Virus record (IMG/VR): IMGVR_UViG_3300044859_001080
Span: 21,298-85,297 of that record
DNA: 64,000 nt
Reading direction: 5' to 3' (one strand)
From: a virus
The position numbers were made by a program, and so were the translations under genes. Of the stretch, positions 1 to 64,000 are shown piece by piece; the first letter of the stretch is position 1; each line of letters opens with the position of its first letter. Below the pieces are notes generated by a model. It worked only from the letters and a program-made list of their open reading frames with translations. It ran no database searches and was not told the DNA's origin.

Positions 1-1
1 A

Positions 2-1756
2 ACGGATCAGACTTTAGTTGAATCTTTATTTGGAAATAATAGTGATTTTAAATTTCCAGCATATAATCGTTCACAAACTCCATTAGAATTAAACTATTCT
101 TTTTATAGAAATTTGGTTATAAATTCATTTTACCTTTTCAAATCCAAGGGGACAAGAAAATCCATTGAGTTTATTCTTAAATTATTTGGCATACCAGATG
201 CATTAATAGAATTTAATGAACATATTTATTTGGCTGACCAAAAAATAAATTTAGATAAATTTAATTCTGAATTAGTTAAAATTAATACTGGGTCATATAT
301 TGATAATGATCCAATTGTATTAAGTACAACATATCCACTTTCAGGTAGAACATATAGTGCATTTACAGCAAATACCAGAATTGTAAATACCACTAAAGTT
401 AATTACCCCCTTGATGTGACAACAGGTTATCCACAGATAAAAGAAACAGATGATTTTTTCTTTCAGATGGGGGCAGGTTGGTATCAATTAACTCCTGAAC
501 ATAGAAGTTTACAAGTTAATACCAGAAGGCAAGTTGGGACTGAAATAACTTATGGGGTTGAATTTGAGAAATTAACGTATGGTGAAAAATATTTGGATAG
601 GTTAAGGAAATTTCCATACATTGATGAGGGGTTTAGTTTGGAGAAAGTTATTGATAATAAAAAATCTTGGAATAGTTCTAATTTATTATTAAGAAATTCA
701 TCTGATGGGGATTATAATGCTTATTATACTTTACCAGATGAGAGATTATTGTTAAATGTAAAAAATGTTAGTTTATTTTTAAATCCAGCACAAGGATTGC
801 TTTATGATATATGGGTTCAATCAAGAGAAAAGGATTACCCAATTCCGCAATCTGGATTAACATATCCTTATCCTACAACTGGGGGAACAGATTCAACCAT
901 AATTAATCCACAACCAAAATCAAAATCATTTTTTGAATTTGCTCAAACTTTTGCAAATGATATGATTAATGTTAGGAATAGGTTATACATCACAGATGGT
1001 AAAACCGGGGGATATCCAGTATTACAATCCATATTTTGGAAATATATTGAAGCAAAGATAACTAATAATATTGATACCAATCAATATACTTATGATAAAT
1101 TAATTGAATATGTGAATGGGATTAACCCAAATTGGATTAATCTTGTTGAACAAATGATTCCAGCAACAACATTATGGATGGGGGGTGTTAAATATGAGAA
1201 TTCACCATTTCATAGACAAAAATATGCATATAAAAGATTTAGTATAACTGGAGGAACATCACCACAAGTGATAACAACAGGCAATGGTGTTGTGGTATTT
1301 GGTTTAACATCAATTGCAGATGGAGACGAGTATATCACTTCACCAATATTTAAAGATATATGCGATAAAAATAATATTAATCTTCTAGTTTATCCATCAA
1401 AATCATTTAATGATATTTTGGGTGATAGTATTTCAGAGGCAAAACTTGATTTTAGTGATACATGTTCTAGTGATAATGTATTGACAACTTGGTATGTTGA
1501 AATAATATTAAATAATACAATAGTATCCAAAGTTGAGTTTTATAATGGTTTGGGTAGTGATGATGTTCCTACTAGTTCTGCTTGGAATTCAGCAGTTTTA
1601 ACAGGATTAGAAGGGGTGACCAAATATGATATAAATTATTCTTTACCAAACAATAACAATGTTACTTTTGTTGATTTTGCTTGCAACAATGAAAATACAT
1701 ATGATAGTACATTGGTGATAAACGTTGGTATTGATATAACTTTAATTTGCGAATAA
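2..1756 (+). CDS. Baseplate wedge-like virion structural protein (5'-truncated by window edge)
   Basis: Frame is open from position 2 (TDQTLVESLFG...), upstream of the TTG at 113. YLFKSKGTRKSIEFILKLFG resembles the 'KGT..I...L' motif of baseplate wedge proteins, and the gene lies in a structural context. Confidence 0.55.
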   Translation, partial: TDQTLVESLFGNNSDFKFPAYNRSQTPLELNYSFYRNLVINSFYLFKSKGTRKSIEFILKLFGIPDALIEFNEHIYLADQKINLDKFNSELVKINTGSYIDNDPIVLSTTYPLSGRTYSAFTANTRIVNTTKVNYPLDVTTGYPQIKETDDFFFQMGAGWYQLTPEHRSLQVNTRRQVGTEITYGVEFEKLTYGEKYLDRLRKFPYIDEGFSLEKVIDNKKSWNSSNLLLRNSSDGDYNAYYTLPDERLLLNVKNVSLFLNPAQGLLYDIWVQSREKDYPIPQSGLTYPYPTTGGTDSTIINPQPKSKSFFEFAQTFANDMINVRNRLYITDGKTGGYPVLQSIFWKYIEAKITNNIDTNQYTYDKLIEYVNGINPNWINLVEQMIPATTLWMGGVKYENSPFHRQKYAYKRFSITGGTSPQVITTGNGVVVFGLTSIADGDEYITSPIFKDICDKNNINLLVYPSKSFNDILGDSISEAKLDFSDTCSSDNVLTTWYVEIILNNTIVSKVEFYNGLGSDDVPTSSAWNSAVLTGLEGVTKYDINYSLPNNNNVTFVDFACNNENTYDSTLVINVGIDITLICE

Positions 1757-3945
1757 TGGCAGCATTTGATTATTTTTTGAGTTTAACAGGCGACTGCACT
1801 AATACAAATTCTGGTGCAATACTTCTTGAATTAAGTGGAGGAACGCCACCTTATAGTATTGAATTTATTAATCCATATATTGATAGTACCCCTTATATAA
1901 CAATAACTGAACCAGTATTAATTACAAGTTTATCAGCAACAACTTATGGGGTTAGAGTGAATGATTCAACTGCTCCAGATAATTTAGAATTTTATTTAAA
2001 TATTCCAATATCTAGTGGAGTTTGTACCTCAATATTGTCAACAATCAATTCAACATGTGGGGATTCAAATGGTTCAGTAACTGGAACAACAACATCTCTA
2101 TTTTCAACAACAGATTGTTATTTATATACTAGTGGAAATACCTTAATATCAAACAATATTTTTAATTCGGAGGAAATTATTTTTGAAAATTTAAGTGCAG
2201 ACACTTATTATATTTATGTTGAAGATATTGGGGGTTGTACAGCAAAAACAGAAAATTTTATAATAAAAAATTCCACATCATTTGATTATGGTTATTTTAT
2301 TGTTAAAAATTCACCTTGCTTTACTGGATCAACAGGTGCAATATACATAACAGGTCAAACAAATCCTGGGCCTTATAGTTATTTTTGGAACAATGGAGCA
2401 ACTGGGAATACAATCACAAATTTACCCACAGATTCTTATTCTGTTAGTGTTACAGATGGTCAAGGCTGTGTTAACACCAAAATAATTATAGTTGAAGAGG
2501 CAGAATCTATGGGATTATTACAGATAATTCCCACACAACCATCATGCTTTACTGCAACAGGTTCTTTAGACGTTACCATTAGTGGAGGTACTGCGCCATA
2601 TTATTTTTCAGCAAGTACAGGATTTTATGATATAACATATAGTAATAACATTGTGATTACTGGATTAACATCTGGTACTTATGACATAAGGGTTATAGAT
2701 GGTGCATTATGTTCACTTGATATTACAACAAGTTTAGTTAGTGAAAATTCTGTTTCAAGCGTTGAATTTATTGGAACAAATTCATTATGTGGCTCATCTA
2801 ATGGGATTATATCAATTAATATATTGGGGGGAACTGGACCATATACTTATGGGTTAATTCAACCAAGTGGGGATACAATAACAAATACCACAACTTCAAC
2901 AAATTATTTATTTACCAATTTAGGAACTGGTACATATACAGTTTATATGCAAGATTCTTCAGGTTGTTACTATGATGAAGAAGTGACAATTATTGCTGAA
3001 GATAAATTTGAATTAAATTATTCATTAACTGGGACAACTTGTAATTCAAACAATGGTACTCTTTTTGCATATATTACAACAGGGGGCACACCCCCATACG
3101 ATTTTTATTTGGATGATGTAAATAGCATTTTAGATACAAATTTAACAGGATATACTTTTACAAATTTAAGAGATGGGAATAAGACTTTAAGAGTTATTGA
3201 TTCAACTGGTTGTGAGCAGATAAAAGTATTAACAATACCCACAAGTAATTATTTGGATTTTTCATTATATCCAACATCATGTGTGAATGGTAATGATGGT
3301 ACAATAACAGCTTTGATAACTGATGGGTTGCCACCTTTTACATACACTTGGTCAAGTAATGTATCTGGTAATCCACAATCAATATCAGCAACTGGGTTAA
3401 CTAGTGGTGATTATTCATTAACAATTGTGGATAATAATGGTTGTTCATTAACCAGAGATGTAAGTATAAGTTGTTTTAGTACAGTAAAGTCGTATCAAAC
3501 ATACATTGTTGATTCAAAAGTATTTGGGATAAATTCAATAAATAAATTTGGATTATTAGATTTCTTGAATGAGGGCTTTAGTGATTTGGTGAATATGGAG
3601 TTTAGTGGATCAACCACTATAATCGATCCAAAATGTAATTTAAACTCAGCAATCTTCACAACAGAATATACGTTAGAACCAAGTGGTATCACAAGTGGAA
3701 ATACATTCTACACAGGATATACAAGAACAGATGTTCCAACAGATTCGGTTTATGCAGAATCCATAGTTGATTTGTTGGCTGGTAATACCCTAAAAGGATT
3801 ACTTGGAATCCCAGGAATACAGAGTGTGTCTTATGACTTAATAACAAATACAATAAACATCATAGCAGAACCAGGAGATAGTATAACCTCACAAGTATTA
3901 ACCATAAAATTGAAAATAGATTATGATATATCTTGTAAATTATGA
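1756..3945 (+). CDS. SprB-repeat-containing virion protein
   Basis: ATG at 1756 overlaps the upstream TAA (TAATG). Repeated C...G.I....GGT.PY.Y...L..GTY.V.V.D..GC units are typical of SprB repeats. Confidence 0.7.
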   Translation: MAAFDYFLSLTGDCTNTNSGAILLELSGGTPPYSIEFINPYIDSTPYITITEPVLITSLSATTYGVRVNDSTAPDNLEFYLNIPISSGVCTSILSTINSTCGDSNGSVTGTTTSLFSTTDCYLYTSGNTLISNNIFNSEEIIFENLSADTYYIYVEDIGGCTAKTENFIIKNSTSFDYGYFIVKNSPCFTGSTGAIYITGQTNPGPYSYFWNNGATGNTITNLPTDSYSVSVTDGQGCVNTKIIIVEEAESMGLLQIIPTQPSCFTATGSLDVTISGGTAPYYFSASTGFYDITYSNNIVITGLTSGTYDIRVIDGALCSLDITTSLVSENSVSSVEFIGTNSLCGSSNGIISINILGGTGPYTYGLIQPSGDTITNTTTSTNYLFTNLGTGTYTVYMQDSSGCYYDEEVTIIAEDKFELNYSLTGTTCNSNNGTLFAYITTGGTPPYDFYLDDVNSILDTNLTGYTFTNLRDGNKTLRVIDSTGCEQIKVLTIPTSNYLDFSLYPTSCVNGNDGTITALITDGLPPFTYTWSSNVSGNPQSISATGLTSGDYSLTIVDNNGCSLTRDVSISCFSTVKSYQTYIVDSKVFGINSINKFGLLDFLNEGFSDLVNMEFSGSTTIIDPKCNLNSAIFTTEYTLEPSGITSGNTFYTGYTRTDVPTDSVYAESIVDLLAGNTLKGLLGIPGIQSVSYDLITNTINIIAEPGDSITSQVLTIKLKIDYDISCKL

Positions 3946-4493
3946 CAAACATTATTATTTCAAGTATAAGTGGGGCAACTCCTTTAAATATATATGTATC
4001 TGATGCATTTGGGGGGAATGAAAACTATCTGGGTCAAGTAACAACATTACCTTTGGTGGTTGATATAACATATGAATTACCTATTATATTTAATTCAGCT
4101 CCCCAAGTTACCATTATTATTGAGGATAGTGAAGGATGCAGAACAACAAAGAAATTAAATTGTTATATTAATTGTGATATTGTTTATAGTATAACTGATA
4201 TTACATCAATTACTCCAACTCCAACTCCAACCCCATCTTCAACTCCAGGGTATATTCCAATTGCCTCATCAAATAATAAAATAACATTAACATCTATAAT
4301 AGGAACTCCACCATTTGGTATTTATATATCAGACATAAATAGGAATTATGAAACTTATATTACAACAATAACAAATACTGGAATATTACCACTTACCATT
4401 GATGTCCCCAATAGATTTTCTGGGTCAAATCAAGTTATTGTTACCATAAAAGATATAAATTCTTGTAGTTATTTTAAAATAATAGATTGTTAA
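3942..4493 (+). CDS. Structural protein with two copies of a small beta domain joined by a PT linker
   Basis: ISSISGATPLNIYVSD...VTIIIED and LTSIIGTPPFGIYISD...VIVTIKD flank TPTPTPTPS. Confidence 0.6.
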   Translation: MTNIIISSISGATPLNIYVSDAFGGNENYLGQVTTLPLVVDITYELPIIFNSAPQVTIIIEDSEGCRTTKKLNCYINCDIVYSITDITSITPTPTPTPSSTPGYIPIASSNNKITLTSIIGTPPFGIYISDINRNYETYITTITNTGILPLTIDVPNRFSGSNQVIVTIKDINSCSYFKIIDC

Positions 4494-5939
4494 ATGGCAA
4501 CATATAAATTAATTGTAGTAAATATTGATCCAATATGTGAGAATAGCATAGAGAATGAGATAACAGGGGTTACTGCTTGTTCAAGGTATTTCTTACAATT
4601 AAATCCCTCATCTCACTCAAAAGGTCCATTTAATTTTTATATTGATACAATTGATAGTGAGCCAATATATAGCAATATAACAAGAGAGCAATTTTTGGCT
4701 GGAATAACTCTTGAGATTTTATGCACAACCCCAACTCCAACACCATCTATAACACCAACCCCAAGTATAACACCATCTATAACACAGACGCCAACAAAGA
4801 CGCCAACACAGACGCCAACACCATCTGTAACATCAACAAACACTCCAACACCAACAAATACCCCAACAAAGACAAATACTCCAACACCAACCATAACTCC
4901 AACAGTTACCCCAACAACACCGGAAGAGTATGAGGCTTATTTATTTATTGAGCCAGTTAGTATGAATGTGGAGTTCAATTCTTGGATGTCATCTGGTGGT
5001 AGTTTATTTAGGGGATTTTCAAATGGTATTGCTCCATCAATAAGTGCAGCAACATTTAATGACCAGATTAATAGGTATATATCCTTTTCAGGTTGGGGAG
5101 CAAATGCACCACAAGTAAGAACAACAAAGATACGCCAAAATAGTGGTGGATTTGATGAATATGGTAATTTAATTCAAGCTTATTTATTCAAGACGCATGA
5201 AGTTCCAGCATATTTGACAACAGGTTATTCTTGGTATACTTGGGTTATACCAAATATGGACACAAATAGAAATCTTGTTAGCAACATTGGGGTTAATGAA
5301 TATGGGGATTCAACATCATTAGTCCCGGTTAATACAAATTTATTATATGCAGAATTAACGGTAATATATAGTGGCTTCACAATTCCACAAAATTATTATC
5401 ATATATATACAACATTTAGCAATACAAATTTCAGATTAAATAATGATAACAAAATATATTTTAAGGGAAATTCCTTAATACCAGATTTAAATGGTTGCAA
5501 TTGTTTTGATGTTTATTTGGATCCGTCAACCCCATCAGTATTATCTTGTTATGATGTTTGTAGGGAGGTTGCAAATACCAGAATATGTGGAAAAACAACA
5601 ACATTTAATGGTGCAAATGGTCAGAAATATTATATTGATTTTCAATCATGTATAAACAATGACGATAGCAGTTGGAATGGGGCAAAGAATTTTAGCATAA
5701 ACGGATATTGCTATTCAACTGATTCAGTTGGGGTTATTACTGGTTCAACAATATGCCCATCACCAACTCCAACACCAACAAATACATTAACACCAACACC
5801 AACTATAACTATGACTCAAACTAAAACCCCTACCCCAACAAGGACAATTACTCCTACTAACACAAAGACGCCAACAAATACAGCAACTCCTACACCAACA
5901 AACACATTAACTCCAACACCAACTCCTACACCAATTTAA
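4494..5939 (+). CDS. Pro/Thr-repeat virion protein
   Basis: Two long (TP)n tracts and a Cys-rich domain, in structural context. Confidence 0.6.
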   Translation: MATYKLIVVNIDPICENSIENEITGVTACSRYFLQLNPSSHSKGPFNFYIDTIDSEPIYSNITREQFLAGITLEILCTTPTPTPSITPTPSITPSITQTPTKTPTQTPTPSVTSTNTPTPTNTPTKTNTPTPTITPTVTPTTPEEYEAYLFIEPVSMNVEFNSWMSSGGSLFRGFSNGIAPSISAATFNDQINRYISFSGWGANAPQVRTTKIRQNSGGFDEYGNLIQAYLFKTHEVPAYLTTGYSWYTWVIPNMDTNRNLVSNIGVNEYGDSTSLVPVNTNLLYAELTVIYSGFTIPQNYYHIYTTFSNTNFRLNNDNKIYFKGNSLIPDLNGCNCFDVYLDPSTPSVLSCYDVCREVANTRICGKTTTFNGANGQKYYIDFQSCINNDDSSWNGAKNFSINGYCYSTDSVGVITGSTICPSPTPTPTNTLTPTPTITMTQTKTPTPTRTITPTNTKTPTNTATPTPTNTLTPTPTPTPI

Positions 5940-6032
5940 TTTCAACACCAACAAATAGAATAACATTTACAACCATTTAAGTTATGGTTAAAATGTAATT
6001 TTATATATTTATAAAAAATAATAAATTAGTTA

Positions 6033-8540
6033 ATGAGTTTTAATTATAAAAATCCTAAATCATCAGTTGTACTATCTGGGCCAAATTCAGTTAGGACAGA
6101 TTCAAATACCGGAAGCAATTTTAGTTCATTCCAAGTTGGTGGTTTTTACGAGGTTTTTAAATTAAGTGATTTAAATTTTAACATACCAAGTGGTGCAACA
6201 GGGACAATATTATATTCAGGAAATACCATTCCCATTGATTTTAGTTATAATGCACCAAACAATTTTCCAAATGTAGTCAATTTATATTCAGATGGGATTT
6301 CTTCTGGAAGGAGAAAACTTGGTATGATTGCTTATGTTTATGAGAATAATAAGACATATCAATACCAAATACCAAACTATGAAACATTATTTAATAATGC
6401 TATAAATGTTGGTTCTGTTGTAAATATTGATTTTGGTTATCAGATATATGATAATACAGATGAAGGTAAATTATTGTTAAATGCTTGGACAGGGTCAACC
6501 ATTGAAGGCATAAGTGGAGTAACAAGAGGGGATGCAAGATGGGTTGAGTTCAATCCAGAGATTTATATCACAGGTGGAACATATAGTTCAGGAGATACCA
6601 CATTATATTTATATGATAGTTCAGGGAATACAATACCAATATCAGGGTTTAGCATTAGTATTAGTGGGGGAACAACGGGGACATCTGGAACAAGTGGTAC
6701 ATCTGGTGGTTTAGCAGGAACATCTGGAACAAGTGGCTCATCTGGTGATCCATTAACTGAATTAGAAATAACAGGAGTTCAGAATAATTCTAATAGAACA
6801 TTTACAATATCTGAATCTGTTGATATAAGTAATCATTTATTTTTTTATAATGGGCAATTGCAACAATATGGTGTAGATTATACCATATTATCAGGCACAA
6901 CTTTAGTAATTGATAATGCTAATCCGCCACCAACACCAAATTGTATATTAAAGATATATGGTAGTGTTGTTATTGGTTTTAATGGAACATCTGGAACATC
7001 TGGAACAAGTGGTTCAAGTGGTTCATCTGGAACAAGTGGTTCATCTGGTAATCCATTAACTGAATTAGAAATAACAGGAGTTCAGAATAATTCTAATAGA
7101 ACATTTACAATATCTGAATCTGTTGATATAGGTAATCATTTATTTTTTTATAATGGGCAATTGCAACAATATGATGTAGATTATACCATATTGTCAGGTA
7201 CAACTTTAGTAATCAATAATGCTAATCCACCACCAACACCAAATTGTATATTAAAGATATATGGTGGTGTTGTTATTGGTGTTAATGGTACATCAGGTAC
7301 AAGTGGGAGTAATGGAACATCTGGAACAAGTGGTTCATCTGGCAGTTCAGGAACATCAGGCACAGAGGGAACAAGTGGTTCATCTGGAAGCAGCGGAACA
7401 TCAGGTATAGATGGGACAAGTGGTTCATCTGGAAGCAGCGGAACATCAGGTATAGATGGAACATCAGGCACGTCAGGAACAAGTGGTACGTCAGGTAGTA
7501 GTGGGTTACAAGGTATAAGTGCAGGTCAAGTTTATTATTTCAATGAAAGCCAAAATTCAGATGTTAATGGGTATAAAGCCCTATCAATTACTCCACTTGA
7601 CACACCACAACAAAGTGTTGTTATATTAGTTCCAGGTAATTCAACAGGGACATTAGTTTCAGATTATATAACGCCTGAATTAGGTTTTTCTGTAATACCA
7701 GGTGGGACACAAAAATTTCATTTACATTTCTTAAAAACAAATCAAAATGATTTGATGGATGTTTATGTTGAGATACAATTGGCTAATTTTAGTGGACAAA
7801 CAATTGGACCAATAATAACATCAAATGTTAGTCTTATAAATTGGTTAGATGGGTCAACACCAGTTGAGGCAAATGTTGATATAACTTTACCAACAACAAC
7901 AATCAATCCAACTAATAGGATGATTGTTAGAATATATCTTAATAATCAACAAGGTTCATCAAAAAATGTTACATATTATACAGAAGGGAATAGTAATTAT
8001 TCATTTGTTTTAACATCTACTGGTGCAATAGGAGGAACAAGTGGTATTTCAGGTTCTAGTGGCTCATCAGGGACAAGTGGTTCATCTGGGAGTAGCGGTA
8101 CATCTGGAACAAGTGGTTCATCTGGAACAAGTGTAGCACTTTATTTACTTGAAGCATATGCAGACGTTGTTTATACTTTACCAGGTAGTTTTACTAATGA
8201 TACTTGTAGATATAGTATTGTGAATAATAGTGTAAATGTATCAAGTGCATGGTTTAATACTTCAACTTATACCTTTACACCACTAAAAGCAGGTTATTGG
8301 GAAATTGCGGCTAGTTATGATGTCTATAGAAATGGAGAAGCTAATATGGGAATACAAAAAAATGGCAGTACTATAGGAATAGCGGGTTCAATATCTTCAA
8401 TAATACAACAAGTAAGAAAAATTTTATATCTAAATGGCTCAACTGACTATGTAAATATTATTAATAATGGTTCTAATGCAAATGCAAGAACACAAGAAGT
8501 AACTAGGTCTTGGTTTCAAGCAATATGGTTAGGAGAATAA
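6033..8540 (+). CDS. Tail-fibre/whisker-like protein with GTSGSS linkers and a duplicated domain
   Basis: G-x-x Ser/Thr repeats separate globular domains. There is a 101-aa internal duplication and a C1q-like C-terminal segment (FTPLKAGYWEI...YLNGSTDYV). Confidence 0.65.
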   Translation: MSFNYKNPKSSVVLSGPNSVRTDSNTGSNFSSFQVGGFYEVFKLSDLNFNIPSGATGTILYSGNTIPIDFSYNAPNNFPNVVNLYSDGISSGRRKLGMIAYVYENNKTYQYQIPNYETLFNNAINVGSVVNIDFGYQIYDNTDEGKLLLNAWTGSTIEGISGVTRGDARWVEFNPEIYITGGTYSSGDTTLYLYDSSGNTIPISGFSISISGGTTGTSGTSGTSGGLAGTSGTSGSSGDPLTELEITGVQNNSNRTFTISESVDISNHLFFYNGQLQQYGVDYTILSGTTLVIDNANPPPTPNCILKIYGSVVIGFNGTSGTSGTSGSSGSSGTSGSSGNPLTELEITGVQNNSNRTFTISESVDIGNHLFFYNGQLQQYDVDYTILSGTTLVINNANPPPTPNCILKIYGGVVIGVNGTSGTSGSNGTSGTSGSSGSSGTSGTEGTSGSSGSSGTSGIDGTSGSSGSSGTSGIDGTSGTSGTSGTSGSSGLQGISAGQVYYFNESQNSDVNGYKALSITPLDTPQQSVVILVPGNSTGTLVSDYITPELGFSVIPGGTQKFHLHFLKTNQNDLMDVYVEIQLANFSGQTIGPIITSNVSLINWLDGSTPVEANVDITLPTTTINPTNRMIVRIYLNNQQGSSKNVTYYTEGNSNYSFVLTSTGAIGGTSGISGSSGSSGTSGSSGSSGTSGTSGSSGTSVALYLLEAYADVVYTLPGSFTNDTCRYSIVNNSVNVSSAWFNTSTYTFTPLKAGYWEIAASYDVYRNGEANMGIQKNGSTIGIAGSISSIIQQVRKILYLNGSTDYVNIINNGSNANARTQEVTRSWFQAIWLGE
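6750..7290 (+). repeat. Near-identical direct repeat, 303-bp period
   Basis: CCATTAACTGAATTAGAAATAACAGGAGTTCAG... starts at 6750 and at 7053 with few substitutions. Confidence 0.9.
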
Positions 8541-8681
8541 TATTTAAAGATATAGAATACTATTTTTTATAAAGTAAGTGTTTTAGTATATATGTTTTTT
8601 TTATAAAGTATATAATAATTTTATATTTTAGGTTTTTTTTAAAACCTTAAAGTATTTATGTATAAGTAAAAAAATAATAAT

Positions 8682-11600
8682 ATGCCAACTAGATTAAATA
8701 TTTATGGTCAGGCCATTTCAACAACGAAGAAAAGGCCGTGTATTGTTGCAACAACAGGTCATATAGTACTATCTGGAGCAACAACACCAACATCAATTGA
8801 TGGGATTAATATTGATGTTAATGATAGAATACTGGTGTGGCAACAAAATTCGCCACAAAATAATGGAATATACAAATTAGAAACATCAGAATTATTAAGC
8901 CGTGATTATGATTTTAATATCAGTGACGATGTTTATACTGGTGTTGAGGTTTTGGTATTATCAGGATTAACATATTCTGGTAAAACATTTTATTTAACAA
9001 CAACAGATGAGATAACAATTGGAAGTAGTTTATTAACATTTGATATTCTTGCTGGTCAAAATGGAACAAGCGGAAGTTCAGGAACAAGTGGTTCATCAGG
9101 AACAAGTGGCTCATCTGGAACAAGCGGAAGTTCAGGAACAAGTGGCTCATCTGGAACAAGTGGAAGTTCAGGAACAAGTGGCTCATCAGGAACAAGTGGA
9201 AGTTCAGGAACAAGTGGAAGTTCAGGAACAAGTGGTTCATCTGGAACAAGTGGCTCATCAGGAACAAGTGGAAGTTCAGGAACAAGTGGAAGTTCAGGTA
9301 CAAGTGGTTCATCAGGTACAAGCGGAAGTTCAGGAACAAGTGGCTCATCAGGAACAAGTGGAAGTTCAGGAACAAGTGGAAGTTCAGGAACAAGTGGAAG
9401 TTCAGGTACAAGCGGAAGTTCAGGAACAAGTGGTTCATCAGGAACAAGTGGAAGTTCAGGAACAAGTGGAAGTTCAGGAACAAGTGGAAGTTCAGGAACA
9501 AGTGGTTCATCTGGAACAAGTGGAAGTTCAGGAACAAGTGGTTCATCAGGTACAAGCGGAAGTTCAGGAACAAGTGGTTCATCTGGAACAAGCGGTTCAT
9601 CTGGAACAAGCGGAAGTTCAGGTACAAGTGGAAGTTCTGGAACAAGTGGAAGTTCAGGTACAAGCGGAAGTTCAGGAACAAGTGGTTCATCTGGAACAAG
9701 CGGTTCATCTGGAACAAGCGGAAGTTCAGGTACAAGTGGAAGTTCTGGAACAAGTGGAAGTTCAGGAACAAGTGGTTCATCAGGTACAAGTGGCTCATCT
9801 GGAACAAGCGGTTCATCAGGTACAAGTGGTTCATCTGGAACAAGCGGAAGTTCAGGAACAAGTGGAAGTTCAGGAACAAGTGGAAGTTCAGGAACAAGTG
9901 GAAGTTCAGGAACAAGTGGAAGTTCAGGAACAAGTGGCTCATCAGGTACAAGTGGCTCATCAGGTACAAGTGGCTCATCTGGAACAAGCGGAAGTTCAGG
10001 AACAAGTGGAAGTTCAGGAACAAGTGGAAGTTCAGGAACAAGTGGAAGTTCAGGAACAAGTGGCTCATCAGGTACAAGTGGCTCATCTGGAACAAGCGGA
10101 AGTTCAGGTACAAGTGGAAGTTCAGGAACAAGTGGAAGTTCAGGAACAAGTGGCTCATCAGGTACAAGCGGTTCATCAGGTACAAGCGGAAGTTCAGGAA
10201 CAAGTGGCTCATCAGGAACAAGTGGCTCATCTGGAACAAGCGGAAGTTCAGGAACAAGCGGAAGTTCAGGTACAAGTGGAAGTTCAGGAACAAGTGGCTC
10301 ATCTGGAACAAGTGGCTCATCTGGAACAAGCGGTTCATCAGGTACAAGTGGTTCATCTGGAACAAGCGGAAGTTCAGGAACAAGTGGTTCATCTGGAACA
10401 AGCGGAAGTTCAGGAACAAGTGGTTCATCTGGAACAAGCGGAAGTTCAGGAACAAGTGGTTCATCTGGAACAAGTGGTACTGATGGAACAAGTGGCTCAT
10501 CTGGAACAAGTGGCTCATCTGGAACAAGTGGCTCATCTGGAACAAGCGGTTCATCAGGTACAAGCGGAAGTTCAGGAACAAGTGGTTCATCTGGAACAAG
10601 TGGTACTGATGGAACAAGTGGCTCATCTGGAACAAGTGGAAGTTCAGGAACAAGTGGCTCATCTGGAACAAGTGGCTCATCTGGAACAAGCGGTTCATCA
10701 GGTACAAGTGGTTCATCTGGAACAAGCGGAAGTTCAGGAACAAGTGGTTCATCTGGAACAAGTGGTACTGATGGAACAAGTGGCTCATCTGGAACAAGTG
10801 GAAGTTCAGGAACAAGTGGCTCATCTGGAACAAGCGGAAGTTCAGGAACAAGTGGAAGTTCAGGAACAAGTGGTTCATCTGGAACAAGCGGAAGTTCAGG
10901 TACAAGTGGAACAGCAGGAACAAGTGGAACAAGTCCATCAATAGTAGAATTATCTATTTCAGGTGCAACAAATGGGTCAAATAGAACATTTACCATTTCT
11001 CAAGAAATTGACCAAGAGGCTAGTTTATTCTTTGTTAATGGTCAATTACAACAATATGGTGATGATTATACCATTGCTGGAAATCAATTAACAATTGACT
11101 CAGAAAACCCAGCACCAACATCAACATACATATTAAAATTATTTGGCGGTGGTATTCTTTTTGGTATCAATGGAACAAGTGGAACATCAGCCTTTATTAC
11201 CTCATCAGCATCAACACCATCACCAATAGATGCAAATTCAATGTGTTTTTGGTTTGACACAGTAAATTTAGAGCCAATGGTTTCTTATTGTGGGTATAGT
11301 GGAGCAGCTTCATGGTCAGCAGGGGGTGCATTGATAACAGGAAACCAGCAATTTGCAGGAGCAGGAACACAGAATGAAGGACTTGTATTTGGAGGTACTG
11401 GTCCTGTATCTTGCACTGAAGAATATAATGGCACATCTTGGTCAACAGGTGGTGCATTAGCAACAGCAAGATGTGGTTTAGCAGGAGCAGGAACACAAAA
11501 TGTAGGACTTGCTTTTGGTGGACATAGTTCATATGGTTCTTGCACAGAAGAATATAATGGTACATCTTGGTCAGCAGGAGGTGCATTAGCAACAGCAAGA

Positions 11601-12632
11601 CGATTTTTAGCAGGAGCAGGAACACAGAATGCAGCGCTTGCAGCAGGAGGTACTTATCCAATAACGTCTTGCACAGAAGAATACAATGGTACATCTTGGT
11701 CAGAAGGAGGTGCATTAGCAACAGCAAGATGTGGTTTAGCAGGAGCAGGATCACAGAATGCAGGACTTGCATTTGGAGGTAATGGTCCTTTATCTTGCAC
11801 AGAAGAATATAATGGTACATCTTGGTCAGCAGGTGGTGTATTAATAGTTGCAAGAAGATTATTAGCAGGAGCAGGAACACAAAACGCAGGACTTGCATTT
11901 GGAGGAACTCCATCAGGATCTTGCACAGAAGAATACAATGGCACATTATGGTCAGCAGGAGGTGCACTGATAACAGGAAGACAAAATTTGGCTGGAGCAG
12001 GAATACAGAATGCAGCGCTTGCAGCAGGAGGTGGTTATGGATCATTAACTTGCACCGAAGAATACTCAGCACCAATAGTTTTGATTGATAGTTCAGGTAC
12101 AGGAACACCAGGTGCAAGTGGAAGTTCAGGAACAAGTGGTGCAGCAGGAAGTAGTGGCACATCAGGTGCATCTGGAACAAGTGGTTCGTCTGGAACAAGT
12201 GGTTCTAATGCTGGAATAACATCATATACAAACCCAGTTGATAATAGGGTATTAACCTCAGTATCATCAACGTCAATAAATGCTGAAGCCAACTTAACTT
12301 TTGATGGTAGTGTTTTAACTGTTACAGGAACTATAACAGAAACATCAACAGAAAAAGTAAAAGAAAATATAGAAGAAATTAGTAATCCTTTAGAGATTGT
12401 GAAAAAATTAAGAGGAGTAGAATATAACAAAATAGGTAATTCTATAAAAGAAATTGGTTTAATTGCAGAGGAAGTAGATAAAGTGCTACCACAAGTGGTA
12501 ATAAAAGATTATGAAGGTAAACCAGCATCTGTCTCATATTCAAGAATAACAGCAATATTAATTGAAGCAATAAAAATACAGAATAAACAAATTGAAAATT
12601 TAACAAAAAGGATTGAAGTATTAGAAAAATAA
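8682..12632 (+). CDS. Long tail fibre: N-terminal anchor, about 620-aa GTSGSS tract, 6-blade Kelch-like propeller, C-terminal Peptidase_S74-like chaperone
   Basis: N-terminus has DRILVWQQ...QNNGIY. The (GTSGSS)n tract is followed by six WS.GGAL...GAGTQN.GL.FGG...CTEEY blades. C-terminus TSTEKVKENI...LRGVEY...IGLIAEEV..VLP...V.Y...LIEAIK is an intramolecular chaperone signature. Confidence 0.8.
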   Translation: MPTRLNIYGQAISTTKKRPCIVATTGHIVLSGATTPTSIDGINIDVNDRILVWQQNSPQNNGIYKLETSELLSRDYDFNISDDVYTGVEVLVLSGLTYSGKTFYLTTTDEITIGSSLLTFDILAGQNGTSGSSGTSGSSGTSGSSGTSGSSGTSGSSGTSGSSGTSGSSGTSGSSGTSGSSGTSGSSGTSGSSGTSGSSGTSGSSGTSGSSGTSGSSGTSGSSGTSGSSGTSGSSGTSGSSGTSGSSGTSGSSGTSGSSGTSGSSGTSGSSGTSGSSGTSGSSGTSGSSGTSGSSGTSGSSGTSGSSGTSGSSGTSGSSGTSGSSGTSGSSGTSGSSGTSGSSGTSGSSGTSGSSGTSGSSGTSGSSGTSGSSGTSGSSGTSGSSGTSGSSGTSGSSGTSGSSGTSGSSGTSGSSGTSGSSGTSGSSGTSGSSGTSGSSGTSGSSGTSGSSGTSGSSGTSGSSGTSGSSGTSGSSGTSGSSGTSGSSGTSGSSGTSGSSGTSGSSGTSGSSGTSGSSGTSGSSGTSGSSGTSGSSGTSGSSGTSGSSGTSGSSGTSGSSGTSGSSGTSGSSGTSGSSGTSGSSGTSGSSGTSGSSGTSGTDGTSGSSGTSGSSGTSGSSGTSGSSGTSGSSGTSGSSGTSGTDGTSGSSGTSGSSGTSGSSGTSGSSGTSGSSGTSGSSGTSGSSGTSGSSGTSGTDGTSGSSGTSGSSGTSGSSGTSGSSGTSGSSGTSGSSGTSGSSGTSGTAGTSGTSPSIVELSISGATNGSNRTFTISQEIDQEASLFFVNGQLQQYGDDYTIAGNQLTIDSENPAPTSTYILKLFGGGILFGINGTSGTSAFITSSASTPSPIDANSMCFWFDTVNLEPMVSYCGYSGAASWSAGGALITGNQQFAGAGTQNEGLVFGGTGPVSCTEEYNGTSWSTGGALATARCGLAGAGTQNVGLAFGGHSSYGSCTEEYNGTSWSAGGALATARRFLAGAGTQNAALAAGGTYPITSCTEEYNGTSWSEGGALATARCGLAGAGSQNAGLAFGGNGPLSCTEEYNGTSWSAGGVLIVARRLLAGAGTQNAGLAFGGTPSGSCTEEYNGTLWSAGGALITGRQNLAGAGIQNAALAAGGGYGSLTCTEEYSAPIVLIDSSGTGTPGASGSSGTSGAAGSSGTSGASGTSGSSGTSGSNAGITSYTNPVDNRVLTSVSSTSINAEANLTFDGSVLTVTGTITETSTEKVKENIEEISNPLEIVKKLRGVEYNKIGNSIKEIGLIAEEVDKVLPQVVIKDYEGKPASVSYSRITAILIEAIKIQNKQIENLTKRIEVLEK
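9063..10935 (+). repeat. About 100 tandem 18-bp units encoding GTSGSS
   Basis: GGAACAAGTGGAAGTTCA / GGAACAAGTGGCTCATCT synonymous variants, with three GTSGTD variants near the end. Confidence 0.95.
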
Positions 12633-12660
12633 TACTATATTTATATTAAATCAAAAAAAC

Positions 12661-12903
12661 ATGAAAAAGTATTATCAAGTAGAAAATTATGGACATGGGT
12701 TTATTACCCACCAAGAAAATGAAACTGCACATATTGCTGGTTATCCTGGCAACATTTGGGTTACAGAAAACACAACATGGGCACAAAGAGTGAGTGCTGT
12801 TGAAAAGACAAAAGAGCAGGCTCAAGTAATTGTTGATGCTGCTGTTGCATCTTCATATACACCACCTAATAGCACAACTCCACCACCAATAATTTTACCT
12901 TAA
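12661..12903 (+). CDS. Hypothetical protein (fibre-associated)
   Basis: ORF with TATTTAT motif and A-rich leader. Confidence 0.6.
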   Translation: MKKYYQVENYGHGFITHQENETAHIAGYPGNIWVTENTTWAQRVSAVEKTKEQAQVIVDAAVASSYTPPNSTTPPPIILP

Positions 12904-12914
12904 AAAAAAAGTAC

Positions 12915-13595
12915 ATGAATAAAGAATTGCAAATCACAGAAGATTTAAGAGAAATTATTAGTGTTTTAAATGATGAGGACGCACAAACCATTTTATCATT
13001 AAAAGATGAATTAATGGATAATTGGCAAAAAAAACAAATATTTAGAACTGAAACCGAAATGAGAGTTTCGGTTCTAAATGATGCCAAACATCCAACAAAT
13101 GCTTCAAAGTATTGGCAATCAGTTAGGGAAATGTCAGCACATTTTGATGCCTTAATGAATTTAAGTTTTGATTTAAGAAAAAACACAGTTGATAAATTAA
13201 GACTTGATAAGAAGGTTCAAGATTTGTTAGAGGATGAAGAACTTAATAGATTTGATATTATGGAAGCAAACATTGATTTGGACCGCAACATCTATGATAG
13301 AAATTGTATGTTGCAAGTTTCCAAGGATAGAGTTAGAGAGTTAAGTACGTGGAGTAAGATTAAATCTGAATTAGACAACGAAACTTTTGACACTAAAAAT
13401 GTTAATACTCATCAAGCAGAATCGCTTCACAGGTATTTTGAGAATAGGGTTAAATCATTAAATGATGCATCAGCTCCAGGAGAAATAATGAATGCTATGG
13501 GTCCATATTTATCATTCAATAGAATGAAGAATGAGGAAGGTACATTATTAAATTTTTTAGGAGAAGTTCCAGAAGACAAGAAGAAATTAAATTAA
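12915..13595 (+). CDS. Hypothetical helical/coiled-coil protein
   Basis: 226-aa ORF in operon. Confidence 0.6.
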   Translation: MNKELQITEDLREIISVLNDEDAQTILSLKDELMDNWQKKQIFRTETEMRVSVLNDAKHPTNASKYWQSVREMSAHFDALMNLSFDLRKNTVDKLRLDKKVQDLLEDEELNRFDIMEANIDLDRNIYDRNCMLQVSKDRVRELSTWSKIKSELDNETFDTKNVNTHQAESLHRYFENRVKSLNDASAPGEIMNAMGPYLSFNRMKNEEGTLLNFLGEVPEDKKKLN

Positions 13596-13598
13596 TTT

Positions 13599-14183
13599 AT
13601 GACTAATTTTATTTACACAAAAAACAATGCACTATCAGGAAATGTTTGCCTTAATTTAATAAAGGCTTTTGAAGAATCTGATTTAAAACAACCAGGTGTT
13701 CTTTATGGCCCAGAGGGTATTTCATCTGATAGTGATAAGAAATCAACCGACATCACATTTGATCCCTCTTTTATGAATAAAGAACCTTGGTCTTTATTAT
13801 TGGAGGATGTTATTGTTTCAGTTAAAACTGGTGTGTTAGATTATTTAAATAGGCATTCAACTGCAATGTCAAAAATGGATCCTATTGATTTATATACATA
13901 TTTTAATATGCAAAAATATGAACCAAATGAAGGGTTTTTTGGTTGGCATTGTGAGAGAGCTGGTATAAAGCATTCTGACAGATTATTGGTTTGGATGGTT
14001 TATTTAAATACTTTGACAGATAGAGGTGAAACTGAATTTTTTTATCAGCAACACTTTGAAAGACCAGAGAGAGGGAAACTTGTCATTTGGCCATCAGATT
14101 GGTCTCATTTGCATAGAGGTGTTCCATCACCTACTGAAACTAAATACATCCTAACTGGGTGGTTCACACATATAAAGAATTAA
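13599..14183 (+). CDS. 2OG-Fe(II) oxygenase (prolyl-hydroxylase-like)
   Basis: WHCE...VWMVYLN...GETEF...W.HLHRG...KYILTGW. Confidence 0.85.
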   Translation: MTNFIYTKNNALSGNVCLNLIKAFEESDLKQPGVLYGPEGISSDSDKKSTDITFDPSFMNKEPWSLLLEDVIVSVKTGVLDYLNRHSTAMSKMDPIDLYTYFNMQKYEPNEGFFGWHCERAGIKHSDRLLVWMVYLNTLTDRGETEFFYQQHFERPERGKLVIWPSDWSHLHRGVPSPTETKYILTGWFTHIKN

Positions 14184-14186
14184 TTT

Positions 14187-14789
14187 ATGGATTTTTCTAT
14201 ACATGAGGAGACATGGTTTTCCACACCTATATGGGAGGCAGAAGTTAAGAACATTGATAATAATGAAATAAAGGATTATTGTTTGTGGTTAAGGGATAAC
14301 ACAAAAGGTGCATTCATCTCAAATAGAGGTGGTTGGCATAGTAGTGAGATTGTTTTACCATTACCAAATGAATTAATGTCATTATTTAATAATCTTGAAT
14401 TATTTGCTAATGAACAATGCTACAAACATCTAGGTGTGGGAAACTTAAAATTGGGTAATTTTTGGGTTAACATAAACACCAATGGGTCATACAATCTTTT
14501 GCATGACCATCAAAATAGTATATTATCTGGTGTATATTATGTTTCTGTTCCATATGATAATATGGGAGACTTGGTATTACATAGAGGTGATACAGCAGAA
14601 TATTTTTTGAAGTCAGATGTTGAGAGGGTTAGCACAAAGACAAATTCTTTTGTTGCAGTAAAGAAGCCCATTGAATCTTTATTTTACATTTTTCCTAGTT
14701 GGGTTAGACATCATGTTGAATCAAACTATTCAGATGGTGAGAGAATATCAATTGCATTTAATTTTATACAAGACAAGAAGAAAATATGA
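14187..14789 (+). CDS. 2OG-Fe(II) oxygenase (TIGR02466-like)
   Basis: SNRGGWHS, WVNIN, HDH, LSGVYYV, FPSWVRHHV, RISIAFN. Confidence 0.85.
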   Translation: MDFSIHEETWFSTPIWEAEVKNIDNNEIKDYCLWLRDNTKGAFISNRGGWHSSEIVLPLPNELMSLFNNLELFANEQCYKHLGVGNLKLGNFWVNINTNGSYNLLHDHQNSILSGVYYVSVPYDNMGDLVLHRGDTAEYFLKSDVERVSTKTNSFVAVKKPIESLFYIFPSWVRHHVESNYSDGERISIAFNFIQDKKKI

Positions 14790-15424
14790 AAGCACAAGTA
14801 TTTGCAATATTCCCAACACCTTTATATGTGGCAAATTATGAGGGTGATTTAAAAGAGGTTATTGAATATTTTGATAGGAATGAAATGCAAGACACCAAAG
14901 CAGGGTATGGTATGATTTCAAACAATAGTTATATATTGGATAATCCAATATGTGATGAGGTGAATAAGTTTTTTATGGAATCCTTTAAAGATTTTGCAAC
15001 AAATGTAATGAGATATAGATATGAGGATTTGCAATTTGCACAATCCTGGTTGACATATAAAGCACCAAAACAATTCCATAAAGCACATACCCATCCAAAC
15101 ACCTTATTGGCTGGTGTTTTTTATTATGATGCACAAGAGGATGATGCTGCCATTTGTTTTTCAAAAGATGTTAAATCATTTAATAGATCATACTTTGAGC
15201 CATCATTACTAGATGATTATCAAAATCATTCATTCTCACAAGAGGAGATATATTATAAACCAAAGAAAAATGATTTTTTAATATTCCCCTCTTGGTTAAC
15301 ACATGGTGTTCCACCAAACAATACAAATAGGGTGAGAAAAGCATTAGGTGTCAATGCTTTAACAAAAGGCACATTAGGTGATAAAGAAACCATTTCAGAA
15401 ATTATATTTGGAAGATACAAATGA
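14786..15424 (+). CDS. 2OG-Fe(II) oxygenase (TIGR02466-like)
   Basis: IFPTP, HTHPN, GVFY, FPSWLTHGV, R..L..N. Confidence 0.85.
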   Translation: MKAQVFAIFPTPLYVANYEGDLKEVIEYFDRNEMQDTKAGYGMISNNSYILDNPICDEVNKFFMESFKDFATNVMRYRYEDLQFAQSWLTYKAPKQFHKAHTHPNTLLAGVFYYDAQEDDAAICFSKDVKSFNRSYFEPSLLDDYQNHSFSQEEIYYKPKKNDFLIFPSWLTHGVPPNNTNRVRKALGVNALTKGTLGDKETISEIIFGRYK

Positions 15425-16239
15425 AACAAAAGATATTTTTTAATTCAACGTTACCAAGGAGTGGTAGCACTTTATTACAAAACATAATGGGACAAAATCC
15501 TGAATTTCATGTAACACCAACATCAGGTCTAATTGATTTGATGTTAGGAGCAAGAATAGGATACAATCAAAACCATGAATCAAAGGCTGGTGATACAGAA
15601 ATGTGGAAAGAGGGTTTCTATAATTTCTGTAAAGAAGGTATAAAAGCATATGTTTCATCACAAACATCAAAACCATATTATTTGGATAAGAATAGGGTAT
15701 GGGCGTTTTATTATAACCTATTATCAAATGTGGTAGAAAATCCAAAAGTAATATATATGGTTAGGGATTTACCATCCATATTTGCATCAATGGAGAAGAA
15801 GTTTAGAATGAATCCTGATAAAGATGATGGCACAATGGATAATATCAAAATGAAAGGGACAACAACACATAAGAGAGTTGAACTATGGGCGCAAACAGTT
15901 CCTGTAGGTTATTCATTGGAAAAATTACAACAAACATTATTGGATGGTACAGCAAAGAACTTTCTATTCATTAAATATGAAGACCTATGCAGTAATCCAG
16001 AAATGGTGATGAGAAACATTTATAAATATTTAGAAGTAGATGATTTCAAACATAATTTTCAACATATAAGTCAAGTCACAGTAGAAAATGATGCAATACA
16101 TGGGATATATGGTGATCATATTATAAGGAATAGTTTGAATATGTTACCAAATGATTCAAAAAATGTGCTAGGTCAATATACAGTTGATTCCATAAAGACA
16201 TCCTATAAGTGGTACAATGATTTCTTTGGGTATAAATAA
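15421..16239 (+). CDS. PAPS-dependent sulfotransferase
   Basis: LPRSGSTLL 5'-PSB motif, DK, IYMVRD..S 3'-PB motif, IKYEDL..P. Confidence 0.85.
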   Translation: MKQKIFFNSTLPRSGSTLLQNIMGQNPEFHVTPTSGLIDLMLGARIGYNQNHESKAGDTEMWKEGFYNFCKEGIKAYVSSQTSKPYYLDKNRVWAFYYNLLSNVVENPKVIYMVRDLPSIFASMEKKFRMNPDKDDGTMDNIKMKGTTTHKRVELWAQTVPVGYSLEKLQQTLLDGTAKNFLFIKYEDLCSNPEMVMRNIYKYLEVDDFKHNFQHISQVTVENDAIHGIYGDHIIRNSLNMLPNDSKNVLGQYTVDSIKTSYKWYNDFFGYK

Positions 16240-16273
16240 AGTTAGGAGATGATATTTATAATAAAAAAAGAAT

Positions 16274-17224
16274 ATGGCAAAATTACAAAGTACAGAAATA
16301 ATAGGAGTTGCAAATAGACCTGCAACAATATGTTCAAATACGATGTGCATTTGGTTTGATACAGTTAATTTAAAACCAGTCATTTCATATTGTGGATATA
16401 GTCCTCCTTGGTCAGTAGGTGGCGCAATGATAACAGCAAGATGTGGTTTAGCAGGAGCAGGAACGCAAGATGCAGGTCTTGTGTTTGGAGGCTTTGCTAG
16501 TTTTTCTCCAAAATCTTGTACAGAAGAATACGATGGTGCATCTTGGTCAGCAGGTGGTGCATTATCAATAGCAAGACTTGGTTTAGCAGGAGCAGGAACA
16601 CAGAATGAAGGACTTGCTTTTGGGGGAGGCGCTAGTTATTCTCCAATATCTTGTACAGAAGAATATAATGGCACATCGTGGTCATCAGGCGGTGCATTGA
16701 TAGAAGCAAGGAGTTCTTTAGCAGGAGTAGGAACACAAAATGCAGGACTTGCATTAGGAGGTTATGCTAGTTATTCTCCATCATCTTGCACAGAAGAATA
16801 TGATGGTACAACTTGGGCAACAGGAGGTGCATTGATAGAAGCAAGGAGTTCTTTAGCAGGAGCAGGAACACAGAATGCAGGACTTGCTTTTGGAGGAACT
16901 CCATCAGGATCTTGCACAGAAGAATACAATGGTACATCTTGGTCAGCAGGAGGTGCGTTGATAACAGCAAAATGTGGCTTAGCAGGAGCAGGAACACAGA
17001 ATGCAGGACTTGCTTTTGGTGGTAACTCTTTTGCTGTGCCTGATACACAAGAATATAACGGCAGTTCTTGGGTGGCAGGCGGCAAATTATTATCAGTGAG
17101 ATGTTCTTTAGCAGGAGCAGGGACGCAAAGTGCAGGACTTGCTATGGGTGGGTATAATGGTTCATGTGTTTCTTGTACAGAAGAATACATTAAAACAATC
17201 GCAATAATAGATTCAATACGATAA
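16274..17224 (+). CDS. Kelch-like beta-propeller protein, paralogue 1
   Basis: Six approximately 44-aa WS.GGAL..AR..LAGAGTQ..GLAFGG...CTEEY blades. Confidence 0.8.
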   Translation: MAKLQSTEIIGVANRPATICSNTMCIWFDTVNLKPVISYCGYSPPWSVGGAMITARCGLAGAGTQDAGLVFGGFASFSPKSCTEEYDGASWSAGGALSIARLGLAGAGTQNEGLAFGGGASYSPISCTEEYNGTSWSSGGALIEARSSLAGVGTQNAGLALGGYASYSPSSCTEEYDGTTWATGGALIEARSSLAGAGTQNAGLAFGGTPSGSCTEEYNGTSWSAGGALITAKCGLAGAGTQNAGLAFGGNSFAVPDTQEYNGSSWVAGGKLLSVRCSLAGAGTQSAGLAMGGYNGSCVSCTEEYIKTIAIIDSIR

Positions 17225-17225
17225 T

Positions 17226-18173
17226 ATGGCAAAATTACAAAGTACAGAAATAATAGGAGTTGCAAATAGACCAGCAGTAATATGCGCTGATACTGTATGT
17301 TTATGGTTTAATACAACAATTAAACAGTTAGTTTTCTCATATTCCGGTTTTTCAGGATCCTGGTCGGCAGGGAATGCATTGATAACAGCAAGAGGTTATT
17401 TAGCAGGAGCAGGGACGCAGAATGCAGGACTTGCTATAGGCGGGTATAATGGTAGTATTCTTTCTTGCACGGAAGAATACGATGGTACATCATGGTCAGC
17501 AGGCGGAGCATTATCAATAGCAAGATATCGGTTAGGAGGAGCAGGGACACAGAGTGTAGGACTTGTGTTTGGAGGCCGTAATCCGGGCGCTCTTTCTTGT
17601 ACAGAAGAATACGATGGGACATCTTGGTTAGCAGGCGGAGCATTGATAATAGCGAGGTTTGGACCAGCAAGTGCAGGTACACAGGACGCAGGACTTGCAT
17701 TTGGAGGTTTTGTAAATAATAGTAGTACCTGCACTGAAGAGTACAATGGTACATCTTGGTCAACAGGTGGCGCATTGATTAGTTCAAGACATAATTTAGC
17801 AGGAGCAGGAACACAGAATGCAGGACTTGCTTTTGGGGGAACATTTCCAAATGGTGATTGCACTGAAGAATACAACGGCACAACTTGGTTAACAGGTGGT
17901 GCATTGATAATAGGAAGAGAAGGTACAGGGACAGGAACACAGAATGAAGGACTTTTTATAGGAGGCATAGTAACAAATACTGGTGTTTCTTGTACAGAAG
18001 AATATGATGGCGCATCTTGGTCAGTAGGTGGGGCAATGATAGTAGCAAGGCACACACTAGCAGGTGCAGGAACACAAAGCGCAGGACTTGCTATAGGTGG
18101 GTATATGAATAATGGAGTTTCTTGTACAGAAGAGTACACTAAAACAATAACAATAGTAGATTCAATACGATAA
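17226..18173 (+). CDS. Kelch-like beta-propeller protein, paralogue 2
   Basis: Same architecture, with identical MAKLQSTEIIGVANRPA N-terminus. Confidence 0.8.
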   Translation: MAKLQSTEIIGVANRPAVICADTVCLWFNTTIKQLVFSYSGFSGSWSAGNALITARGYLAGAGTQNAGLAIGGYNGSILSCTEEYDGTSWSAGGALSIARYRLGGAGTQSVGLVFGGRNPGALSCTEEYDGTSWLAGGALIIARFGPASAGTQDAGLAFGGFVNNSSTCTEEYNGTSWSTGGALISSRHNLAGAGTQNAGLAFGGTFPNGDCTEEYNGTTWLTGGALIIGREGTGTGTQNEGLFIGGIVTNTGVSCTEEYDGASWSVGGAMIVARHTLAGAGTQSAGLAIGGYMNNGVSCTEEYTKTITIVDSIR

Positions 18174-18174
18174 T

Positions 18175-19119
18175 ATGGCAAAATTACAAAGTACAGAAAT
18201 AATAGGAGTTGCAAATAGACCAGCAGTAATATGCACTGATACTGTATGTTTATGGTTTGATACAACAAATTTGAAATCAATGGCATCATATTGCACTTTT
18301 TTAGGATCCTGGTCTGCAGGAGGTGCATTGATAACAGCAAGACTTGGTTTAGCAGGAGCAGGAACACAGAATGAAGGACTTGCTTTTGGAGGATATTGTA
18401 ATGAAGGTTTATCATGTACAGAAGAATATAATGGCACAAGTTGGTCAGCAGGGGGTGCATTAATAACAGCAAGACATTTTTTAGCAGGAGCAGGAACAGA
18501 AAACGCAGGACTTGCTTTTGGTGGTAGTTATTCAGGTTCATGTACCGAAGAATATAATGGTACGGCTTGGTCAGCAGGGGGTGCATTGATAGAAGCAAGG
18601 AGTTCTTTAGCAGGAGTAGGAACACAGAATGCAGGACTTGCTATGGGGGGCGGTGGTTATTCTCCAATATCTTGTACAGAAGAATATGATGGTATATCGT
18701 GGTCATCAGGCGGTGCATTGATAGAAGCAAGGAGTTCTTTAGCAGGAGTAGGAACACAAAATGCAGGACTTGCATTAGGAGGTGGTGGTTATGGACCAAC
18801 ATCTTATACAGAAGAATACAATGGCACAACTTGGACAACAGGAGGTGCATTGATAGAAGGAAGGGGTTCTTTAGCAGGAGCAGGCTCACAGAATGCAGGA
18901 CTTGCTTTTGGTGGTGCTGCTAGTTATTCTCCAAAATCTTGTACAGAAGAATATAATGGCACATCTTGGTCATCACGCGGAGCATTATTAATAGCAAGGT
19001 GTTCTTTAGCAGGAGCAGGAACACAAAGCGTAGGGCTTGCTTTTGGAGGAACTCCATCAGGATCTTGTACAGAAGAATATGATGGAGATATTTTAATAAT
19101 AAGAGACATTATTTTATAA
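18175..19119 (+). CDS. Kelch-like beta-propeller protein, paralogue 3
   Basis: Same architecture and N-terminus. Confidence 0.8.
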   Translation: MAKLQSTEIIGVANRPAVICTDTVCLWFDTTNLKSMASYCTFLGSWSAGGALITARLGLAGAGTQNEGLAFGGYCNEGLSCTEEYNGTSWSAGGALITARHFLAGAGTENAGLAFGGSYSGSCTEEYNGTAWSAGGALIEARSSLAGVGTQNAGLAMGGGGYSPISCTEEYDGISWSSGGALIEARSSLAGVGTQNAGLALGGGGYGPTSYTEEYNGTTWTTGGALIEGRGSLAGAGSQNAGLAFGGAASYSPKSCTEEYNGTSWSSRGALLIARCSLAGAGTQSVGLAFGGTPSGSCTEEYDGDILIIRDIIL

Positions 19120-19190
19120 ATGTTTTAAAAATCATCATACACAATAGTAGATTGCGTCTTATAATTATAAAACCTATAAATAAAAAATTA

Positions 19191-20078
19191 ATGGATTTAA
19201 CAACAGAAAAAATTTTAGTATGGCACATTCAAGGTGGATTAGGAAAGAATGTTGCAGCTACATCATTACCAAAGACAATAAAAGAAATTTATCCAGATAG
19301 ACAACTTATAATGGTTGTATCATATCCTGAAGTTTTTCTAAATAATCCTTATGTTGATAGGGTGTATCCATTAGGTAATTGCCCCTACTTTTACCAGGAT
19401 TTTGTAGAGAACAAGGATACTCTTGTTTTTAGACATGAGCCGTATCATCAAACGGGTCATATACATAAGGAGAAGCATCTGGTAAGTAACTGGTGTGATT
19501 TGCTTAATATAGAGTATAGCAATCAGATACCCCAACTTTTCCCAAATTACGCAGAGAAGGTTAATGCAAAGAAATGGTTTAGGGATAAACCAGTGGTGGT
19601 ATTACAAACATCTGGTGGTGATTTAGAATCAAAGAATATATATTCTTGGTGTAGGGATATGCCACAAGATATTGCACAATTGATTGTTGACAAGTACAAG
19701 GACAGCCACCATATATTCCATATAACAAGGAAAGGTGGTTATGTTTTGAATGATACAGAGAGGCTTGATGTTAAGTTATCTAATATGGAGTTGTTTAGTA
19801 TATTGACAGTTTCGTCCAAGAGATTTTTAATAGATTCTTCTTTGCAACATGCGGCAGTTGCTATTAATTTGCGGTCAACTGTGTTTTGGATTGGAACATC
19901 ACCCAAGGTTTTTGGGTATGACTTGCACAATAATATTGTTGCAAATCAGCCCAAAAACAAGAACCAATTAATTGGTTCATACTTGTTTGACTATCAGTTT
20001 GATTTTAATGTACATGAGTGTCCGTATAGCACATTGGATGAAATGTTTGATATGGATTTTGTTATATCAAATATTTAA
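19191..20078 (+). CDS. GT9-like (heptosyltransferase-fold) glycosyltransferase
   Basis: GGLGKNVAATS and IDSSLQHAAVA resemble the GT9 GD and DSG..H.A.A motifs. ATG 19191 preferred over TTG 19152. Confidence 0.7.
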   Translation: MDLTTEKILVWHIQGGLGKNVAATSLPKTIKEIYPDRQLIMVVSYPEVFLNNPYVDRVYPLGNCPYFYQDFVENKDTLVFRHEPYHQTGHIHKEKHLVSNWCDLLNIEYSNQIPQLFPNYAEKVNAKKWFRDKPVVVLQTSGGDLESKNIYSWCRDMPQDIAQLIVDKYKDSHHIFHITRKGGYVLNDTERLDVKLSNMELFSILTVSSKRFLIDSSLQHAAVAINLRSTVFWIGTSPKVFGYDLHNNIVANQPKNKNQLIGSYLFDYQFDFNVHECPYSTLDEMFDMDFVISNI

Positions 20079-22790
20079 ATTTGTATGCTGTTTCAAATTA
20101 AGTATAACATCTTCGGGTGTTATACTTTTTTGGCATTCGTGTTGTCTGGATGTTCCTTTATGTATTGGGCACCAGTTCCAATCTCCTTTATCAAATTTGA
20201 AGTTTGGGTTTGTCCAACAAGAGTTGCATACATTATGATTATATATTCTTGTTGTATTTGTTGTGAATTCATGATTTAAATCAGTGAAATTGTTAATCAT
20301 AACCACATGTTTATTAATTGCCCAACTTAACCAACTCAAGCCACTTCCCAGACCAATGAATATTTCAGAATGGTGAATATAATTCATAATGTTATTTATG
20401 TCATAATTGTTTGGAGTTATGGCATTTTTGATATTATTTCCTTCTTTTGAAATGTTTATAACGGTATATCCTTTGCTATTTAAAAATTCTGTTAGTTCAT
20501 CCCATCCATTTGGGTATAGCCAGAATTTTAAGGCTGATGTGGAGTGGGTTGCAATTGTTATGTATTTTTCTTTTATGGGTCTTTTCTTTGGTATGAAATC
20601 AATGGTTGGTTTTATTTCGGTATAATCTAGGCCAAGGATATTTGTTGCTGTCATTTGTAATGGTATTATATTTGGTAATATTGGTTCCATTTGATTATTA
20701 TAGAACCAACCAAGGGTATATTTTGCATGTATATTTTGGGCAACTTGACCAGGTATAATGAACTCAATGTTTGGATATGTTTTTTCAAAGAAGTTATTCC
20801 AGAAGGTTGATGCAACAACCTTGCAATTATGTTTTTTTGAGAATTCATCAATGTAAGGCATCCATGCAACGGAATCACCAAGAGATTTTGAATCAATGGC
20901 AATATAAACCCTTTTATTGGTTAAATCCATATTAAAGACATGTTTCCCTTTTTGGTTGCTAACAGTGATTTCCCAATCAACAAAATATTTTATGGATGAT
21001 TTTGTCCAATTGTTTCTCCCAATATTTGATTTGTATTCAATTTTGTTTGTTTTTTTATTTTTGAATGTAATATCATATCTTATGTTTGGACCACCAGTTA
21101 TTTCAACAAATGGACCATCAATAAAATTAATATTAATATTTGGTTCAATATCAGTTGTTTTTAATTCATATATGTCAAAACTTGAAAATTGGTTATGAAC
21201 ACCTTCCAAGTCTGTTGTTACTTTATCAGTTAAGCATTTTTCAACAACATTAAACTTATAATCTTTGATTAAATCATACATTTTTTCCTCAAACTTCTTG
21301 AAGTTGATATAAAATATTAATTTTGTTTTGTAATAGTTAAATAACTCCAATAATGGGGTTATGTTGCCAGAAAAGAAATTGGTTTTATATCCATCATTTT
21401 TATCTATGTTATTATTGTAATATAAAATTAAATCCTTTGAATTAAGCTGTTTATAATTATCATTTAATGTGTCAGAATATATTAATGTATCATAATTTAC
21501 AATATGTATTTTCTTTTTGTTTAATTTATCTGCAAAGTTGACACCCTGCTTTATTAAGTTATAAACTCCAAAACTATGTTCAAAAGGCATTGAAGTACTT
21601 GTTTTTTCCCCTTTTGCATTTATCTTCCAATATTCAAATATAACATTATGTTCTTCATATTCATCTTTATCCAATAATTGATTATCTTTTGAATATAATA
21701 CATAATCACATAATGATTGGGTTTCTTCATCAACTGGTTTATTGCATGATAATATGATTTCTGTATTGATGGTTGACAAACATCTTTTTAGCATATTTTT
21801 TCTAAATAAGTTATTTGTGTGAGCCAATACAATGGTTACTTCATCTTCATTTCTTTTTTTATCTTCATTCAATAGATTGATTAATAATTTCTTATTCTCT
21901 TCTGGGTTATCTGTGGAATATACTGCCTTATTATCATAATAATTTTCATATGTATGTAAGTTTTTTGTTATAATTTTAAGACCAAAGGATGATGCTTCTT
22001 TTAATGATAAGGGATTCAATTCATATATTGATGGGAAATAGAATAAATCAGACGCTTCATAATAATTCAATGGGTTTTCTTGTTCCCCGTGTATAACGCA
22101 ATTCTTTGGTAAATCATCCAATATTGGTTTCCAATATTCATAGAAGTTTCCAGCCATATTTCCAACAAAATGAAATATTATTTTCTCATCTTGGCACAAT
22201 CTAGCGACTTCAATTATTTCCTTTTGGTTTTTACCTTGTGTAAATAATCCAACATGTAGGACATGTTTATAAGAGGGGTCAAATCCAAGGAGTTCTTGTT
22301 TTTGCTTTTTCTTTGGTATTTTCTTTGGAATGTGGTATTCCCATATGGTTAATGGAACTCCTGTTTTTACAAATTGCTTCTTGCTCCATTCTGATACTAA
22401 GATATATTTATCTGGATGAAATTTTATATCATTTGGATTTGTCCATGATCCATGTGTGGTGACAAATATCTTATAACCTTGGTCACGTTGAAATATCTTG
22501 AAAAGGATATCATCTGACAAATTGAATTCAGGTACTTCTTGAAAATGAATAATGTCAGGACTAATGTTATTTATGTGTGTTAATATTTCAGATTTATCAT
22601 CCCCAAGTGTAATAACATTTACAAGTTCTTTAATCTTATTCTTTTGTACAACATAATCACCGCTTACATTTGCTATTTCAATGACATAAATATTATATAC
22701 AGGAAGAAATTCTTCAATTTGTTTGAGAAGATATTGCGGTAAACCCCCAGTTGATAAATGCGGTGTTACAAATAATAATTTTTCTTTCAT
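20067..22790 (-). CDS. Multidomain glycosyltransferase: N-terminal GT4-like plus C-terminal Aah/TibC-like O-heptosyltransferase
   Basis: GT4-like HLSTGGLPQY, VGLFTQGKNQ and FPSIYELNPL..KEA. C-terminal SKSLGDSVAWMPY..EF..KH, FIGLGSGLSWLSWA and CNSCW...WCP.H...ECQK.I Cys cluster. Confidence 0.8.
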   Translation of the reverse strand: MKEKLLFVTPHLSTGGLPQYLLKQIEEFLPVYNIYVIEIANVSGDYVVQKNKIKELVNVITLGDDKSEILTHINNISPDIIHFQEVPEFNLSDDILFKIFQRDQGYKIFVTTHGSWTNPNDIKFHPDKYILVSEWSKKQFVKTGVPLTIWEYHIPKKIPKKKQKQELLGFDPSYKHVLHVGLFTQGKNQKEIIEVARLCQDEKIIFHFVGNMAGNFYEYWKPILDDLPKNCVIHGEQENPLNYYEASDLFYFPSIYELNPLSLKEASSFGLKIITKNLHTYENYYDNKAVYSTDNPEENKKLLINLLNEDKKRNEDEVTIVLAHTNNLFRKNMLKRCLSTINTEIILSCNKPVDEETQSLCDYVLYSKDNQLLDKDEYEEHNVIFEYWKINAKGEKTSTSMPFEHSFGVYNLIKQGVNFADKLNKKKIHIVNYDTLIYSDTLNDNYKQLNSKDLILYYNNNIDKNDGYKTNFFSGNITPLLELFNYYKTKLIFYINFKKFEEKMYDLIKDYKFNVVEKCLTDKVTTDLEGVHNQFSSFDIYELKTTDIEPNININFIDGPFVEITGGPNIRYDITFKNKKTNKIEYKSNIGRNNWTKSSIKYFVDWEITVSNQKGKHVFNMDLTNKRVYIAIDSKSLGDSVAWMPYIDEFSKKHNCKVVASTFWNNFFEKTYPNIEFIIPGQVAQNIHAKYTLGWFYNNQMEPILPNIIPLQMTATNILGLDYTEIKPTIDFIPKKRPIKEKYITIATHSTSALKFWLYPNGWDELTEFLNSKGYTVINISKEGNNIKNAITPNNYDINNIMNYIHHSEIFIGLGSGLSWLSWAINKHVVMINNFTDLNHEFTTNTTRIYNHNVCNSCWTNPNFKFDKGDWNWCPIHKGTSRQHECQKSITPEDVILNLKQHTNLNI

Positions 22791-22929
22791 TTTTTTATTT
22801 TTTTATTTTTAAAATAATATAATTTTCATACAAATCAATATTTTAATATGTAAAATTATTAATTTTAATTTATATTTTTATATGGATATTATACATTACT
22901 TAATATTTATATCTTAAATACTATTTTAC

Positions 22930-23157
22930 ATGACAAATATAAGTGTTAACATTTTTGGTATAACTGGGCAAAGCCCTTATGATATTTATATTTGTCAACC
23001 ATCTATAAATGATTGTATTTATATAAATACCATTTCTGGAACCACATATTCTTTTGATTTACCAAAACCAATAGATAATAATATCCAATACCTTGTTAAG
23101 ATTATTGATAATAATAATAGATTAATAACAAGTGTGGTAAATGTTTCAAACAACTAA
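22930..23157 (+). CDS. Small structural protein, single-domain paralogue of 3942..4493
   Basis: ITGQSPYDIYIC...LVKIID. Confidence 0.6.
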   Translation: MTNISVNIFGITGQSPYDIYICQPSINDCIYINTISGTTYSFDLPKPIDNNIQYLVKIIDNNNRLITSVVNVSNN

Positions 23158-23163
23158 TTTAAT

Positions 23164-24810
23164 ATGGGGGTAACTTTATTCAAAGATTGTGCGGGGGATT
23201 ATAAGTTTAGATTTAATTTGAAGGCTGTAAATCCAAATGTAGGGGATGTTTTTAGTATAGATGGCATTTATTTTAGTGGATTTGCAAGTGTTATTGAATA
23301 TGCTGAAATTGGTGATTTGTTTGATTCAGATGGTACATTATTTGTTCAACAGAGGCAGTGTCCAGAAGTGATTGAGGAAATTCAAGAGGTTTTTGTGCAT
23401 AAAATAATTGAGGAGGTTGAAGAGATTATTGAACCAGAAGTGGTTGAGGAAGTTCAAGAGGTTGTTGAGCCAGAAGTGATTGAGGAAGTTCAAGAGATTT
23501 TTGTGTATAAAATAATTGAGGAAGTTGAAGAGATTGTTGAACCTGAAGTAATTGAGGAAATTCAAGAGGTTTTTGTGCATGAAATAATTGAGGAAGTTGA
23601 AGAGGTTGTTGAGCCAGAAGTGGTTGAGGTATTCCAAGTGCCTTTTAACCCCGGTGTATCCCCAGGTGATGCCATACAAGATTTTTGTGTATCGCCAACT
23701 TATTCTATTTTGGGTACAAATGTTGGTAATTTTTCTGTTGCTGATGTTTTATATGATGATTATGTTTATTATACTGGTGAAACAAGTGGTGTCATTTATT
23801 TTAATACAGATTTGGAACAATGGTGTTTAAGTGGTTCTTTGGGTGGTTCTTGTTTATTAACTGGTAAATCACCTTGTTATGGGGAACTTAATCCTGATTT
23901 ATATGAGGGTATTGTGTTTAGTGGAAATTGTCCAACACCAACCCCAAGCCCAGCATCTTGTGATATTGTTGATTTTTCTGCATATTTTAATTGTGAGTTA
24001 TCTGCTTCAACAACTCCAACCCCAACTATTACCCCAACTCCAACTATAACCCCAACAATGACAATAACACCATCTTCAACTGGGGGATTGGCAGTTAATG
24101 TGGGGATGTCAGCATATACTTATGCATATCCAAGTTCTACCCCATCAATGACCCCTTCTGTAACAGCAACAAATGATAGATTGATTGGTGGAAGTTTGAA
24201 TTATGAGATGATGAGTAGAGTGTTTAGTTTTAAAGGTGTTAGGGTATTGGTTGATTGTAATACAAATGAGGAAGTGTATACAACACAAGATTTGATTTTA
24301 AGTGGGGTTCCAATTAAAGTGGGGGACATTATCAGAACATCAAACAATGGTGTCCAGAGGTGCTTCACATATGATAGGAATGAATCTACTGGTAGTTCAA
24401 ATATTAGCATTCAAACAATATTGAATGTTTATACTGGAACAACGTGTTCAAGTTGTGCAATAACACCAACACCAACACCAACTATGACAATGACCCCAAG
24501 CGTAACAATTACACCAAGTATTACATTAACACCATCTCCAACATCAAATCTTTTACATGTATTTGAGAGTTGCATTCCTTTGGATGGAAATACAATTAAT
24601 TCACAATTAATTCAGAATATTGGAATTGGTATTCCTATTGGTTTTGTTATTAAGGATTCTGATAATAATTGTTGGACATATTTGGGTGCATTTGATAAAT
24701 CATATACTCCAGTTGGTAATATAAATTATTTCACATATACGGGAAATTATTTTGATACAAATGGGGGAACATTCATTGATTGTGTGAATTGTTTAAATAA
24801 TTTGAGTTAA
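23164..24810 (+). CDS. Cys-rich, PT-repeat virion protein with acidic repeat insert
   Basis: EEVQEV/EPEV repeats at about 23365-23640, plus PT tracts. Confidence 0.6.
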   Translation: MGVTLFKDCAGDYKFRFNLKAVNPNVGDVFSIDGIYFSGFASVIEYAEIGDLFDSDGTLFVQQRQCPEVIEEIQEVFVHKIIEEVEEIIEPEVVEEVQEVVEPEVIEEVQEIFVYKIIEEVEEIVEPEVIEEIQEVFVHEIIEEVEEVVEPEVVEVFQVPFNPGVSPGDAIQDFCVSPTYSILGTNVGNFSVADVLYDDYVYYTGETSGVIYFNTDLEQWCLSGSLGGSCLLTGKSPCYGELNPDLYEGIVFSGNCPTPTPSPASCDIVDFSAYFNCELSASTTPTPTITPTPTITPTMTITPSSTGGLAVNVGMSAYTYAYPSSTPSMTPSVTATNDRLIGGSLNYEMMSRVFSFKGVRVLVDCNTNEEVYTTQDLILSGVPIKVGDIIRTSNNGVQRCFTYDRNESTGSSNISIQTILNVYTGTTCSSCAITPTPTPTMTMTPSVTITPSITLTPSPTSNLLHVFESCIPLDGNTINSQLIQNIGIGIPIGFVIKDSDNNCWTYLGAFDKSYTPVGNINYFTYTGNYFDTNGGTFIDCVNCLNNLS

Positions 24811-24821
24811 ATATATTATAT

Positions 24822-25952
24822 ATGGCAGAAGATATTATTACAATATACCCATTAAGCGTTGATGTGAATGTTAAAAAAACATCTGGTATTGGTAGAAAGG
24901 ATGGGTCGCTTGAAATATTAGTATCAGGTGGGTTAGGTGGGTATATTATAAATGTTAATGGTAAATTAAATACAGGAAATATATTAACAGGTCTGGCATC
25001 TGGAGATTATATTATATTGGTTAATAATCCAGATTCTGGTCAGAGCATTAGTTTAACAAAAATTATTGAGGATCCAGTTGAACCAACTTATTGTACAAGA
25101 TTTTTCCCGTTTCGTAATTTTTTAAATGATACTGGTAACACAACTTGTGATTATATATGTTCATCAAGCACATTAAGTCTTACCTTTTTTGTATATGCAA
25201 GAGGTAATACATTTGGTGAATTAAATAGTACATTATATAGGGGGTCAAGTAGTGCAGATTCAAAATCAAAATGTGAGGCTGGAATTAATATTTGGCCATC
25301 AGGGGATACAAGTTATAGGAAATTAAAATATAATAATTTTTGCCATTCAATTAGTGATTTAGGTGTTGTTACAGGGAGAACAAAATGTTTAGATATTGTT
25401 ACAGCATCTGGTGGTACTTGGGCAATAGAAAATTTGAAAGTAACAACATTTAGAGATGGGACAGATATACCATTTGTTGCATCAACAACAGACTTAAATA
25501 ATATTTCAGGACCAGCATATACCTATTATAATTTCAATTCAGGGCTTGGGGATATTTATGGTTATCTATATAATTATGCTGCTATTACAGATGCAAGAAA
25601 TTTGGCACCAAATGGATACCATATACCAACAAAAACTGAGTGGGATAATATATTTTTGGCATCAGAAATTAATGGTGTGAGTGGTGGTGGTAAATTAAAA
25701 GAACGCAATTTATGGTTTGAACCAAATTTGGGTGCAGAAGACTTATATAATTTCTCATTGGTTGGTGGTGGTGGTTTGATAAATAATAATTTCATAAATA
25801 ATAAAATTAATGGATATTATTGGACAACTACCAATACTGGTTTTGCAAATAAAAATTATATTGGATTGTTTTCATATAATGAATTATCAATGAGTTATAT
25901 TGAAAATGTTGGGTTGAATTCATTTTATTCTGTTAGATTAAAAAAAGATTAA
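24822..25952 (+). CDS. SprB-like plus Fib_succ_major (FISUMP) domain protein
   Basis: W..ENLKVTTFRDG, YGYLYN..A, LAP.G.HIPT..EW, GGKLK, GYYWTTT, SVR..KD. Confidence 0.8.
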   Translation: MAEDIITIYPLSVDVNVKKTSGIGRKDGSLEILVSGGLGGYIINVNGKLNTGNILTGLASGDYIILVNNPDSGQSISLTKIIEDPVEPTYCTRFFPFRNFLNDTGNTTCDYICSSSTLSLTFFVYARGNTFGELNSTLYRGSSSADSKSKCEAGINIWPSGDTSYRKLKYNNFCHSISDLGVVTGRTKCLDIVTASGGTWAIENLKVTTFRDGTDIPFVASTTDLNNISGPAYTYYNFNSGLGDIYGYLYNYAAITDARNLAPNGYHIPTKTEWDNIFLASEINGVSGGGKLKERNLWFEPNLGAEDLYNFSLVGGGGLINNNFINNKINGYYWTTTNTGFANKNYIGLFSYNELSMSYIENVGLNSFYSVRLKKD

Positions 25953-25955
25953 TAT

Positions 25956-27011
25956 ATGGCAATTAATGATTTGTGTTTGAATGTTTATTTTGAGAATGAT
26001 ATTATAGGTCCATATAATTTTCAATATAGTGGAATAACAAATGGCAAAAATTATTGGCATTCAACAGGAAGTTCAATGACAATAATTTGGAATTTAAGTA
26101 ATAAATATTGGGAAGTTTTAAATTGGACAGGAGTTACAAATACAGCATTAAGAAGTGTAAATTCAAGTGATATACCAACAAGTGATTGGAAAATAAGGGG
26201 TGTTGCACCAAAGAATGATGTTTTGGTTACATATGGTGAATGTGATGGATATTCACCCATTTTATTAAGGTCAAAAATAACAAACAATAGTTGTGTTGGA
26301 AATTGTGATGGTGTTATTGTGGCATCATCTTTAGGGGGCATTAAGCCTTATGTATATTCAATAAATAATGGTCAAACATATTCAAGTTCACCAATTTTTA
26401 AGGGTATTTGTGAAGGCCAATATAATTTATATGTTTCAGGTCAAACAGGTGGTGTAGCTTCAATTGTTTCAAATGTTTCTTCAGAAAATGAATTATCAAG
26501 ATATGAAATTAATTTATCAAATATTTCAGAGCAATTTATATCAGATGATACAATTCAAACAACATGGAAATTAAATATTAATCCAGAGTTAAAGGCTGGA
26601 CATGTATTAACATTAACAATGAATGCAAATCTTGAAACTTCATTATACCAACCAGGTTCAGCAAGTACAAACAATATTATTTCAGTTTATAAAAATAATT
26701 CTTTGTTAACTCCAAACATAATATCAAATTCATTGGCAACAAACAGACCATATTGTTCGCCAAATTTGATTAATACCACATATTCAGCATTAACTTATTC
26801 AACAACAATAATTAGTGGAGATACATTAACAGGGACAACAACATCCATTATAAATAATAATGGTTATCAAGTGGATTCAAATGGTTGCTCAACAAAGGTG
26901 GAACAAAAAAATACAATAAGAATTGATTCAGCCAAGATAAATACTTGCAGATGTTGTGAGATAATATTTAATTCTCAAAATTATGTTGGAATAAATTCAC
27001 ATATTAAATAA
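25956..27011 (+). CDS. SprB-repeat structural protein
   Basis: SC.G.CDG.I...GGIKPYVYSINNG...F.GIC.G.Y. Confidence 0.6.
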   Translation: MAINDLCLNVYFENDIIGPYNFQYSGITNGKNYWHSTGSSMTIIWNLSNKYWEVLNWTGVTNTALRSVNSSDIPTSDWKIRGVAPKNDVLVTYGECDGYSPILLRSKITNNSCVGNCDGVIVASSLGGIKPYVYSINNGQTYSSSPIFKGICEGQYNLYVSGQTGGVASIVSNVSSENELSRYEINLSNISEQFISDDTIQTTWKLNINPELKAGHVLTLTMNANLETSLYQPGSASTNNIISVYKNNSLLTPNIISNSLATNRPYCSPNLINTTYSALTYSTTIISGDTLTGTTTSIINNNGYQVDSNGCSTKVEQKNTIRIDSAKINTCRCCEIIFNSQNYVGINSHIK

Positions 27012-27027
27012 TTATATATAAAAGATA

Positions 27028-29217
27028 ATGAGTTATATTTTAAAAAATACATCTGGAAAAATAATTACAAGAATAACTGATGTTGGTAGGAAGGCAATAT
27101 CAAAGGGGTTGTTCAATATTTCTTATTTCCAAGTTGGAGATAGTGAGATTGATTATATTGGAGATAATATTACAAATAATAATGTATTAATGCCAGCTTT
27201 TTGCGAGCATAATGATAATGCTGGTGGGTATAATGTTAACAAACAAAATGTAAAATATCCCTACTTTCTAAATGGTGCAATTGGTACAACATATGGAATT
27301 CCATTTAATGAGTCAACAATAAAGGAATTTTATAATTTGGCAACAGATAAGGGATTTTTTGTTAGTGGAGTTACAACATATTCAGCCCAGACAACATCAG
27401 CATATACGGTTTCATCAAATTATATTGCAAGTATGCCAACAATAACTGGTCAAACAAGTTTATTGTTATCAGCAAATACATGTTCAGCAACAACTGGTGT
27501 TCCAAAAGTTGGTGATTTTCTTACCATTATTTTAGATGGTGTTGGGGATTGTGGTAGCATAAGAAATTCTTTTCCAATATTGACTTATAAGATTAGTGCA
27601 TCAACAATAAGTGGTAGTAATTATATTGTTGGATTGGATAGAAACCTACCAATATATTCAGCAAAGACAAGTGGAGGTGAGATAGCAAGATGTTTAATTT
27701 ATCCATCAGGGATGACTGCGTTATATGATAGTGTTACACCAATGCCAAATTGGTCAAATGATGTTTTTAATTATGAAACGATTTGTGATACATCAGCAAC
27801 AGTAGATACAAGAGTTTGGAATATGAATATTCCTTGGTCGCAAACTGTGGCAGGAATAACAGGGGATACTTATGAGGATTATACAAAATATGGATCACAA
27901 TCATATTTGGGAACAAAAGAATATTTGTATTCAAATTCTGGGCAAACATTATCAAGTGATAATGGTGCAGTTTATTATTATGATTCAAGATTGAATAAAA
28001 TTATTGTTGAATCAAAAAATCAAAAAGCAGTTGCAGTAATTCATTATACAAATCAATCTATTGATAATGTTTATGGGGAAAAATTTGCAACAATGCCATT
28101 TGATGTTGCTGACCCAAAGGATACTAATGATTTGGCAAGAAAATTTAAATTAACAATTCCAACATTGATGTGGCATAAGTCTGATGGTTCAAGTATTGGG
28201 CAAAGTTTTTATATTGATCCCCCAAATGAACCAGGTAAATCTATTCCATATTATATCAAATCAACAAAGAATTCTGATATGAATCAGCCGGGCATTCGTT
28301 TCTTTAATTTATGGGATACAAATGAAAATTCAAAAAATGAGTTAAATAGAGTAGGAAGGGTTTTTCCTGATAGTAAAATTGTGGTTATTGATGATGATGA
28401 ATTGGTTGCGGCATTGTCATATAAATCAAATAGGAATTGGACATTACCTGCACCAGAAGTTAGTTTAATAACACCAAATTTATTTGATACAGATACATCA
28501 AATGATATTGGTGTTTTGACTGGGGATGGAAAAACTTTATGGGTTACATATCGTTTGGATTCAACAGGGTTTACAAATTCATTACATTGCAATTATTATC
28601 AAAATATTGTTGGTCCTGATACTGGTTGTACAATAACAGCTCAGAATGTTGCGGTTAAATTTGGGGAAGAATTTCCATTTTTATATACAAATAATAGTTT
28701 GTCAGGTTTTTCAGCAAATGAAATTAAAATTTTGGCACAAAGAACAAATACAAATAGTTTGCCAGAACCAAACCAATGGAGAATAATTGATTTTACAAGC
28801 CAGATTGCTTCAACAAAAATAAATGGATATATCCCAGAATCAGGTTTAACTAAAACAACATTTGTTATTACAGAATCAAATTACACAGCTGCAACAATAT
28901 ATGATTTGGCAAAATTCATTGATGTTCCTTTAAATAGTCAACCAACAAAGTTAAATTTTGGGGATGAATATTATTTTTATGGAAACATTCAAACTGGAAT
29001 TGTGGCAACAATATATGAAATGAAATATGCTGTTAATCTTGTTATAACACAATTTTCAACAACAACAAATCCAACTTATGTAACTGGTAAGAATAAGTAT
29101 ATTACTGAAATTGGACTTTACAATTCCAACAAAGAACTTATGGTTATATCAAAATTAAGTTCACCTATTGAGAGAGTTTTGGGGGATCAACAATTTAACA
29201 TAAGTTTAGATTTTTAA
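27028..29217 (+). CDS. Baseplate/tail structural protein (tail-collar-like termini)
   Basis: N-terminal ITDVGRK....F.ISYFQVGDSEIDY and C-terminal YITEIGLYN...L..ISKLS.PI. Confidence 0.6.
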   Translation: MSYILKNTSGKIITRITDVGRKAISKGLFNISYFQVGDSEIDYIGDNITNNNVLMPAFCEHNDNAGGYNVNKQNVKYPYFLNGAIGTTYGIPFNESTIKEFYNLATDKGFFVSGVTTYSAQTTSAYTVSSNYIASMPTITGQTSLLLSANTCSATTGVPKVGDFLTIILDGVGDCGSIRNSFPILTYKISASTISGSNYIVGLDRNLPIYSAKTSGGEIARCLIYPSGMTALYDSVTPMPNWSNDVFNYETICDTSATVDTRVWNMNIPWSQTVAGITGDTYEDYTKYGSQSYLGTKEYLYSNSGQTLSSDNGAVYYYDSRLNKIIVESKNQKAVAVIHYTNQSIDNVYGEKFATMPFDVADPKDTNDLARKFKLTIPTLMWHKSDGSSIGQSFYIDPPNEPGKSIPYYIKSTKNSDMNQPGIRFFNLWDTNENSKNELNRVGRVFPDSKIVVIDDDELVAALSYKSNRNWTLPAPEVSLITPNLFDTDTSNDIGVLTGDGKTLWVTYRLDSTGFTNSLHCNYYQNIVGPDTGCTITAQNVAVKFGEEFPFLYTNNSLSGFSANEIKILAQRTNTNSLPEPNQWRIIDFTSQIASTKINGYIPESGLTKTTFVITESNYTAATIYDLAKFIDVPLNSQPTKLNFGDEYYFYGNIQTGIVATIYEMKYAVNLVITQFSTTTNPTYVTGKNKYITEIGLYNSNKELMVISKLSSPIERVLGDQQFNISLDF

Positions 29218-29819
29218 TGGTAAATAAAATAGATATTAATTCGCCCAAAGTATTGGGACTTGATGTGTCAACAAAGACAATTGGAATTGCTTTGTTTGAT
29301 ACTAATTCTGAAAAATTATTGGAATTAACACATTTGTCGCCAATTCCAAAATCAGAAATGAATTCAAAGATAGAAGAACTTATTGTTAAGTCAACTTTAT
29401 TCAAATTAAAATTGGAAGATTATAAAAATCTTGGAATAACAAAAGTAATTATAGAAGAACCATTATTAACTTCAAACAATGTAAATACTGTTGGTATATT
29501 AATGAGGTTTAATACATTAGTTTGTAAAGAAGTTTTTGATGTATTGAATATTATGCCAGAATTTATTTCAACATACAATGCAAGAAAGTTTGCTTATCCA
29601 GAATTAACTCAAAAGAATAAAAACGGTAAAGAAGTTTTGTTTGGGGGGTTGGACAAATCAATGGATAAGAAAAAATTAATATTGGATTTGGTTGCAGTGA
29701 AAGAACCCCAAATCACTTGGCATTACGACAAGAAGGGAAATTTGAAAAAAGAAAATTTTGACCAAACTGATGCTTATACAGCAGTCCTTGGATATATGAA
29801 GATGAAAAACATTTGGTAA
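29217..29819 (+). CDS. RuvC-like Holliday junction resolvase
   Basis: VLGLDVS.K.IG, VIIEE and D.TDA acidic residues of the RNase H fold. Confidence 0.8.
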   Translation: MVNKIDINSPKVLGLDVSTKTIGIALFDTNSEKLLELTHLSPIPKSEMNSKIEELIVKSTLFKLKLEDYKNLGITKVIIEEPLLTSNNVNTVGILMRFNTLVCKEVFDVLNIMPEFISTYNARKFAYPELTQKNKNGKEVLFGGLDKSMDKKKLILDLVAVKEPQITWHYDKKGNLKKENFDQTDAYTAVLGYMKMKNIW

Positions 29820-29843
29820 TTCGCAAATTCTTACATATATTTG
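29812..29843 (+). promoter_or_regulatory. Bacteroidota sigmaA-type promoter
   Basis: TTTG (29812) -N20- TATATTTG (29836). Confidence 0.6.
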
Positions 29844-29847
29844 CGAA

Positions 29848-30756
29848 ATGGAGAATCAAGATAAAGAAATAGAAGTTATATTGGGTTTGATAAGTGATGT
29901 GATTGGTGAACCAGTCAAATCATTTACCACAAAACACCAATACACATATAATTGCCCCCTTTGCGATGAAGGGGAGAATAAAGGCAATCTTGAAGTATCA
30001 CTATTAAAACATTTATATCATTGTTGGAGCTGTGGTGATGATTCTGAAAAGACACATGGTCCACTTGGCAAGTTATTTGATGTATTTGGCACAAAGAAGC
30101 AAAAGAGATTATATGATTTGGTTAAACCTGAGAACTTAAAGGTTAATGATATTTTTTATCCAAAATTAAGATTACCAGAGGGGTTTGTTACCTTTGAAGA
30201 TTCTCATCCATTGCATATCCCTAGGAAAGAAGCATACAATTATTTGCTTGATAGGGGAATAACAGATGATATGATAAAAAAATATAACATTGGTTATACT
30301 GTAAAAGGGGATTTTGCTTATAGAATAATAATTCCATCGTATGATAAGGGTGGGGTATTAAATTATTTCTTGGGGAGATCATGGGTTAAGAGAAAGATTA
30401 AATATAAGAATGCCAATGCCCCAAAAGATGAGATTATATTTAATGAACATTTAATTAATTGGTCAGAAGATATATATTTGACTGAAGGGGTTTTTGATAG
30501 TATATTTCTACCCAATCCAATTCCATTATTGGGCAAGCATCTTAGTAATAAGTTATTTACTTTATTGTATGAAAAGGCAGAGAAGGATATTATTCTTTGT
30601 CTGGATGGGGATGCTTATAAGGATTCATTAAGATTATATAATGAGTTAAATGGGGGAAATTTATATGATAGAATAAAGATGGTTAAATTACCTTATGACA
30701 AAGATGTTTGTGAGTTAAGGGGGGATATTGATAAATATTATATTAAAATTAAGTAA
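29848..30756 (+). CDS. DNA primase (Zn finger + TOPRIM)
   Basis: CPLC...HCWSC, YL..RGI, RIIIP, TEGVFD, LDGD. Confidence 0.85.
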   Translation: MENQDKEIEVILGLISDVIGEPVKSFTTKHQYTYNCPLCDEGENKGNLEVSLLKHLYHCWSCGDDSEKTHGPLGKLFDVFGTKKQKRLYDLVKPENLKVNDIFYPKLRLPEGFVTFEDSHPLHIPRKEAYNYLLDRGITDDMIKKYNIGYTVKGDFAYRIIIPSYDKGGVLNYFLGRSWVKRKIKYKNANAPKDEIIFNEHLINWSEDIYLTEGVFDSIFLPNPIPLLGKHLSNKLFTLLYEKAEKDIILCLDGDAYKDSLRLYNELNGGNLYDRIKMVKLPYDKDVCELRGDIDKYYIKIK

Positions 30757-30757
30757 A

Positions 30758-31582
30758 ATGAATTTACATGAGGTTGCAAAAGATATTAGAGATATTATTG
30801 CTAAAAGACAAGAAGAATTAAATTTGACATTTATTGAGGAGGATCACATATATCATATGAATGGTAAAAGTGATTATCCTTCTGTATCAAAAATAATTAA
30901 AAAATATTACAAGGAATTTCCAGGAGAAGAAATTGCTCACAGAAAAGCAAAGGGGGATGAGGTTAAAGCACAAAAGTATTTGACTGAATGGGCAGAAAGT
31001 GCAAACTATGCAGCAAACCTTGGTTCTAGTGTCCATTTCTTTTTGGAGCAAAGACTAATTCATATGTATGGTGATTATAAGAAAATTAGGCAACCTGTTT
31101 TTGAGTGTGATTTAACACAAGAGATTATGTCTGATAGAATGATATCAGCTGGTTTTGCTTATCTTAATCTTATGCATGATAGAGGTGCTGTTCTTATTGA
31201 CACAGAAATGGTATTGGGGGATCCCGACCTTGGGTATGTTGGCCAGCCAGATAAGGTATGGTTAATCCCAAATAAGGAAAAGACAGATTATGGAATTGTT
31301 ATTACAGACTGGAAGACAAACAAGGAGAAAAGTTTCCAGGTTTCCACCTTCACAGAGAATATGTTTAAACCCTTTGAGAAGTATTCCAGCACAGCCCTAG
31401 CGCATTATTATATACAATTACCACTCTATGGTAGGCTGCTACTTAAAATGCTCTCACAATCAAAATATGAGGGAATTAACTTTTATGGTTCAGTTATTTG
31501 TCATCTAAAATCAGAGGGGGGTTATGCAGAATATAAAGTTCCAAAAGAGGTGAATGAGATTGTTTTTAATCTAAAAATATAG
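30758..31582 (+). CDS. PD-(D/E)XK exonuclease
   Basis: PSVS, GSSVH, E...GQPD, DWKT, Y..QL..Y. Confidence 0.8.
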   Translation: MNLHEVAKDIRDIIAKRQEELNLTFIEEDHIYHMNGKSDYPSVSKIIKKYYKEFPGEEIAHRKAKGDEVKAQKYLTEWAESANYAANLGSSVHFFLEQRLIHMYGDYKKIRQPVFECDLTQEIMSDRMISAGFAYLNLMHDRGAVLIDTEMVLGDPDLGYVGQPDKVWLIPNKEKTDYGIVITDWKTNKEKSFQVSTFTENMFKPFEKYSSTALAHYYIQLPLYGRLLLKMLSQSKYEGINFYGSVICHLKSEGGYAEYKVPKEVNEIVFNLKI

Positions 31583-31603
31583 TTAGAAATATTTTCACAG
31601 AAG

Positions 31604-31635
31604 TTTGGTTTGTTTGAATATTGTTCTTATCTTTG
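31604..31635 (+). promoter_or_regulatory. Bacteroidota sigmaA-type promoter
   Basis: TTTG (31604) -N20- TATCTTTG (31628). Confidence 0.75.
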
Positions 31636-31658
31636 CAACCTAATCAAAACAAAACAAC

Positions 31659-32453
31659 ATGACAACCAACCAATTCAAGTATGTGGGACAAGGAATTAAG
31701 CCAGAAAACTTTATATATGTTGGCTATTACACCTCATTTACAGTACCAAATGGTGAGGATGGGTATGACACCGAGACCGAGTTTGAGGTTGATTTTGATA
31801 AGATTGGCGTGGATGACCCAAAAGGTTGGATGGGTAATTTTGACCCAAAGGGCAACAAATGTTCTTGTTGCAACCATGCCATAAAGAGGGGGTCATTCTT
31901 CTTGAATCAAGAAACCTCTGATTTAATTTATGTTGGGTTTGATTGTACCAACAACATTATGAAATATACCTTTGATGTTGAAGGTATTACCAAGCAAACT
32001 ATGGCTCAACGCAAGAGAAGGTTGAAGCAGATTGAAATAGCCAAGATATTAACATCTAATGAAGGTTTGGAGGAAACATTATCTGTTAATGATGTTAAAA
32101 TTAGAGAGATTGCAAGCAAGTTCTTCAGTTCAGGCAAGATTTCAGAGAAACAAATAGAATTTATTAAAGTTTTAGCAGAGAGAAGAAGGCAGTTGGAATT
32201 AGTTGCAAATGAGGTTGTTGTGGGAAGGTATAAAAGTTTATTCAGAGTTATTTCCTGCAAAGGTATTGTTGACTCCTACACTGGTTCAGTTAAATACAAG
32301 TTGTTGATTGAGAATATTGAAGGTAAATGGAAGGCCTATGGTAATGTAGGTAGCCTTATTGGGCTTGGTGAGGAAATTACTGCTACTGCAACATTCAAAA
32401 AATCAGATAATGACCCATTATTTGGTTATTTCAGCAGAATTAAAGTTTGGTAG
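31659..32453 (+). CDS. Hypothetical early protein with Zn-binding motif
   Basis: CSCC.H...VG.DC; follows a host-type promoter. Confidence 0.6.
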   Translation: MTTNQFKYVGQGIKPENFIYVGYYTSFTVPNGEDGYDTETEFEVDFDKIGVDDPKGWMGNFDPKGNKCSCCNHAIKRGSFFLNQETSDLIYVGFDCTNNIMKYTFDVEGITKQTMAQRKRRLKQIEIAKILTSNEGLEETLSVNDVKIREIASKFFSSGKISEKQIEFIKVLAERRRQLELVANEVVVGRYKSLFRVISCKGIVDSYTGSVKYKLLIENIEGKWKAYGNVGSLIGLGEEITATATFKKSDNDPLFGYFSRIKVW

Positions 32454-32511
32454 ATTCACCCCTTATTATTTATTATATACATTTCATTAACAAATTAAAA
32501 TATAAAATAAT

Positions 32512-32742
32512 ATGGACTTTACATTAGGCGTGCTTTTAAAATCAAAATCATTTGGTTTGTTTGCAAATGCAATAGGTGAATATTGTACAGTTAGCACTTT
32601 TTATGTAAAAAATACAAAAAAAATTCAAGTAATTTTTGCAAAACCAGGAGAAATAGCAAAAAGACCTGCAATTAATACAATTTCTGAAAATAAAGTAAAA
32701 AAATTACTTATAAATGAAGGTTTCCAATTAGTGGAAAAATAA
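32512..32742 (+). CDS. Hypothetical protein
   Basis: 76-aa ORF with A-rich leader. Confidence 0.5.
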   Translation: MDFTLGVLLKSKSFGLFANAIGEYCTVSTFYVKNTKKIQVIFAKPGEIAKRPAINTISENKVKKLLINEGFQLVEK

Positions 32743-32798
32743 TATTGGCAATATATTGATAGAATGATTTTATTTATCTATGTTTACAAAAAAACAAT

Positions 32799-33578
32799 AT
32801 GATAAATAAAATCATTCATTTTTCTGATTTACATATTAGGTTATATAAGGATCATAATTTGTTTAGGGAAATATTATCTGAAGCATTTAGCCAATGGGTA
32901 GAACTAAAACCAGACAGAATTGTTTTTACAGGAGATTTGGTACATAGCAAGAACCAGATGACTCCTGAACTTGTAGAGTTTATTGTCTGGGTTCTTGAGG
33001 AGTGTGCAAAGATTAGTAAGACCATTATCATAATTGGCAATCATGATTTCCTAGAAACAAATATGGATAGATTAGATGCTATTACTCCAATTGTAGATTC
33101 AATAAAAAATCCAAAAATTAGTTATCTTAAAGATCGGGGGGTTTATGTTGATGAGAACATTAACTGGTGTGTATATTCGTTAATGCAACATAATATCCCC
33201 CCAGACATCCCAAGTTCCGAATCATTTAATATTGGCTTATTTCATGGTCCAGTTAATGGATTGAAAACTGATTTAGGTTTTAGTATTGAAGATGGTTATG
33301 AAACTGATATATTTAAGGGTTGTGATATTGTTTTTTGTGGTGATATTCACAAACGTGCAATATTTGATATTCCTGGGGGTAAAAAAGCAATAATGGTTGG
33401 TAGCACAATTCAACATAATATGGGGGAAACCATATCAAATCATGGATATGGAATATATACAATTGATGATGATAAATATGAATTTGTTGATTTGGATAAC
33501 CCCCAGCCATATTTAAGTTTTAAGATAACTTCATATGATGATATAAAAAATAATAATGAAATTTTAACAAACAAATAA
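32799..33578 (+). CDS. Mre11/SbcD-like nuclease (gp47-like)
   Basis: SDLH, TGDL.H, GNHD, FHG, GDIH. Confidence 0.85.
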   Translation: MINKIIHFSDLHIRLYKDHNLFREILSEAFSQWVELKPDRIVFTGDLVHSKNQMTPELVEFIVWVLEECAKISKTIIIIGNHDFLETNMDRLDAITPIVDSIKNPKISYLKDRGVYVDENINWCVYSLMQHNIPPDIPSSESFNIGLFHGPVNGLKTDLGFSIEDGYETDIFKGCDIVFCGDIHKRAIFDIPGGKKAIMVGSTIQHNMGETISNHGYGIYTIDDDKYEFVDLDNPQPYLSFKITSYDDIKNNNEILTNK

Positions 33579-33579
33579 T

Positions 33580-34170
33580 ATGAAAACACAGATTATAACA
33601 AATGATGCTTTCTTTATTGATATCATCAGATATTGTGAGGTAAATAATATTCCAGATATTGATGATTTCGTATCACAATGTTTGAAGTCAGGATTTTATA
33701 TTGAGAAGTATGGGGTATTAGGTCATAATGTTGAAAGCCAACCCAAAGAAATTATCAGAGAGGTTGAAAAGATTGTTGAAGTCACAGTTGATAGAATTGT
33801 TGAAAAGATTGTGGAGGTTGATAGGATTGTTGAAGTCCCAGTTGATAGGATTGTTGAGATAACAAAAGAAGTCCCCATATATAAAGAAATAATTAAGGAA
33901 GTGCAGACTGGGGGTGTTAGGGTTGAAATCAAAGAGATTGAGGTAATTAAGGAAGTTCCAGTTATCCAAGAAGTTTTTGTTATCAAGGAGGTTCAGATGG
34001 AGAATACAGAATGTGAAAATGAATTAAGTGATTTCAAGATGAAAGTTAATTCAATGACTGAAGAATTAATAAATAAGAATAGAATTATAGAAGATTATAG
34101 AAGATTATTTTCTGATATGACAAATCAGTCAGCAAGATATCATAAATCATCAAACATAAAAATTAGATAA
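33580..34170 (+). CDS. Protein with EKIVEVPV (alveolin/articulin-like) repeats
   Basis: EKIVEVTVDRIVEKIVEVDRIVEVPVDRIVE. Confidence 0.65.
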   Translation: MKTQIITNDAFFIDIIRYCEVNNIPDIDDFVSQCLKSGFYIEKYGVLGHNVESQPKEIIREVEKIVEVTVDRIVEKIVEVDRIVEVPVDRIVEITKEVPIYKEIIKEVQTGGVRVEIKEIEVIKEVPVIQEVFVIKEVQMENTECENELSDFKMKVNSMTEELINKNRIIEDYRRLFSDMTNQSARYHKSSNIKIR

Positions 34171-34171
34171 T

Positions 34172-34510
34172 ATGGACATTTTAATTTGGGTTTTCACAAG
34201 CTACGGTCTTATGAACATAATGGTTTATGGATCAATATTTTCAGGGTTAAGAGATTTTTTTAACAATACAGGAAAGAGGGATATTTTAATTATATCCCCC
34301 ATTTTTAGATTTATTTATGGGATTATATCTTGTCCAATGTGTTTCAGCACTTGGGGTGGATTTTTCTTGGGGGCATTCATTTATTCCCCAACAATGCAAT
34401 ATCTTGGAAGTTGTTATGAGATGTCTTGGTTTTTTGATGGGATATTTTCATCAGGAGTTGTTTGGGCATTAAATTCAATTATTGAATGGTATGAAAATAA
34501 ATCAAACTAA
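34172..34510 (+). CDS. Membrane protein (DUF1360-like)
   Basis: Hydrophobic, with CP.C.S.W motif. Confidence 0.55.
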   Translation: MDILIWVFTSYGLMNIMVYGSIFSGLRDFFNNTGKRDILIISPIFRFIYGIISCPMCFSTWGGFFLGAFIYSPTMQYLGSCYEMSWFFDGIFSSGVVWALNSIIEWYENKSN

Positions 34511-34511
34511 T

Positions 34512-36833
34512 ATGGAAGAAAACAAAACATGGGTTAACCCCAATATTAGGGTTATCTGGGAGGATCATCCAGAGAATATTACCCAAGATAAGATTAAAGA
34601 TGTTAGGCAATATTTTGCAAGAAAATATGGGACAACAAATGTTAATGTTATTACCAAAGTAAAATATGAAGATAAGGTGTTGCAATCAATTGATGTATCA
34701 TCAAATATCTTGGATATTAATTATCAAAATAATTTGATTAGGAATTTGCTTGAAACAAATAGCAATTTGGATTATTATGATAAAATTATGGAAATCAATA
34801 ATATTGTTGAAAACAAATTGGTGCTGGAAAATCAAGAGCCAACACAATTCAATAAATGGTATATTAAGAGAATTAGATTTAGCAATTTCTTATCTTTTGG
34901 TGAAAACCAAGAACTTGATTTTGATAAATTAAATGGGATAACCATTGTTGAATCAACCCCCCAGAACACAGGTGGTAAAACCACTTTGACCATTGACTTA
35001 TTATTATTTTTATTTTTTAATACCACAACAAAGAGCAGCAAGGCAGAAGATATTTTTAATAAATTCACAAACAAAGATACAGTTCAGGTTGTTGGGGATA
35101 TTGTTATTGATGGTGAGGAATATATGATATCCAGAAGAATGGATAGGAAAAAGAATAAGACAGAAGAATGGAAAGTAAAAAGTGAATTATCATTTGATAA
35201 GAAATTAAAAAATGGTGAAATTCAGAATTTGAAGGGGGAGCAAAGAAGGGAAACCGAATTATTTATTAAGAACACAATTGGCAATATGGATGATTTCTTG
35301 GCCACCATATTAACAACTGGGAACAATCTTGAAGATTTATTGGAATCAAAACCCACAGCCAGGGGTCAATTGTTGGGGAGATTTTTGGGGTTGGAACATT
35401 TAAAGAAAAAGGAGGATTTTGGCAAAGAAGTTTATCAAGAATTTTCAAAACGAATGTTCTCAAACGTTTACAATGTGGAGAAATTAAAGACAGAGAATCT
35501 GGATTTGGTTGAAGAAGTTAAGGAGTTGGAAATAAATTTGGAAAAATTAAGTAAAGATTTAAAAGATTATGAAGAAAGACTGGAAAAAGGTAATCAGTAT
35601 AAAAATGAATTATATACTTCAAAGTATTCTGATATTGATAAGGAATTATTAATTGTAAATGTGCAATCATTGGAAACTGAAATAGCAACAATCAATGCAA
35701 ATAATTTCAGAATAAATGATATGATTAAAGCAATTAATTCTGATAAGCCAGAAAATTTCTATGATGAAGATGAACATGATATCTTGAAGGAAAATATTAT
35801 GGACACCAAATTGAATAAACAATTATTGAAAGCAAAGATTGATGAAATAACAAAATTAATTAAAACTTATGGTAATGGTATTCAATGTGAACATTGCGGA
35901 TTAAATCTTATTGATGCAGAATTTACAAAGGCAAAAGTGGATTCCTTGGATATTCACAAGAATGAATATGAAGTTATTTCAAATTTGGTTATTGAATTGG
36001 AAGCAAAACATGAACAACTCAATAAATTAAAAAAAGATTTTGATGCTTATGAAAAAAATAAGTTAATAATTAAAAAACATAACTTATCTTTGGAGGCAAA
36101 TGTTATCAAAATAGAAAATTTAGAGAGAACCATTAAAAGATATTTGGAAGTTCAAGAGAAGATTAAAAAGAATAATCAAATAGATACATTAATAATTAAA
36201 GCAAATAGTAAGATAGATGAATTAACTTTTGAAAAAAATAAAATAACAAAAGATATTAGTGGTATTGAGATAAAAATATCAAATTATAAAGAAAAGACTG
36301 AAAAGAATTTAACAATTATTGAAAAAATATACAAAGAACAAGAAGAGGAAAAACAATATAAGATTTATTTGGATTTGTTTGGCAAGAATGGAATTTCTAA
36401 AATGATAATGAAAACTATGTTGCCAGTTATTAATTCAGAATTGCAAAGATTATTATTAGATGTTTGTTATTTCACATTAGATGTCAAAGTTAATGACAAG
36501 AATGAGGTTGAATTTGTTATGATTGATAATAACACTGGTGTTGAGAAATTAATGACAACAGGATCTGGATATGAGAAAACAATAGCATCATTGGCATTAA
36601 GAGCAGTATTAAGCAAAGTTTGTTCATTACCAAAACCAAATATCTGGGTTGCAGATGAAGTATTTGGTAAGGTGTCAAATGAAAATTTAGATATGATGGG
36701 TGAATTTTTTATTCGATTAAAGAGTTATTTTGAAAAAATATTGTTAATTTCGCATAACCCTTTAATCAGCAACTGGGGGGAATCAAAAATAGTTGTTGAA
36801 AAGAAAAATAATGTTTCAAAAGTTTTGATTTAG
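34512..36833 (+). CDS. Rad50/SbcC-like ATPase (gp46-like)
   Basis: NFLSFG, Walker A N.GGKTT, CEHC zinc hook in coiled coil, SG.E signature, Walker B ADE, ISH. Confidence 0.9.
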   Translation: MEENKTWVNPNIRVIWEDHPENITQDKIKDVRQYFARKYGTTNVNVITKVKYEDKVLQSIDVSSNILDINYQNNLIRNLLETNSNLDYYDKIMEINNIVENKLVLENQEPTQFNKWYIKRIRFSNFLSFGENQELDFDKLNGITIVESTPQNTGGKTTLTIDLLLFLFFNTTTKSSKAEDIFNKFTNKDTVQVVGDIVIDGEEYMISRRMDRKKNKTEEWKVKSELSFDKKLKNGEIQNLKGEQRRETELFIKNTIGNMDDFLATILTTGNNLEDLLESKPTARGQLLGRFLGLEHLKKKEDFGKEVYQEFSKRMFSNVYNVEKLKTENLDLVEEVKELEINLEKLSKDLKDYEERLEKGNQYKNELYTSKYSDIDKELLIVNVQSLETEIATINANNFRINDMIKAINSDKPENFYDEDEHDILKENIMDTKLNKQLLKAKIDEITKLIKTYGNGIQCEHCGLNLIDAEFTKAKVDSLDIHKNEYEVISNLVIELEAKHEQLNKLKKDFDAYEKNKLIIKKHNLSLEANVIKIENLERTIKRYLEVQEKIKKNNQIDTLIIKANSKIDELTFEKNKITKDISGIEIKISNYKEKTEKNLTIIEKIYKEQEEEKQYKIYLDLFGKNGISKMIMKTMLPVINSELQRLLLDVCYFTLDVKVNDKNEVEFVMIDNNTGVEKLMTTGSGYEKTIASLALRAVLSKVCSLPKPNIWVADEVFGKVSNENLDMMGEFFIRLKSYFEKILLISHNPLISNWGESKIVVEKKNNVSKVLI

Positions 36834-36853
36834 AAAAATAATTGTTAACTTTG
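36824..36853 (+). promoter_or_regulatory. Bacteroidota sigmaA-type promoter
   Basis: TTTG (36824) -N18- TAACTTTG (36846). Confidence 0.55.
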
Positions 36854-36865
36854 CAAAAAAATAAA

Positions 36866-37351
36866 ATGAAGAATTACAACTTGACAATTTACAAACCAAA
36901 GAAAAATTTTGTATTAGATTCTTTTATTGATGAGTTTTCTAATATATCTGACACAGAACCATTAATGACAGAGGTTGGTGATTCTATCATTATGATTTTT
37001 GGTTCAGATGTTGACTTGGTTGATTTAGCCACAGTACTATCAAGTATTTTATTTGATACTTGTTATGGTTATACATTAGTTGAGATAGTGAATGATTATG
37101 CTGCATTCTTTCCAATGGAAAACTTTGTAAGTCTGGGACTAAATGATGCACCAAATGAATTTAGCAAAGGGAATAAACCATTCCTTGGTATTTTAAAAAG
37201 TGATAATTTAACCAAAGTCTACTCAGTTATTAATGAAGGTGAATCAGAAACAGATTTGGATTTAATCCTTGAAAAGATTTCCAGCAAGGGTATTAGTTCA
37301 TTGACATCAATTGAAAAAGAATTATTACAGAATTTCTCTAAACAAAATTAA
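36866..37351 (+). CDS. Hypothetical protein with C-terminal DUF6576-like motif
   Basis: DLILEKISSKGISSLTSIEKELL. Confidence 0.55.
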   Translation: MKNYNLTIYKPKKNFVLDSFIDEFSNISDTEPLMTEVGDSIIMIFGSDVDLVDLATVLSSILFDTCYGYTLVEIVNDYAAFFPMENFVSLGLNDAPNEFSKGNKPFLGILKSDNLTKVYSVINEGESETDLDLILEKISSKGISSLTSIEKELLQNFSKQN

Positions 37352-37354
37352 AAA

Positions 37355-38152
37355 ATGAAAGAAAAAAAGTTTCTAATGATTAACCAGTCTGAAATATCAT
37401 CTTACTTAAAAGATGTTAGAAAACACAAAGTTATGAACGCTGAAAGAGAGCGTGAATTGGCTAAAATTATGTTAAATCCCAACACAACTGATGCACAGAA
37501 GTCATTAGTTAAGAAGGAATTAGTTGAAGGCAATTTAAGGTTTGTTATTAGTGTGTGTAAGCAGTATCAAAACCAGGGGTTGGATTTGTCTGATTTGATT
37601 GCAGAAGGTAATTATGGGTTATTGAAAGCAATTGATAAGTTTGATTGGACCAAGAATTTAAGATTTATTTCTTATGGTGTGTGGTGGATTAAGCAAGCTA
37701 TTATTGAATCCTTAAATGATAATGCTAGAACAATAAGACTGCCTGTTAATATTGTTCAAGAATATCATAAGATTAAAAAGTTCTTAAATGAATTTGATAA
37801 TAGTACACCAAGTAAATTGACAAATCTGGCACACACAATTGACTTAGATTCAACTTTAAATGAAGATGGGGATACATTACTTAATGTGATTAAGAATGAG
37901 AATGCTGACAACCCAGAGGATGTATTTAGCACCAAGCAAATTTTAAGGGAAAAACTTTTGAATATTTTATGCTTGCTCGATTGTAGAGAAAAGGTTATCA
38001 TTGAGGATTACTTTGGATTAAATGGCTCAGTTAGGACATTAGAAGAAATTGGTGGCGAGTTTAACCTAACAAAAGAAAGAGTTCGCCAAATAAAAGAAAA
38101 AGCACTAAAAAAACTCAGAAATGAGTCAAAAGTGTTATTTGAATATATTTAA
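37355..38152 (+). CDS. RpoD/SigA-family RNA polymerase sigma factor (no region 1.1)
   Basis: NLRFVISV.KQY, DLI.EGN.GL.KA..KFD, FISY.VWWI.QAI, RTIRLP, TLEEIG..F.LTKERVRQIKEKAL. Confidence 0.92.
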   Translation: MKEKKFLMINQSEISSYLKDVRKHKVMNAERERELAKIMLNPNTTDAQKSLVKKELVEGNLRFVISVCKQYQNQGLDLSDLIAEGNYGLLKAIDKFDWTKNLRFISYGVWWIKQAIIESLNDNARTIRLPVNIVQEYHKIKKFLNEFDNSTPSKLTNLAHTIDLDSTLNEDGDTLLNVIKNENADNPEDVFSTKQILREKLLNILCLLDCREKVIIEDYFGLNGSVRTLEEIGGEFNLTKERVRQIKEKALKKLRNESKVLFEYI

Positions 38153-38172
38153 TAATAATAAAAAACAACAAC

Positions 38173-38457
38173 ATGGAAAATTTTAGAAAATTTTTAGCAA
38201 AGAATTTTACATTAATTGTATTTATTTTTTTGGTTATTGGCTGGTTTAAAGGATGTGGTGACACAAAAGAAATTGGTAAAATTAACGATGAAATTAAAGC
38301 AATTAAAGATTCAACTTACACCAAAATGGAATTGGATAAACAATTAAAAATCATGAGTCTTGAAACTGAAAAAAGGTTTATTCAATCTACTGATAGAAAA
38401 ATACTTGATGTAAACAGGCAAGCACAAATAGATTTAGAATTAGAAAAACTTAAATAA
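38173..38457 (+). CDS. Membrane-anchored protein / possible lipoprotein
   Basis: N-terminal hydrophobic helix ending in FKGC. Confidence 0.5.
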   Translation: MENFRKFLAKNFTLIVFIFLVIGWFKGCGDTKEIGKINDEIKAIKDSTYTKMELDKQLKIMSLETEKRFIQSTDRKILDVNRQAQIDLELEKLK

Positions 38458-39291
38458 ATGAATATTGTTAGTAAGAATTTAGAAAAAATAGTATATTTTG
38501 CATTTCTAGTGCCGATTATAACTGTAGCGGTTGTTTCAATATCACACGTTACTAGTTGGTATGGTTTAACTAATAATTCTACTTGGGCAATTTATTTATC
38601 TGTTGGTGTGGAGATTGCTGCTTTGTCAGCCTTGGCAGCAATCTCTGTTCATATGGGAAAGACTGTATATATACCTTTTGGTATAGTTACATTAATTCAA
38701 TTGGTTGGAAACGTATTTTATTCCTACCAATACATTGATGAGTCATCAGAAGAATTTAAAGATTGGGTTGAGTTGTCAACTGTTTTCTTTCAATATATTA
38801 TTGATGAAAATGATATTGTTGGGCATAAAAGACTTCTTGCTATTTTCTCTGGTGGACTATTACCAGTTATATCCCTTTCTTTCTTACATATGTTGGTTAA
38901 GTTAAGAGATAAGGAAAAACTTCAAGATGAAGCTACTACACCAATATTAAATGATATTGAGTTAGAAGCGTTAAGTAGAGAGGCAGGTAAAATAGAGGCA
39001 AAAGAGGTTGAAGAAAAATATACCCCAACCAAGGAAGAATTAGGTTTGCTAGAAGTATATCTGGATAATCTAACAAAGGATAAGTCAGACCCAATACAAC
39101 CCAAACCAAGAAAGAAAGGCAATAAGCCGGGGGTCACCCCAACTTTATTGGAAGATACATTATTGAGTGATGATTCTGAAATAGAAGTGCCTAAACCTGA
39201 TACAAGTAGAAAGAAGAAATTAGAATTAAATAATAATTCTGAAGATATAAGTAGATTAACATATAGAAAAAGAAATGCTGGAGATAATTAA
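38458..39291 (+). CDS. Multi-pass membrane protein
   Basis: Four hydrophobic segments followed by a charged tail. Confidence 0.6.
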   Translation: MNIVSKNLEKIVYFAFLVPIITVAVVSISHVTSWYGLTNNSTWAIYLSVGVEIAALSALAAISVHMGKTVYIPFGIVTLIQLVGNVFYSYQYIDESSEEFKDWVELSTVFFQYIIDENDIVGHKRLLAIFSGGLLPVISLSFLHMLVKLRDKEKLQDEATTPILNDIELEALSREAGKIEAKEVEEKYTPTKEELGLLEVYLDNLTKDKSDPIQPKPRKKGNKPGVTPTLLEDTLLSDDSEIEVPKPDTSRKKKLELNNNSEDISRLTYRKRNAGDN

Positions 39292-39877
39292 ATATGGTGA
39301 ATTTAAACCAATAGGTAAGCAAAAGAATAAAAATAAGATAATATTAATTAATACATTTAGGGATGCCAAGAACTACTTGGTGTCCCTAAAATATAGGCAT
39401 AATGGTGAGTATGATAAAATTCCTAATTATATTATATCTAAAAAAGGTGAGGTTATTAAATTAATGGATGATGGGGGGTATTCTAATTTATTTGATGATA
39501 AGTTAATTAATTTTAATTCAGTTGTTATTGCTATTGAGAATTTGGGTTGGTTGGAAAAAAATCAAACCACAGGATTAAATAATAATTGGATTGGTGATAT
39601 TTATAATGGTCAACCCTATTATAAAAAGTGGAGGGATTATGATTTTTGGGATAATTATACAAATGCTCAAATTAATAGTTTGGCTATGTTGTGTTCTGAA
39701 CTTTGTGATAAAATGGGGATTAATAAAAAATTTATAGGTCACAACACTAAAACTGAAATTGGGGTAAAATTTAATGGAATATTGAGTAGGAGTAATATAT
39801 ATAAAACTTATACAGATATATCACCATCTTTTGATATAAAACTTTTTGAAAAAATTTTAGAAAATGGTAGAAAATAG
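39275..39877 (+). CDS. Amidase_2-like (N-acetylmuramoyl-L-alanine amidase fold) protein
   Basis: Y.I...G.V, N..SV.IAIEN, YT.AQ..SL..L...L, GH, D.SP.F. The first Zn-ligand His is absent. Confidence 0.7.
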   Translation: MLEIIKYGEFKPIGKQKNKNKIILINTFRDAKNYLVSLKYRHNGEYDKIPNYIISKKGEVIKLMDDGGYSNLFDDKLINFNSVVIAIENLGWLEKNQTTGLNNNWIGDIYNGQPYYKKWRDYDFWDNYTNAQINSLAMLCSELCDKMGINKKFIGHNTKTEIGVKFNGILSRSNIYKTYTDISPSFDIKLFEKILENGRK

Positions 39878-40460
39878 TTATGATGAGATGAAATCTCTTT
39901 TAAAGAAATCTAAAATGTTGTTTGAGCAATTCTCAGATTCCGGAAGACTTAATACAGCAGATAGTATATCAAATAAAATACGTAGTAGTGTGGCTATGAG
40001 TTCTGATGATGGGAATCAAGATAATAGAACTATGGGGGGTATGAATAATGGTGAAGAAGAAACTCAAAAGAGTTCAGATCGTCAACAAAAATATAAAATA
40101 TCTGGGGGTATATTTGTTTTACATGGAGATTCAAAAGCAGAGGTTGATAATATAACAACTGATGACAAATCATCATTCCAAGAAACAATGGATGAGTTTG
40201 TTGAAGAGGTTTCTGATTTGGTTGATTTTGATGAATTGCATTTGTATAAAAATAGTGTAGAGTGGGGTGGTAAATTGATAGATGATAATATTACTTTCCT
40301 ATATACAATTGGTGAGAATGGTGGTGTTTATATAAGCGCAGATATTGTAAAAATAGATGAGGATTTTTTAAGTATCATAACAAAATTAGAGCAGTATTAT
40401 CAAAAATTTAAATCAAAATGGTCAAAAATGTTAGCAATAAGGAAGAAAACACCCAATTAA
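39864..40460 (+). CDS. Hypothetical protein
   Basis: 198-aa ORF. Confidence 0.6.
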   Translation: MVENSYDEMKSLLKKSKMLFEQFSDSGRLNTADSISNKIRSSVAMSSDDGNQDNRTMGGMNNGEEETQKSSDRQQKYKISGGIFVLHGDSKAEVDNITTDDKSSFQETMDEFVEEVSDLVDFDELHLYKNSVEWGGKLIDDNITFLYTIGENGGVYISADIVKIDEDFLSIITKLEQYYQKFKSKWSKMLAIRKKTPN

Positions 40461-40828
40461 CAGGTAATTTCAATAGTATTCTGGATGGGGTATTGAAATT
40501 AATTTTAATATTAGGTTTGATATTTTTTGGTATTTGGATGTATAGGAAGACAGAACCCAAAGTTAAGTTAGACGATAAAACAAATCAAAAAATTGTTGAA
40601 TTGGATCAATCAAATAAAAGAATTGAGAATAATCAAAAAATTCTGGAAGAAAAGATTGACAAGTACATTTTAGAGATAAATGAAATTGATAGAAATATCA
40701 AAGACATAAACAATAAAAAAGAAATAGTTAGAAGATTTTATTATGAGAAAGTTATATCTATTGACACTTTCAATATGGTTGCCTTGGATAGTTTTTTCAC
40801 AAACAGATACAGTTTCTATTCAAACTAA
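40418..40828 (+). CDS. Membrane-anchored coiled-coil protein (spanin-like candidate)
   Basis: N-terminal TM plus coiled coil; overlaps next ORF by 86 bp; near the amidase. Confidence 0.5.
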   Translation: MVKNVSNKEENTQLTGNFNSILDGVLKLILILGLIFFGIWMYRKTEPKVKLDDKTNQKIVELDQSNKRIENNQKILEEKIDKYILEINEIDRNIKDINNKKEIVRRFYYEKVISIDTFNMVALDSFFTNRYSFYSN

Positions 40829-41156
40829 ATCATTCCCAATAACAATTGTTAAGGAAATAGCAAAAGATTTGATTAGATATGATTCAGTTAAGAATGAATT
40901 ATTACATGTTAACAACCTAATTCTGGAAACAGAAAAGAAAATATATTTAAAAGATTCTTTATTATTCTCATATATTGAAAAAGAACAAAAGTATAAAGAT
41001 ATTATAAAAATAAATAATGAAAAGTATCAAGTACTTGAAAGTAATTTTGTGAGTAATCAAAATTTATTAAAGAAAGAAAAAATGAAAAACACAATAAATC
41101 AAATCCTAATAGGTTTATCCATATTTGGATTCACATATTCTATAATTTTTAAATAA
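40743..41156 (+). CDS. Signal-peptide coiled-coil protein with C-terminal TM (spanin-like candidate)
   Basis: MRKLYLLTLSIWLPWIVFS-Q signal peptide and hydrophobic C-terminus. Confidence 0.5.
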   Translation: MRKLYLLTLSIWLPWIVFSQTDTVSIQTKSFPITIVKEIAKDLIRYDSVKNELLHVNNLILETEKKIYLKDSLLFSYIEKEQKYKDIIKINNEKYQVLESNFVSNQNLLKKEKMKNTINQILIGLSIFGFTYSIIFK

Positions 41157-41401
41157 TGGCATTAACACAATCTGAAAAAAAAGAAATTGAAGTTGTTGTT
41201 AGAAAAGAGATTAAAGATTTCTTTGAAAGTAGCACTTTATCCCAATATGAAAATAAGTTAATTGATAAATTACAAAAAGAATTCAGAAGGGGCAAATTTG
41301 AAGGTGAAGTTAAAGACATTACTGTAAAAATGTTTAGAGAGTTTTACCAATTTATGTGGATGAACAGAAGTTATTGGGAGCCTAAATTAAAAAATGCATA
41401 A
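41156..41401 (+). CDS. Hypothetical protein
   Basis: TAATG-coupled 81-aa ORF. Confidence 0.6.
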   Translation: MALTQSEKKEIEVVVRKEIKDFFESSTLSQYENKLIDKLQKEFRRGKFEGEVKDITVKMFREFYQFMWMNRSYWEPKLKNA

Positions 41402-42755
41402 TATGGAAGAACCAAATAAAGTATTTTCAAGTGCAATTGCTAGTGAGTTTGCAAAGAATCCTAGCGCTTATTCATCACAATATGATTATATTAGGATGGT
41501 AAATAATGAGAATAGTTCAAAGGATAGAACAATTATAAACTTAGTAGATATTGAACGTAAACACAATAAAACAAAAGACTCTACAGAATATATTAATTTC
41601 TTGAAAAAAGAATTGCGTAAAGGCGCTGCTGTTGAGAAAGAACATACAGATAGTGTCAAAATGGCAAGAAAAATAGCCAAAGACCACCTATGGGAAGATC
41701 CCCACTATTACAATAAATTAAAAAAGATGGAAACAAAAGAGGCCACTGGTTCAGGATCTGCTGGTGGGTATGTTGAGCCATTGTTTCCCAATCTTGAGAG
41801 TATGAGTGAGGCTTGCTGGAAAGGATATAGGAGAGTAGGGGGTAAAATGAAAAATGGAAAGATGGTTCCAAATTGCGTTCCAATAAAGGAGAGTATATGG
41901 ACAGAAGTTAATTTTAAGCCTATATTTAATGAAAGCAAGGTGGAAGCCAAGGAAGCAACATCAACTGCATCTACAGGGTCATATGAGGTTCCTGGAGCAT
42001 GGGCTAAATCTACAAAAAAGAAAGATTGGAGAGGTAAATCAAAAACGCAAATACCTGGGGGTAAATTTGTGCAAGTAAGAAAGAAATGTTTAAAATTCCC
42101 TTACTGTAACCAAGGCGATATAAAGGCATTAAAATTAACAGAACAAAATATGAACAAGAGAGAAATTCCAAACACAGCCCAAGAATTAATTAGGTTGATG
42201 CCTACTGATTTAAAGAAATTATTTTTTGACCAATGGGGTGCAAAACAATCAACCAAATGGCATCCAGAGGGTAATTCATTAAAGCATATCATTTTGGTAT
42301 TAAGGAGGGCATATAACAAATATGGGGATGATCCTAATATGATTATGGCAGCATTATTCCACGATTTAGGTAAAATGGATACTTATGCTATTAACCCAAA
42401 AACAGGTGAACCAACTGCATATGGACATGATGCAAAATCTGGTGATTATGTAAAGCAATATGCTGATTGGATTTTATCATTTGAGGGAACAAATATTGAT
42501 GTTATTGAATATTTGGTTGTCAATCATATGAAGATGAAGCCATCAACTTGGAGTGTGATGAAACAAGCCAAGAAAGACCCCATAGAGCAGAATCCAGCAT
42601 TTAAAAGTTTGCAAGATTTTGAAACAATTGATATTGGGGGGATTAGTGAGGCTTTAATAAACACTCCAAGATATCATATGATTATTAAAAAAGTTGCTAA
42701 CAAGTGGAATATCAGCGAAAATAAAGTTAGGGAAATAATATCAAATAAAAAATAA
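41394..42755 (+). CDS. Modular protein: DUF5661-like + CWKGY module + HD phosphohydrolase domain
   Basis: G..VEKEHT....A.KIA.DHL.EDP.YY.KL; EACWKGY...G.K.K.GK.VPNCVP; HPEG....H...AALFHDLGK...GH...HM. Confidence 0.75.
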   Translation: MHNMEEPNKVFSSAIASEFAKNPSAYSSQYDYIRMVNNENSSKDRTIINLVDIERKHNKTKDSTEYINFLKKELRKGAAVEKEHTDSVKMARKIAKDHLWEDPHYYNKLKKMETKEATGSGSAGGYVEPLFPNLESMSEACWKGYRRVGGKMKNGKMVPNCVPIKESIWTEVNFKPIFNESKVEAKEATSTASTGSYEVPGAWAKSTKKKDWRGKSKTQIPGGKFVQVRKKCLKFPYCNQGDIKALKLTEQNMNKREIPNTAQELIRLMPTDLKKLFFDQWGAKQSTKWHPEGNSLKHIILVLRRAYNKYGDDPNMIMAALFHDLGKMDTYAINPKTGEPTAYGHDAKSGDYVKQYADWILSFEGTNIDVIEYLVVNHMKMKPSTWSVMKQAKKDPIEQNPAFKSLQDFETIDIGGISEALINTPRYHMIIKKVANKWNISENKVREIISNKK

Positions 42756-42809
42756 TTAACTTTGAATAAAGTAATAATTAAATATATTTATATATAAATA
42801 AAAAATGTT

Positions 42810-43784
42810 ATGAAAAGAAATGATATTGACTCAATAATTAATAGTGTGTTAAATGAAGAATTTAACAAGAGGTCTAATTTATTGTTTGAGAAGAAAGTTA
42901 AGAAGAATGTTGATGAAAAATTAGTTGGAAAACAATCCAAAATTGACAAGAATAAGAACGGCAAAATTGATGCTGAAGATTTCAAGCTATTAAATAAGGG
43001 TAAAAAAGGTAAAGAAGAAGTTAAAGAGAAATTAGTTGGAAAACAATCTAAAATTGATAAGAACAAGAATGGTAAAATTGACTCTGAAGATTTTAAGTTA
43101 TTAAAGAAAGGTAAGAAGAGTGTTAAAATGACCGAAGAAGGTTTGATTTCATTTATTGAAAGTATTATATCTGAGGCAGATAATGATTTTGATTATAAAA
43201 AACCAAAGACATTAAATAATGTTGAAGCATTGTTAAAAAAGTCAAAAAAAGAAAATGAATCAAATTTGGCTAATGTTGGTAAAAAAATGAAAGAATATCT
43301 TAAATATGGATCGAATGGAAAGTATATTGAGAATCCAGATTCTTTTCCAAAGACAAATGGCCAATTAAAGAAGTCAGATATTATGGGATATCGCATGGAT
43401 AGTAATGAAGAAGAATACATTGAAGAATTGGGCAGGGGACCAGGTATGGAAAATTTGGTTTATGATGAAATAGATCCAGATGAGGATAAAATGAAAGAAT
43501 ATATTGAAGGTAGTTCAAAAACTGGGAATAACCCAAAATGGGCAAATTCGGTTGAAACTGATGTTAATGCTAAAGTTAATAAAAGAAGAAAGAATAATTA
43601 CTATGGTGCAGAGAAAAAAAGAGCTTATGAAAAATCATTAGATGTCCATGTAGTTAAAGACAATAATGGGAGACCAGATTTTATTAAAAAAATGCAAGGC
43701 GAATCAGTAGAGAACAATGAATTTTTAAGTGAAGAATTCACTAAAATGAAGAAATTAATAAATTATAATAAAATAACTCAATAA
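42810..43784 (+). CDS. Putative internal head/core protein with two EF-hand-like repeats
   Basis: KLVGKQSKIDKNKNGKID.EDFKLL twice; highly charged. Confidence 0.6.
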   Translation: MKRNDIDSIINSVLNEEFNKRSNLLFEKKVKKNVDEKLVGKQSKIDKNKNGKIDAEDFKLLNKGKKGKEEVKEKLVGKQSKIDKNKNGKIDSEDFKLLKKGKKSVKMTEEGLISFIESIISEADNDFDYKKPKTLNNVEALLKKSKKENESNLANVGKKMKEYLKYGSNGKYIENPDSFPKTNGQLKKSDIMGYRMDSNEEEYIEELGRGPGMENLVYDEIDPDEDKMKEYIEGSSKTGNNPKWANSVETDVNAKVNKRRKNNYYGAEKKRAYEKSLDVHVVKDNNGRPDFIKKMQGESVENNEFLSEEFTKMKKLINYNKITQ

Positions 43785-43847
43785 TTTATAACATAATATC
43801 TACAATTATATTTTTTTTATATTAAAATTCTCCATAGACAATGCACT

Positions 43848-44315
43848 ATGGAGAATTTTTTTAAGTGGCTATCTGTGCCAATACCAAAAGATGAACTTGA
43901 AACTTATTTTAATATGAATAATATTAATAGGGAAAAGGTTGATTTGTTTTTTGATATTTTAATGTCATTAAATAATACAATAAGTAAAACTTATCTTGGT
44001 GATACTAATGACCAGATAATTTCTGTTGACTATACTGATGATGATAAAGAAAAACATTTTAATTGGTGTTGGGTAAAAACTATTGATTCTTTCAAAAAAG
44101 AAAATATCATTTTAAGTAAAGATGGTGATCATTACAAGTATTTGAAGATTTTCTATTTTGATATTTTTTATAATAAGATTGATGGTGTTAATCAAAATGC
44201 AATAAAAATATTCATAGAGGAATTATTCAATATTGAGGGGTTATATAGTAAAGCTGATTTGCAAATATTAACTGAAATATATAAATTACTTGATAAAAAT
44301 TTAGTAAAAAAATAA
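43848..44315 (+). CDS. Hypothetical protein
   Basis: 155-aa ORF. Confidence 0.6.
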   Translation: MENFFKWLSVPIPKDELETYFNMNNINREKVDLFFDILMSLNNTISKTYLGDTNDQIISVDYTDDDKEKHFNWCWVKTIDSFKKENIILSKDGDHYKYLKIFYFDIFYNKIDGVNQNAIKIFIEELFNIEGLYSKADLQILTEIYKLLDKNLVKK

Positions 44316-44327
44316 AATTTAAATAAA

Positions 44328-44516
44328 ATGGAAACGATTCAACAAATCAAACAACTATTAGAATTATTTTATTCTGATGCAGATAGATTCTATCGCAAGG
44401 GGAATAAAAGTGCGGGGACAAGGGCGAGAAAGACAGCACAAGAAATAAAGGCGCTTTTACAAGAAAGCAGACTTGATATAGTTAAACAAAGAAAAACAAC
44501 AACTGAAGGTGAATAA
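44328..44516 (+). CDS. Histone H1-like (Hc1 family) nucleoid protein
   Basis: D..F..KGNKSAGTRARK...EIK...QE.R. Confidence 0.8.
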   Translation: METIQQIKQLLELFYSDADRFYRKGNKSAGTRARKTAQEIKALLQESRLDIVKQRKTTTEGE

Positions 44517-44703
44517 TTACTTGCCAATATTTTACTTTTTGTTTATATTTTCTATTCTGGTGGTGAGTAATATTACTACTAGAATAGTATTTTCTCTTTT
44601 TGGTGACTCAGATTATATTGAAAGAAATAAAATAACAAAACAAGATAAATTATATTTTGGGTTGGCATTTAGTTTTATAATAACATTTATTAAATTTTCA
44701 TAA
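44509..44703 (+). CDS. Small membrane protein
   Basis: GTG start overlapping the upstream stop; two hydrophobic segments. Confidence 0.5.
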   Translation: MNNYLPIFYFLFIFSILVVSNITTRIVFSLFGDSDYIERNKITKQDKLYFGLAFSFIITFIKFS

Positions 44704-44705
44704 GA

Positions 44706-45134
44706 ATGAATTTATATAGTAATTTAAAAGATTTTGAAGGTTATCTATCATCTATAAGAGTGGCGGATAATTTTATATTTATTGATTTAGTTTTACCCAA
44801 AACCTGGTTAATCCCCCAATCATATATGGTAGATAAATTTGTTGTAACATTTGGTATTATGAGTGATGCAGGGAAGACTGGGATAACTTTTGTTATTGAG
44901 AATATTGAGGAAAAATTTAATGCTAGTCTGGAAAAGATATTTAAGATAATTAAGGATAACCAAGAGATTGAACAAAAAAGTCTTTTATTAAATAAGAATA
45001 TTGATATATTAAAAGCATTATTTAATAAGAATAAACTTGATGATTTAAGTAAATTAGAATTTATTATCCCTAAAAATGAATTAAAAGATGGACAAACAGA
45101 AAATGTGGAAAACCCTAGAAGCAGAAAGAAATAA
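44706..45134 (+). CDS. Hypothetical protein
   Basis: 142-aa ORF in operon. Confidence 0.55.
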   Translation: MNLYSNLKDFEGYLSSIRVADNFIFIDLVLPKTWLIPQSYMVDKFVVTFGIMSDAGKTGITFVIENIEEKFNASLEKIFKIIKDNQEIEQKSLLLNKNIDILKALFNKNKLDDLSKLEFIIPKNELKDGQTENVENPRSRKK

Positions 45135-45273
45135 GGATAAAGCTGATTTAGAAAGGGAAAAGATTAAATTAATTAATGAATTAAAAAAATATAAAAAAGA
45201 GGATATTGTTAAGCCTAAAAACAATAAATTAAGTTTCTTGAAAAAATTAAAGATATTATTATGGGGGAATTAG
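45088..45273 (+). CDS. Hypothetical protein
   Basis: 61-aa basic ORF in operon. Confidence 0.45.
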   Translation: MDKQKMWKTLEAERNKDKADLEREKIKLINELKKYKKEDIVKPKNNKLSFLKKLKILLWGN

Positions 45274-45473
45274 AAAAGTTGGCTATGATTTCTGATGCGT
45301 TGCAACAAGTTTTACCACAAGCAAAGGCAACAATTATCTTTGAATTTAATAAAGAAGTTTTTGATTCTATTAATAAGAAATTAAATACAAAGGGTGGGGT
45401 TGATGATAAGAAATTCAAAATAGATATATCAGATATTACTTTTTATTTTGTTTCTGATGAGGCTAACCTGTAA
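45261..45473 (+). CDS. Hypothetical protein
   Basis: 70-aa ORF in operon. Confidence 0.5.
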   Translation: MGELEKLAMISDALQQVLPQAKATIIFEFNKEVFDSINKKLNTKGGVDDKKFKIDISDITFYFVSDEANL

Positions 45474-46092
45474 CTTGTCTATATAGTACAGATGCTTCAA
45501 ACCCATTTTTAATTAACAAATCATATAGATATTTTTTTTGGGTATTGCTTCTACTCTTCAATATCATACAAGATGAATTGTTTGTATTATTCAAATAAAT
45601 TGTCAAACTATCTAAAAATCGTAATGCTTCATCTTCATCTTTTAGGGAAAACAAATAAAATTTAGTATCATTTTGGAGAACAATTTTATGATTTAGAATG
45701 CATATTATTTTTAATCCAGTTACTGACAAATATTTCTTATCAAATTCCTTTATAGTTATTTTTTTGTTTTTTGCAATATCAAATAATTTTTCTTCAACCC
45801 GGTAAGGTTTTATATCAACAAAAAACATATTTGTTTCATTATCAATATAAACTCTTTGGTTTCTACCTAATTCATCTTTTAGATAGGTTGGGCTATCTAA
45901 TTCTCTTATGCTGGAAATTAGCCCCAGTTCAAAAGTACATTCTTCTGTATTTTGAATTCTCTTTTCAAAGAAAACTTCATCAGACTGTTTCATCAATTTA
46001 TTATAAGCAATTACTGCTTTTTTCTTGGTGATGAATTTGTTGATAATTCTCTTTTTCTTCTTATCCTTAAATAAAACAATAAAATAATTCAT
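45463..46092 (-). CDS. Hypothetical basic protein
   Basis: 209-aa ORF filling the gap between + strand genes. Confidence 0.7.
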   Translation of the reverse strand: MNYFIVLFKDKKKKRIINKFITKKKAVIAYNKLMKQSDEVFFEKRIQNTEECTFELGLISSIRELDSPTYLKDELGRNQRVYIDNETNMFFVDIKPYRVEEKLFDIAKNKKITIKEFDKKYLSVTGLKIICILNHKIVLQNDTKFYLFSLKDEDEALRFLDSLTIYLNNTNNSSCMILKSRSNTQKKYLYDLLIKNGFEASVLYRQVTG

Positions 46093-46093
46093 A

Positions 46094-47005
46094 ATGATAA
46101 AAGATTATTATAAAATTTTAGAAATTGAAGAGAATTTCACAGAAGATTTATTAAAAAAAAAATATAGAGACCTTTCCAAGAAATATCATCCAGATATTAA
46201 CCCATCTGGCGCTGATAAATTTAAAGAAATTAGTGAGGCATATGATGTATTATCTGATCCACAGAAGAGGCAATCATATGATTTTGAAAGAAAGGGGGGT
46301 GGGAGATTTTCTGGTCAAGATGATTTATTTTCCCAATTTTTTAATCAAGGGCAAAGAAGAAATGTTCATGTTCCATTAGAGAAGATAATAACATTAAAAT
46401 TAACCCCAATTGAAATATATTTGGGAAAGGTTAAAGAAATTGTATATAACCGAAACATCCCTTGTGATGAATGTAATGGTACTAGAGGTAGTAAGAGGCG
46501 TTGTGGTGAGTGTAATGGTAGTGGGCAAGTGGTTAGAAGGTTTGGTTCTGGTTTTTTTGTGCAACAGATGGTAACAAATTGTCCATCTTGTAGTGGTCTT
46601 GGTGAAATTATTGAACAAAAATGTTTTAAATGTTCTGGAAGTGGGATTAAAGGTGAGGTAAAAACAGTTACCATAGAGTTGCCAAATAATATTGATAATG
46701 GCCAATTCTTGAAATTAAGTAAATTGGGTGATTATGATAAAGTTGATTTTGGTGATTTGGTCATAAAGATTGAAGTTATTAATACTGATGGGTTTAGTAA
46801 AATGGGTAATGATTTAATTTACACATTATTTTTGGATTTTAATGAGGTTGATTTGGGAAAATATATTATACCCCATCCATCAGGATCATTATCAATAACT
46901 GCACCAAATGTTTTTGATACTAGTGTGCCTTTAAGAGTTCCAGGCAAGGGGTATAATGGGGGTGATTTTTATATAAAGAGAGAAGTTAAATTTACAAGAG
47001 GTTAA
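46094..47005 (+). CDS. dnaJ: DnaJ-type co-chaperone
   Basis: DYY.IL...YHPD J-domain, four CxxCxGxG motifs, and a C-terminal GDL.I...LRVPGKG domain. Confidence 0.92.
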   Translation: MIKDYYKILEIEENFTEDLLKKKYRDLSKKYHPDINPSGADKFKEISEAYDVLSDPQKRQSYDFERKGGGRFSGQDDLFSQFFNQGQRRNVHVPLEKIITLKLTPIEIYLGKVKEIVYNRNIPCDECNGTRGSKRRCGECNGSGQVVRRFGSGFFVQQMVTNCPSCSGLGEIIEQKCFKCSGSGIKGEVKTVTIELPNNIDNGQFLKLSKLGDYDKVDFGDLVIKIEVINTDGFSKMGNDLIYTLFLDFNEVDLGKYIIPHPSGSLSITAPNVFDTSVPLRVPGKGYNGGDFYIKREVKFTRG

Positions 47006-47135
47006 TGATGTATTTTATTAATTTAACACCAACATATATTCCAGATATCAATAGATATATACTAACCAATGTTATTGGCAATTCATATCCAAATTTTTTT
47101 GATTTACAATTGTCACATTTTTTTAAATCTATCAT
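46992..47135 (-). CDS. Small CxxC + single-TM protein (not in ORF track)
   Basis: Manual translation gives MIDLKKCDNCKSKKFGYELPITLVSIYLLISGIYVGVKLIKYIINLL* (47 aa). Confidence 0.6.
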   Translation of the reverse strand: MIDLKKCDNCKSKKFGYELPITLVSIYLLISGIYVGVKLIKYIINLL

Positions 47136-47194
47136 AATATATTTTTTATATAAAAATATGTATTATTATAACTTTGTGAATTAAAAATTATTAT

Positions 47195-47470
47195 ATGAGT
47201 AATGTTAATGTTGAAATTTATTTAACTGAATTCTTTTCTTTCTTTGAAAAGAATACCAATGAATTAATAAAATTGGTTAAACTTGAACAAAAATCTTTAT
47301 TCTTTGAAAGAATACGCAAAGCAAGTTATTTTAATTTTGGTCTGGGGGAAGATTTTGTATTAACAAAACAACAAATTGTGGATATATGTGTTCTGGTAAA
47401 TAGGGGTAAAGACCCTTATAGTAATGTAAGATATTTTGATGGACCTTTTGGAAAAATAAATTTGAATTAG
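47195..47470 (+). CDS. Hypothetical protein
   Basis: 91-aa ORF preceded by TAACTTTG at 47169. Confidence 0.6.
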   Translation: MSNVNVEIYLTEFFSFFEKNTNELIKLVKLEQKSLFFERIRKASYFNFGLGEDFVLTKQQIVDICVLVNRGKDPYSNVRYFDGPFGKINLN

Positions 47471-47471
47471 A

Positions 47472-47503
47472 TTTGGAAAATTGATTTGGATAATATATCT
47501 TTG
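47472..47503 (+). promoter_or_regulatory. Bacteroidota sigmaA-type promoter
   Basis: TTTG (47472) -N20- TATCTTTG (47496). Confidence 0.75.
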
Positions 47504-47539
47504 CAACATCAAATTAATCAAAAACAAAAAAACAAAAAT

Positions 47540-48292
47540 ATGAACACATCACTAAACCTTGAAGTACTAAAGACATCAGTTCCTGCAATCTTTGCTGAAA
47601 GACCAGACCCAAGAATGTCTAACAGATATAATTTTGCCAACTCAAGAGTAATCTTGGAAAAATTGGTAGATAGCGGCTGGCAGATAAATTCTGCAAAACA
47701 AGTTGGAGATTCAGATTATTCTGCTCACCAAGTTATTTTAAGACATAATGATTTTCATAATGTTGGTGATGTTCTTCCACAGATTATGTTCAATAATTCC
47801 CACAATGGGACATCAAAAATGGACATCTCAATGGGAATTTATAGATTGGTGTGTTCGAATGGGTTGGTAGTTCCAGCATCAGTTGCTAATAGCATTTCTG
47901 TTAAACATGTGGATTTAAGCACAGACTTTACAGAAGTGATGACAAATGACTTCTTTTCAAAAATCCCAACAATATTCAATAGAATGGGAGAAATGCAAGA
48001 AAGAATGTTGGGGCAAAGAGAAATTGAGGAGTTTGCACAGAGAGCAATTGACATTCGTTTTGACAAGTCAGCCAAAAATGTGGATTTTGAGCAAGTTCTA
48101 AGACCTTACAGAGAGGAGGATCAATCAAATGACCTCTGGACAGTATTTAATCTTGTGCAAGAGAAGGTCATCAAAGGCGGGGTTAAATTCAAGAACACAA
48201 ATAGAAGGTCAAAACCAATTGTCAATTTCATTAATGACAACAAGTTAAACACCCAACTTTGGGAGATTGCTGAAGAGTATTTAGTGGTATAA
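47540..48292 (+). CDS. DUF932/DUF945-family protein
   Basis: P.IFA....S.RY, NSHNGTS, G.YRLVCSNGL, DLW.VFN.VQE..I.GG, N..LW. Confidence 0.85.
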   Translation: MNTSLNLEVLKTSVPAIFAERPDPRMSNRYNFANSRVILEKLVDSGWQINSAKQVGDSDYSAHQVILRHNDFHNVGDVLPQIMFNNSHNGTSKMDISMGIYRLVCSNGLVVPASVANSISVKHVDLSTDFTEVMTNDFFSKIPTIFNRMGEMQERMLGQREIEEFAQRAIDIRFDKSAKNVDFEQVLRPYREEDQSNDLWTVFNLVQEKVIKGGVKFKNTNRRSKPIVNFINDNKLNTQLWEIAEEYLVV

Positions 48293-48298
48293 CTATAA

Positions 48299-48329
48299 AC
48301 CCCCATCTGGATAAGGTGGGGGTATTTTT
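48299..48329 (+). terminator. Intrinsic terminator
   Basis: ACCCCCATCT-GGATA-AGGTGGGGGT followed by a T-run. Confidence 0.75.
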
Positions 48330-48347
48330 AATTAAAAAAAAATACAT

Positions 48348-48635
48348 ATGGAATTTTTAACAAAAATAAAAAATAAATTAAGTTATGATTTAAGTAAAAT
48401 AACTCTTTTCCATAGATTTAAATTGGATTTATTTACAGGAGAAATAGTTTATATTGATATGTATGATAATGATAAAATAAGAGAAATAGTATATTTATCA
48501 AAAGCAGGGTTTTTTATCCATTTAAAAGAAGGTCCGTCAGTTATTGATGGGTATATTGTTACAATTTATTTTAACCCAGTTAATTTAGATGAGATTAAGT
48601 TCTACATAAATAATTTAAATAAAAGAAAAATATGA
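48348..48635 (+). CDS. Hypothetical protein
   Basis: 95-aa ORF. Confidence 0.55.
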   Translation: MEFLTKIKNKLSYDLSKITLFHRFKLDLFTGEIVYIDMYDNDKIREIVYLSKAGFFIHLKEGPSVIDGYIVTIYFNPVNLDEIKFYINNLNKRKI

Positions 48636-48916
48636 AATATGAATTAGTTGTTTATACAATGGACTCTTGTGGGTATTGTACAGACTTTAAAAAATTATTG
48701 GAAGAAGCCAATATTCCTTTTCATGATAGAGACATCTATGAATTTGAAAAAGAATTTGATATGTATACAAAGATAACCAAAACAGAGTTTGTCCCTTCTG
48801 TTATGCTTATAAAGAATCCTGGCGATGCAAATGAGGAAACAGTATTCTTATCCCCCACCAAAGAATATAATACAGTAGAAGAAGCGTGTGAGCTAATTAA
48901 GGGTATTGTTCTATAA
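48632..48916 (+). CDS. Glutaredoxin-like protein
   Basis: VYT...CGYC...L....I.F...D, VP. Confidence 0.85.
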   Translation: MKYELVVYTMDSCGYCTDFKKLLEEANIPFHDRDIYEFEKEFDMYTKITKTEFVPSVMLIKNPGDANEETVFLSPTKEYNTVEEACELIKGIVL

Positions 48917-48946
48917 AAATGGGGGACTAAATTAGTCCCCCATTTT
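48916..48946. terminator. Bidirectional terminator between convergent genes
   Basis: AAAATGGGGGACTAA-A-TTAGTCCCCCATTTT perfect inverted repeat. Confidence 0.85.
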
Positions 48947-48948
48947 AA

Positions 48949-49632
48949 TTATATTACAATAAAATCTTTATCTATTTTATATATTTTTGGCCTTTCTTTC
49001 TGGTATCTTATTGATTCCTTAAATATGTCATACTTATTGATATACACATTATTGTTTTTAACATCAAACACATCCAATATTGCTGATTGAATAAAATCAT
49101 ATTTTATTGGAGATAAATTATGTTTTATGCTAACCATATCATCTTCTGAAGTATTCAAATTTATCTCCATTTCAATCCATTTGATATACCCCAGATTAAA
49201 GACATTATAAGCAATGTTTTTCATTTTATATATCAAACTCCTACCCATAGTAAAAGAGTGTCCGTGGGGGAACGTGGAGGTGTAAATATAAGATTCTATT
49301 GGGGGTTCAATATCTTCTTTTGGGTACAAACAATTCTCTGAATTGTATAATTTATATTTTAATTTAGATACTGGGATTAATTTTGTGGAGTAATTAATTA
49401 AATCAATTGTTCTTAAAATTCTATCATCCCCAACAACATTAGCAAATTGGATATTAAATTCATCAATCAAATCATTCATATTTAAGATTATGCTTGAATT
49501 TGTTTCTCCATTGATTACATAAAAGTTATTGCAATCTGTTACTTGTATTTTGGTATTTGAATCCAGACCAATTTTTGATAAGATAAAATCAGAGAAGAGA
49601 TTACAGATTATAGTTTTCTTATTAATGTTCAT
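48949..49632 (-). CDS. Divergent, truncated S-adenosylmethionine synthetase (MetK)-like protein
   Basis: ICNLFSDFIL...VINGET and GRSLIY..KNIA.NV resemble MetK ICDQISDAIL...VAGEIT and DRSAAY.AR..AKN.V. Catalytic motifs are absent. Confidence 0.45.
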   Translation of the reverse strand: MNINKKTIICNLFSDFILSKIGLDSNTKIQVTDCNNFYVINGETNSSIILNMNDLIDEFNIQFANVVGDDRILRTIDLINYSTKLIPVSKLKYKLYNSENCLYPKEDIEPPIESYIYTSTFPHGHSFTMGRSLIYKMKNIAYNVFNLGYIKWIEMEINLNTSEDDMVSIKHNLSPIKYDFIQSAILDVFDVKNNNVYINKYDIFKESIRYQKERPKIYKIDKDFIVI

Positions 49633-49676
49633 ATTATTTTTTTGTTAAACATATAAATATTATTTTACATTATAAA

Positions 49677-49706
49677 TAAAAAAAGGGGTTTAAATTAAAC
49701 CCCTTT
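49677..49706 (-). terminator. Intrinsic terminator (minus strand)
   Basis: AAAGGGGTTTA-AAT-TAAACCCCTTT hairpin with an A-run on its left, just downstream of the small minus ORF. Confidence 0.75.
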
Positions 49707-49712
49707 GATTTC

Positions 49713-49850
49713 TTAACCTTTTGTTTTCTGCGTGGTGTAGTATTTTTCAACAGTTTTTTTAATTTTGTCCTTCAAGTTTTCTTGTATTTTTGAAGTAGAT
49801 TCGGCAGATTGAACATTTTGGTTTGAATTAGATTTACATCCACATCCCAT
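49713..49850 (-). CDS. Small MGCGCK protein (not in ORF track)
   Basis: Manual translation gives MGCGCKSNSNQNVQSAESTSKIQENLKDKIKKTVEKYYTTQKTKG* (45 aa), with its own TATTTAT motif and terminator. Confidence 0.7.
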   Translation of the reverse strand: MGCGCKSNSNQNVQSAESTSKIQENLKDKIKKTVEKYYTTQKTKG

Positions 49851-49950
49851 AGTTTTATTATTTATATATAAATATATTGATATTTATAAAAAAAATAAAT
49901 CTTATTTTGATTTTTGATTTTTTAAAATTATATTGAATAAAAAAAAGAAG

Positions 49951-50676
49951 ATGATGATGAAGGAAAAACTTAATTCGGATTGGTTATTTAGATCCCCTAT
50001 TGATTTTGAATATAATAAATACATTGCTTTAAATTATATAAAAAATTCTGAAAACAGATTAAATGATTTGAAGATATACCCAGATTTGCATGAAATTACA
50101 ATTAATTTAATTAATATAGCATCAATTGGTAAGGAGAGTAAGACCATATCTTTGAGTAGAATATTAAATGAATTTGACGATGATATTGAGATTGGTGATT
50201 TCAATTACAATGAAATACCTGAATTGATTAGCAAGGATAAGATTGAGGTTAATAAAACAATTAATTTCACATATCCAAAACTTCTTGATTTATTTAATTT
50301 TGCAAAATCAATATGGACATTAGCTTTTGAGAATATTGATGTTAAACTTAAAAAAAATGCCAAAGCCCCAACCAATAGTGGATACTTTTATTATTTTGAC
50401 AAAGTTGATAATATTGTGTATATTTATTCGTTTGATATTATTTTGAAAAATGAGAAATATGAATCAAGCAGTTCATTTAAAGAAATTTATATTGGTGATT
50501 ATGGGGGGAAGGTTTCAATTAGTACAATAATGGATAAATTAAAAGAAAATAATTGTGATATTAATAAACCTATATTTGAGATAACAACAAAACAATATTT
50601 TCCAGTAAGGGAAACACTATTACCTATGGCAAAACGTAAATTAATTTTAAAAAATATTCAAACAAAAAACTTATGA
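49951..50676 (+). CDS. Hypothetical protein
   Basis: ORF with several in-frame ATGs from 49951 (PIDFEYNKY..L.Y). Confidence 0.6.
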   Translation: MMMKEKLNSDWLFRSPIDFEYNKYIALNYIKNSENRLNDLKIYPDLHEITINLINIASIGKESKTISLSRILNEFDDDIEIGDFNYNEIPELISKDKIEVNKTINFTYPKLLDLFNFAKSIWTLAFENIDVKLKKNAKAPTNSGYFYYFDKVDNIVYIYSFDIILKNEKYESSSSFKEIYIGDYGGKVSISTIMDKLKENNCDINKPIFEITTKQYFPVRETLLPMAKRKLILKNIQTKNL

Positions 50677-50918
50677 AAAACGAGCAAAAAGAAATGGTTT
50701 CTCACCCAGATCACTATCAATTTGGAAGTGATAACACTTATGAAGTTTATAAAGTATGTGAGGCTTGGGGTTTAGACAAAGATGCATATTTATTTAATGT
50801 TGTTAAATATGTTGCAAGGTCTGGCAGAAAAAATCCAGAAAAAGAGATTGAAGACTTAAAAAAAGCAATAGAGTATCTTGAATTTAAGATAAATAAATTG
50901 AGTTCATTAGATATTTAA
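50673..50918 (+). CDS. DUF3310 (T7 gp1.7-like nucleotide kinase family) protein
   Basis: V.HP.HY, N..KY..R.G.K...EDLKKA..YL. Confidence 0.85.
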   Translation: MKNEQKEMVSHPDHYQFGSDNTYEVYKVCEAWGLDKDAYLFNVVKYVARSGRKNPEKEIEDLKKAIEYLEFKINKLSSLDI

Positions 50919-50937
50919 TATTAAAAATATAATTATT

Positions 50938-51540
50938 ATGATAGAAATTATAGAAAAAAATGCAATAATCTATGAAACTAGATTATCAAGAATATGGAAA
51001 CACATTGAGAATGACTCATCGTCTTTTGGAGTTATTTCGCCATTTAGAAAATATTTATCTATGGATGAAAATTTGGAAAGGTATAAAGAGTTAAAATCTT
51101 TCATCAAAGATAAACTTAAAATTGGCTACATTGAAATGGATGGTGGCTTCAAAGAAGAGGGTGATTGGGTAAATGAAAAATCACTTTTTATTCCAAACAT
51201 AAGAAAAGAAGATTTAATTTTTTTGGGAGAATATTATGACCAGTATTCTGTCATCTATAAAAGTAAAAACGAGTTTATTGAAATTGGCACAAATGATATG
51301 TCAGATATGGGTGAAGTTTTAAACAATTTCAAAAAAAGTGGCTGGGATAAAAATATGCAAATAGATAGTGATACAACAGAGGAATTTTTCTCTAAATTAG
51401 CACGTGGCAGTCATAGAGACCAAAAGTTTTTATTTAATATGGAAGAAAGTTTTCTATATGAATTGGATAGTAAAACATTTAATGATAATTATAGAGAAAG
51501 AAACGGTCGTGGAAAAAAACGGTTGATAAAACTACTTTAA
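50938..51540 (+). CDS. Hypothetical phage protein
   Basis: E.RLSRIW.H, ISPFR, G.F.E, E.S.F, Y.Q.SV. Confidence 0.6.
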   Translation: MIEIIEKNAIIYETRLSRIWKHIENDSSSFGVISPFRKYLSMDENLERYKELKSFIKDKLKIGYIEMDGGFKEEGDWVNEKSLFIPNIRKEDLIFLGEYYDQYSVIYKSKNEFIEIGTNDMSDMGEVLNNFKKSGWDKNMQIDSDTTEEFFSKLARGSHRDQKFLFNMEESFLYELDSKTFNDNYRERNGRGKKRLIKLL

Positions 51541-51558
51541 TGCAAAAAAAATAATAAT

Positions 51559-51927
51559 ATGAATGATGAGATTATATTAGAGTTAGTCAATACACAAGTA
51601 CAATTTAGATTCTTGCATTGGCAAACAAAATCATATGCAAAACATAAAGCATATGGTAAATTTTATGATAATTTAGATGATTTGATTGATAAGTATGTTG
51701 AGGTTTGTATGGGTAAACATGGACGTCCTGAATATGATGGGGGTTTTACAATGGAGTTTGAAGATATAAAGGGTTTCTCAATGCAAGAATATCTGGATGA
51801 TTTCACAGAGTTCTTAATGGGTTTGTCAGAAAAATTAACACAAGGAGAAGATACTGATTTGTTAAATATCAGAGATGAGATTTTGGCAGAAGTAAATAAA
51901 ATGAAATATTTATTAACATTAGAATAA
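51559..51927 (+). CDS. Ferritin/Dps-like protein (DUF5856-like)
   Basis: HWQT..YA.H.A...Y......D..VE...G, LLNIRDE.......YLL. Confidence 0.8.
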   Translation: MNDEIILELVNTQVQFRFLHWQTKSYAKHKAYGKFYDNLDDLIDKYVEVCMGKHGRPEYDGGFTMEFEDIKGFSMQEYLDDFTEFLMGLSEKLTQGEDTDLLNIRDEILAEVNKMKYLLTLE

Positions 51928-51971
51928 TGAGAAGAAATTTAATTAATGAGGGGCTATTGAAAAATGATTAA
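51927..51971 (+). pseudogene. Orphaned 5' stub (MRRNLINEGLLKND*), probably the original start of the DHH gene
   Basis: TAATG-coupled to the Dps-like gene. It begins ATGAGAAGAAA, like ATGAGAAAAAA at 52906, and its stop overlaps the HNH start. Confidence 0.45.
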
Positions 51972-52878
51972 ATCTATTTGGAAGCCAGTTTATTTTAAAT
52001 CTAAAATAATTTATTATGATATGGTTGAAGTTGAAGACTTAACAAATAAAAAAGGGACTACTGCTTATAAAGTAATCTGGGTTTGCGATAATCCAAAATG
52101 TAAAACCCCAAGTAAAATTCATTCAATAAGTGCTCATCATTTAACTAAAGTAAAAAATAATTTTAATATACAAATATGCAGACCTTGCCAGTGTTCTGGT
52201 GAAGGTAATGGTAGATTTGGTGATAATAGAAAATGGAGTGATTTTCATAGTGAAGAAAGAGTTAAAGAATTAAAATTAATCTATTCTGAAAAATGGAAAG
52301 GTATTAAAAACCCCTCTTTAATTGATGATGTCAAAATAAAAAAGAATCAAAGTATAATAAATGAAGTTTTTTTAAAAAAAATAGTAAATAAAAATGGCTT
52401 TAAATTGTTATCATTAGTAGAATTAGATGGTAAAAATAGTAAATTAGTTGTTGAGTGTAAAAATGGGCATATTTCTAATAAAAGATATGTTAATTTTGTT
52501 GCTAAACATAAAAAATTTATATGCAGTAAATGTTTTTATAATTCAATTGCACTTAATTTATCAAAGGAAGATATGTTAATTATTAAAAATTATTATAGGA
52601 TAGTTAGGTCTATGACTAAAAAAACCTATAAACAATATAAAAATATAATTAATCCTAATAATCTTAAAATAAGTTTCAATACTTATCATATTGACCATAA
52701 ATTTAGTGTAGCAGAAGGGTTTAGAAATAATTTACCACCTGAAATTTTGAGTGCCAAGGAAAACTTACAAATACTAACACAACATAACAATTTATCAAAA
52801 CAAGATAAATGTTCAATTACTTTAGATGAATTAATTGAAAAAACAAAGTATATAAATGTGTTAAAAACGCATAACTAA
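51964..52878 (+). mobile_element. Free-standing HNH homing endonuclease
   Basis: CD...C/CRPC and C..GH/CSKC zinc ribbons, and C-terminal YHIDHKFS...NLQILT...NLSK HNH motif. Very AT-rich. Confidence 0.8.
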
Positions 52879-52905
52879 TCTATTTATAATAAAAAATAAA
52901 CGACT

Positions 52906-54384
52906 ATGAGAAAAAACAATCAGGTCCTGGTAGAAAGTGGAATTAGAGATATTGATGCTCTTGCGAACCGTTATAATAAAGCGGAGATCTACTTTCACCA
53001 GGACCTCTAAGGGCTTGATGGAGTTGCCTCGGCTTTGGCCATGAAGAAATACTTGGAAGATAATGGCATCAAAGTTGTTGATGCACATATTATCCAATAC
53101 GGAGATACAGAATTTGCTGTAAAGAAGAATGATGCCTTAGGAGACACTATGCCTGTTCTAGTGGATTTTGCTCATGGAAAACCTATGTTTAAAATACACA
53201 CAGACCACCATGATAGTCAGATTGGGGTTGATACCAAGAAAACATCTGGGCAATTTAAAAAAGCCAGATCGAATGCAGAAACAATTTCACAAGTTATTTC
53301 AAAAAATGATTTGTTTAGTGATACTGATATTTTAATTATAAATACAGTTGACTCTGCTGACTTTGTTAGACAAGGTTTAACTACAGATGATGTTATTAAT
53401 TATTTATTCAAATTTGACAAATCAAAAAGTGTTAGAGAGAATAAATTATTAATGGGTTTAGTTGCAAATAAATTACTATTGGCTTTTAAAAACAAGAAAG
53501 GATTTCTTGAAAATTTGGTTATGAATTCAAAACCTTCCATTTTATCAATATTGAATAATATAAAGAAATGGATGAAAGAAAATACTACTGAACTCCCAGA
53601 AGATTTACAAGCAAATGCTGAAAAGTATATTGAAAGTATGAAGGGTCATAAGAATGTTGAATTTAAAGATGGTATTATTTACCAATATGGTATGGGTTCT
53701 TTAAAGGGAACAGGTTCATACGATAGATATACATCATTTAAAAACCAACCTGATGCTGATTTCTTAATTATATACTGGCCACTAGGATTAATTCAAGTTT
53801 CAAAAAATCCATTTAAACCAAACCCCAAGTATAGCAAATTACATTTAGGTGAATTGGCACAAAAAGTTATGGGGCAATTTAAACCTATGTTAGAAGATAA
53901 ATTAATTTTATTATCAACAATTAAATGGGTTAGTGAATCAAAAGCAACAGAAGAAAGTGTTGGTTTTACCTTTAATGATTTTTATGCCACTTATGGTGAT
54001 AAATATTATACAAAAGAAGGTGCTCCAAAAACAAATGAGGAATTAAAGGGAATTATGGATAAGTTGTTTGGTGAATTAACTGAAGAGGAGAAAAAGAAAT
54101 TAGATAGTATTGCACTAAATGCTTGGGATTTAATTCAAGCAAATAGTGGGGGTCATCCAAGTATTACAAATATTTCTGGACTTAACTTTATTGGTAGGGG
54201 TAGCAGACCACCATCAAAAGAACCAAGAACGTATGCACCAAAATCAACTGAACCAAGAACATATGCACCAAAAACAAGCACCTACAAATCAGAGCCAAGA
54301 ACTGAAACTCAATATCTGACATTAATGAAAGATATTGCAAGTAAAATAAAAACCAAATTAGAGAAGGAGATTTCTAGTTATTAA
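52906..54384 (+). CDS. DHH-family phosphoesterase interrupted by in-frame TAA at 53008-53010 (candidate recoded gene)
   Basis: ATG 52906 reads MRKNNQVLVESGIRDIDALANRYNKAEIYFHQDL*GLDGVASALAMK in frame with the 53035 ORF, which has VLVDFAH, HTDHH and SGGH motifs. Confidence 0.8.
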
Positions 54385-54721
54385 GATTTATAACATCACC
54401 TTCGTTAATATTATGTTTATCACAAGTGCCCCCAACTACCTCCAGAACCAAATTACCATCACCACAATATCTTTTACATTTTTCTGTTGAGCAAGGGGGG
54501 CAATTGTGGTGAATTTTTGTTATAACATTATCTTGAATCATTATAATATCAAGTGAGATAATGCAATTTTTCATCCAGAAACATGACCTGGGTGTGTCCA
54601 TTATGAATAGCATTGCATCAAATGTGTCATCAAATCTTTTATTCATCATCCCCTTTTCTTTCTCTTCTCTGGATATTGCTAATTTAGCATTTAATGTTAA
54701 ATCATTTATATTAATTTTCAT
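54374..54721 (-). CDS. DUF192-family protein
   Basis: A.....GMM, MLF, FWMKN..I.LDI, VLEV.GG....I..GD. Confidence 0.85.
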   Translation of the reverse strand: MKININDLTLNAKLAISREEKEKGMMNKRFDDTFDAMLFIMDTPRSCFWMKNCIISLDIIMIQDNVITKIHHNCPPCSTEKCKRYCGDGNLVLEVVGGTCDKHNINEGDVINLNN

Positions 54722-54794
54722 AGAATTATTTATTTAATAATAAATAGGTTTTAATTATTTTTTTTGTATATTTACAGAAACAAAAAAGGAAACT

Positions 54795-55496
54795 ATGCTA
54801 GTGATTGGAGATATACATGGAAGTAAATTCTGGAAAAATATTGTAAATCAACATCTTGATGAAGATTATATTGTCTTTGTTGGGGATTATGTTGATACAC
54901 ATAATGCTATGAGTAATACTAAAATGTTAAAGAACTTATTGGATATTATTAAGTTCAAAGAGAAATACCCAGATAAGGTAAAATTATTGTTAGGAAATCA
55001 TGATATTCATTATTATTTTCTAAATAGTTCATATAGGGGTAGTGGGTTCAACTTTGATATGATGTTTGAGTTCAATACAATCTTCAAGAATAAAAAACAT
55101 TTATTCCAAGTTGCCTTTATGTATAATAATACAATTGTTTCCCATGCTGGAATTACAAATAGATTATACCAATCTGTTGAGTCTGATTATAAAGATGCGC
55201 TTGATTTGGGTTGGGGTGATGGGAATGAGCATAATACTATTGCTGATAAGTTTAATTTCTTGTTTAACATTAGCAGTAAATACCTTTTCTATATTGGTGA
55301 TGAGAGGGGTGGTTTGGATCCTTTCTCTGGGATTTTCTGGGCTGGTATGAAAGAATTATGTGAGGATTATTTGGTCGGATATAACCAAGTTATTGGTCAT
55401 ACGCATTTGGCTGAAAAAACAATCAAAAATTATGATGATATTACCTTAACCTTTATTGACACAGGTAATGAAAATGCTTATCATTTAATTAAGTAA
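54795..55496 (+). CDS. Calcineurin-like metallophosphoesterase
   Basis: GDIHG, GDYVD, GNHD, SHAG, QVIGHT, IDT. Confidence 0.9.
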   Translation: MLVIGDIHGSKFWKNIVNQHLDEDYIVFVGDYVDTHNAMSNTKMLKNLLDIIKFKEKYPDKVKLLLGNHDIHYYFLNSSYRGSGFNFDMMFEFNTIFKNKKHLFQVAFMYNNTIVSHAGITNRLYQSVESDYKDALDLGWGDGNEHNTIADKFNFLFNISSKYLFYIGDERGGLDPFSGIFWAGMKELCEDYLVGYNQVIGHTHLAEKTIKNYDDITLTFIDTGNENAYHLIK

Positions 55497-55514
55497 CTAA
55501 ATAAAAAAAAAGAT

Positions 55515-55928
55515 ATGAGAAAGTATGTTGGCGTTTTAGTAAAGCATAAAGAAGAATTCCTATTATGTAAAAGAAGCCCTAAGACTAAAAGTCTTCCGGG
55601 AATGTGGTCAATACCTGCTGGCAAATTGGAGGCTGGGGAAACAACCCATGAGGCAGCAAAAAGGGAATTTCATGAAGAAACAAATGTTAGTATTCTTAAT
55701 AAGAAAATAAGATTACTGAATGTTATTGAAAGATATTCAAGAGATGGCAGCAGGGTGAATGGTGAATTTTGGGTTTATTTATTGGAAAGTCCAGACAGAT
55801 TAGTCCCAGATTTGGTAAATGCTATTGATGGTGATGAACATACTGAATGTGGGTATTTCATAGTAGAAGAATTAGATGGATTGAATATTGATGACAAACT
55901 AAAAAATATGATTAAAAGTTTGGTTTAA
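55515..55928 (+). CDS. Nudix hydrolase
   Basis: GKLEAGETTHEAAKREFHEETN Nudix box. Confidence 0.9.
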   Translation: MRKYVGVLVKHKEEFLLCKRSPKTKSLPGMWSIPAGKLEAGETTHEAAKREFHEETNVSILNKKIRLLNVIERYSRDGSRVNGEFWVYLLESPDRLVPDLVNAIDGDEHTECGYFIVEELDGLNIDDKLKNMIKSLV

Positions 55929-55950
55929 GATATTTATCTAAAAAATAAAA

Positions 55951-56883
55951 GTGAAACGAATTTTAATCACAGAAAGTCAATTAAGCCTATTAGTAAAAAG
56001 TGATAATACTGCACATGATACTGCACATGATACTGCACATGATACCATACAAGAATGCACGATAGCCGCTGTTAGACTAGACAATGGTAATGTCATTGCC
56101 AAGAATAGAGACAGAGGCTATCTTGCTAAAATGGAGGTTGTTCACGAGATTGTGGAGGGGGTTGAAATGGTGTATTGGAGGGATGTTGAGACAGACTGGT
56201 CTGAAGGTATGAACGAATACGGTATTGGAATTGTTAATTCAAGTCTGTTGGTTAGACAAGATGAGAAAGAGAGCAACAAAGTATTCAAATCCAAAAAAGT
56301 AAAAAATTCAAATGATGGAAAAAAGATTAGGCATGCTTTAAAATGTAAGAACATAAAGGATGCTATTAAATCTGTTATTTCCTATGATGCTGATGATCCA
56401 AAAAATGTTGGAATTAAAGGTCAGACAATTGTTGGTAGTCCAAAGAATATATATATTGTTGAATTAACAAGCAAAGATACTCCTGTTATTACAAAAATGG
56501 GAGATGAGAAAGTTGAGGTTAGAACCAATCATGGTATTGCTCACAAAAAAACTGGATACATTTACGGAATTAAAAAGAAATCGTCCCACTCTAGGTTAGA
56601 GTTGGCAAAAAAGCATTTACAAGATGCTGAAGAAGATATTGATGTTATTGATAAGATGAAGGAGCAATATAAGAAAAACAAATTCTTAAATCCTTATCGA
56701 ATGAAGAATATGTATAACATGCAAACTGTTGGACAAATAATGATGAATTTGGACAAAAAAGAAATTTTAATAAGAATGGATAATGAGATGGGGGAATTTG
56801 TTGGCATAGATAATAAGTTGCCAGATGATTATTCGCCCAAAATAAAAATAAGAATTGAGAGTGAGAAAACAAAGGGTAAATAA
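55951..56883 (+). CDS. Cys-nucleophile Ntn-hydrolase (C45/C59/C69-like) with N-terminal leader
   Basis: CT.......KNRD, EGMNEYGIGIVN, RTNH, SR. GTG start; leader contains a DTAH x3 repeat. Confidence 0.7.
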   Translation: MKRILITESQLSLLVKSDNTAHDTAHDTAHDTIQECTIAAVRLDNGNVIAKNRDRGYLAKMEVVHEIVEGVEMVYWRDVETDWSEGMNEYGIGIVNSSLLVRQDEKESNKVFKSKKVKNSNDGKKIRHALKCKNIKDAIKSVISYDADDPKNVGIKGQTIVGSPKNIYIVELTSKDTPVITKMGDEKVEVRTNHGIAHKKTGYIYGIKKKSSHSRLELAKKHLQDAEEDIDVIDKMKEQYKKNKFLNPYRMKNMYNMQTVGQIMMNLDKKEILIRMDNEMGEFVGIDNKLPDDYSPKIKIRIESEKTKGK

Positions 56884-57353
56884 TGGAAAAAGACACAATA
56901 AGAAGCATATTCAAATTCCTTGAAAATGAGGATAATAGAAGCACACCAATTGTCTGGAAATTAATTAATAATGAACCATTAACAGATGATGAATTAAATA
57001 TTGAAGGCAATTTGAATTTGACTGATTCAAAAATAACACAATTACCAAAAGGTTTGAAAGTTGGAGATAATTTGAATTTATTAGGAACAATAATAACCTC
57101 CTTACCAGAAGGTTTGGAAGTTGGGGCTACTTTGGATTTATCATATTCAGATATAAGAACATTACCAGAAGGTTTGGAAGTTGGGGGTAGTTTATGGTTA
57201 ATTGGGTGTTGGCTTATAACCTCATTACCAAAAGGATTACATGTTGGTGGTGATTTATATATTTTCAGAACTAATTTTAGAAACTTATCAAATGATGAAA
57301 TAAGAGATATGATTAAACCTGGATTTATAGGGGGAGGAATATATAGAACATGA
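56883..57353 (+). CDS. LRR-like (LPEGLxVGGxLxL) protein 1
   Basis: 21-22-aa repeats with conserved N- and C-caps. Confidence 0.8.
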   Translation: MEKDTIRSIFKFLENEDNRSTPIVWKLINNEPLTDDELNIEGNLNLTDSKITQLPKGLKVGDNLNLLGTIITSLPEGLEVGATLDLSYSDIRTLPEGLEVGGSLWLIGCWLITSLPKGLHVGGDLYIFRTNFRNLSNDEIRDMIKPGFIGGGIYRT

Positions 57354-57823
57354 TAAAAGAAACAATAAGAAACATATTCAAATTCCTTGAAAATGAGGAG
57401 AATAGAAAGACACCAATTGTCTGGAAGATAGTGAATAATGAGCCTATTGAACAAGATGATTTAATTGTTAATGGTGATATAAATATGGAATATTCAGACG
57501 TAGAATCATTGCCAGAAGGACTGTATGTTAATGGTGATTTGAGTTTATTTGGGTCTGAAATAAAATCATTACCAAAAGATTTATATGTTAGCGAAAACTT
57601 ATATTTAGGTTATTGTGATAATATAACTTCCTTGCCAGAAGGATTGGAAGTTGGGGGTAGTTTATGGTTAATTGAGAGTTGGGGTTTAAAATCATTACCA
57701 AAAGGATTACATGTTGGTGGTAATTTATATATTTTCAAAACTAATTTTACAAAATTTTCAGATGATGAAATAAGAGATATGATTAAACCTGGATTTATAG
57801 GGGGAAAAATATATAGAACATGA
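57350..57823 (+). CDS. LRR-like protein 2
   Basis: As above; ATGA-coupled. Confidence 0.8.
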   Translation: MIKETIRNIFKFLENEENRKTPIVWKIVNNEPIEQDDLIVNGDINMEYSDVESLPEGLYVNGDLSLFGSEIKSLPKDLYVSENLYLGYCDNITSLPEGLEVGGSLWLIESWGLKSLPKGLHVGGNLYIFKTNFTKFSDDEIRDMIKPGFIGGKIYRT

Positions 57824-58305
57824 TAAAAGACACATTAAGAAGCATATTCAAATTCCTTGAAAAGGAGGAAAATAGAAGCACACCAATTTTCTGGAAGATA
57901 TTGAATAATGAACCTATTGAACAAGATGATTTAATTGTTAATGGTGATATAAATATGGAATATTCAGACGTAGAATCATTGCCAGAAGGACTGTATGTTA
58001 ATGGTGATTTGAGTTTATTTGGGTCTGAAATAAAATCATTACCAAAAGATTTATATGTTAGCGAAAACTTATATTTAGGTTATTGTGATAATATAACTTC
58101 CTTGCCAGAAGGATTATATGTTGGGGGAAACTTATCCATAGCAAAAACAAATATAAGTTCCTTACCAAAAGGATTAAAAGTTGAGGGTTTTTTGTTTATT
58201 CGTTATACGCCTTTAGTTAATTTCTCTTATGAAGAATTGATAAAAATGATTAAACCAACAGATGATGTTGATGGGTATATTGGTAGAAAAATAATAATAG
58301 ACTAA
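57820..58305 (+). CDS. LRR-like protein 3
   Basis: As above; shares a 203-bp identical block with protein 2. Confidence 0.8.
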   Translation: MIKDTLRSIFKFLEKEENRSTPIFWKILNNEPIEQDDLIVNGDINMEYSDVESLPEGLYVNGDLSLFGSEIKSLPKDLYVSENLYLGYCDNITSLPEGLYVGGNLSIAKTNISSLPKGLKVEGFLFIRYTPLVNFSYEELIKMIKPTDDVDGYIGRKIIID

Positions 58306-58892
58306 TGAAAAAAGAAACACTTAAAAAGATATTTGAATTTCTTAAAGAAAATGAAAATCATAATGTGCCATTTTTGTGGAAACATGCTATTGGAGAGCCC
58401 TTAACAGAAGATGATTTAACAATTGATGGGCATTTGCTTTTAGAATACTCAAGGTTTAAATCATTGCCTAATAATTTGAAAGTTAAAGGTGATTTATCGT
58501 TGTATCATTCAGCAATAGAATCAATACCAGAAGGTTTGGAAGTTGGTGGAACTTTGAACATATCAGGTTCTAAAATAACCTCATTACCAGAAGGATTAAA
58601 AGTTGGTGAAAATTTGTTTATTGATGAAACAAATATAGCTTCATTACCAGAAGGATTGGAAGTTGGTGGTAGTTTGGATTTAACTAAAACAAATATAACT
58701 TCATTACCAAAAGGTTTAAAAGTTGGCATAAATTTATATATTTATACTACAAAAATAGAATCATTACCAAAAGGCTTGGAAGTTGGTTGGGATTTATATA
58801 TAGGCTGGACAAAATTAGAAAAATACACAGACAAACAAATAAAAGATATGATTGAGCCTGGCTTTATAAAAGGAACAATACGTAGATCATGA
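58305..58892 (+). CDS. LRR-like protein 4
   Basis: As above. Confidence 0.8.
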   Translation: MKKETLKKIFEFLKENENHNVPFLWKHAIGEPLTEDDLTIDGHLLLEYSRFKSLPNNLKVKGDLSLYHSAIESIPEGLEVGGTLNISGSKITSLPEGLKVGENLFIDETNIASLPEGLEVGGSLDLTKTNITSLPKGLKVGINLYIYTTKIESLPKGLEVGWDLYIGWTKLEKYTDKQIKDMIEPGFIKGTIRRS

Positions 58893-59497
58893 AAAAAGAA
58901 ACAATAAAAAAGATATTAAATTTTCTTTCAGAAAATGAAGGAAAAAATGCTGCAACTTATGGTAGTATTGTATGGAAAATATTATTTAATGAACCAATAA
59001 AAAAAGAGGAGGCAAATATTGAAGGTGGTTTATATTTAAACTATTTAGACGTAACTTCTTTACCAGAAGGATTAAAAGTTGAGGGGGATTTATTGTTACT
59101 TGGAACACCAATAACTTCTTTACCAGAGGGTTTAACTGTTGGGGGGGATTTGGATTTAGAAAATTGCAAAAATTTAACCTCATTACCAGAAGGATTGGAG
59201 GTTGGAGGTCATTTGTGGTTAATGGAATGCAATAATTTAAAATCATTACCAAAATTATTAAAAGTTGGGGGGGGGTTATATTTAGAAGGTACAAATATAA
59301 CTTCATTACCAGAAGGTTTAAAAGTTGGGGGTGATTTACGATTAGATGGATTAGAAATAAACTTGCTACCAAAAGGGTTAGAAGTTGGTGATGATTTATT
59401 TATAAATAGTACGCCATTAACAAAATACAAACATAATAAATTAAAAGAAATGATTTATCCTGGCTTTATAAAAGGTCAAATAACAATAGATATATAA
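58889..59497 (+). CDS. LRR-like protein 5
   Basis: As above. Confidence 0.8.
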   Translation: MKKETIKKILNFLSENEGKNAATYGSIVWKILFNEPIKKEEANIEGGLYLNYLDVTSLPEGLKVEGDLLLLGTPITSLPEGLTVGGDLDLENCKNLTSLPEGLEVGGHLWLMECNNLKSLPKLLKVGGGLYLEGTNITSLPEGLKVGGDLRLDGLEINLLPKGLEVGDDLFINSTPLTKYKHNKLKEMIYPGFIKGQITIDI

Positions 59498-60105
59498 TGG
59501 AAAAAGAAACATTAAAAAAGATATTTGATTTCCTTGAAGAAAAGGAAAACAAAAAACATAAAGAAAGTGGAAGCCTAAAGTGGAAATTGTTTTTTAATAA
59601 ATCCATTACAAAGGAAGAATTAAATGTGAATGGTGATTTAAATTTAAAAGGCTTAAAAATAAAATCATTACCAGAAGGATTAAAAGTTGGAGGTGATTTA
59701 ATTTTAATAGACTCAAAACTAAAATCATTACCAGAAGGATTAAAAGTTGGAGGTGAATTGGATTTATATTGGTCCAGAGAATTAACTTCATTACCAAAAA
59801 CCTTGAAAGCTGAAGGTGATTTGAATTTAGGCACATGCACAAGTTTAACATCATTACCAAAGGGATTTAAAGTTGGTGGTAGGTTAAATTTATCTCATTG
59901 CGAAAATTTAACATCTTTACCAGAAGGTTTGGAAGTTGGGGGTAGTTTATGGTTAATTGAGAGTTGGGGTTTAACCTCATTACCAAAAGGATTATATGTT
60001 GGTGGTAGTTTACATATTCAAAGAACTAATTTTACAAACTTATCAGATGATGAAATAAGAGATATGATTAAACCTGGATTTATAGAAGGAAAAATATATA
60101 AATAA
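59497..60105 (+). CDS. LRR-like protein 6
   Basis: As above. Confidence 0.8.
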   Translation: MEKETLKKIFDFLEEKENKKHKESGSLKWKLFFNKSITKEELNVNGDLNLKGLKIKSLPEGLKVGGDLILIDSKLKSLPEGLKVGGELDLYWSRELTSLPKTLKAEGDLNLGTCTSLTSLPKGFKVGGRLNLSHCENLTSLPEGLEVGGSLWLIESWGLTSLPKGLYVGGSLHIQRTNFTNLSDDEIRDMIKPGFIEGKIYK

Positions 60106-60518
60106 TGAAACATAATATACTAAAAAATATATTTGATTTCCTTGAAGAAAAGGGTGAGCATAGAACCCCATTTTTGTGGAAATGGTTAAATAATGAACCA
60201 TTAACAGAAGATGATTTACATATTAATGGTAATTTGGATTTAACATTCTCAAAAATAGAATCATTACCAGAAGGGCTTAATGTTAGTGGTGACTTGAATT
60301 TAACTTTTTGTGAAAACATAAGTTCATTACCAGAAGGATTAATAGTTAGATTTAATTTGATTGTAGAAGATTGTAGTCAATTATATTCATTACCTAAAGG
60401 ATTGAAAGTTGGTGGCACTTTATATATTGGTACATCACCATTAGGTGAATATAGTGAAGGTGAATTAAGAAATATGGTTGGAGATGATGGGTATTTAAAG
60501 AGAATTCATTACCTTTAA
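60105..60518 (+). CDS. LRR-like protein 7
   Basis: As above. Confidence 0.8.
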   Translation: MKHNILKNIFDFLEEKGEHRTPFLWKWLNNEPLTEDDLHINGNLDLTFSKIESLPEGLNVSGDLNLTFCENISSLPEGLIVRFNLIVEDCSQLYSLPKGLKVGGTLYIGTSPLGEYSEGELRNMVGDDGYLKRIHYL

Positions 60519-60553
60519 GCCCCCTAACTGCATAACAATCAGTATTTTATGCC

Positions 60554-60581
60554 CACAGAGGGAAATTGATTTCCCTCTGTG
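60554..60581. terminator. Hairpin terminator between convergent units
   Basis: CACAGAGGGAAAT-TG-ATTTCCCTCTGTG. Confidence 0.75.
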
Positions 60582-60591
60582 AAAAGCCAAT

Positions 60592-60840
60592 CTAAAGGAG
60601 TTGTCTTTTGTTTGCTGGGGGAAAGATTTTATCTTTTAGTAAAAAGAATATGCCCCATATATGGATTATGATGACACTTAAATTCACAATGATTACTGGG
60701 TGGTCTTTTGTGTAAAAGCCATACACAAGCCAAACAAATGACCCTAATACATTAACTATCCTAATAGTTAGAATGTTTTTGAAAGTGAAAGATACAATGG
60801 TTAGTATTGTGGCGATGAAGCCAATAATTTCAATGTTCAT
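60592..60840 (-). CDS. Small 3-TM membrane protein (YgjV/SemiSWEET-like)
   Basis: IIGFIAT....SF, IR.VN..GS..W.VYG, P.I..N. Confidence 0.7.
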   Translation of the reverse strand: MNIEIIGFIATILTIVSFTFKNILTIRIVNVLGSFVWLVYGFYTKDHPVIIVNLSVIIIHIWGIFFLLKDKIFPPANKRQLL

Positions 60841-60841
60841 A

Positions 60842-61138
60842 TTAGAATTTTAAAAAGTTAATTATATTAATTATTTTCCTCAATTTGCTATTTAGTTCAT
60901 CAAGTTTTTCAGTGGATGAGGCCATATCATTTATAAGTTCTGTAAGTGCTGGTGTTGATGCAGATAACTTTGATAACATATTAGTATTTGTTTCATTGAT
61001 AATGGTTCGTTCCATATTGGTTAAGGTCATTAAAGTTTCTTCTAATTTGGCTTTTTCAATTTTTGACAAATTATTATCAGTTCTATTGGTTTCTACCAGA
61101 GAAATTGAATCATGTATTTCTTTTAATAAACTTTGCAT
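60842..61138 (-). CDS. Hypothetical helical protein
   Basis: 98-aa ORF in minus-strand operon. Confidence 0.55.
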   Translation of the reverse strand: MQSLLKEIHDSISLVETNRTDNNLSKIEKAKLEETLMTLTNMERTIINETNTNMLSKLSASTPALTELINDMASSTEKLDELNSKLRKIINIINFLKF

Positions 61139-61139
61139 A

Positions 61140-62018
61140 TCATTTAATTTGTTTTGAAATAATGTTTATTTCTGTGAATGTTTTCATCAAATCTTTTATT
61201 TGATTGATATTATCCATATTTGAGTTCTTGCTGTTCATTTGTTTTGCTAAAATGGTATGAGCTTCTTTTAAATTTGTTATGCCCCCAATTAAACTACGTC
61301 TTAAAAGATTAATATTATCTAAATTTCTTTTTAGCTGGATATATTCGAGATCATTAATTGTTGTGGCATTTGGTTTTTGTTGTAAATAACTTAGGTAATT
61401 TCTTTTTACCATATTATTTTCATTTTCAATAATAGTTTTTAATGATTCAGATTCCAAATATTCTATCATATTGTTTGATAATATTGTTATTAAGGTATCT
61501 GATGTATTTATTATGTTGGTTAATTCTTTGTTCTGGTTATAACTAATATAATATTTACCAATAAGTAATCCAATTTTTTCAGATATCCTAATAATTTTAG
61601 AAGAATTTTCAAAATTATTTGTTAAAGATGTAAAGTACTGGATATCATCGCTTAATTGTTTGACATTTGAATCATAATCATTTACATAATTATTTGATGA
61701 TATAATCATTAGTAGATTGGCGTAGGATCCTAATACTCTGAATGATGCATTAAATAATTTTTTATTTTTGACATCTATATTTTCTTGTGCATATATTCTA
61801 TCTAGTTCATTTATATGGATATCTGGGGTTGATAAGGTGTTAGCAAAATATACGCTTCTTTTAAGTCTTACATCTGATATGCCTTGTGAGAACTTTTCAC
61901 CATATATGGGTAAGTCTTTTGTTGTCATACTAAATTCTTTTACCGCCATTTTTTTGGATGGGGTTAATGTTGCGCAGCCTTGTAATAGAACTGATAGGAT
62001 TAAAAGATATTTTATCAT
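61140..62018 (-). CDS. Putative lipoprotein
   Basis: MIKYLLILSVLLQG-C lipobox. Confidence 0.65.
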   Translation of the reverse strand: MIKYLLILSVLLQGCATLTPSKKMAVKEFSMTTKDLPIYGEKFSQGISDVRLKRSVYFANTLSTPDIHINELDRIYAQENIDVKNKKLFNASFRVLGSYANLLMIISSNNYVNDYDSNVKQLSDDIQYFTSLTNNFENSSKIIRISEKIGLLIGKYYISYNQNKELTNIINTSDTLITILSNNMIEYLESESLKTIIENENNMVKRNYLSYLQQKPNATTINDLEYIQLKRNLDNINLLRRSLIGGITNLKEAHTILAKQMNSKNSNMDNINQIKDLMKTFTEINIISKQIK

Positions 62019-62038
62019 TATTTTTTTTTAAATAAATA

Positions 62039-62069
62039 TTTGTGGGTGTGATAAAATAGATTATCTTTG
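62039..62069 (+). promoter_or_regulatory. Bacteroidota sigmaA-type promoter
   Basis: TTTG (62039) -N19- TATCTTTG (62062). Confidence 0.7.
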
Positions 62070-62087
62070 CAGAAAGAAATAACGAAT

Positions 62088-63149
62088 ATGAAAATGGATT
62101 TGGCTTTGTTGGATAGATATGTTGCTGATGGGTTGTTGGTTAAGAACGAACACCCAGAATTGCCTTTGGTGATATGGAATTATTCCAGGGAAGCACAATA
62201 TGGTGGAGTATGGGATGAGATAACTATGGCTTGCAGGGGTCTTGTTACTGACAATTCCGGGGAGGTTGTTGCAAGGCCATTTTCAAAGTTCAAAAATTAT
62301 GAGGAATATTCTGCTGATGAAATACCAAATGAACCTTTTGATGTTTTTGAGAAAATGGATGGATCTTGTGGTATAGTATTTTTCTATGCTGGGGAGTGGC
62401 ACATAGCAACTAGGGGGTCTTTCACATCTGACCAAGCAAAAATGGGAAAGGATATGTTTGTTAAATATCCAATGGAAAAATTGGATGTTAGAAACACTTA
62501 CGTATTTGAGATAATAGACAAACGGAATGTGATAGTTGTAAGTTATGGGGATTATGAGGGGTTAGTTTTATTGGGGGCATTTAATACTGCTAATAATGTT
62601 GAGGTTGATAGAACTGAATTGGAGGCTCTTCAAGGGTTTGATTTGGTTAATAAATATGATGGAGTTAATGATTTTGCTAAATTAAAATCCATCATACCTA
62701 ATGATGCTGAAGGATTTGTCATAAGGTTCAAATCTGGTATGAGAATGAAAATAAAGGGAGAGGAGTATGTTAGATTACATAGAATATTAACCAACATATC
62801 CACCACCTCTATTTGGGACGTATTGAGGTCTGGGGGCAACTTCTCTGAATTATTGGATAGAGTGCCAGATGAGTTTGATGGATGGGTTAGAGAGACTATA
62901 AAGGGGTTAAATGAGGATTTTTCCAGGATAAAAGAGGATCACTTAAAAATCTTTGCAAGGCTTGAAGAAGAATCTTTATCCAGAAAAGATTTTGCAATAA
63001 TGACAAAAGAATATGCTTATCCTTCCATATTATTTTCTATGCTTGATGGGAGGGATTATGAAAAATACATATGGGATTTGGTGAAGCCAGATTTTGCAAA
63101 GGCTTTAAATAATAATTCACTTTTTTTGAAAAGATATTTGGAAATGTGA
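62088..63149 (+). CDS. T4 Rnl1-like RNA ligase
   Basis: CRGLV, ARPF.KF.N, EKMDGS, TRGSF, EGFV, KIKG..Y..LH. Confidence 0.9.
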   Translation: MKMDLALLDRYVADGLLVKNEHPELPLVIWNYSREAQYGGVWDEITMACRGLVTDNSGEVVARPFSKFKNYEEYSADEIPNEPFDVFEKMDGSCGIVFFYAGEWHIATRGSFTSDQAKMGKDMFVKYPMEKLDVRNTYVFEIIDKRNVIVVSYGDYEGLVLLGAFNTANNVEVDRTELEALQGFDLVNKYDGVNDFAKLKSIIPNDAEGFVIRFKSGMRMKIKGEEYVRLHRILTNISTTSIWDVLRSGGNFSELLDRVPDEFDGWVRETIKGLNEDFSRIKEDHLKIFARLEEESLSRKDFAIMTKEYAYPSILFSMLDGRDYEKYIWDLVKPDFAKALNNNSLFLKRYLEM

Positions 63150-63168
63150 TTGGGGTAGATTAACTTTA
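63137..63168 (+). promoter_or_regulatory. Bacteroidota-type promoter (variant -7)
   Basis: TTTG (63137) -N20- TAACTTTA (63161). Confidence 0.55.
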
Positions 63169-63197
63169 CATCATCAAATTAACAAAAACCAAACAAC

Positions 63198-63533
63198 ATG
63201 AAAATCATAACAGCCATCAAACCTTTGCTTGAAAACAAATTAGAATTTAATCCAACCGAAACTATGGGTTGGCTCACTTATAACCAACCAGTATTCTGGT
63301 CCTTTGGTGTGTCAAAAATGTTGAATTTGGGTAATAAAGGTCTCTTGTTAAGAGTATCTGCCAGACGACATAAGGGTTGGGTTTTGATTACCTTGAATGG
63401 TAGCGATTTATATGATGTTTATTTGGTGAATACTTTGGGTAAGGTCAAAAAAGAAATCAAAGATGTATATTGTGATGGTTTGTTGGATACAATAGACGAT
63501 TCGATTGAAAGAATCCCTGAGTATGTAATTTAG
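63198..63533 (+). CDS. Hypothetical phage protein
   Basis: GL...V....HKG.V.ITLN..DLYDV...DVY.D.L...ID..IE. Confidence 0.65.
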   Translation: MKIITAIKPLLENKLEFNPTETMGWLTYNQPVFWSFGVSKMLNLGNKGLLLRVSARRHKGWVLITLNGSDLYDVYLVNTLGKVKKEIKDVYCDGLLDTIDDSIERIPEYVI

Positions 63534-63550
63534 TGTTTAAAAGAATCAAT

Positions 63551-63634
63551 GGGTGAACCACACTTCCACAAGTTGCTGATAACCAGGCTTGTGATAAGAA
63601 TGGCTTATGTGTGGCTTTGACAATAGCCTAACCC
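63551..63634 (+). ncRNA. Candidate structured RNA (multi-stem junction), family unknown
   Basis: GC-richer intergenic island with nested complementary segments (see findings). Confidence 0.4.
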
Positions 63635-63654
63635 AAAAAATAATGGAAAAAAGA

Positions 63655-63686
63655 TTTGGATAATTCATTCCTTTGCTTTAAATTTG
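63655..63686 (+). promoter_or_regulatory. Bacteroidota sigmaA-type promoter
   Basis: TTTG (63655) -N20- TAAATTTG (63679). Confidence 0.7.
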
Positions 63687-63708
63687 CATCAACAAAAAAA
63701 CAAACAAC

Positions 63709-63975
63709 ATGGCACATAACATTAGAGTAATTTACAAGAACGAAAATTTAATCAATGAGAACTTTGCGGATAAAATCCAGTTCAAGTTGTTTTTGAAAGC
63801 AATCCACGGATCCTTGCAGTTGAAGAATACTCTTCAATTTTTTAATGGGAATGACTTCCTAGTCAATGTCCCTTATAAGATTTTATCCAAATGTGTCATC
63901 TTGACAAAAGTAGAAGAATATACAATCACAGACCATTTAATTAACAAATCAAAGATGGAAAGTTTAGTGGATTAG
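63709..63975 (+). CDS. Hypothetical protein
   Basis: 88-aa ORF after promoter. Confidence 0.6.
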   Translation: MAHNIRVIYKNENLINENFADKIQFKLFLKAIHGSLQLKNTLQFFNGNDFLVNVPYKILSKCVILTKVEEYTITDHLINKSKMESLVD

Positions 63976-64000
63976 TTATGAAATGCCCCTGCCCAAATTT

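Follow-up and report, generated by a model that had tools for sequence, protein, structure and literature searches.

A candidate natural stop-hop within a DHH phosphoesterase gene of jumbo phages and its linkage to a nuclease-like gene

In a lake jumbo phage, nine bases interrupt a DHH-type phosphoesterase gene in motif I, between the codons for its two Asp residues, and comparison of related alleles makes it probable that these bases (TAA GGG CTT, 53008-53016 of the 64,000-nucleotide stretch of DNA analysed here, hereafter the window) form a non-coding gap that is hopped by ribosomes within a programmed stop-hop cassette. As the aligned alleles indicate, related jumbo phages have gaps of 6, 8 or 9 nt at the same site, each with a stop, and the gap described here belongs to this family. 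An earlier sequence-only reading of this DNA had proposed a hop over a stop insert linked to an endonuclease, as a miniature of T4 gene 60 and mobA, and this core proposal is the sole one that fits all of the comparative data.

The interrupted DHH phosphoesterase gene

The first part of the gene (ORF1, 52906..53007, + strand, as are all features below) opens at ATG 52906, comprises 34 codons and ends FHQD-L, its 3' end reading TTT CAC CAG GAC CTC, after which TAA, GGG, CTT and GAT GGA follow. The site at 53005-53016 is CTC TAA GGG CTT, where 52 distinct insert-free homologues have FHQD-L-DG. The proposed take-off codon CUC (53005-53007) is the last codon of ORF1, the nine bases proposed to be skipped (53008..53016) consist of the stop TAA (53008-10), the spacer GGG (53011-13) and the landing codon CUU (53014-16), and GAU at 53017 would be the first codon decoded after the gap. 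From there the second part (ORF2, 53017..54384, DGVASALAMK...DHH...GGH..., final TAA included) continues the DHH/DHHA1 phosphoesterase gene in a frame that is uninterrupted up to 54384. Reading through the insert gives 492 positions and skipping the nine bases gives an enzyme of 489 aa. The closest insert-free relative, L004 (91% aa identity), has AKIYFHQDLDGVASALAMK; compared with it, the window has exactly 9 additional bases separating the Asp codons. The ATG 52906 frame with its single TAA and 9-nt insert is exactly as first described, and the claim that the insert separates the two metal-binding Asp codons is borne out by L004 and the 52 homologues without it; the downstream ORF alone (from TTG 53035 or ATG 53041) indeed lacks both motif I Asp residues.

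We found that 24 diverse homologues all have F28 H29 Q30 D31 L32 D33 G34, and that the invariant DHH-family residues D31-x-D33, D82, D95-H96-H97 and G410-G411-H412 supply the DxD, D, DHH and DHHA1 GGH motifs by which the DHH fold is recognised. Of the best 50 Foldseek matches listed for an intact homologue nearly all were DHH/DHHA1 proteins (PggH, RecJ, DhhP, NrnA, GdpP), with a best E of 2e-5, low TM scores and a query model of pLDDT 69. The Pfam DHH family (PF01368) scored 18.5 bits against the intact L004 protein (E 0.0025), which is below the cut-off of 28.1; no match to the read-through translation of the window was found in Pfam or PHROGs, and a PDB search with a profile built on the alignment of the DHH family returned no DHH match. 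The phosphoesterase gene is a divergent branch of the DHH/DHHA1 enzymes.

The nine bases, which the sequence-only reading allowed might be missing from reads, are present in DNA from 14 runs spanning at least 10 studies, each run containing 100% of the sampled words of 52600-53400; together with the four distinct 9-nt alleles found in independent contigs, these runs rule out an assembly artefact. Moreover, RNA-library contigs from two studies span the site with 0 gaps (X17, 52891-53246; X18, 52892-53155) and carry the L090 form of the insert, with GUU at the landing position; carried-over DNA is a possible source of these contigs, rare forms would be hidden in them, they are silent on expression level and strand, and they leave parts of the stretch uncovered.

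Lengths, stops and flanking codons of the insert

The same site holds inserts of 6, 8 or 9 nt (16 distinct alleles in three length classes), and skipping 6, 8 or 9 nt gives back the invariant FHQDLDG in 16/16 alleles. A CUN Leu codon followed immediately by a stop was likewise found in all 16, and the landing codon was CUN in 15 of them, the remaining one being the GUU of L090; take-off codons were CUU, CUC or CUG and landing codons CUU, CUG or CUA, once GUU. The 6-nt alleles are CUU-UGA-CUU, CUU-UAG-CUU, CUU-UAA-CUU, CUU-UGA-CUG and CUG-UGA-CUU, the 8-nt alleles CUU-UGA-CG-CUA and CUU-UGA-CG-CUG, and the 9-nt alleles CUC-URA-RGG-CUU plus the one with GUU. Among the four 9-nt variants (TAA GGG CTT, TGA GGG CTT, TGA GGG GTT, TAA AGG CTT) the stop is retained throughout and the neighbouring bases differ (GGG/AGG, CTT/GTT, TAA/TGA); the 102 nt ahead of the insert are nearly invariant in these alleles and the insert itself is free to vary. 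To judge from the codons, take-off and landing codons would be readable by one tRNA-Leu. The matched CUC/CUU pair that had been pointed out in the window is there, but such matching is not universal, and strict re-pairing is not always possible because L090 has GUU at the landing position.

We then consider the stop itself in 40 IMG/VR contigs with a 6-nt insert, which were collected with a pattern that imposed CUN on both flanks and left the middle codon unconstrained. That free codon was a stop in 40/40 contigs (TGA 33, TAG 6, TAA 1) and a sense codon in 0/40, which answers the possibility, raised earlier, that homologues carry a sense codon at the stop position. This free-codon test replaced an argument from the change of TAA to TGA, which was dropped as a strong sign of selection on the stop because 2/3 of the transitions in TAA keep a stop. 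In a metagenome pattern search, 4/6 matches (L087, L088, L089, L092) were due to chance. As regards a possible nascent-peptide signal, basic residues lie about 29-32 aa ahead of the take-off Leu in the insert alleles, and insert-free alleles also have Lys-rich N-termini.

An mRNA helix that ends at the take-off codon

A 17-bp mRNA helix (52924..53004, arms 52924-52941 and 52988-53004) abuts the take-off codon with its 3' end and encloses two small hairpins; in the window it extends to 19 bp (52922-52941 with 52988-53006), and it is backed by one 10-bp perfect and one 9-bp inverted repeat. The region folds with an MFE of -35 kcal/mol (z -4.1; 0/200 shuffles as stable). Across 15 distinct insert alleles, 99.2% of cells are paired, the covariation score is reached by 0/500 shuffles, and sliding the partners drops pairing to 38-46%. 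The insert alleles form 16.75/17 of the helix pairs, as against 8.5/17 in the 52 insert-free alleles. Pair 23-91, with compensatory exchange of GC and AU in 4 alleles, is the sole fully compensatory pair; 10/17 pairs never vary, and the 3' arm also encodes the conserved IYFHQD. A mini-hairpin CCU-CUAA-GGG over the take-off site had been suggested as a signal, and this suggestion was not upheld: the hairpin is absent from the MFE and centroid folds and from the 6-nt class, and it competes with the far stronger long helix. The probable stimulator is, from these foldings and alignments, the conserved 17-19 bp helix ending at the take-off codon and not the mini-hairpin.

The upstream nuclease-like gene and the mosaic window

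Directly upstream lies a gene for a putative homing endonuclease of 304 aa (51964..52878) with two Cys/His zinc-ribbon modules and a C-terminal HNH-like module, H242-x-D244-H245...N267...N276, in which H242, D244, H245, N267 and N276 are invariant among the homologues. The protein had no match in Pfam, NCBIfam or PDB sequence searches, no Pfam domain was found in 85 clusters of its homologues, and Foldseek returned nothing at E<=0.001. VIA-align of residues 189-282 gave as top match the Gme HNH nicking endonuclease (4h9d_A, Z 4.5, a weak similarity), followed by GVE2 HNH (Z 3.9) and VcaM4I (Z 3.0). The ORF that had been called an HNH homing endonuclease exists, but the name HNH rests on this weak fold similarity. 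Between it and the DHH gene is a cassette-borne leader (52879..52905) that contains the TATTTAT motif (52881) and the A-rich stretch noted earlier ahead of the new DHH start codon, ATG 52906, and that is conserved in L006, L090 and L091.

The nuclease gene always accompanies a DHH gene with an insert: all 14 distinct alleles that have it directly upstream and in the same orientation carry one. The expected co-occurrence of the two holds in this direction only; in the other, the insert often persists without the nuclease gene, as in L090, L091 and 24/40 of the 6-nt contigs. At the same slot the nuclease gene is present in the window and in L006-8 and absent from L004, L005, L009, L090 and L091, and it is thus polymorphic among close relatives. 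On the gene-body tree (a quick tree) the insert state needs 7 changes, of which at least 4 are forced by well-supported branches.

The window itself is a mosaic. Left of the import (51559-51953) the identity of the window is 0.937 to L004 and 0.848 to L006; in the leader and ORF1 (52879-53007) it is 0.68 and 0.952, and in 53017-53200 it is 0.783 and 0.891, respectively; in 53391-54384 it returns to 0.949 and 0.786, and further downstream to 0.949 and 0.742. The imported segment (51954..53390), surrounded by L004-like backbone, runs from the nuclease gene through the leader, ORF1 and the insert into a co-conversion tract, and its right junction lies between ~53200 and 53390. In addition, the 5' end of the recipient's former DHH gene survives as an orphaned stub at 51927..51971 (ATGAGAAGAAATTTAATTAATGAGGGG..., MRRNLINEG, out-of-context codons, TAA), which matches L004 and is the same as the start of the L004 gene as far as 51953, where the nuclease cassette begins; the stub is TAATG-coupled to a DUF5856/Dps-like gene, and its end overlaps the start of the nuclease gene. 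The L004-like backbone, the imported 5' gene end and the orphaned original start are what co-conversion of flanking sequence leaves behind. By these identities the window is a recent recipient, with a ~95% L004-like backbone into which the nuclease gene and a tract of ~300-480 nt came from an L006-like donor. By its distribution the gap shows genetic linkage to the upstream nuclease-like gene, and the two seem to behave as a mobile cassette.

Proposed hop and spread of the gap

We propose that peptidyl-tRNA-Leu would stand on CUC (53005-07) in the P site with the stop in the A site, where decoding would pause. The tRNA would release CUC and the mRNA would slip by 9 nt, probably aided by the 17-19 bp helix re-folding on leaving the ribosome with its 3' arm ending at the take-off codon; the tRNA would re-pair with CUU (53014-16), and GAU would be decoded next. 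The predicted product is the 489-aa enzyme, with FHQD-L-DGV intact as the DHH metal-binding motif and AEIYFHQDLDGVASALAMK as the junction peptide. In mixed infections the nuclease presumably cuts insert-free alleles, repair would copy the nuclease gene along with the neighbouring 5' part of the DHH gene, gap included, and this gap presumably disrupts the site that the nuclease recognises.

Other forms of recoding were considered and set aside. The +1 programmed frameshift site of prfB (RF2) is CUU UGA C, and there, as here, tRNA-Leu occupies CUU in the P site and UGA stands in the A site; prfB shifts by +1, whereas a displacement of 6, 8 or 9 nt is required here, and a prfB-style +1 shift at CUU-UGA-C gives FHQDLDLTE and then a stop, a dead product. 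A 12-nt hop from GAC to GAY was rejected, as the product would lose Leu-Asp and read FHQD-GV. An alternative genetic code was rejected, as all three stops terminate long frames of the window and also occur at the insert site.

Selection and alternative explanations

A stop in every insert allele would also suit two polypeptides or re-initiation, in which a peptide of 34-36 aa ending FHQDL is made, translation restarts near the next codon or at a downstream TTG or ATG, and the pieces assemble or the truncated protein acts alone, much like the T4 topoisomerase, which MobA-type insertions split into gp39 and gp60. The window does offer TTG 53035 and ATG 53041 downstream of a GGAG at 53021-24, and homing-endonuclease insertions are known to split genes that remain functional (bioRxiv 10.1101/2022.08.31.505936). 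However, a protein started at either codon lacks both motif I Asp residues, and the post-gap codon, whether CUU, CUG, CUA or GUU, is never a usual bacterial start. In L109, L111 and L112 the next in-frame Met is ~45 codons on, yet the intervening stretch is conserved: over the 16 alleles pN/pS was 0.15 for the first 10 codons past the landing codon and 0.19 for 45 codons. A restart also gives no reason for the post-gap codon to match the Leu codon before the stop and leaves the insert-specific helix unexplained. We consider this explanation unlikely.

That the gene is non-functional, with a selfish nuclease cassette spreading a null allele of a dispensable gene and conservation reflecting recent spread and recombination with intact alleles, we consider quite unlikely. 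The import into the window is recent, more than half of the 6-nt contigs (24/40, as above) have lost the nuclease gene, and one 6-nt lineage (L194, L202, L214, L224, L225) has a helix degraded to 12/17 pairs and a second in-frame TAA, so that the gene can decay and may be dispensable. Against this, insert-bearing alleles diverge under constraint: omega was 0.08 for L006-L090 (dS 0.194) and 0.13 for both L006-L091 and L090-L091, comparable to the 0.12 of the insert-free pair L004-L009, and the 16 distinct insert alleles (pS ~0.7) show no additional stop or frameshift. Selection downstream of the stop is thus not relaxed (omega ~0.1), and the recent pseudogene that had been listed as an alternative does not agree with dN/dS ~0.1 among insert-bearing alleles. 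Nor would a null allele retain a stop in 40/40 contigs, flanking Leu codons or a compensated helix. The argument from selection is drawn from the L006, L090 and L091 lineage and from other lineages; the intact downstream ORF of the window itself proves nothing, because its import is recent.

Read-through of the stop by a suppressor tRNA or near-cognate decoding, which in the 9-nt class would place three extra residues, L-X-G/R-L/V, between the two Asp, is highly improbable. In its favour, inserts of 6 and 9 nt keep the frame, jumbo phages are known to recode stops, and the relative G001 has 12 tRNA-like genes, one of them an odd tRNA-like sequence of 122 nt. The 8-nt class, however, moves LDGVTT... 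to another frame, in which FHQDLDGV is obtained only by an 8-nt hop, and read-through cannot decode this form because the insert changes the frame. All three stops occur at the site and also end long frames of the window (TAA 43, TGA 13, TAG 7), the other insert codons differ non-synonymously between close alleles, the extra residues would push the DxD metal ligands apart, and ARAGORN called no suppressor tRNA in the window or in a 270-kb relative. The frame change and the 0/40 sense codons speak against the read-through that the sequence-only reading had kept as an alternative; for the 9-nt class of the window, where the insert is in frame, the argument against read-through is confined to the analogy with the 8-nt class and to how freely the insert varies.

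Removal of the gap at the nucleic-acid level (a mini-intron, RNA editing, transcriptional skipping or the remnant of a group I intron, two of which had been put forward before) is the least probable of all: self-splicing introns often house homing endonucleases, but 51800-53400 gave no Rfam match at E<=1 to a group I intron or any other known RNA family, no known splicing system acts on stretches as short as 6-9 nt, and X17 and X18 retain all 9 nt, DNA carry-over being possible in both.

Discussion

For decades, the basis of programmed translational bypassing has been T4 gene 60 with its homologues and the byps of yeast mitochondria. In T4, a single mobile element comprises MobA and the gene 60 gap, and the gap protects against MobA (bioRxiv 10.1101/2022.08.31.505936). 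The stop-hop proposed here resembles that system in that a non-coding gap lies within an invariant metal-binding motif of an enzyme gene (PMC5009743; bioRxiv 10.1101/2022.08.31.505936), the stop directly follows the take-off codon, and the landing codon can be read by the same tRNA. The differences are that the gap is 6-9 nt as against ~50 nt in gene 60, the hop codons are Leu CUN as against Gly GGA, and neither a take-off stem-loop of the gene 60 kind nor an internal SD in the gap is present here. The conserved structure here is the long helix up to the take-off codon; for gene 60, by contrast, the 5' stem-loop reportedly differs between clades and is not conserved. The target is a DHH phosphoesterase and not a topoisomerase, the endonuclease does not split the gene in two ORFs, and the nuclease, unlike MobA (HNH), does not detectably resemble known HNH families in sequence. 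In origin, the cassette appears to be independent of T4 gene 60/MobA.

In E. coli, synthetic stop-hops function with matched codons on either side of a stop, and a 2016 review (PMC5009743) knew of no case in nature; our literature search for a later report of a natural stop-hop found none. In these constructs, as described by the papers that cite Weiss et al. 1987 (PMC5009743; bioRxiv 10.1101/2024.12.09.627546), matched codons flank a stop, 9 nt encode one amino acid, and, as proposed here, the peptidyl-tRNA re-pairs a few bases downstream with the slow A-site stop as trigger. The 6-nt class CUU-stop-CUU has the exact layout so described. By the same accounts the synthetic hops are engineered, of low efficiency and without a stimulatory signal, whereas the family here is natural and selected, has a dedicated helix, and also includes 8- and 9-nt displacements. 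The mitochondrial byps of Magnusiomyces capitatus, in the description of PMC5009743, are likewise short inserts in conserved genes that are bypassed harmlessly and show mobile behaviour, with imperfect take-off/landing matches tolerated; in that description they are, unlike the gaps here, mitochondrial, 27-55 nt long, independent of mRNA context and marked by an A-site sense codon that is otherwise unused; it mentions no endonuclease partner, as against the nuclease-like gene here. A survey from 2022 (Manning and Atkins) terms the gene 60 cassette unique (bioRxiv 10.1101/2022.08.31.505936), and forward bypassing has been proposed to be driven by mRNA pairing at the ribosome exit (bioRxiv 10.1101/2024.12.09.627546).

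On the whole, we think it rather likely that these jumbo phages carry a natural, selected family of 6-, 8- and 9-nt stop-hops, guided or powered by a helix re-forming behind the ribosome, in which the gaps are the immunity half of a mobile nuclease cassette independent of T4 gene 60. Stop-hops have so far been reported from engineered E. coli constructs alone. Hops of 6, 8 and 9 nt at one site, with all three stops, varied Leu pairs and a covarying helix, amount to a ready-made mutational series, which could test codon release by the ribosome, displacement of the mRNA and exit pairing as the driver. It would also be a second, independent case of a homing endonuclease and a bypass gap travelling together, and would support the view of gaps as target-site immunity where the sequence is too conserved for substitution. 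Further, if this reading holds, homing endonucleases may quite generally use short hops to mark those sites in phage genes that are most conserved, and many 'broken' phage genes in databases would be recoded and not dead. Gene callers split or discard such genes, and similar recoded genes are therefore probably hidden in phage metagenomes.

Results

The gene at 52906-54384 opens at ATG 52906, runs for 34 codons to TTT CAC CAG GAC CTC, is broken by TAA (53008-53010), resumes with GGG CTT GAT GGA and stays open to 54384, exactly as the sequence-only reading had described it. The closest insert-free relative, L004 (91% amino acid identity), reads ...AKIYFHQDLDGVASALAMK, and F28, H29, Q30, D31, L32, D33 and G34 are invariant in 24 diverse homologues; therefore the window carries exactly 9 extra bases (TAA GGG CTT, 53008-53016) placed between the two Asp codons of metal-binding motif I. 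The same 24 homologues also show no variation in the DxD, D, DHH and GGH motifs. The gene product has a DHH/DHHA1 fold: when the intact L004 protein was modelled (pLDDT 69), almost the only matches listed to rank 50 were PggH, RecJ, DhhP, PAP phosphatase, NrnA and GdpP (best E 2e-5), and the same protein scored below the cut-off for Pfam DHH (18.5 vs 28.1 bits). Some DHH genes, in L010 (3995-6256), L011, L014 and L114 (4560-6830), carry a long extension at the C-terminus and encode about 755 aa where about 470 aa is usual. The source IMG/VR record has 85 kb and is rated 28% complete by CheckV, and therefore derives from a jumbo phage. The window is AT-rich (GC roughly 25-30% around the finding), and no tRNA gene was found in it. 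A reassigned genetic code was rejected, since TAA, TGA and TAG all terminate ordinary long frames in the window.

The insert is real DNA: 14 DNA runs, drawn from at least 10 lake or freshwater studies (2020-2025), contain every sampled word of 52600-53400. A degenerate pattern that left 12 nt free between the Asp codons yielded three further 9-nt alleles, CTC TGA GGG CTT (L006-8), CTC TGA GGG GTT (L090) and CTC TAA AGG CTT (L091). The frame is full-length except for one stop in all 9-nt alleles, and close alleles differ freely in the bases of the insert (GGG/AGG, CTT/GTT, TAA/TGA).

The 304-aa protein of the upstream nuclease gene (51964-52878) had 85 homologue clusters, and their profile retrieved loci with a 52-62% identical nuclease homologue directly upstream of the DHH gene, which in each locus was interrupted at the same place by other inserts. 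The 6-nt inserts read CTT TGA CTT, CTT TAG CTT, CTT TAA CTT, CTT TGA CTG and CTG TGA CTT, and the 8-nt inserts, on two diverged contigs, CTT TGA CG CTA and CTT TGA CG CTG. The 6-, 8- and 9-nt classes together gave 16 distinct alleles, all 16 with a CUN Leu codon followed immediately by a stop. The proposed pairing of matched Leu codons held for 15 of the 16, which have CUN before the second Asp codon, and failed in L090, which has GUU.

A helix ends at the take-off codon, its arms being 52922-52931 with 52997-53006 (perfect) and 52933-52941 with 52988-52996. The 106-nt fold has -35 kcal/mol (z -4.1), a stability reached by none of 200 shuffles, and the 3' arm ends within CUC in the window and with the final base of the first Asp codon in the family overall. 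The 16-allele alignment shows pairing in 99.2% of the cells of the 17-bp helix, slid partners pairing in 38-46% only; pair 23-91 changes from GC to AU in four alleles, and the covariation score of 0.114 was reached by 0/500 shuffles. Over these columns insert alleles make 16.75 of the 17 pairs, as against 8.5 (at most 14) for 52 insert-free alleles. Ten of the 17 pairs are identical in every allele, and the conserved IYFHQD is also encoded by the 3' arm; synonymous sites have diverged less before the gap (pS 0.45) than after it (0.71). Folding lent no support to the mini-hairpin CCU-CUAA-GGG that had been suggested over the take-off site.

One 6-nt-gap lineage (L202 around 12290 (+), L194, L214, L224, L225) has a degraded helix (12/17 pairs). 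In its R-S-N motif the invariant Ser has given way to another in-frame TAA (SHSR*NVKT), the remainder being open; this is a decaying copy or else a further site of recoding. The insert-free L064 (1984-3399), which the gene tree groups as sister to gap-bearing L109, already has 14/17 helix pairs and the insert-type N-terminus (MTSKKNMRVLVESG), and may represent a revertant or precursor state. A separate conserved hairpin, of about 12 bp, lies within the 95 nt preceding the Leu codon in many insert-free homologues (L040, L042, L073, L024 and others), with GCUUUG...CAAAGC around ALRKRYPKA in the 5' coding region (z down to -5.3).

Co-occurrence of insert and nuclease, also proposed earlier, proved one-sided: in a set of 81 loci retrieved with the DHH protein, every nuclease gene comes with the insert, and, counted separately, an insert is present in all 14 distinct alleles that have a co-oriented nuclease gene immediately upstream. 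The reverse fails, the gap standing without a nuclease gene within 1.5 kb in L090, L091 and 24 of 40 six-nt contigs. Identity to L004 and L006, respectively, is 93.7% and 84.8% over 51559-51953, 68% and 95.2% over the leader (52879-52905) and ORF1 (52906-53007), 78% and 89% over 53017-53200, 94.9% and 78.6% over 53391-54384, and 94.9% and 74.2% over the downstream genes. Ahead of the nuclease gene, from 51927, an orphaned gene start of L004 type (ATGAGAAGAAATTTAATTAATGAGGGG) persists; thus an L004-like phage acquired the nuclease gene with a new 5' gene end comprising helix and gap. As a sequence pattern, this mosaic is what homing with co-conversion would be expected to leave behind. Mapped onto a quick ML tree of the gene body, the presence or absence of the insert requires 7 changes, and well-supported branches force at least 4 of these.

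Further left, a 200-aa ORF (50938-51540) shared with L006 (73% aa) and absent from L004 lies beside a DUF5856 gene that is L004-like, which is further left-flank mosaicism. In the huge-phage-like L116 (1656-4403) and L117 (1716-4174), a divergently oriented nuclease homologue (40-42% identical) sits beside the 5' end of a DHH gene that is intact and gap-free (WLHKDLDGV, YIHDDMDGM); therefore the association of nuclease and DHH gene is older than the gap.

Sequence-family searches gave no match for the upstream protein, earlier labelled HNH; its C-terminal module, with an invariant H-x-D-H...N...N, weakly resembles two HNH nucleases in fold (VIA-align Z 4.5 and 3.9), which tentatively points to an HNH nuclease. 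Its gene is itself mosaic: compared with L006 (3060-3950), 52187-52546 is 92-100% identical, and the 5' part (65-78%) and the 3' catalytic part (53-73%) are far more diverged, a pattern that suggests module exchange within the nuclease family. The C-terminal YHxDH...N...N module (about 90 aa, 40-54% identical) is common to many other phage proteins (L121-L174, such as L123 2910-3824, L136 2901-3992 and L164 2889-3842), which have differing N-terminal arrays of Cys/His zinc-ribbon repeats and, where scanned, no Pfam domain. Judging by their sequences, they appear to form a large, unnamed family of putative homing endonucleases whose DNA-binding modules can be exchanged.

The 270-kb relative (G001, the L006 contig) has about 12 tRNA genes, with no recognisable suppressor tRNA among them. 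One is a tRNA-Leu(AAG) (L185 1500-1586 (-), G001:C1:212630-212715), which would decode CUU and, with A34 deaminated, CUC/CUA as well, that is, the take-off and landing codons; this may be coincidence or the hopping tRNA. A 122-nt sequence (L184 1501-1622 (-), G001:C1:214613-214734) matches the tRNA model (43 bits) with no ARAGORN call and has 59 nt in place of the anticodon arm, including a second T-arm-like GGTTCGAGTCC; intron-containing, chimeric and decayed tRNAs are candidates.

Discussion

Judged from the alleles compared, the 9-nt gap is probably a stop-hop: peptidyl-tRNA-Leu would leave CUC (53005-53007) with the stop codon in the A site, the mRNA would move 9 nt, and the tRNA would re-pair at CUU (53014-53016), GAU being read next. 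The GUU landing codon of one common allele counts against this. By analogy, re-forming of the helix at the mRNA exit from the ribosome would favour forward slippage, the same role as proposed for exit-side mRNA pairing in gene 60 (bioRxiv 10.1101/2024.12.09.627546).

Termination followed by restart, or a split enzyme, is an unlikely alternative, because L109, L111 and L112 have no nearby in-frame Met, and therefore translation must enter the post-gap stretch from upstream; moreover, pN/pS over the 16 alleles is 0.15 for the first 10 codons past the landing codon and 0.19 for 45 codons (pS 0.71). A spreading null allele, next in order and also improbable, is opposed by omega of 0.08-0.13 (dS 0.08-0.19) among the 9-nt insert alleles, the same level as between intact alleles (0.12); relaxed selection downstream, which the sequence-only reading had named as a refutation, was not seen, and by this measure the insert-bearing gene is evidently not dead. 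The window's own intact ORF was not counted as evidence because its import is recent. Stop read-through is highly improbable: the 8-nt inserts put LDGVTTALAMK in another frame and give FHQDLDGV only via an 8-nt displacement, and TTYCAYCARGAYCTN NNN CTNGAYGG, with a free middle codon, matched 40 IMG/VR contigs that have a stop there in 40/40 (TGA 33, TAG 6, TAA 1) and never a sense codon. Least probable of all is gap removal at the nucleic-acid level, against which argue undeleted RNA-library contigs from two studies (X17 52891-53246, X18 52892-53155; X15 from 53008), with DNA carry-over possible and rare forms hidden in contigs; no Rfam family matched in 51800-53400. These contigs carry 53014 C>G and 53019 T>C, the L090-type GTT GAC allele, which shows that the GUU allele is common.

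In layout the 6-nt class matches the synthetic stop-hops of Weiss et al.; no natural occurrences of these were known to a 2016 review (PMC5009743), and our literature searches found no later report of one. The closest system to the stop-hop proposed here is T4 gene 60 with MobA, a cassette called unique by a 2022 survey and known to outlive MobA (bioRxiv 10.1101/2022.08.31.505936). In both systems an invariant metal-binding motif is interrupted by a gap, the take-off codon is followed by a stop and matched by the landing codon, and the gap has a nuclease partner that it can outlast. However, the DHH gaps measure 6-9 nt vs about 50 in gene 60, and codons, signals, target gene and nuclease also differ; the origin is therefore independent of gene 60. 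In the DHH gene, the putative nuclease would cut insert-free alleles near motif I, and the gap would protect its own allele against it.
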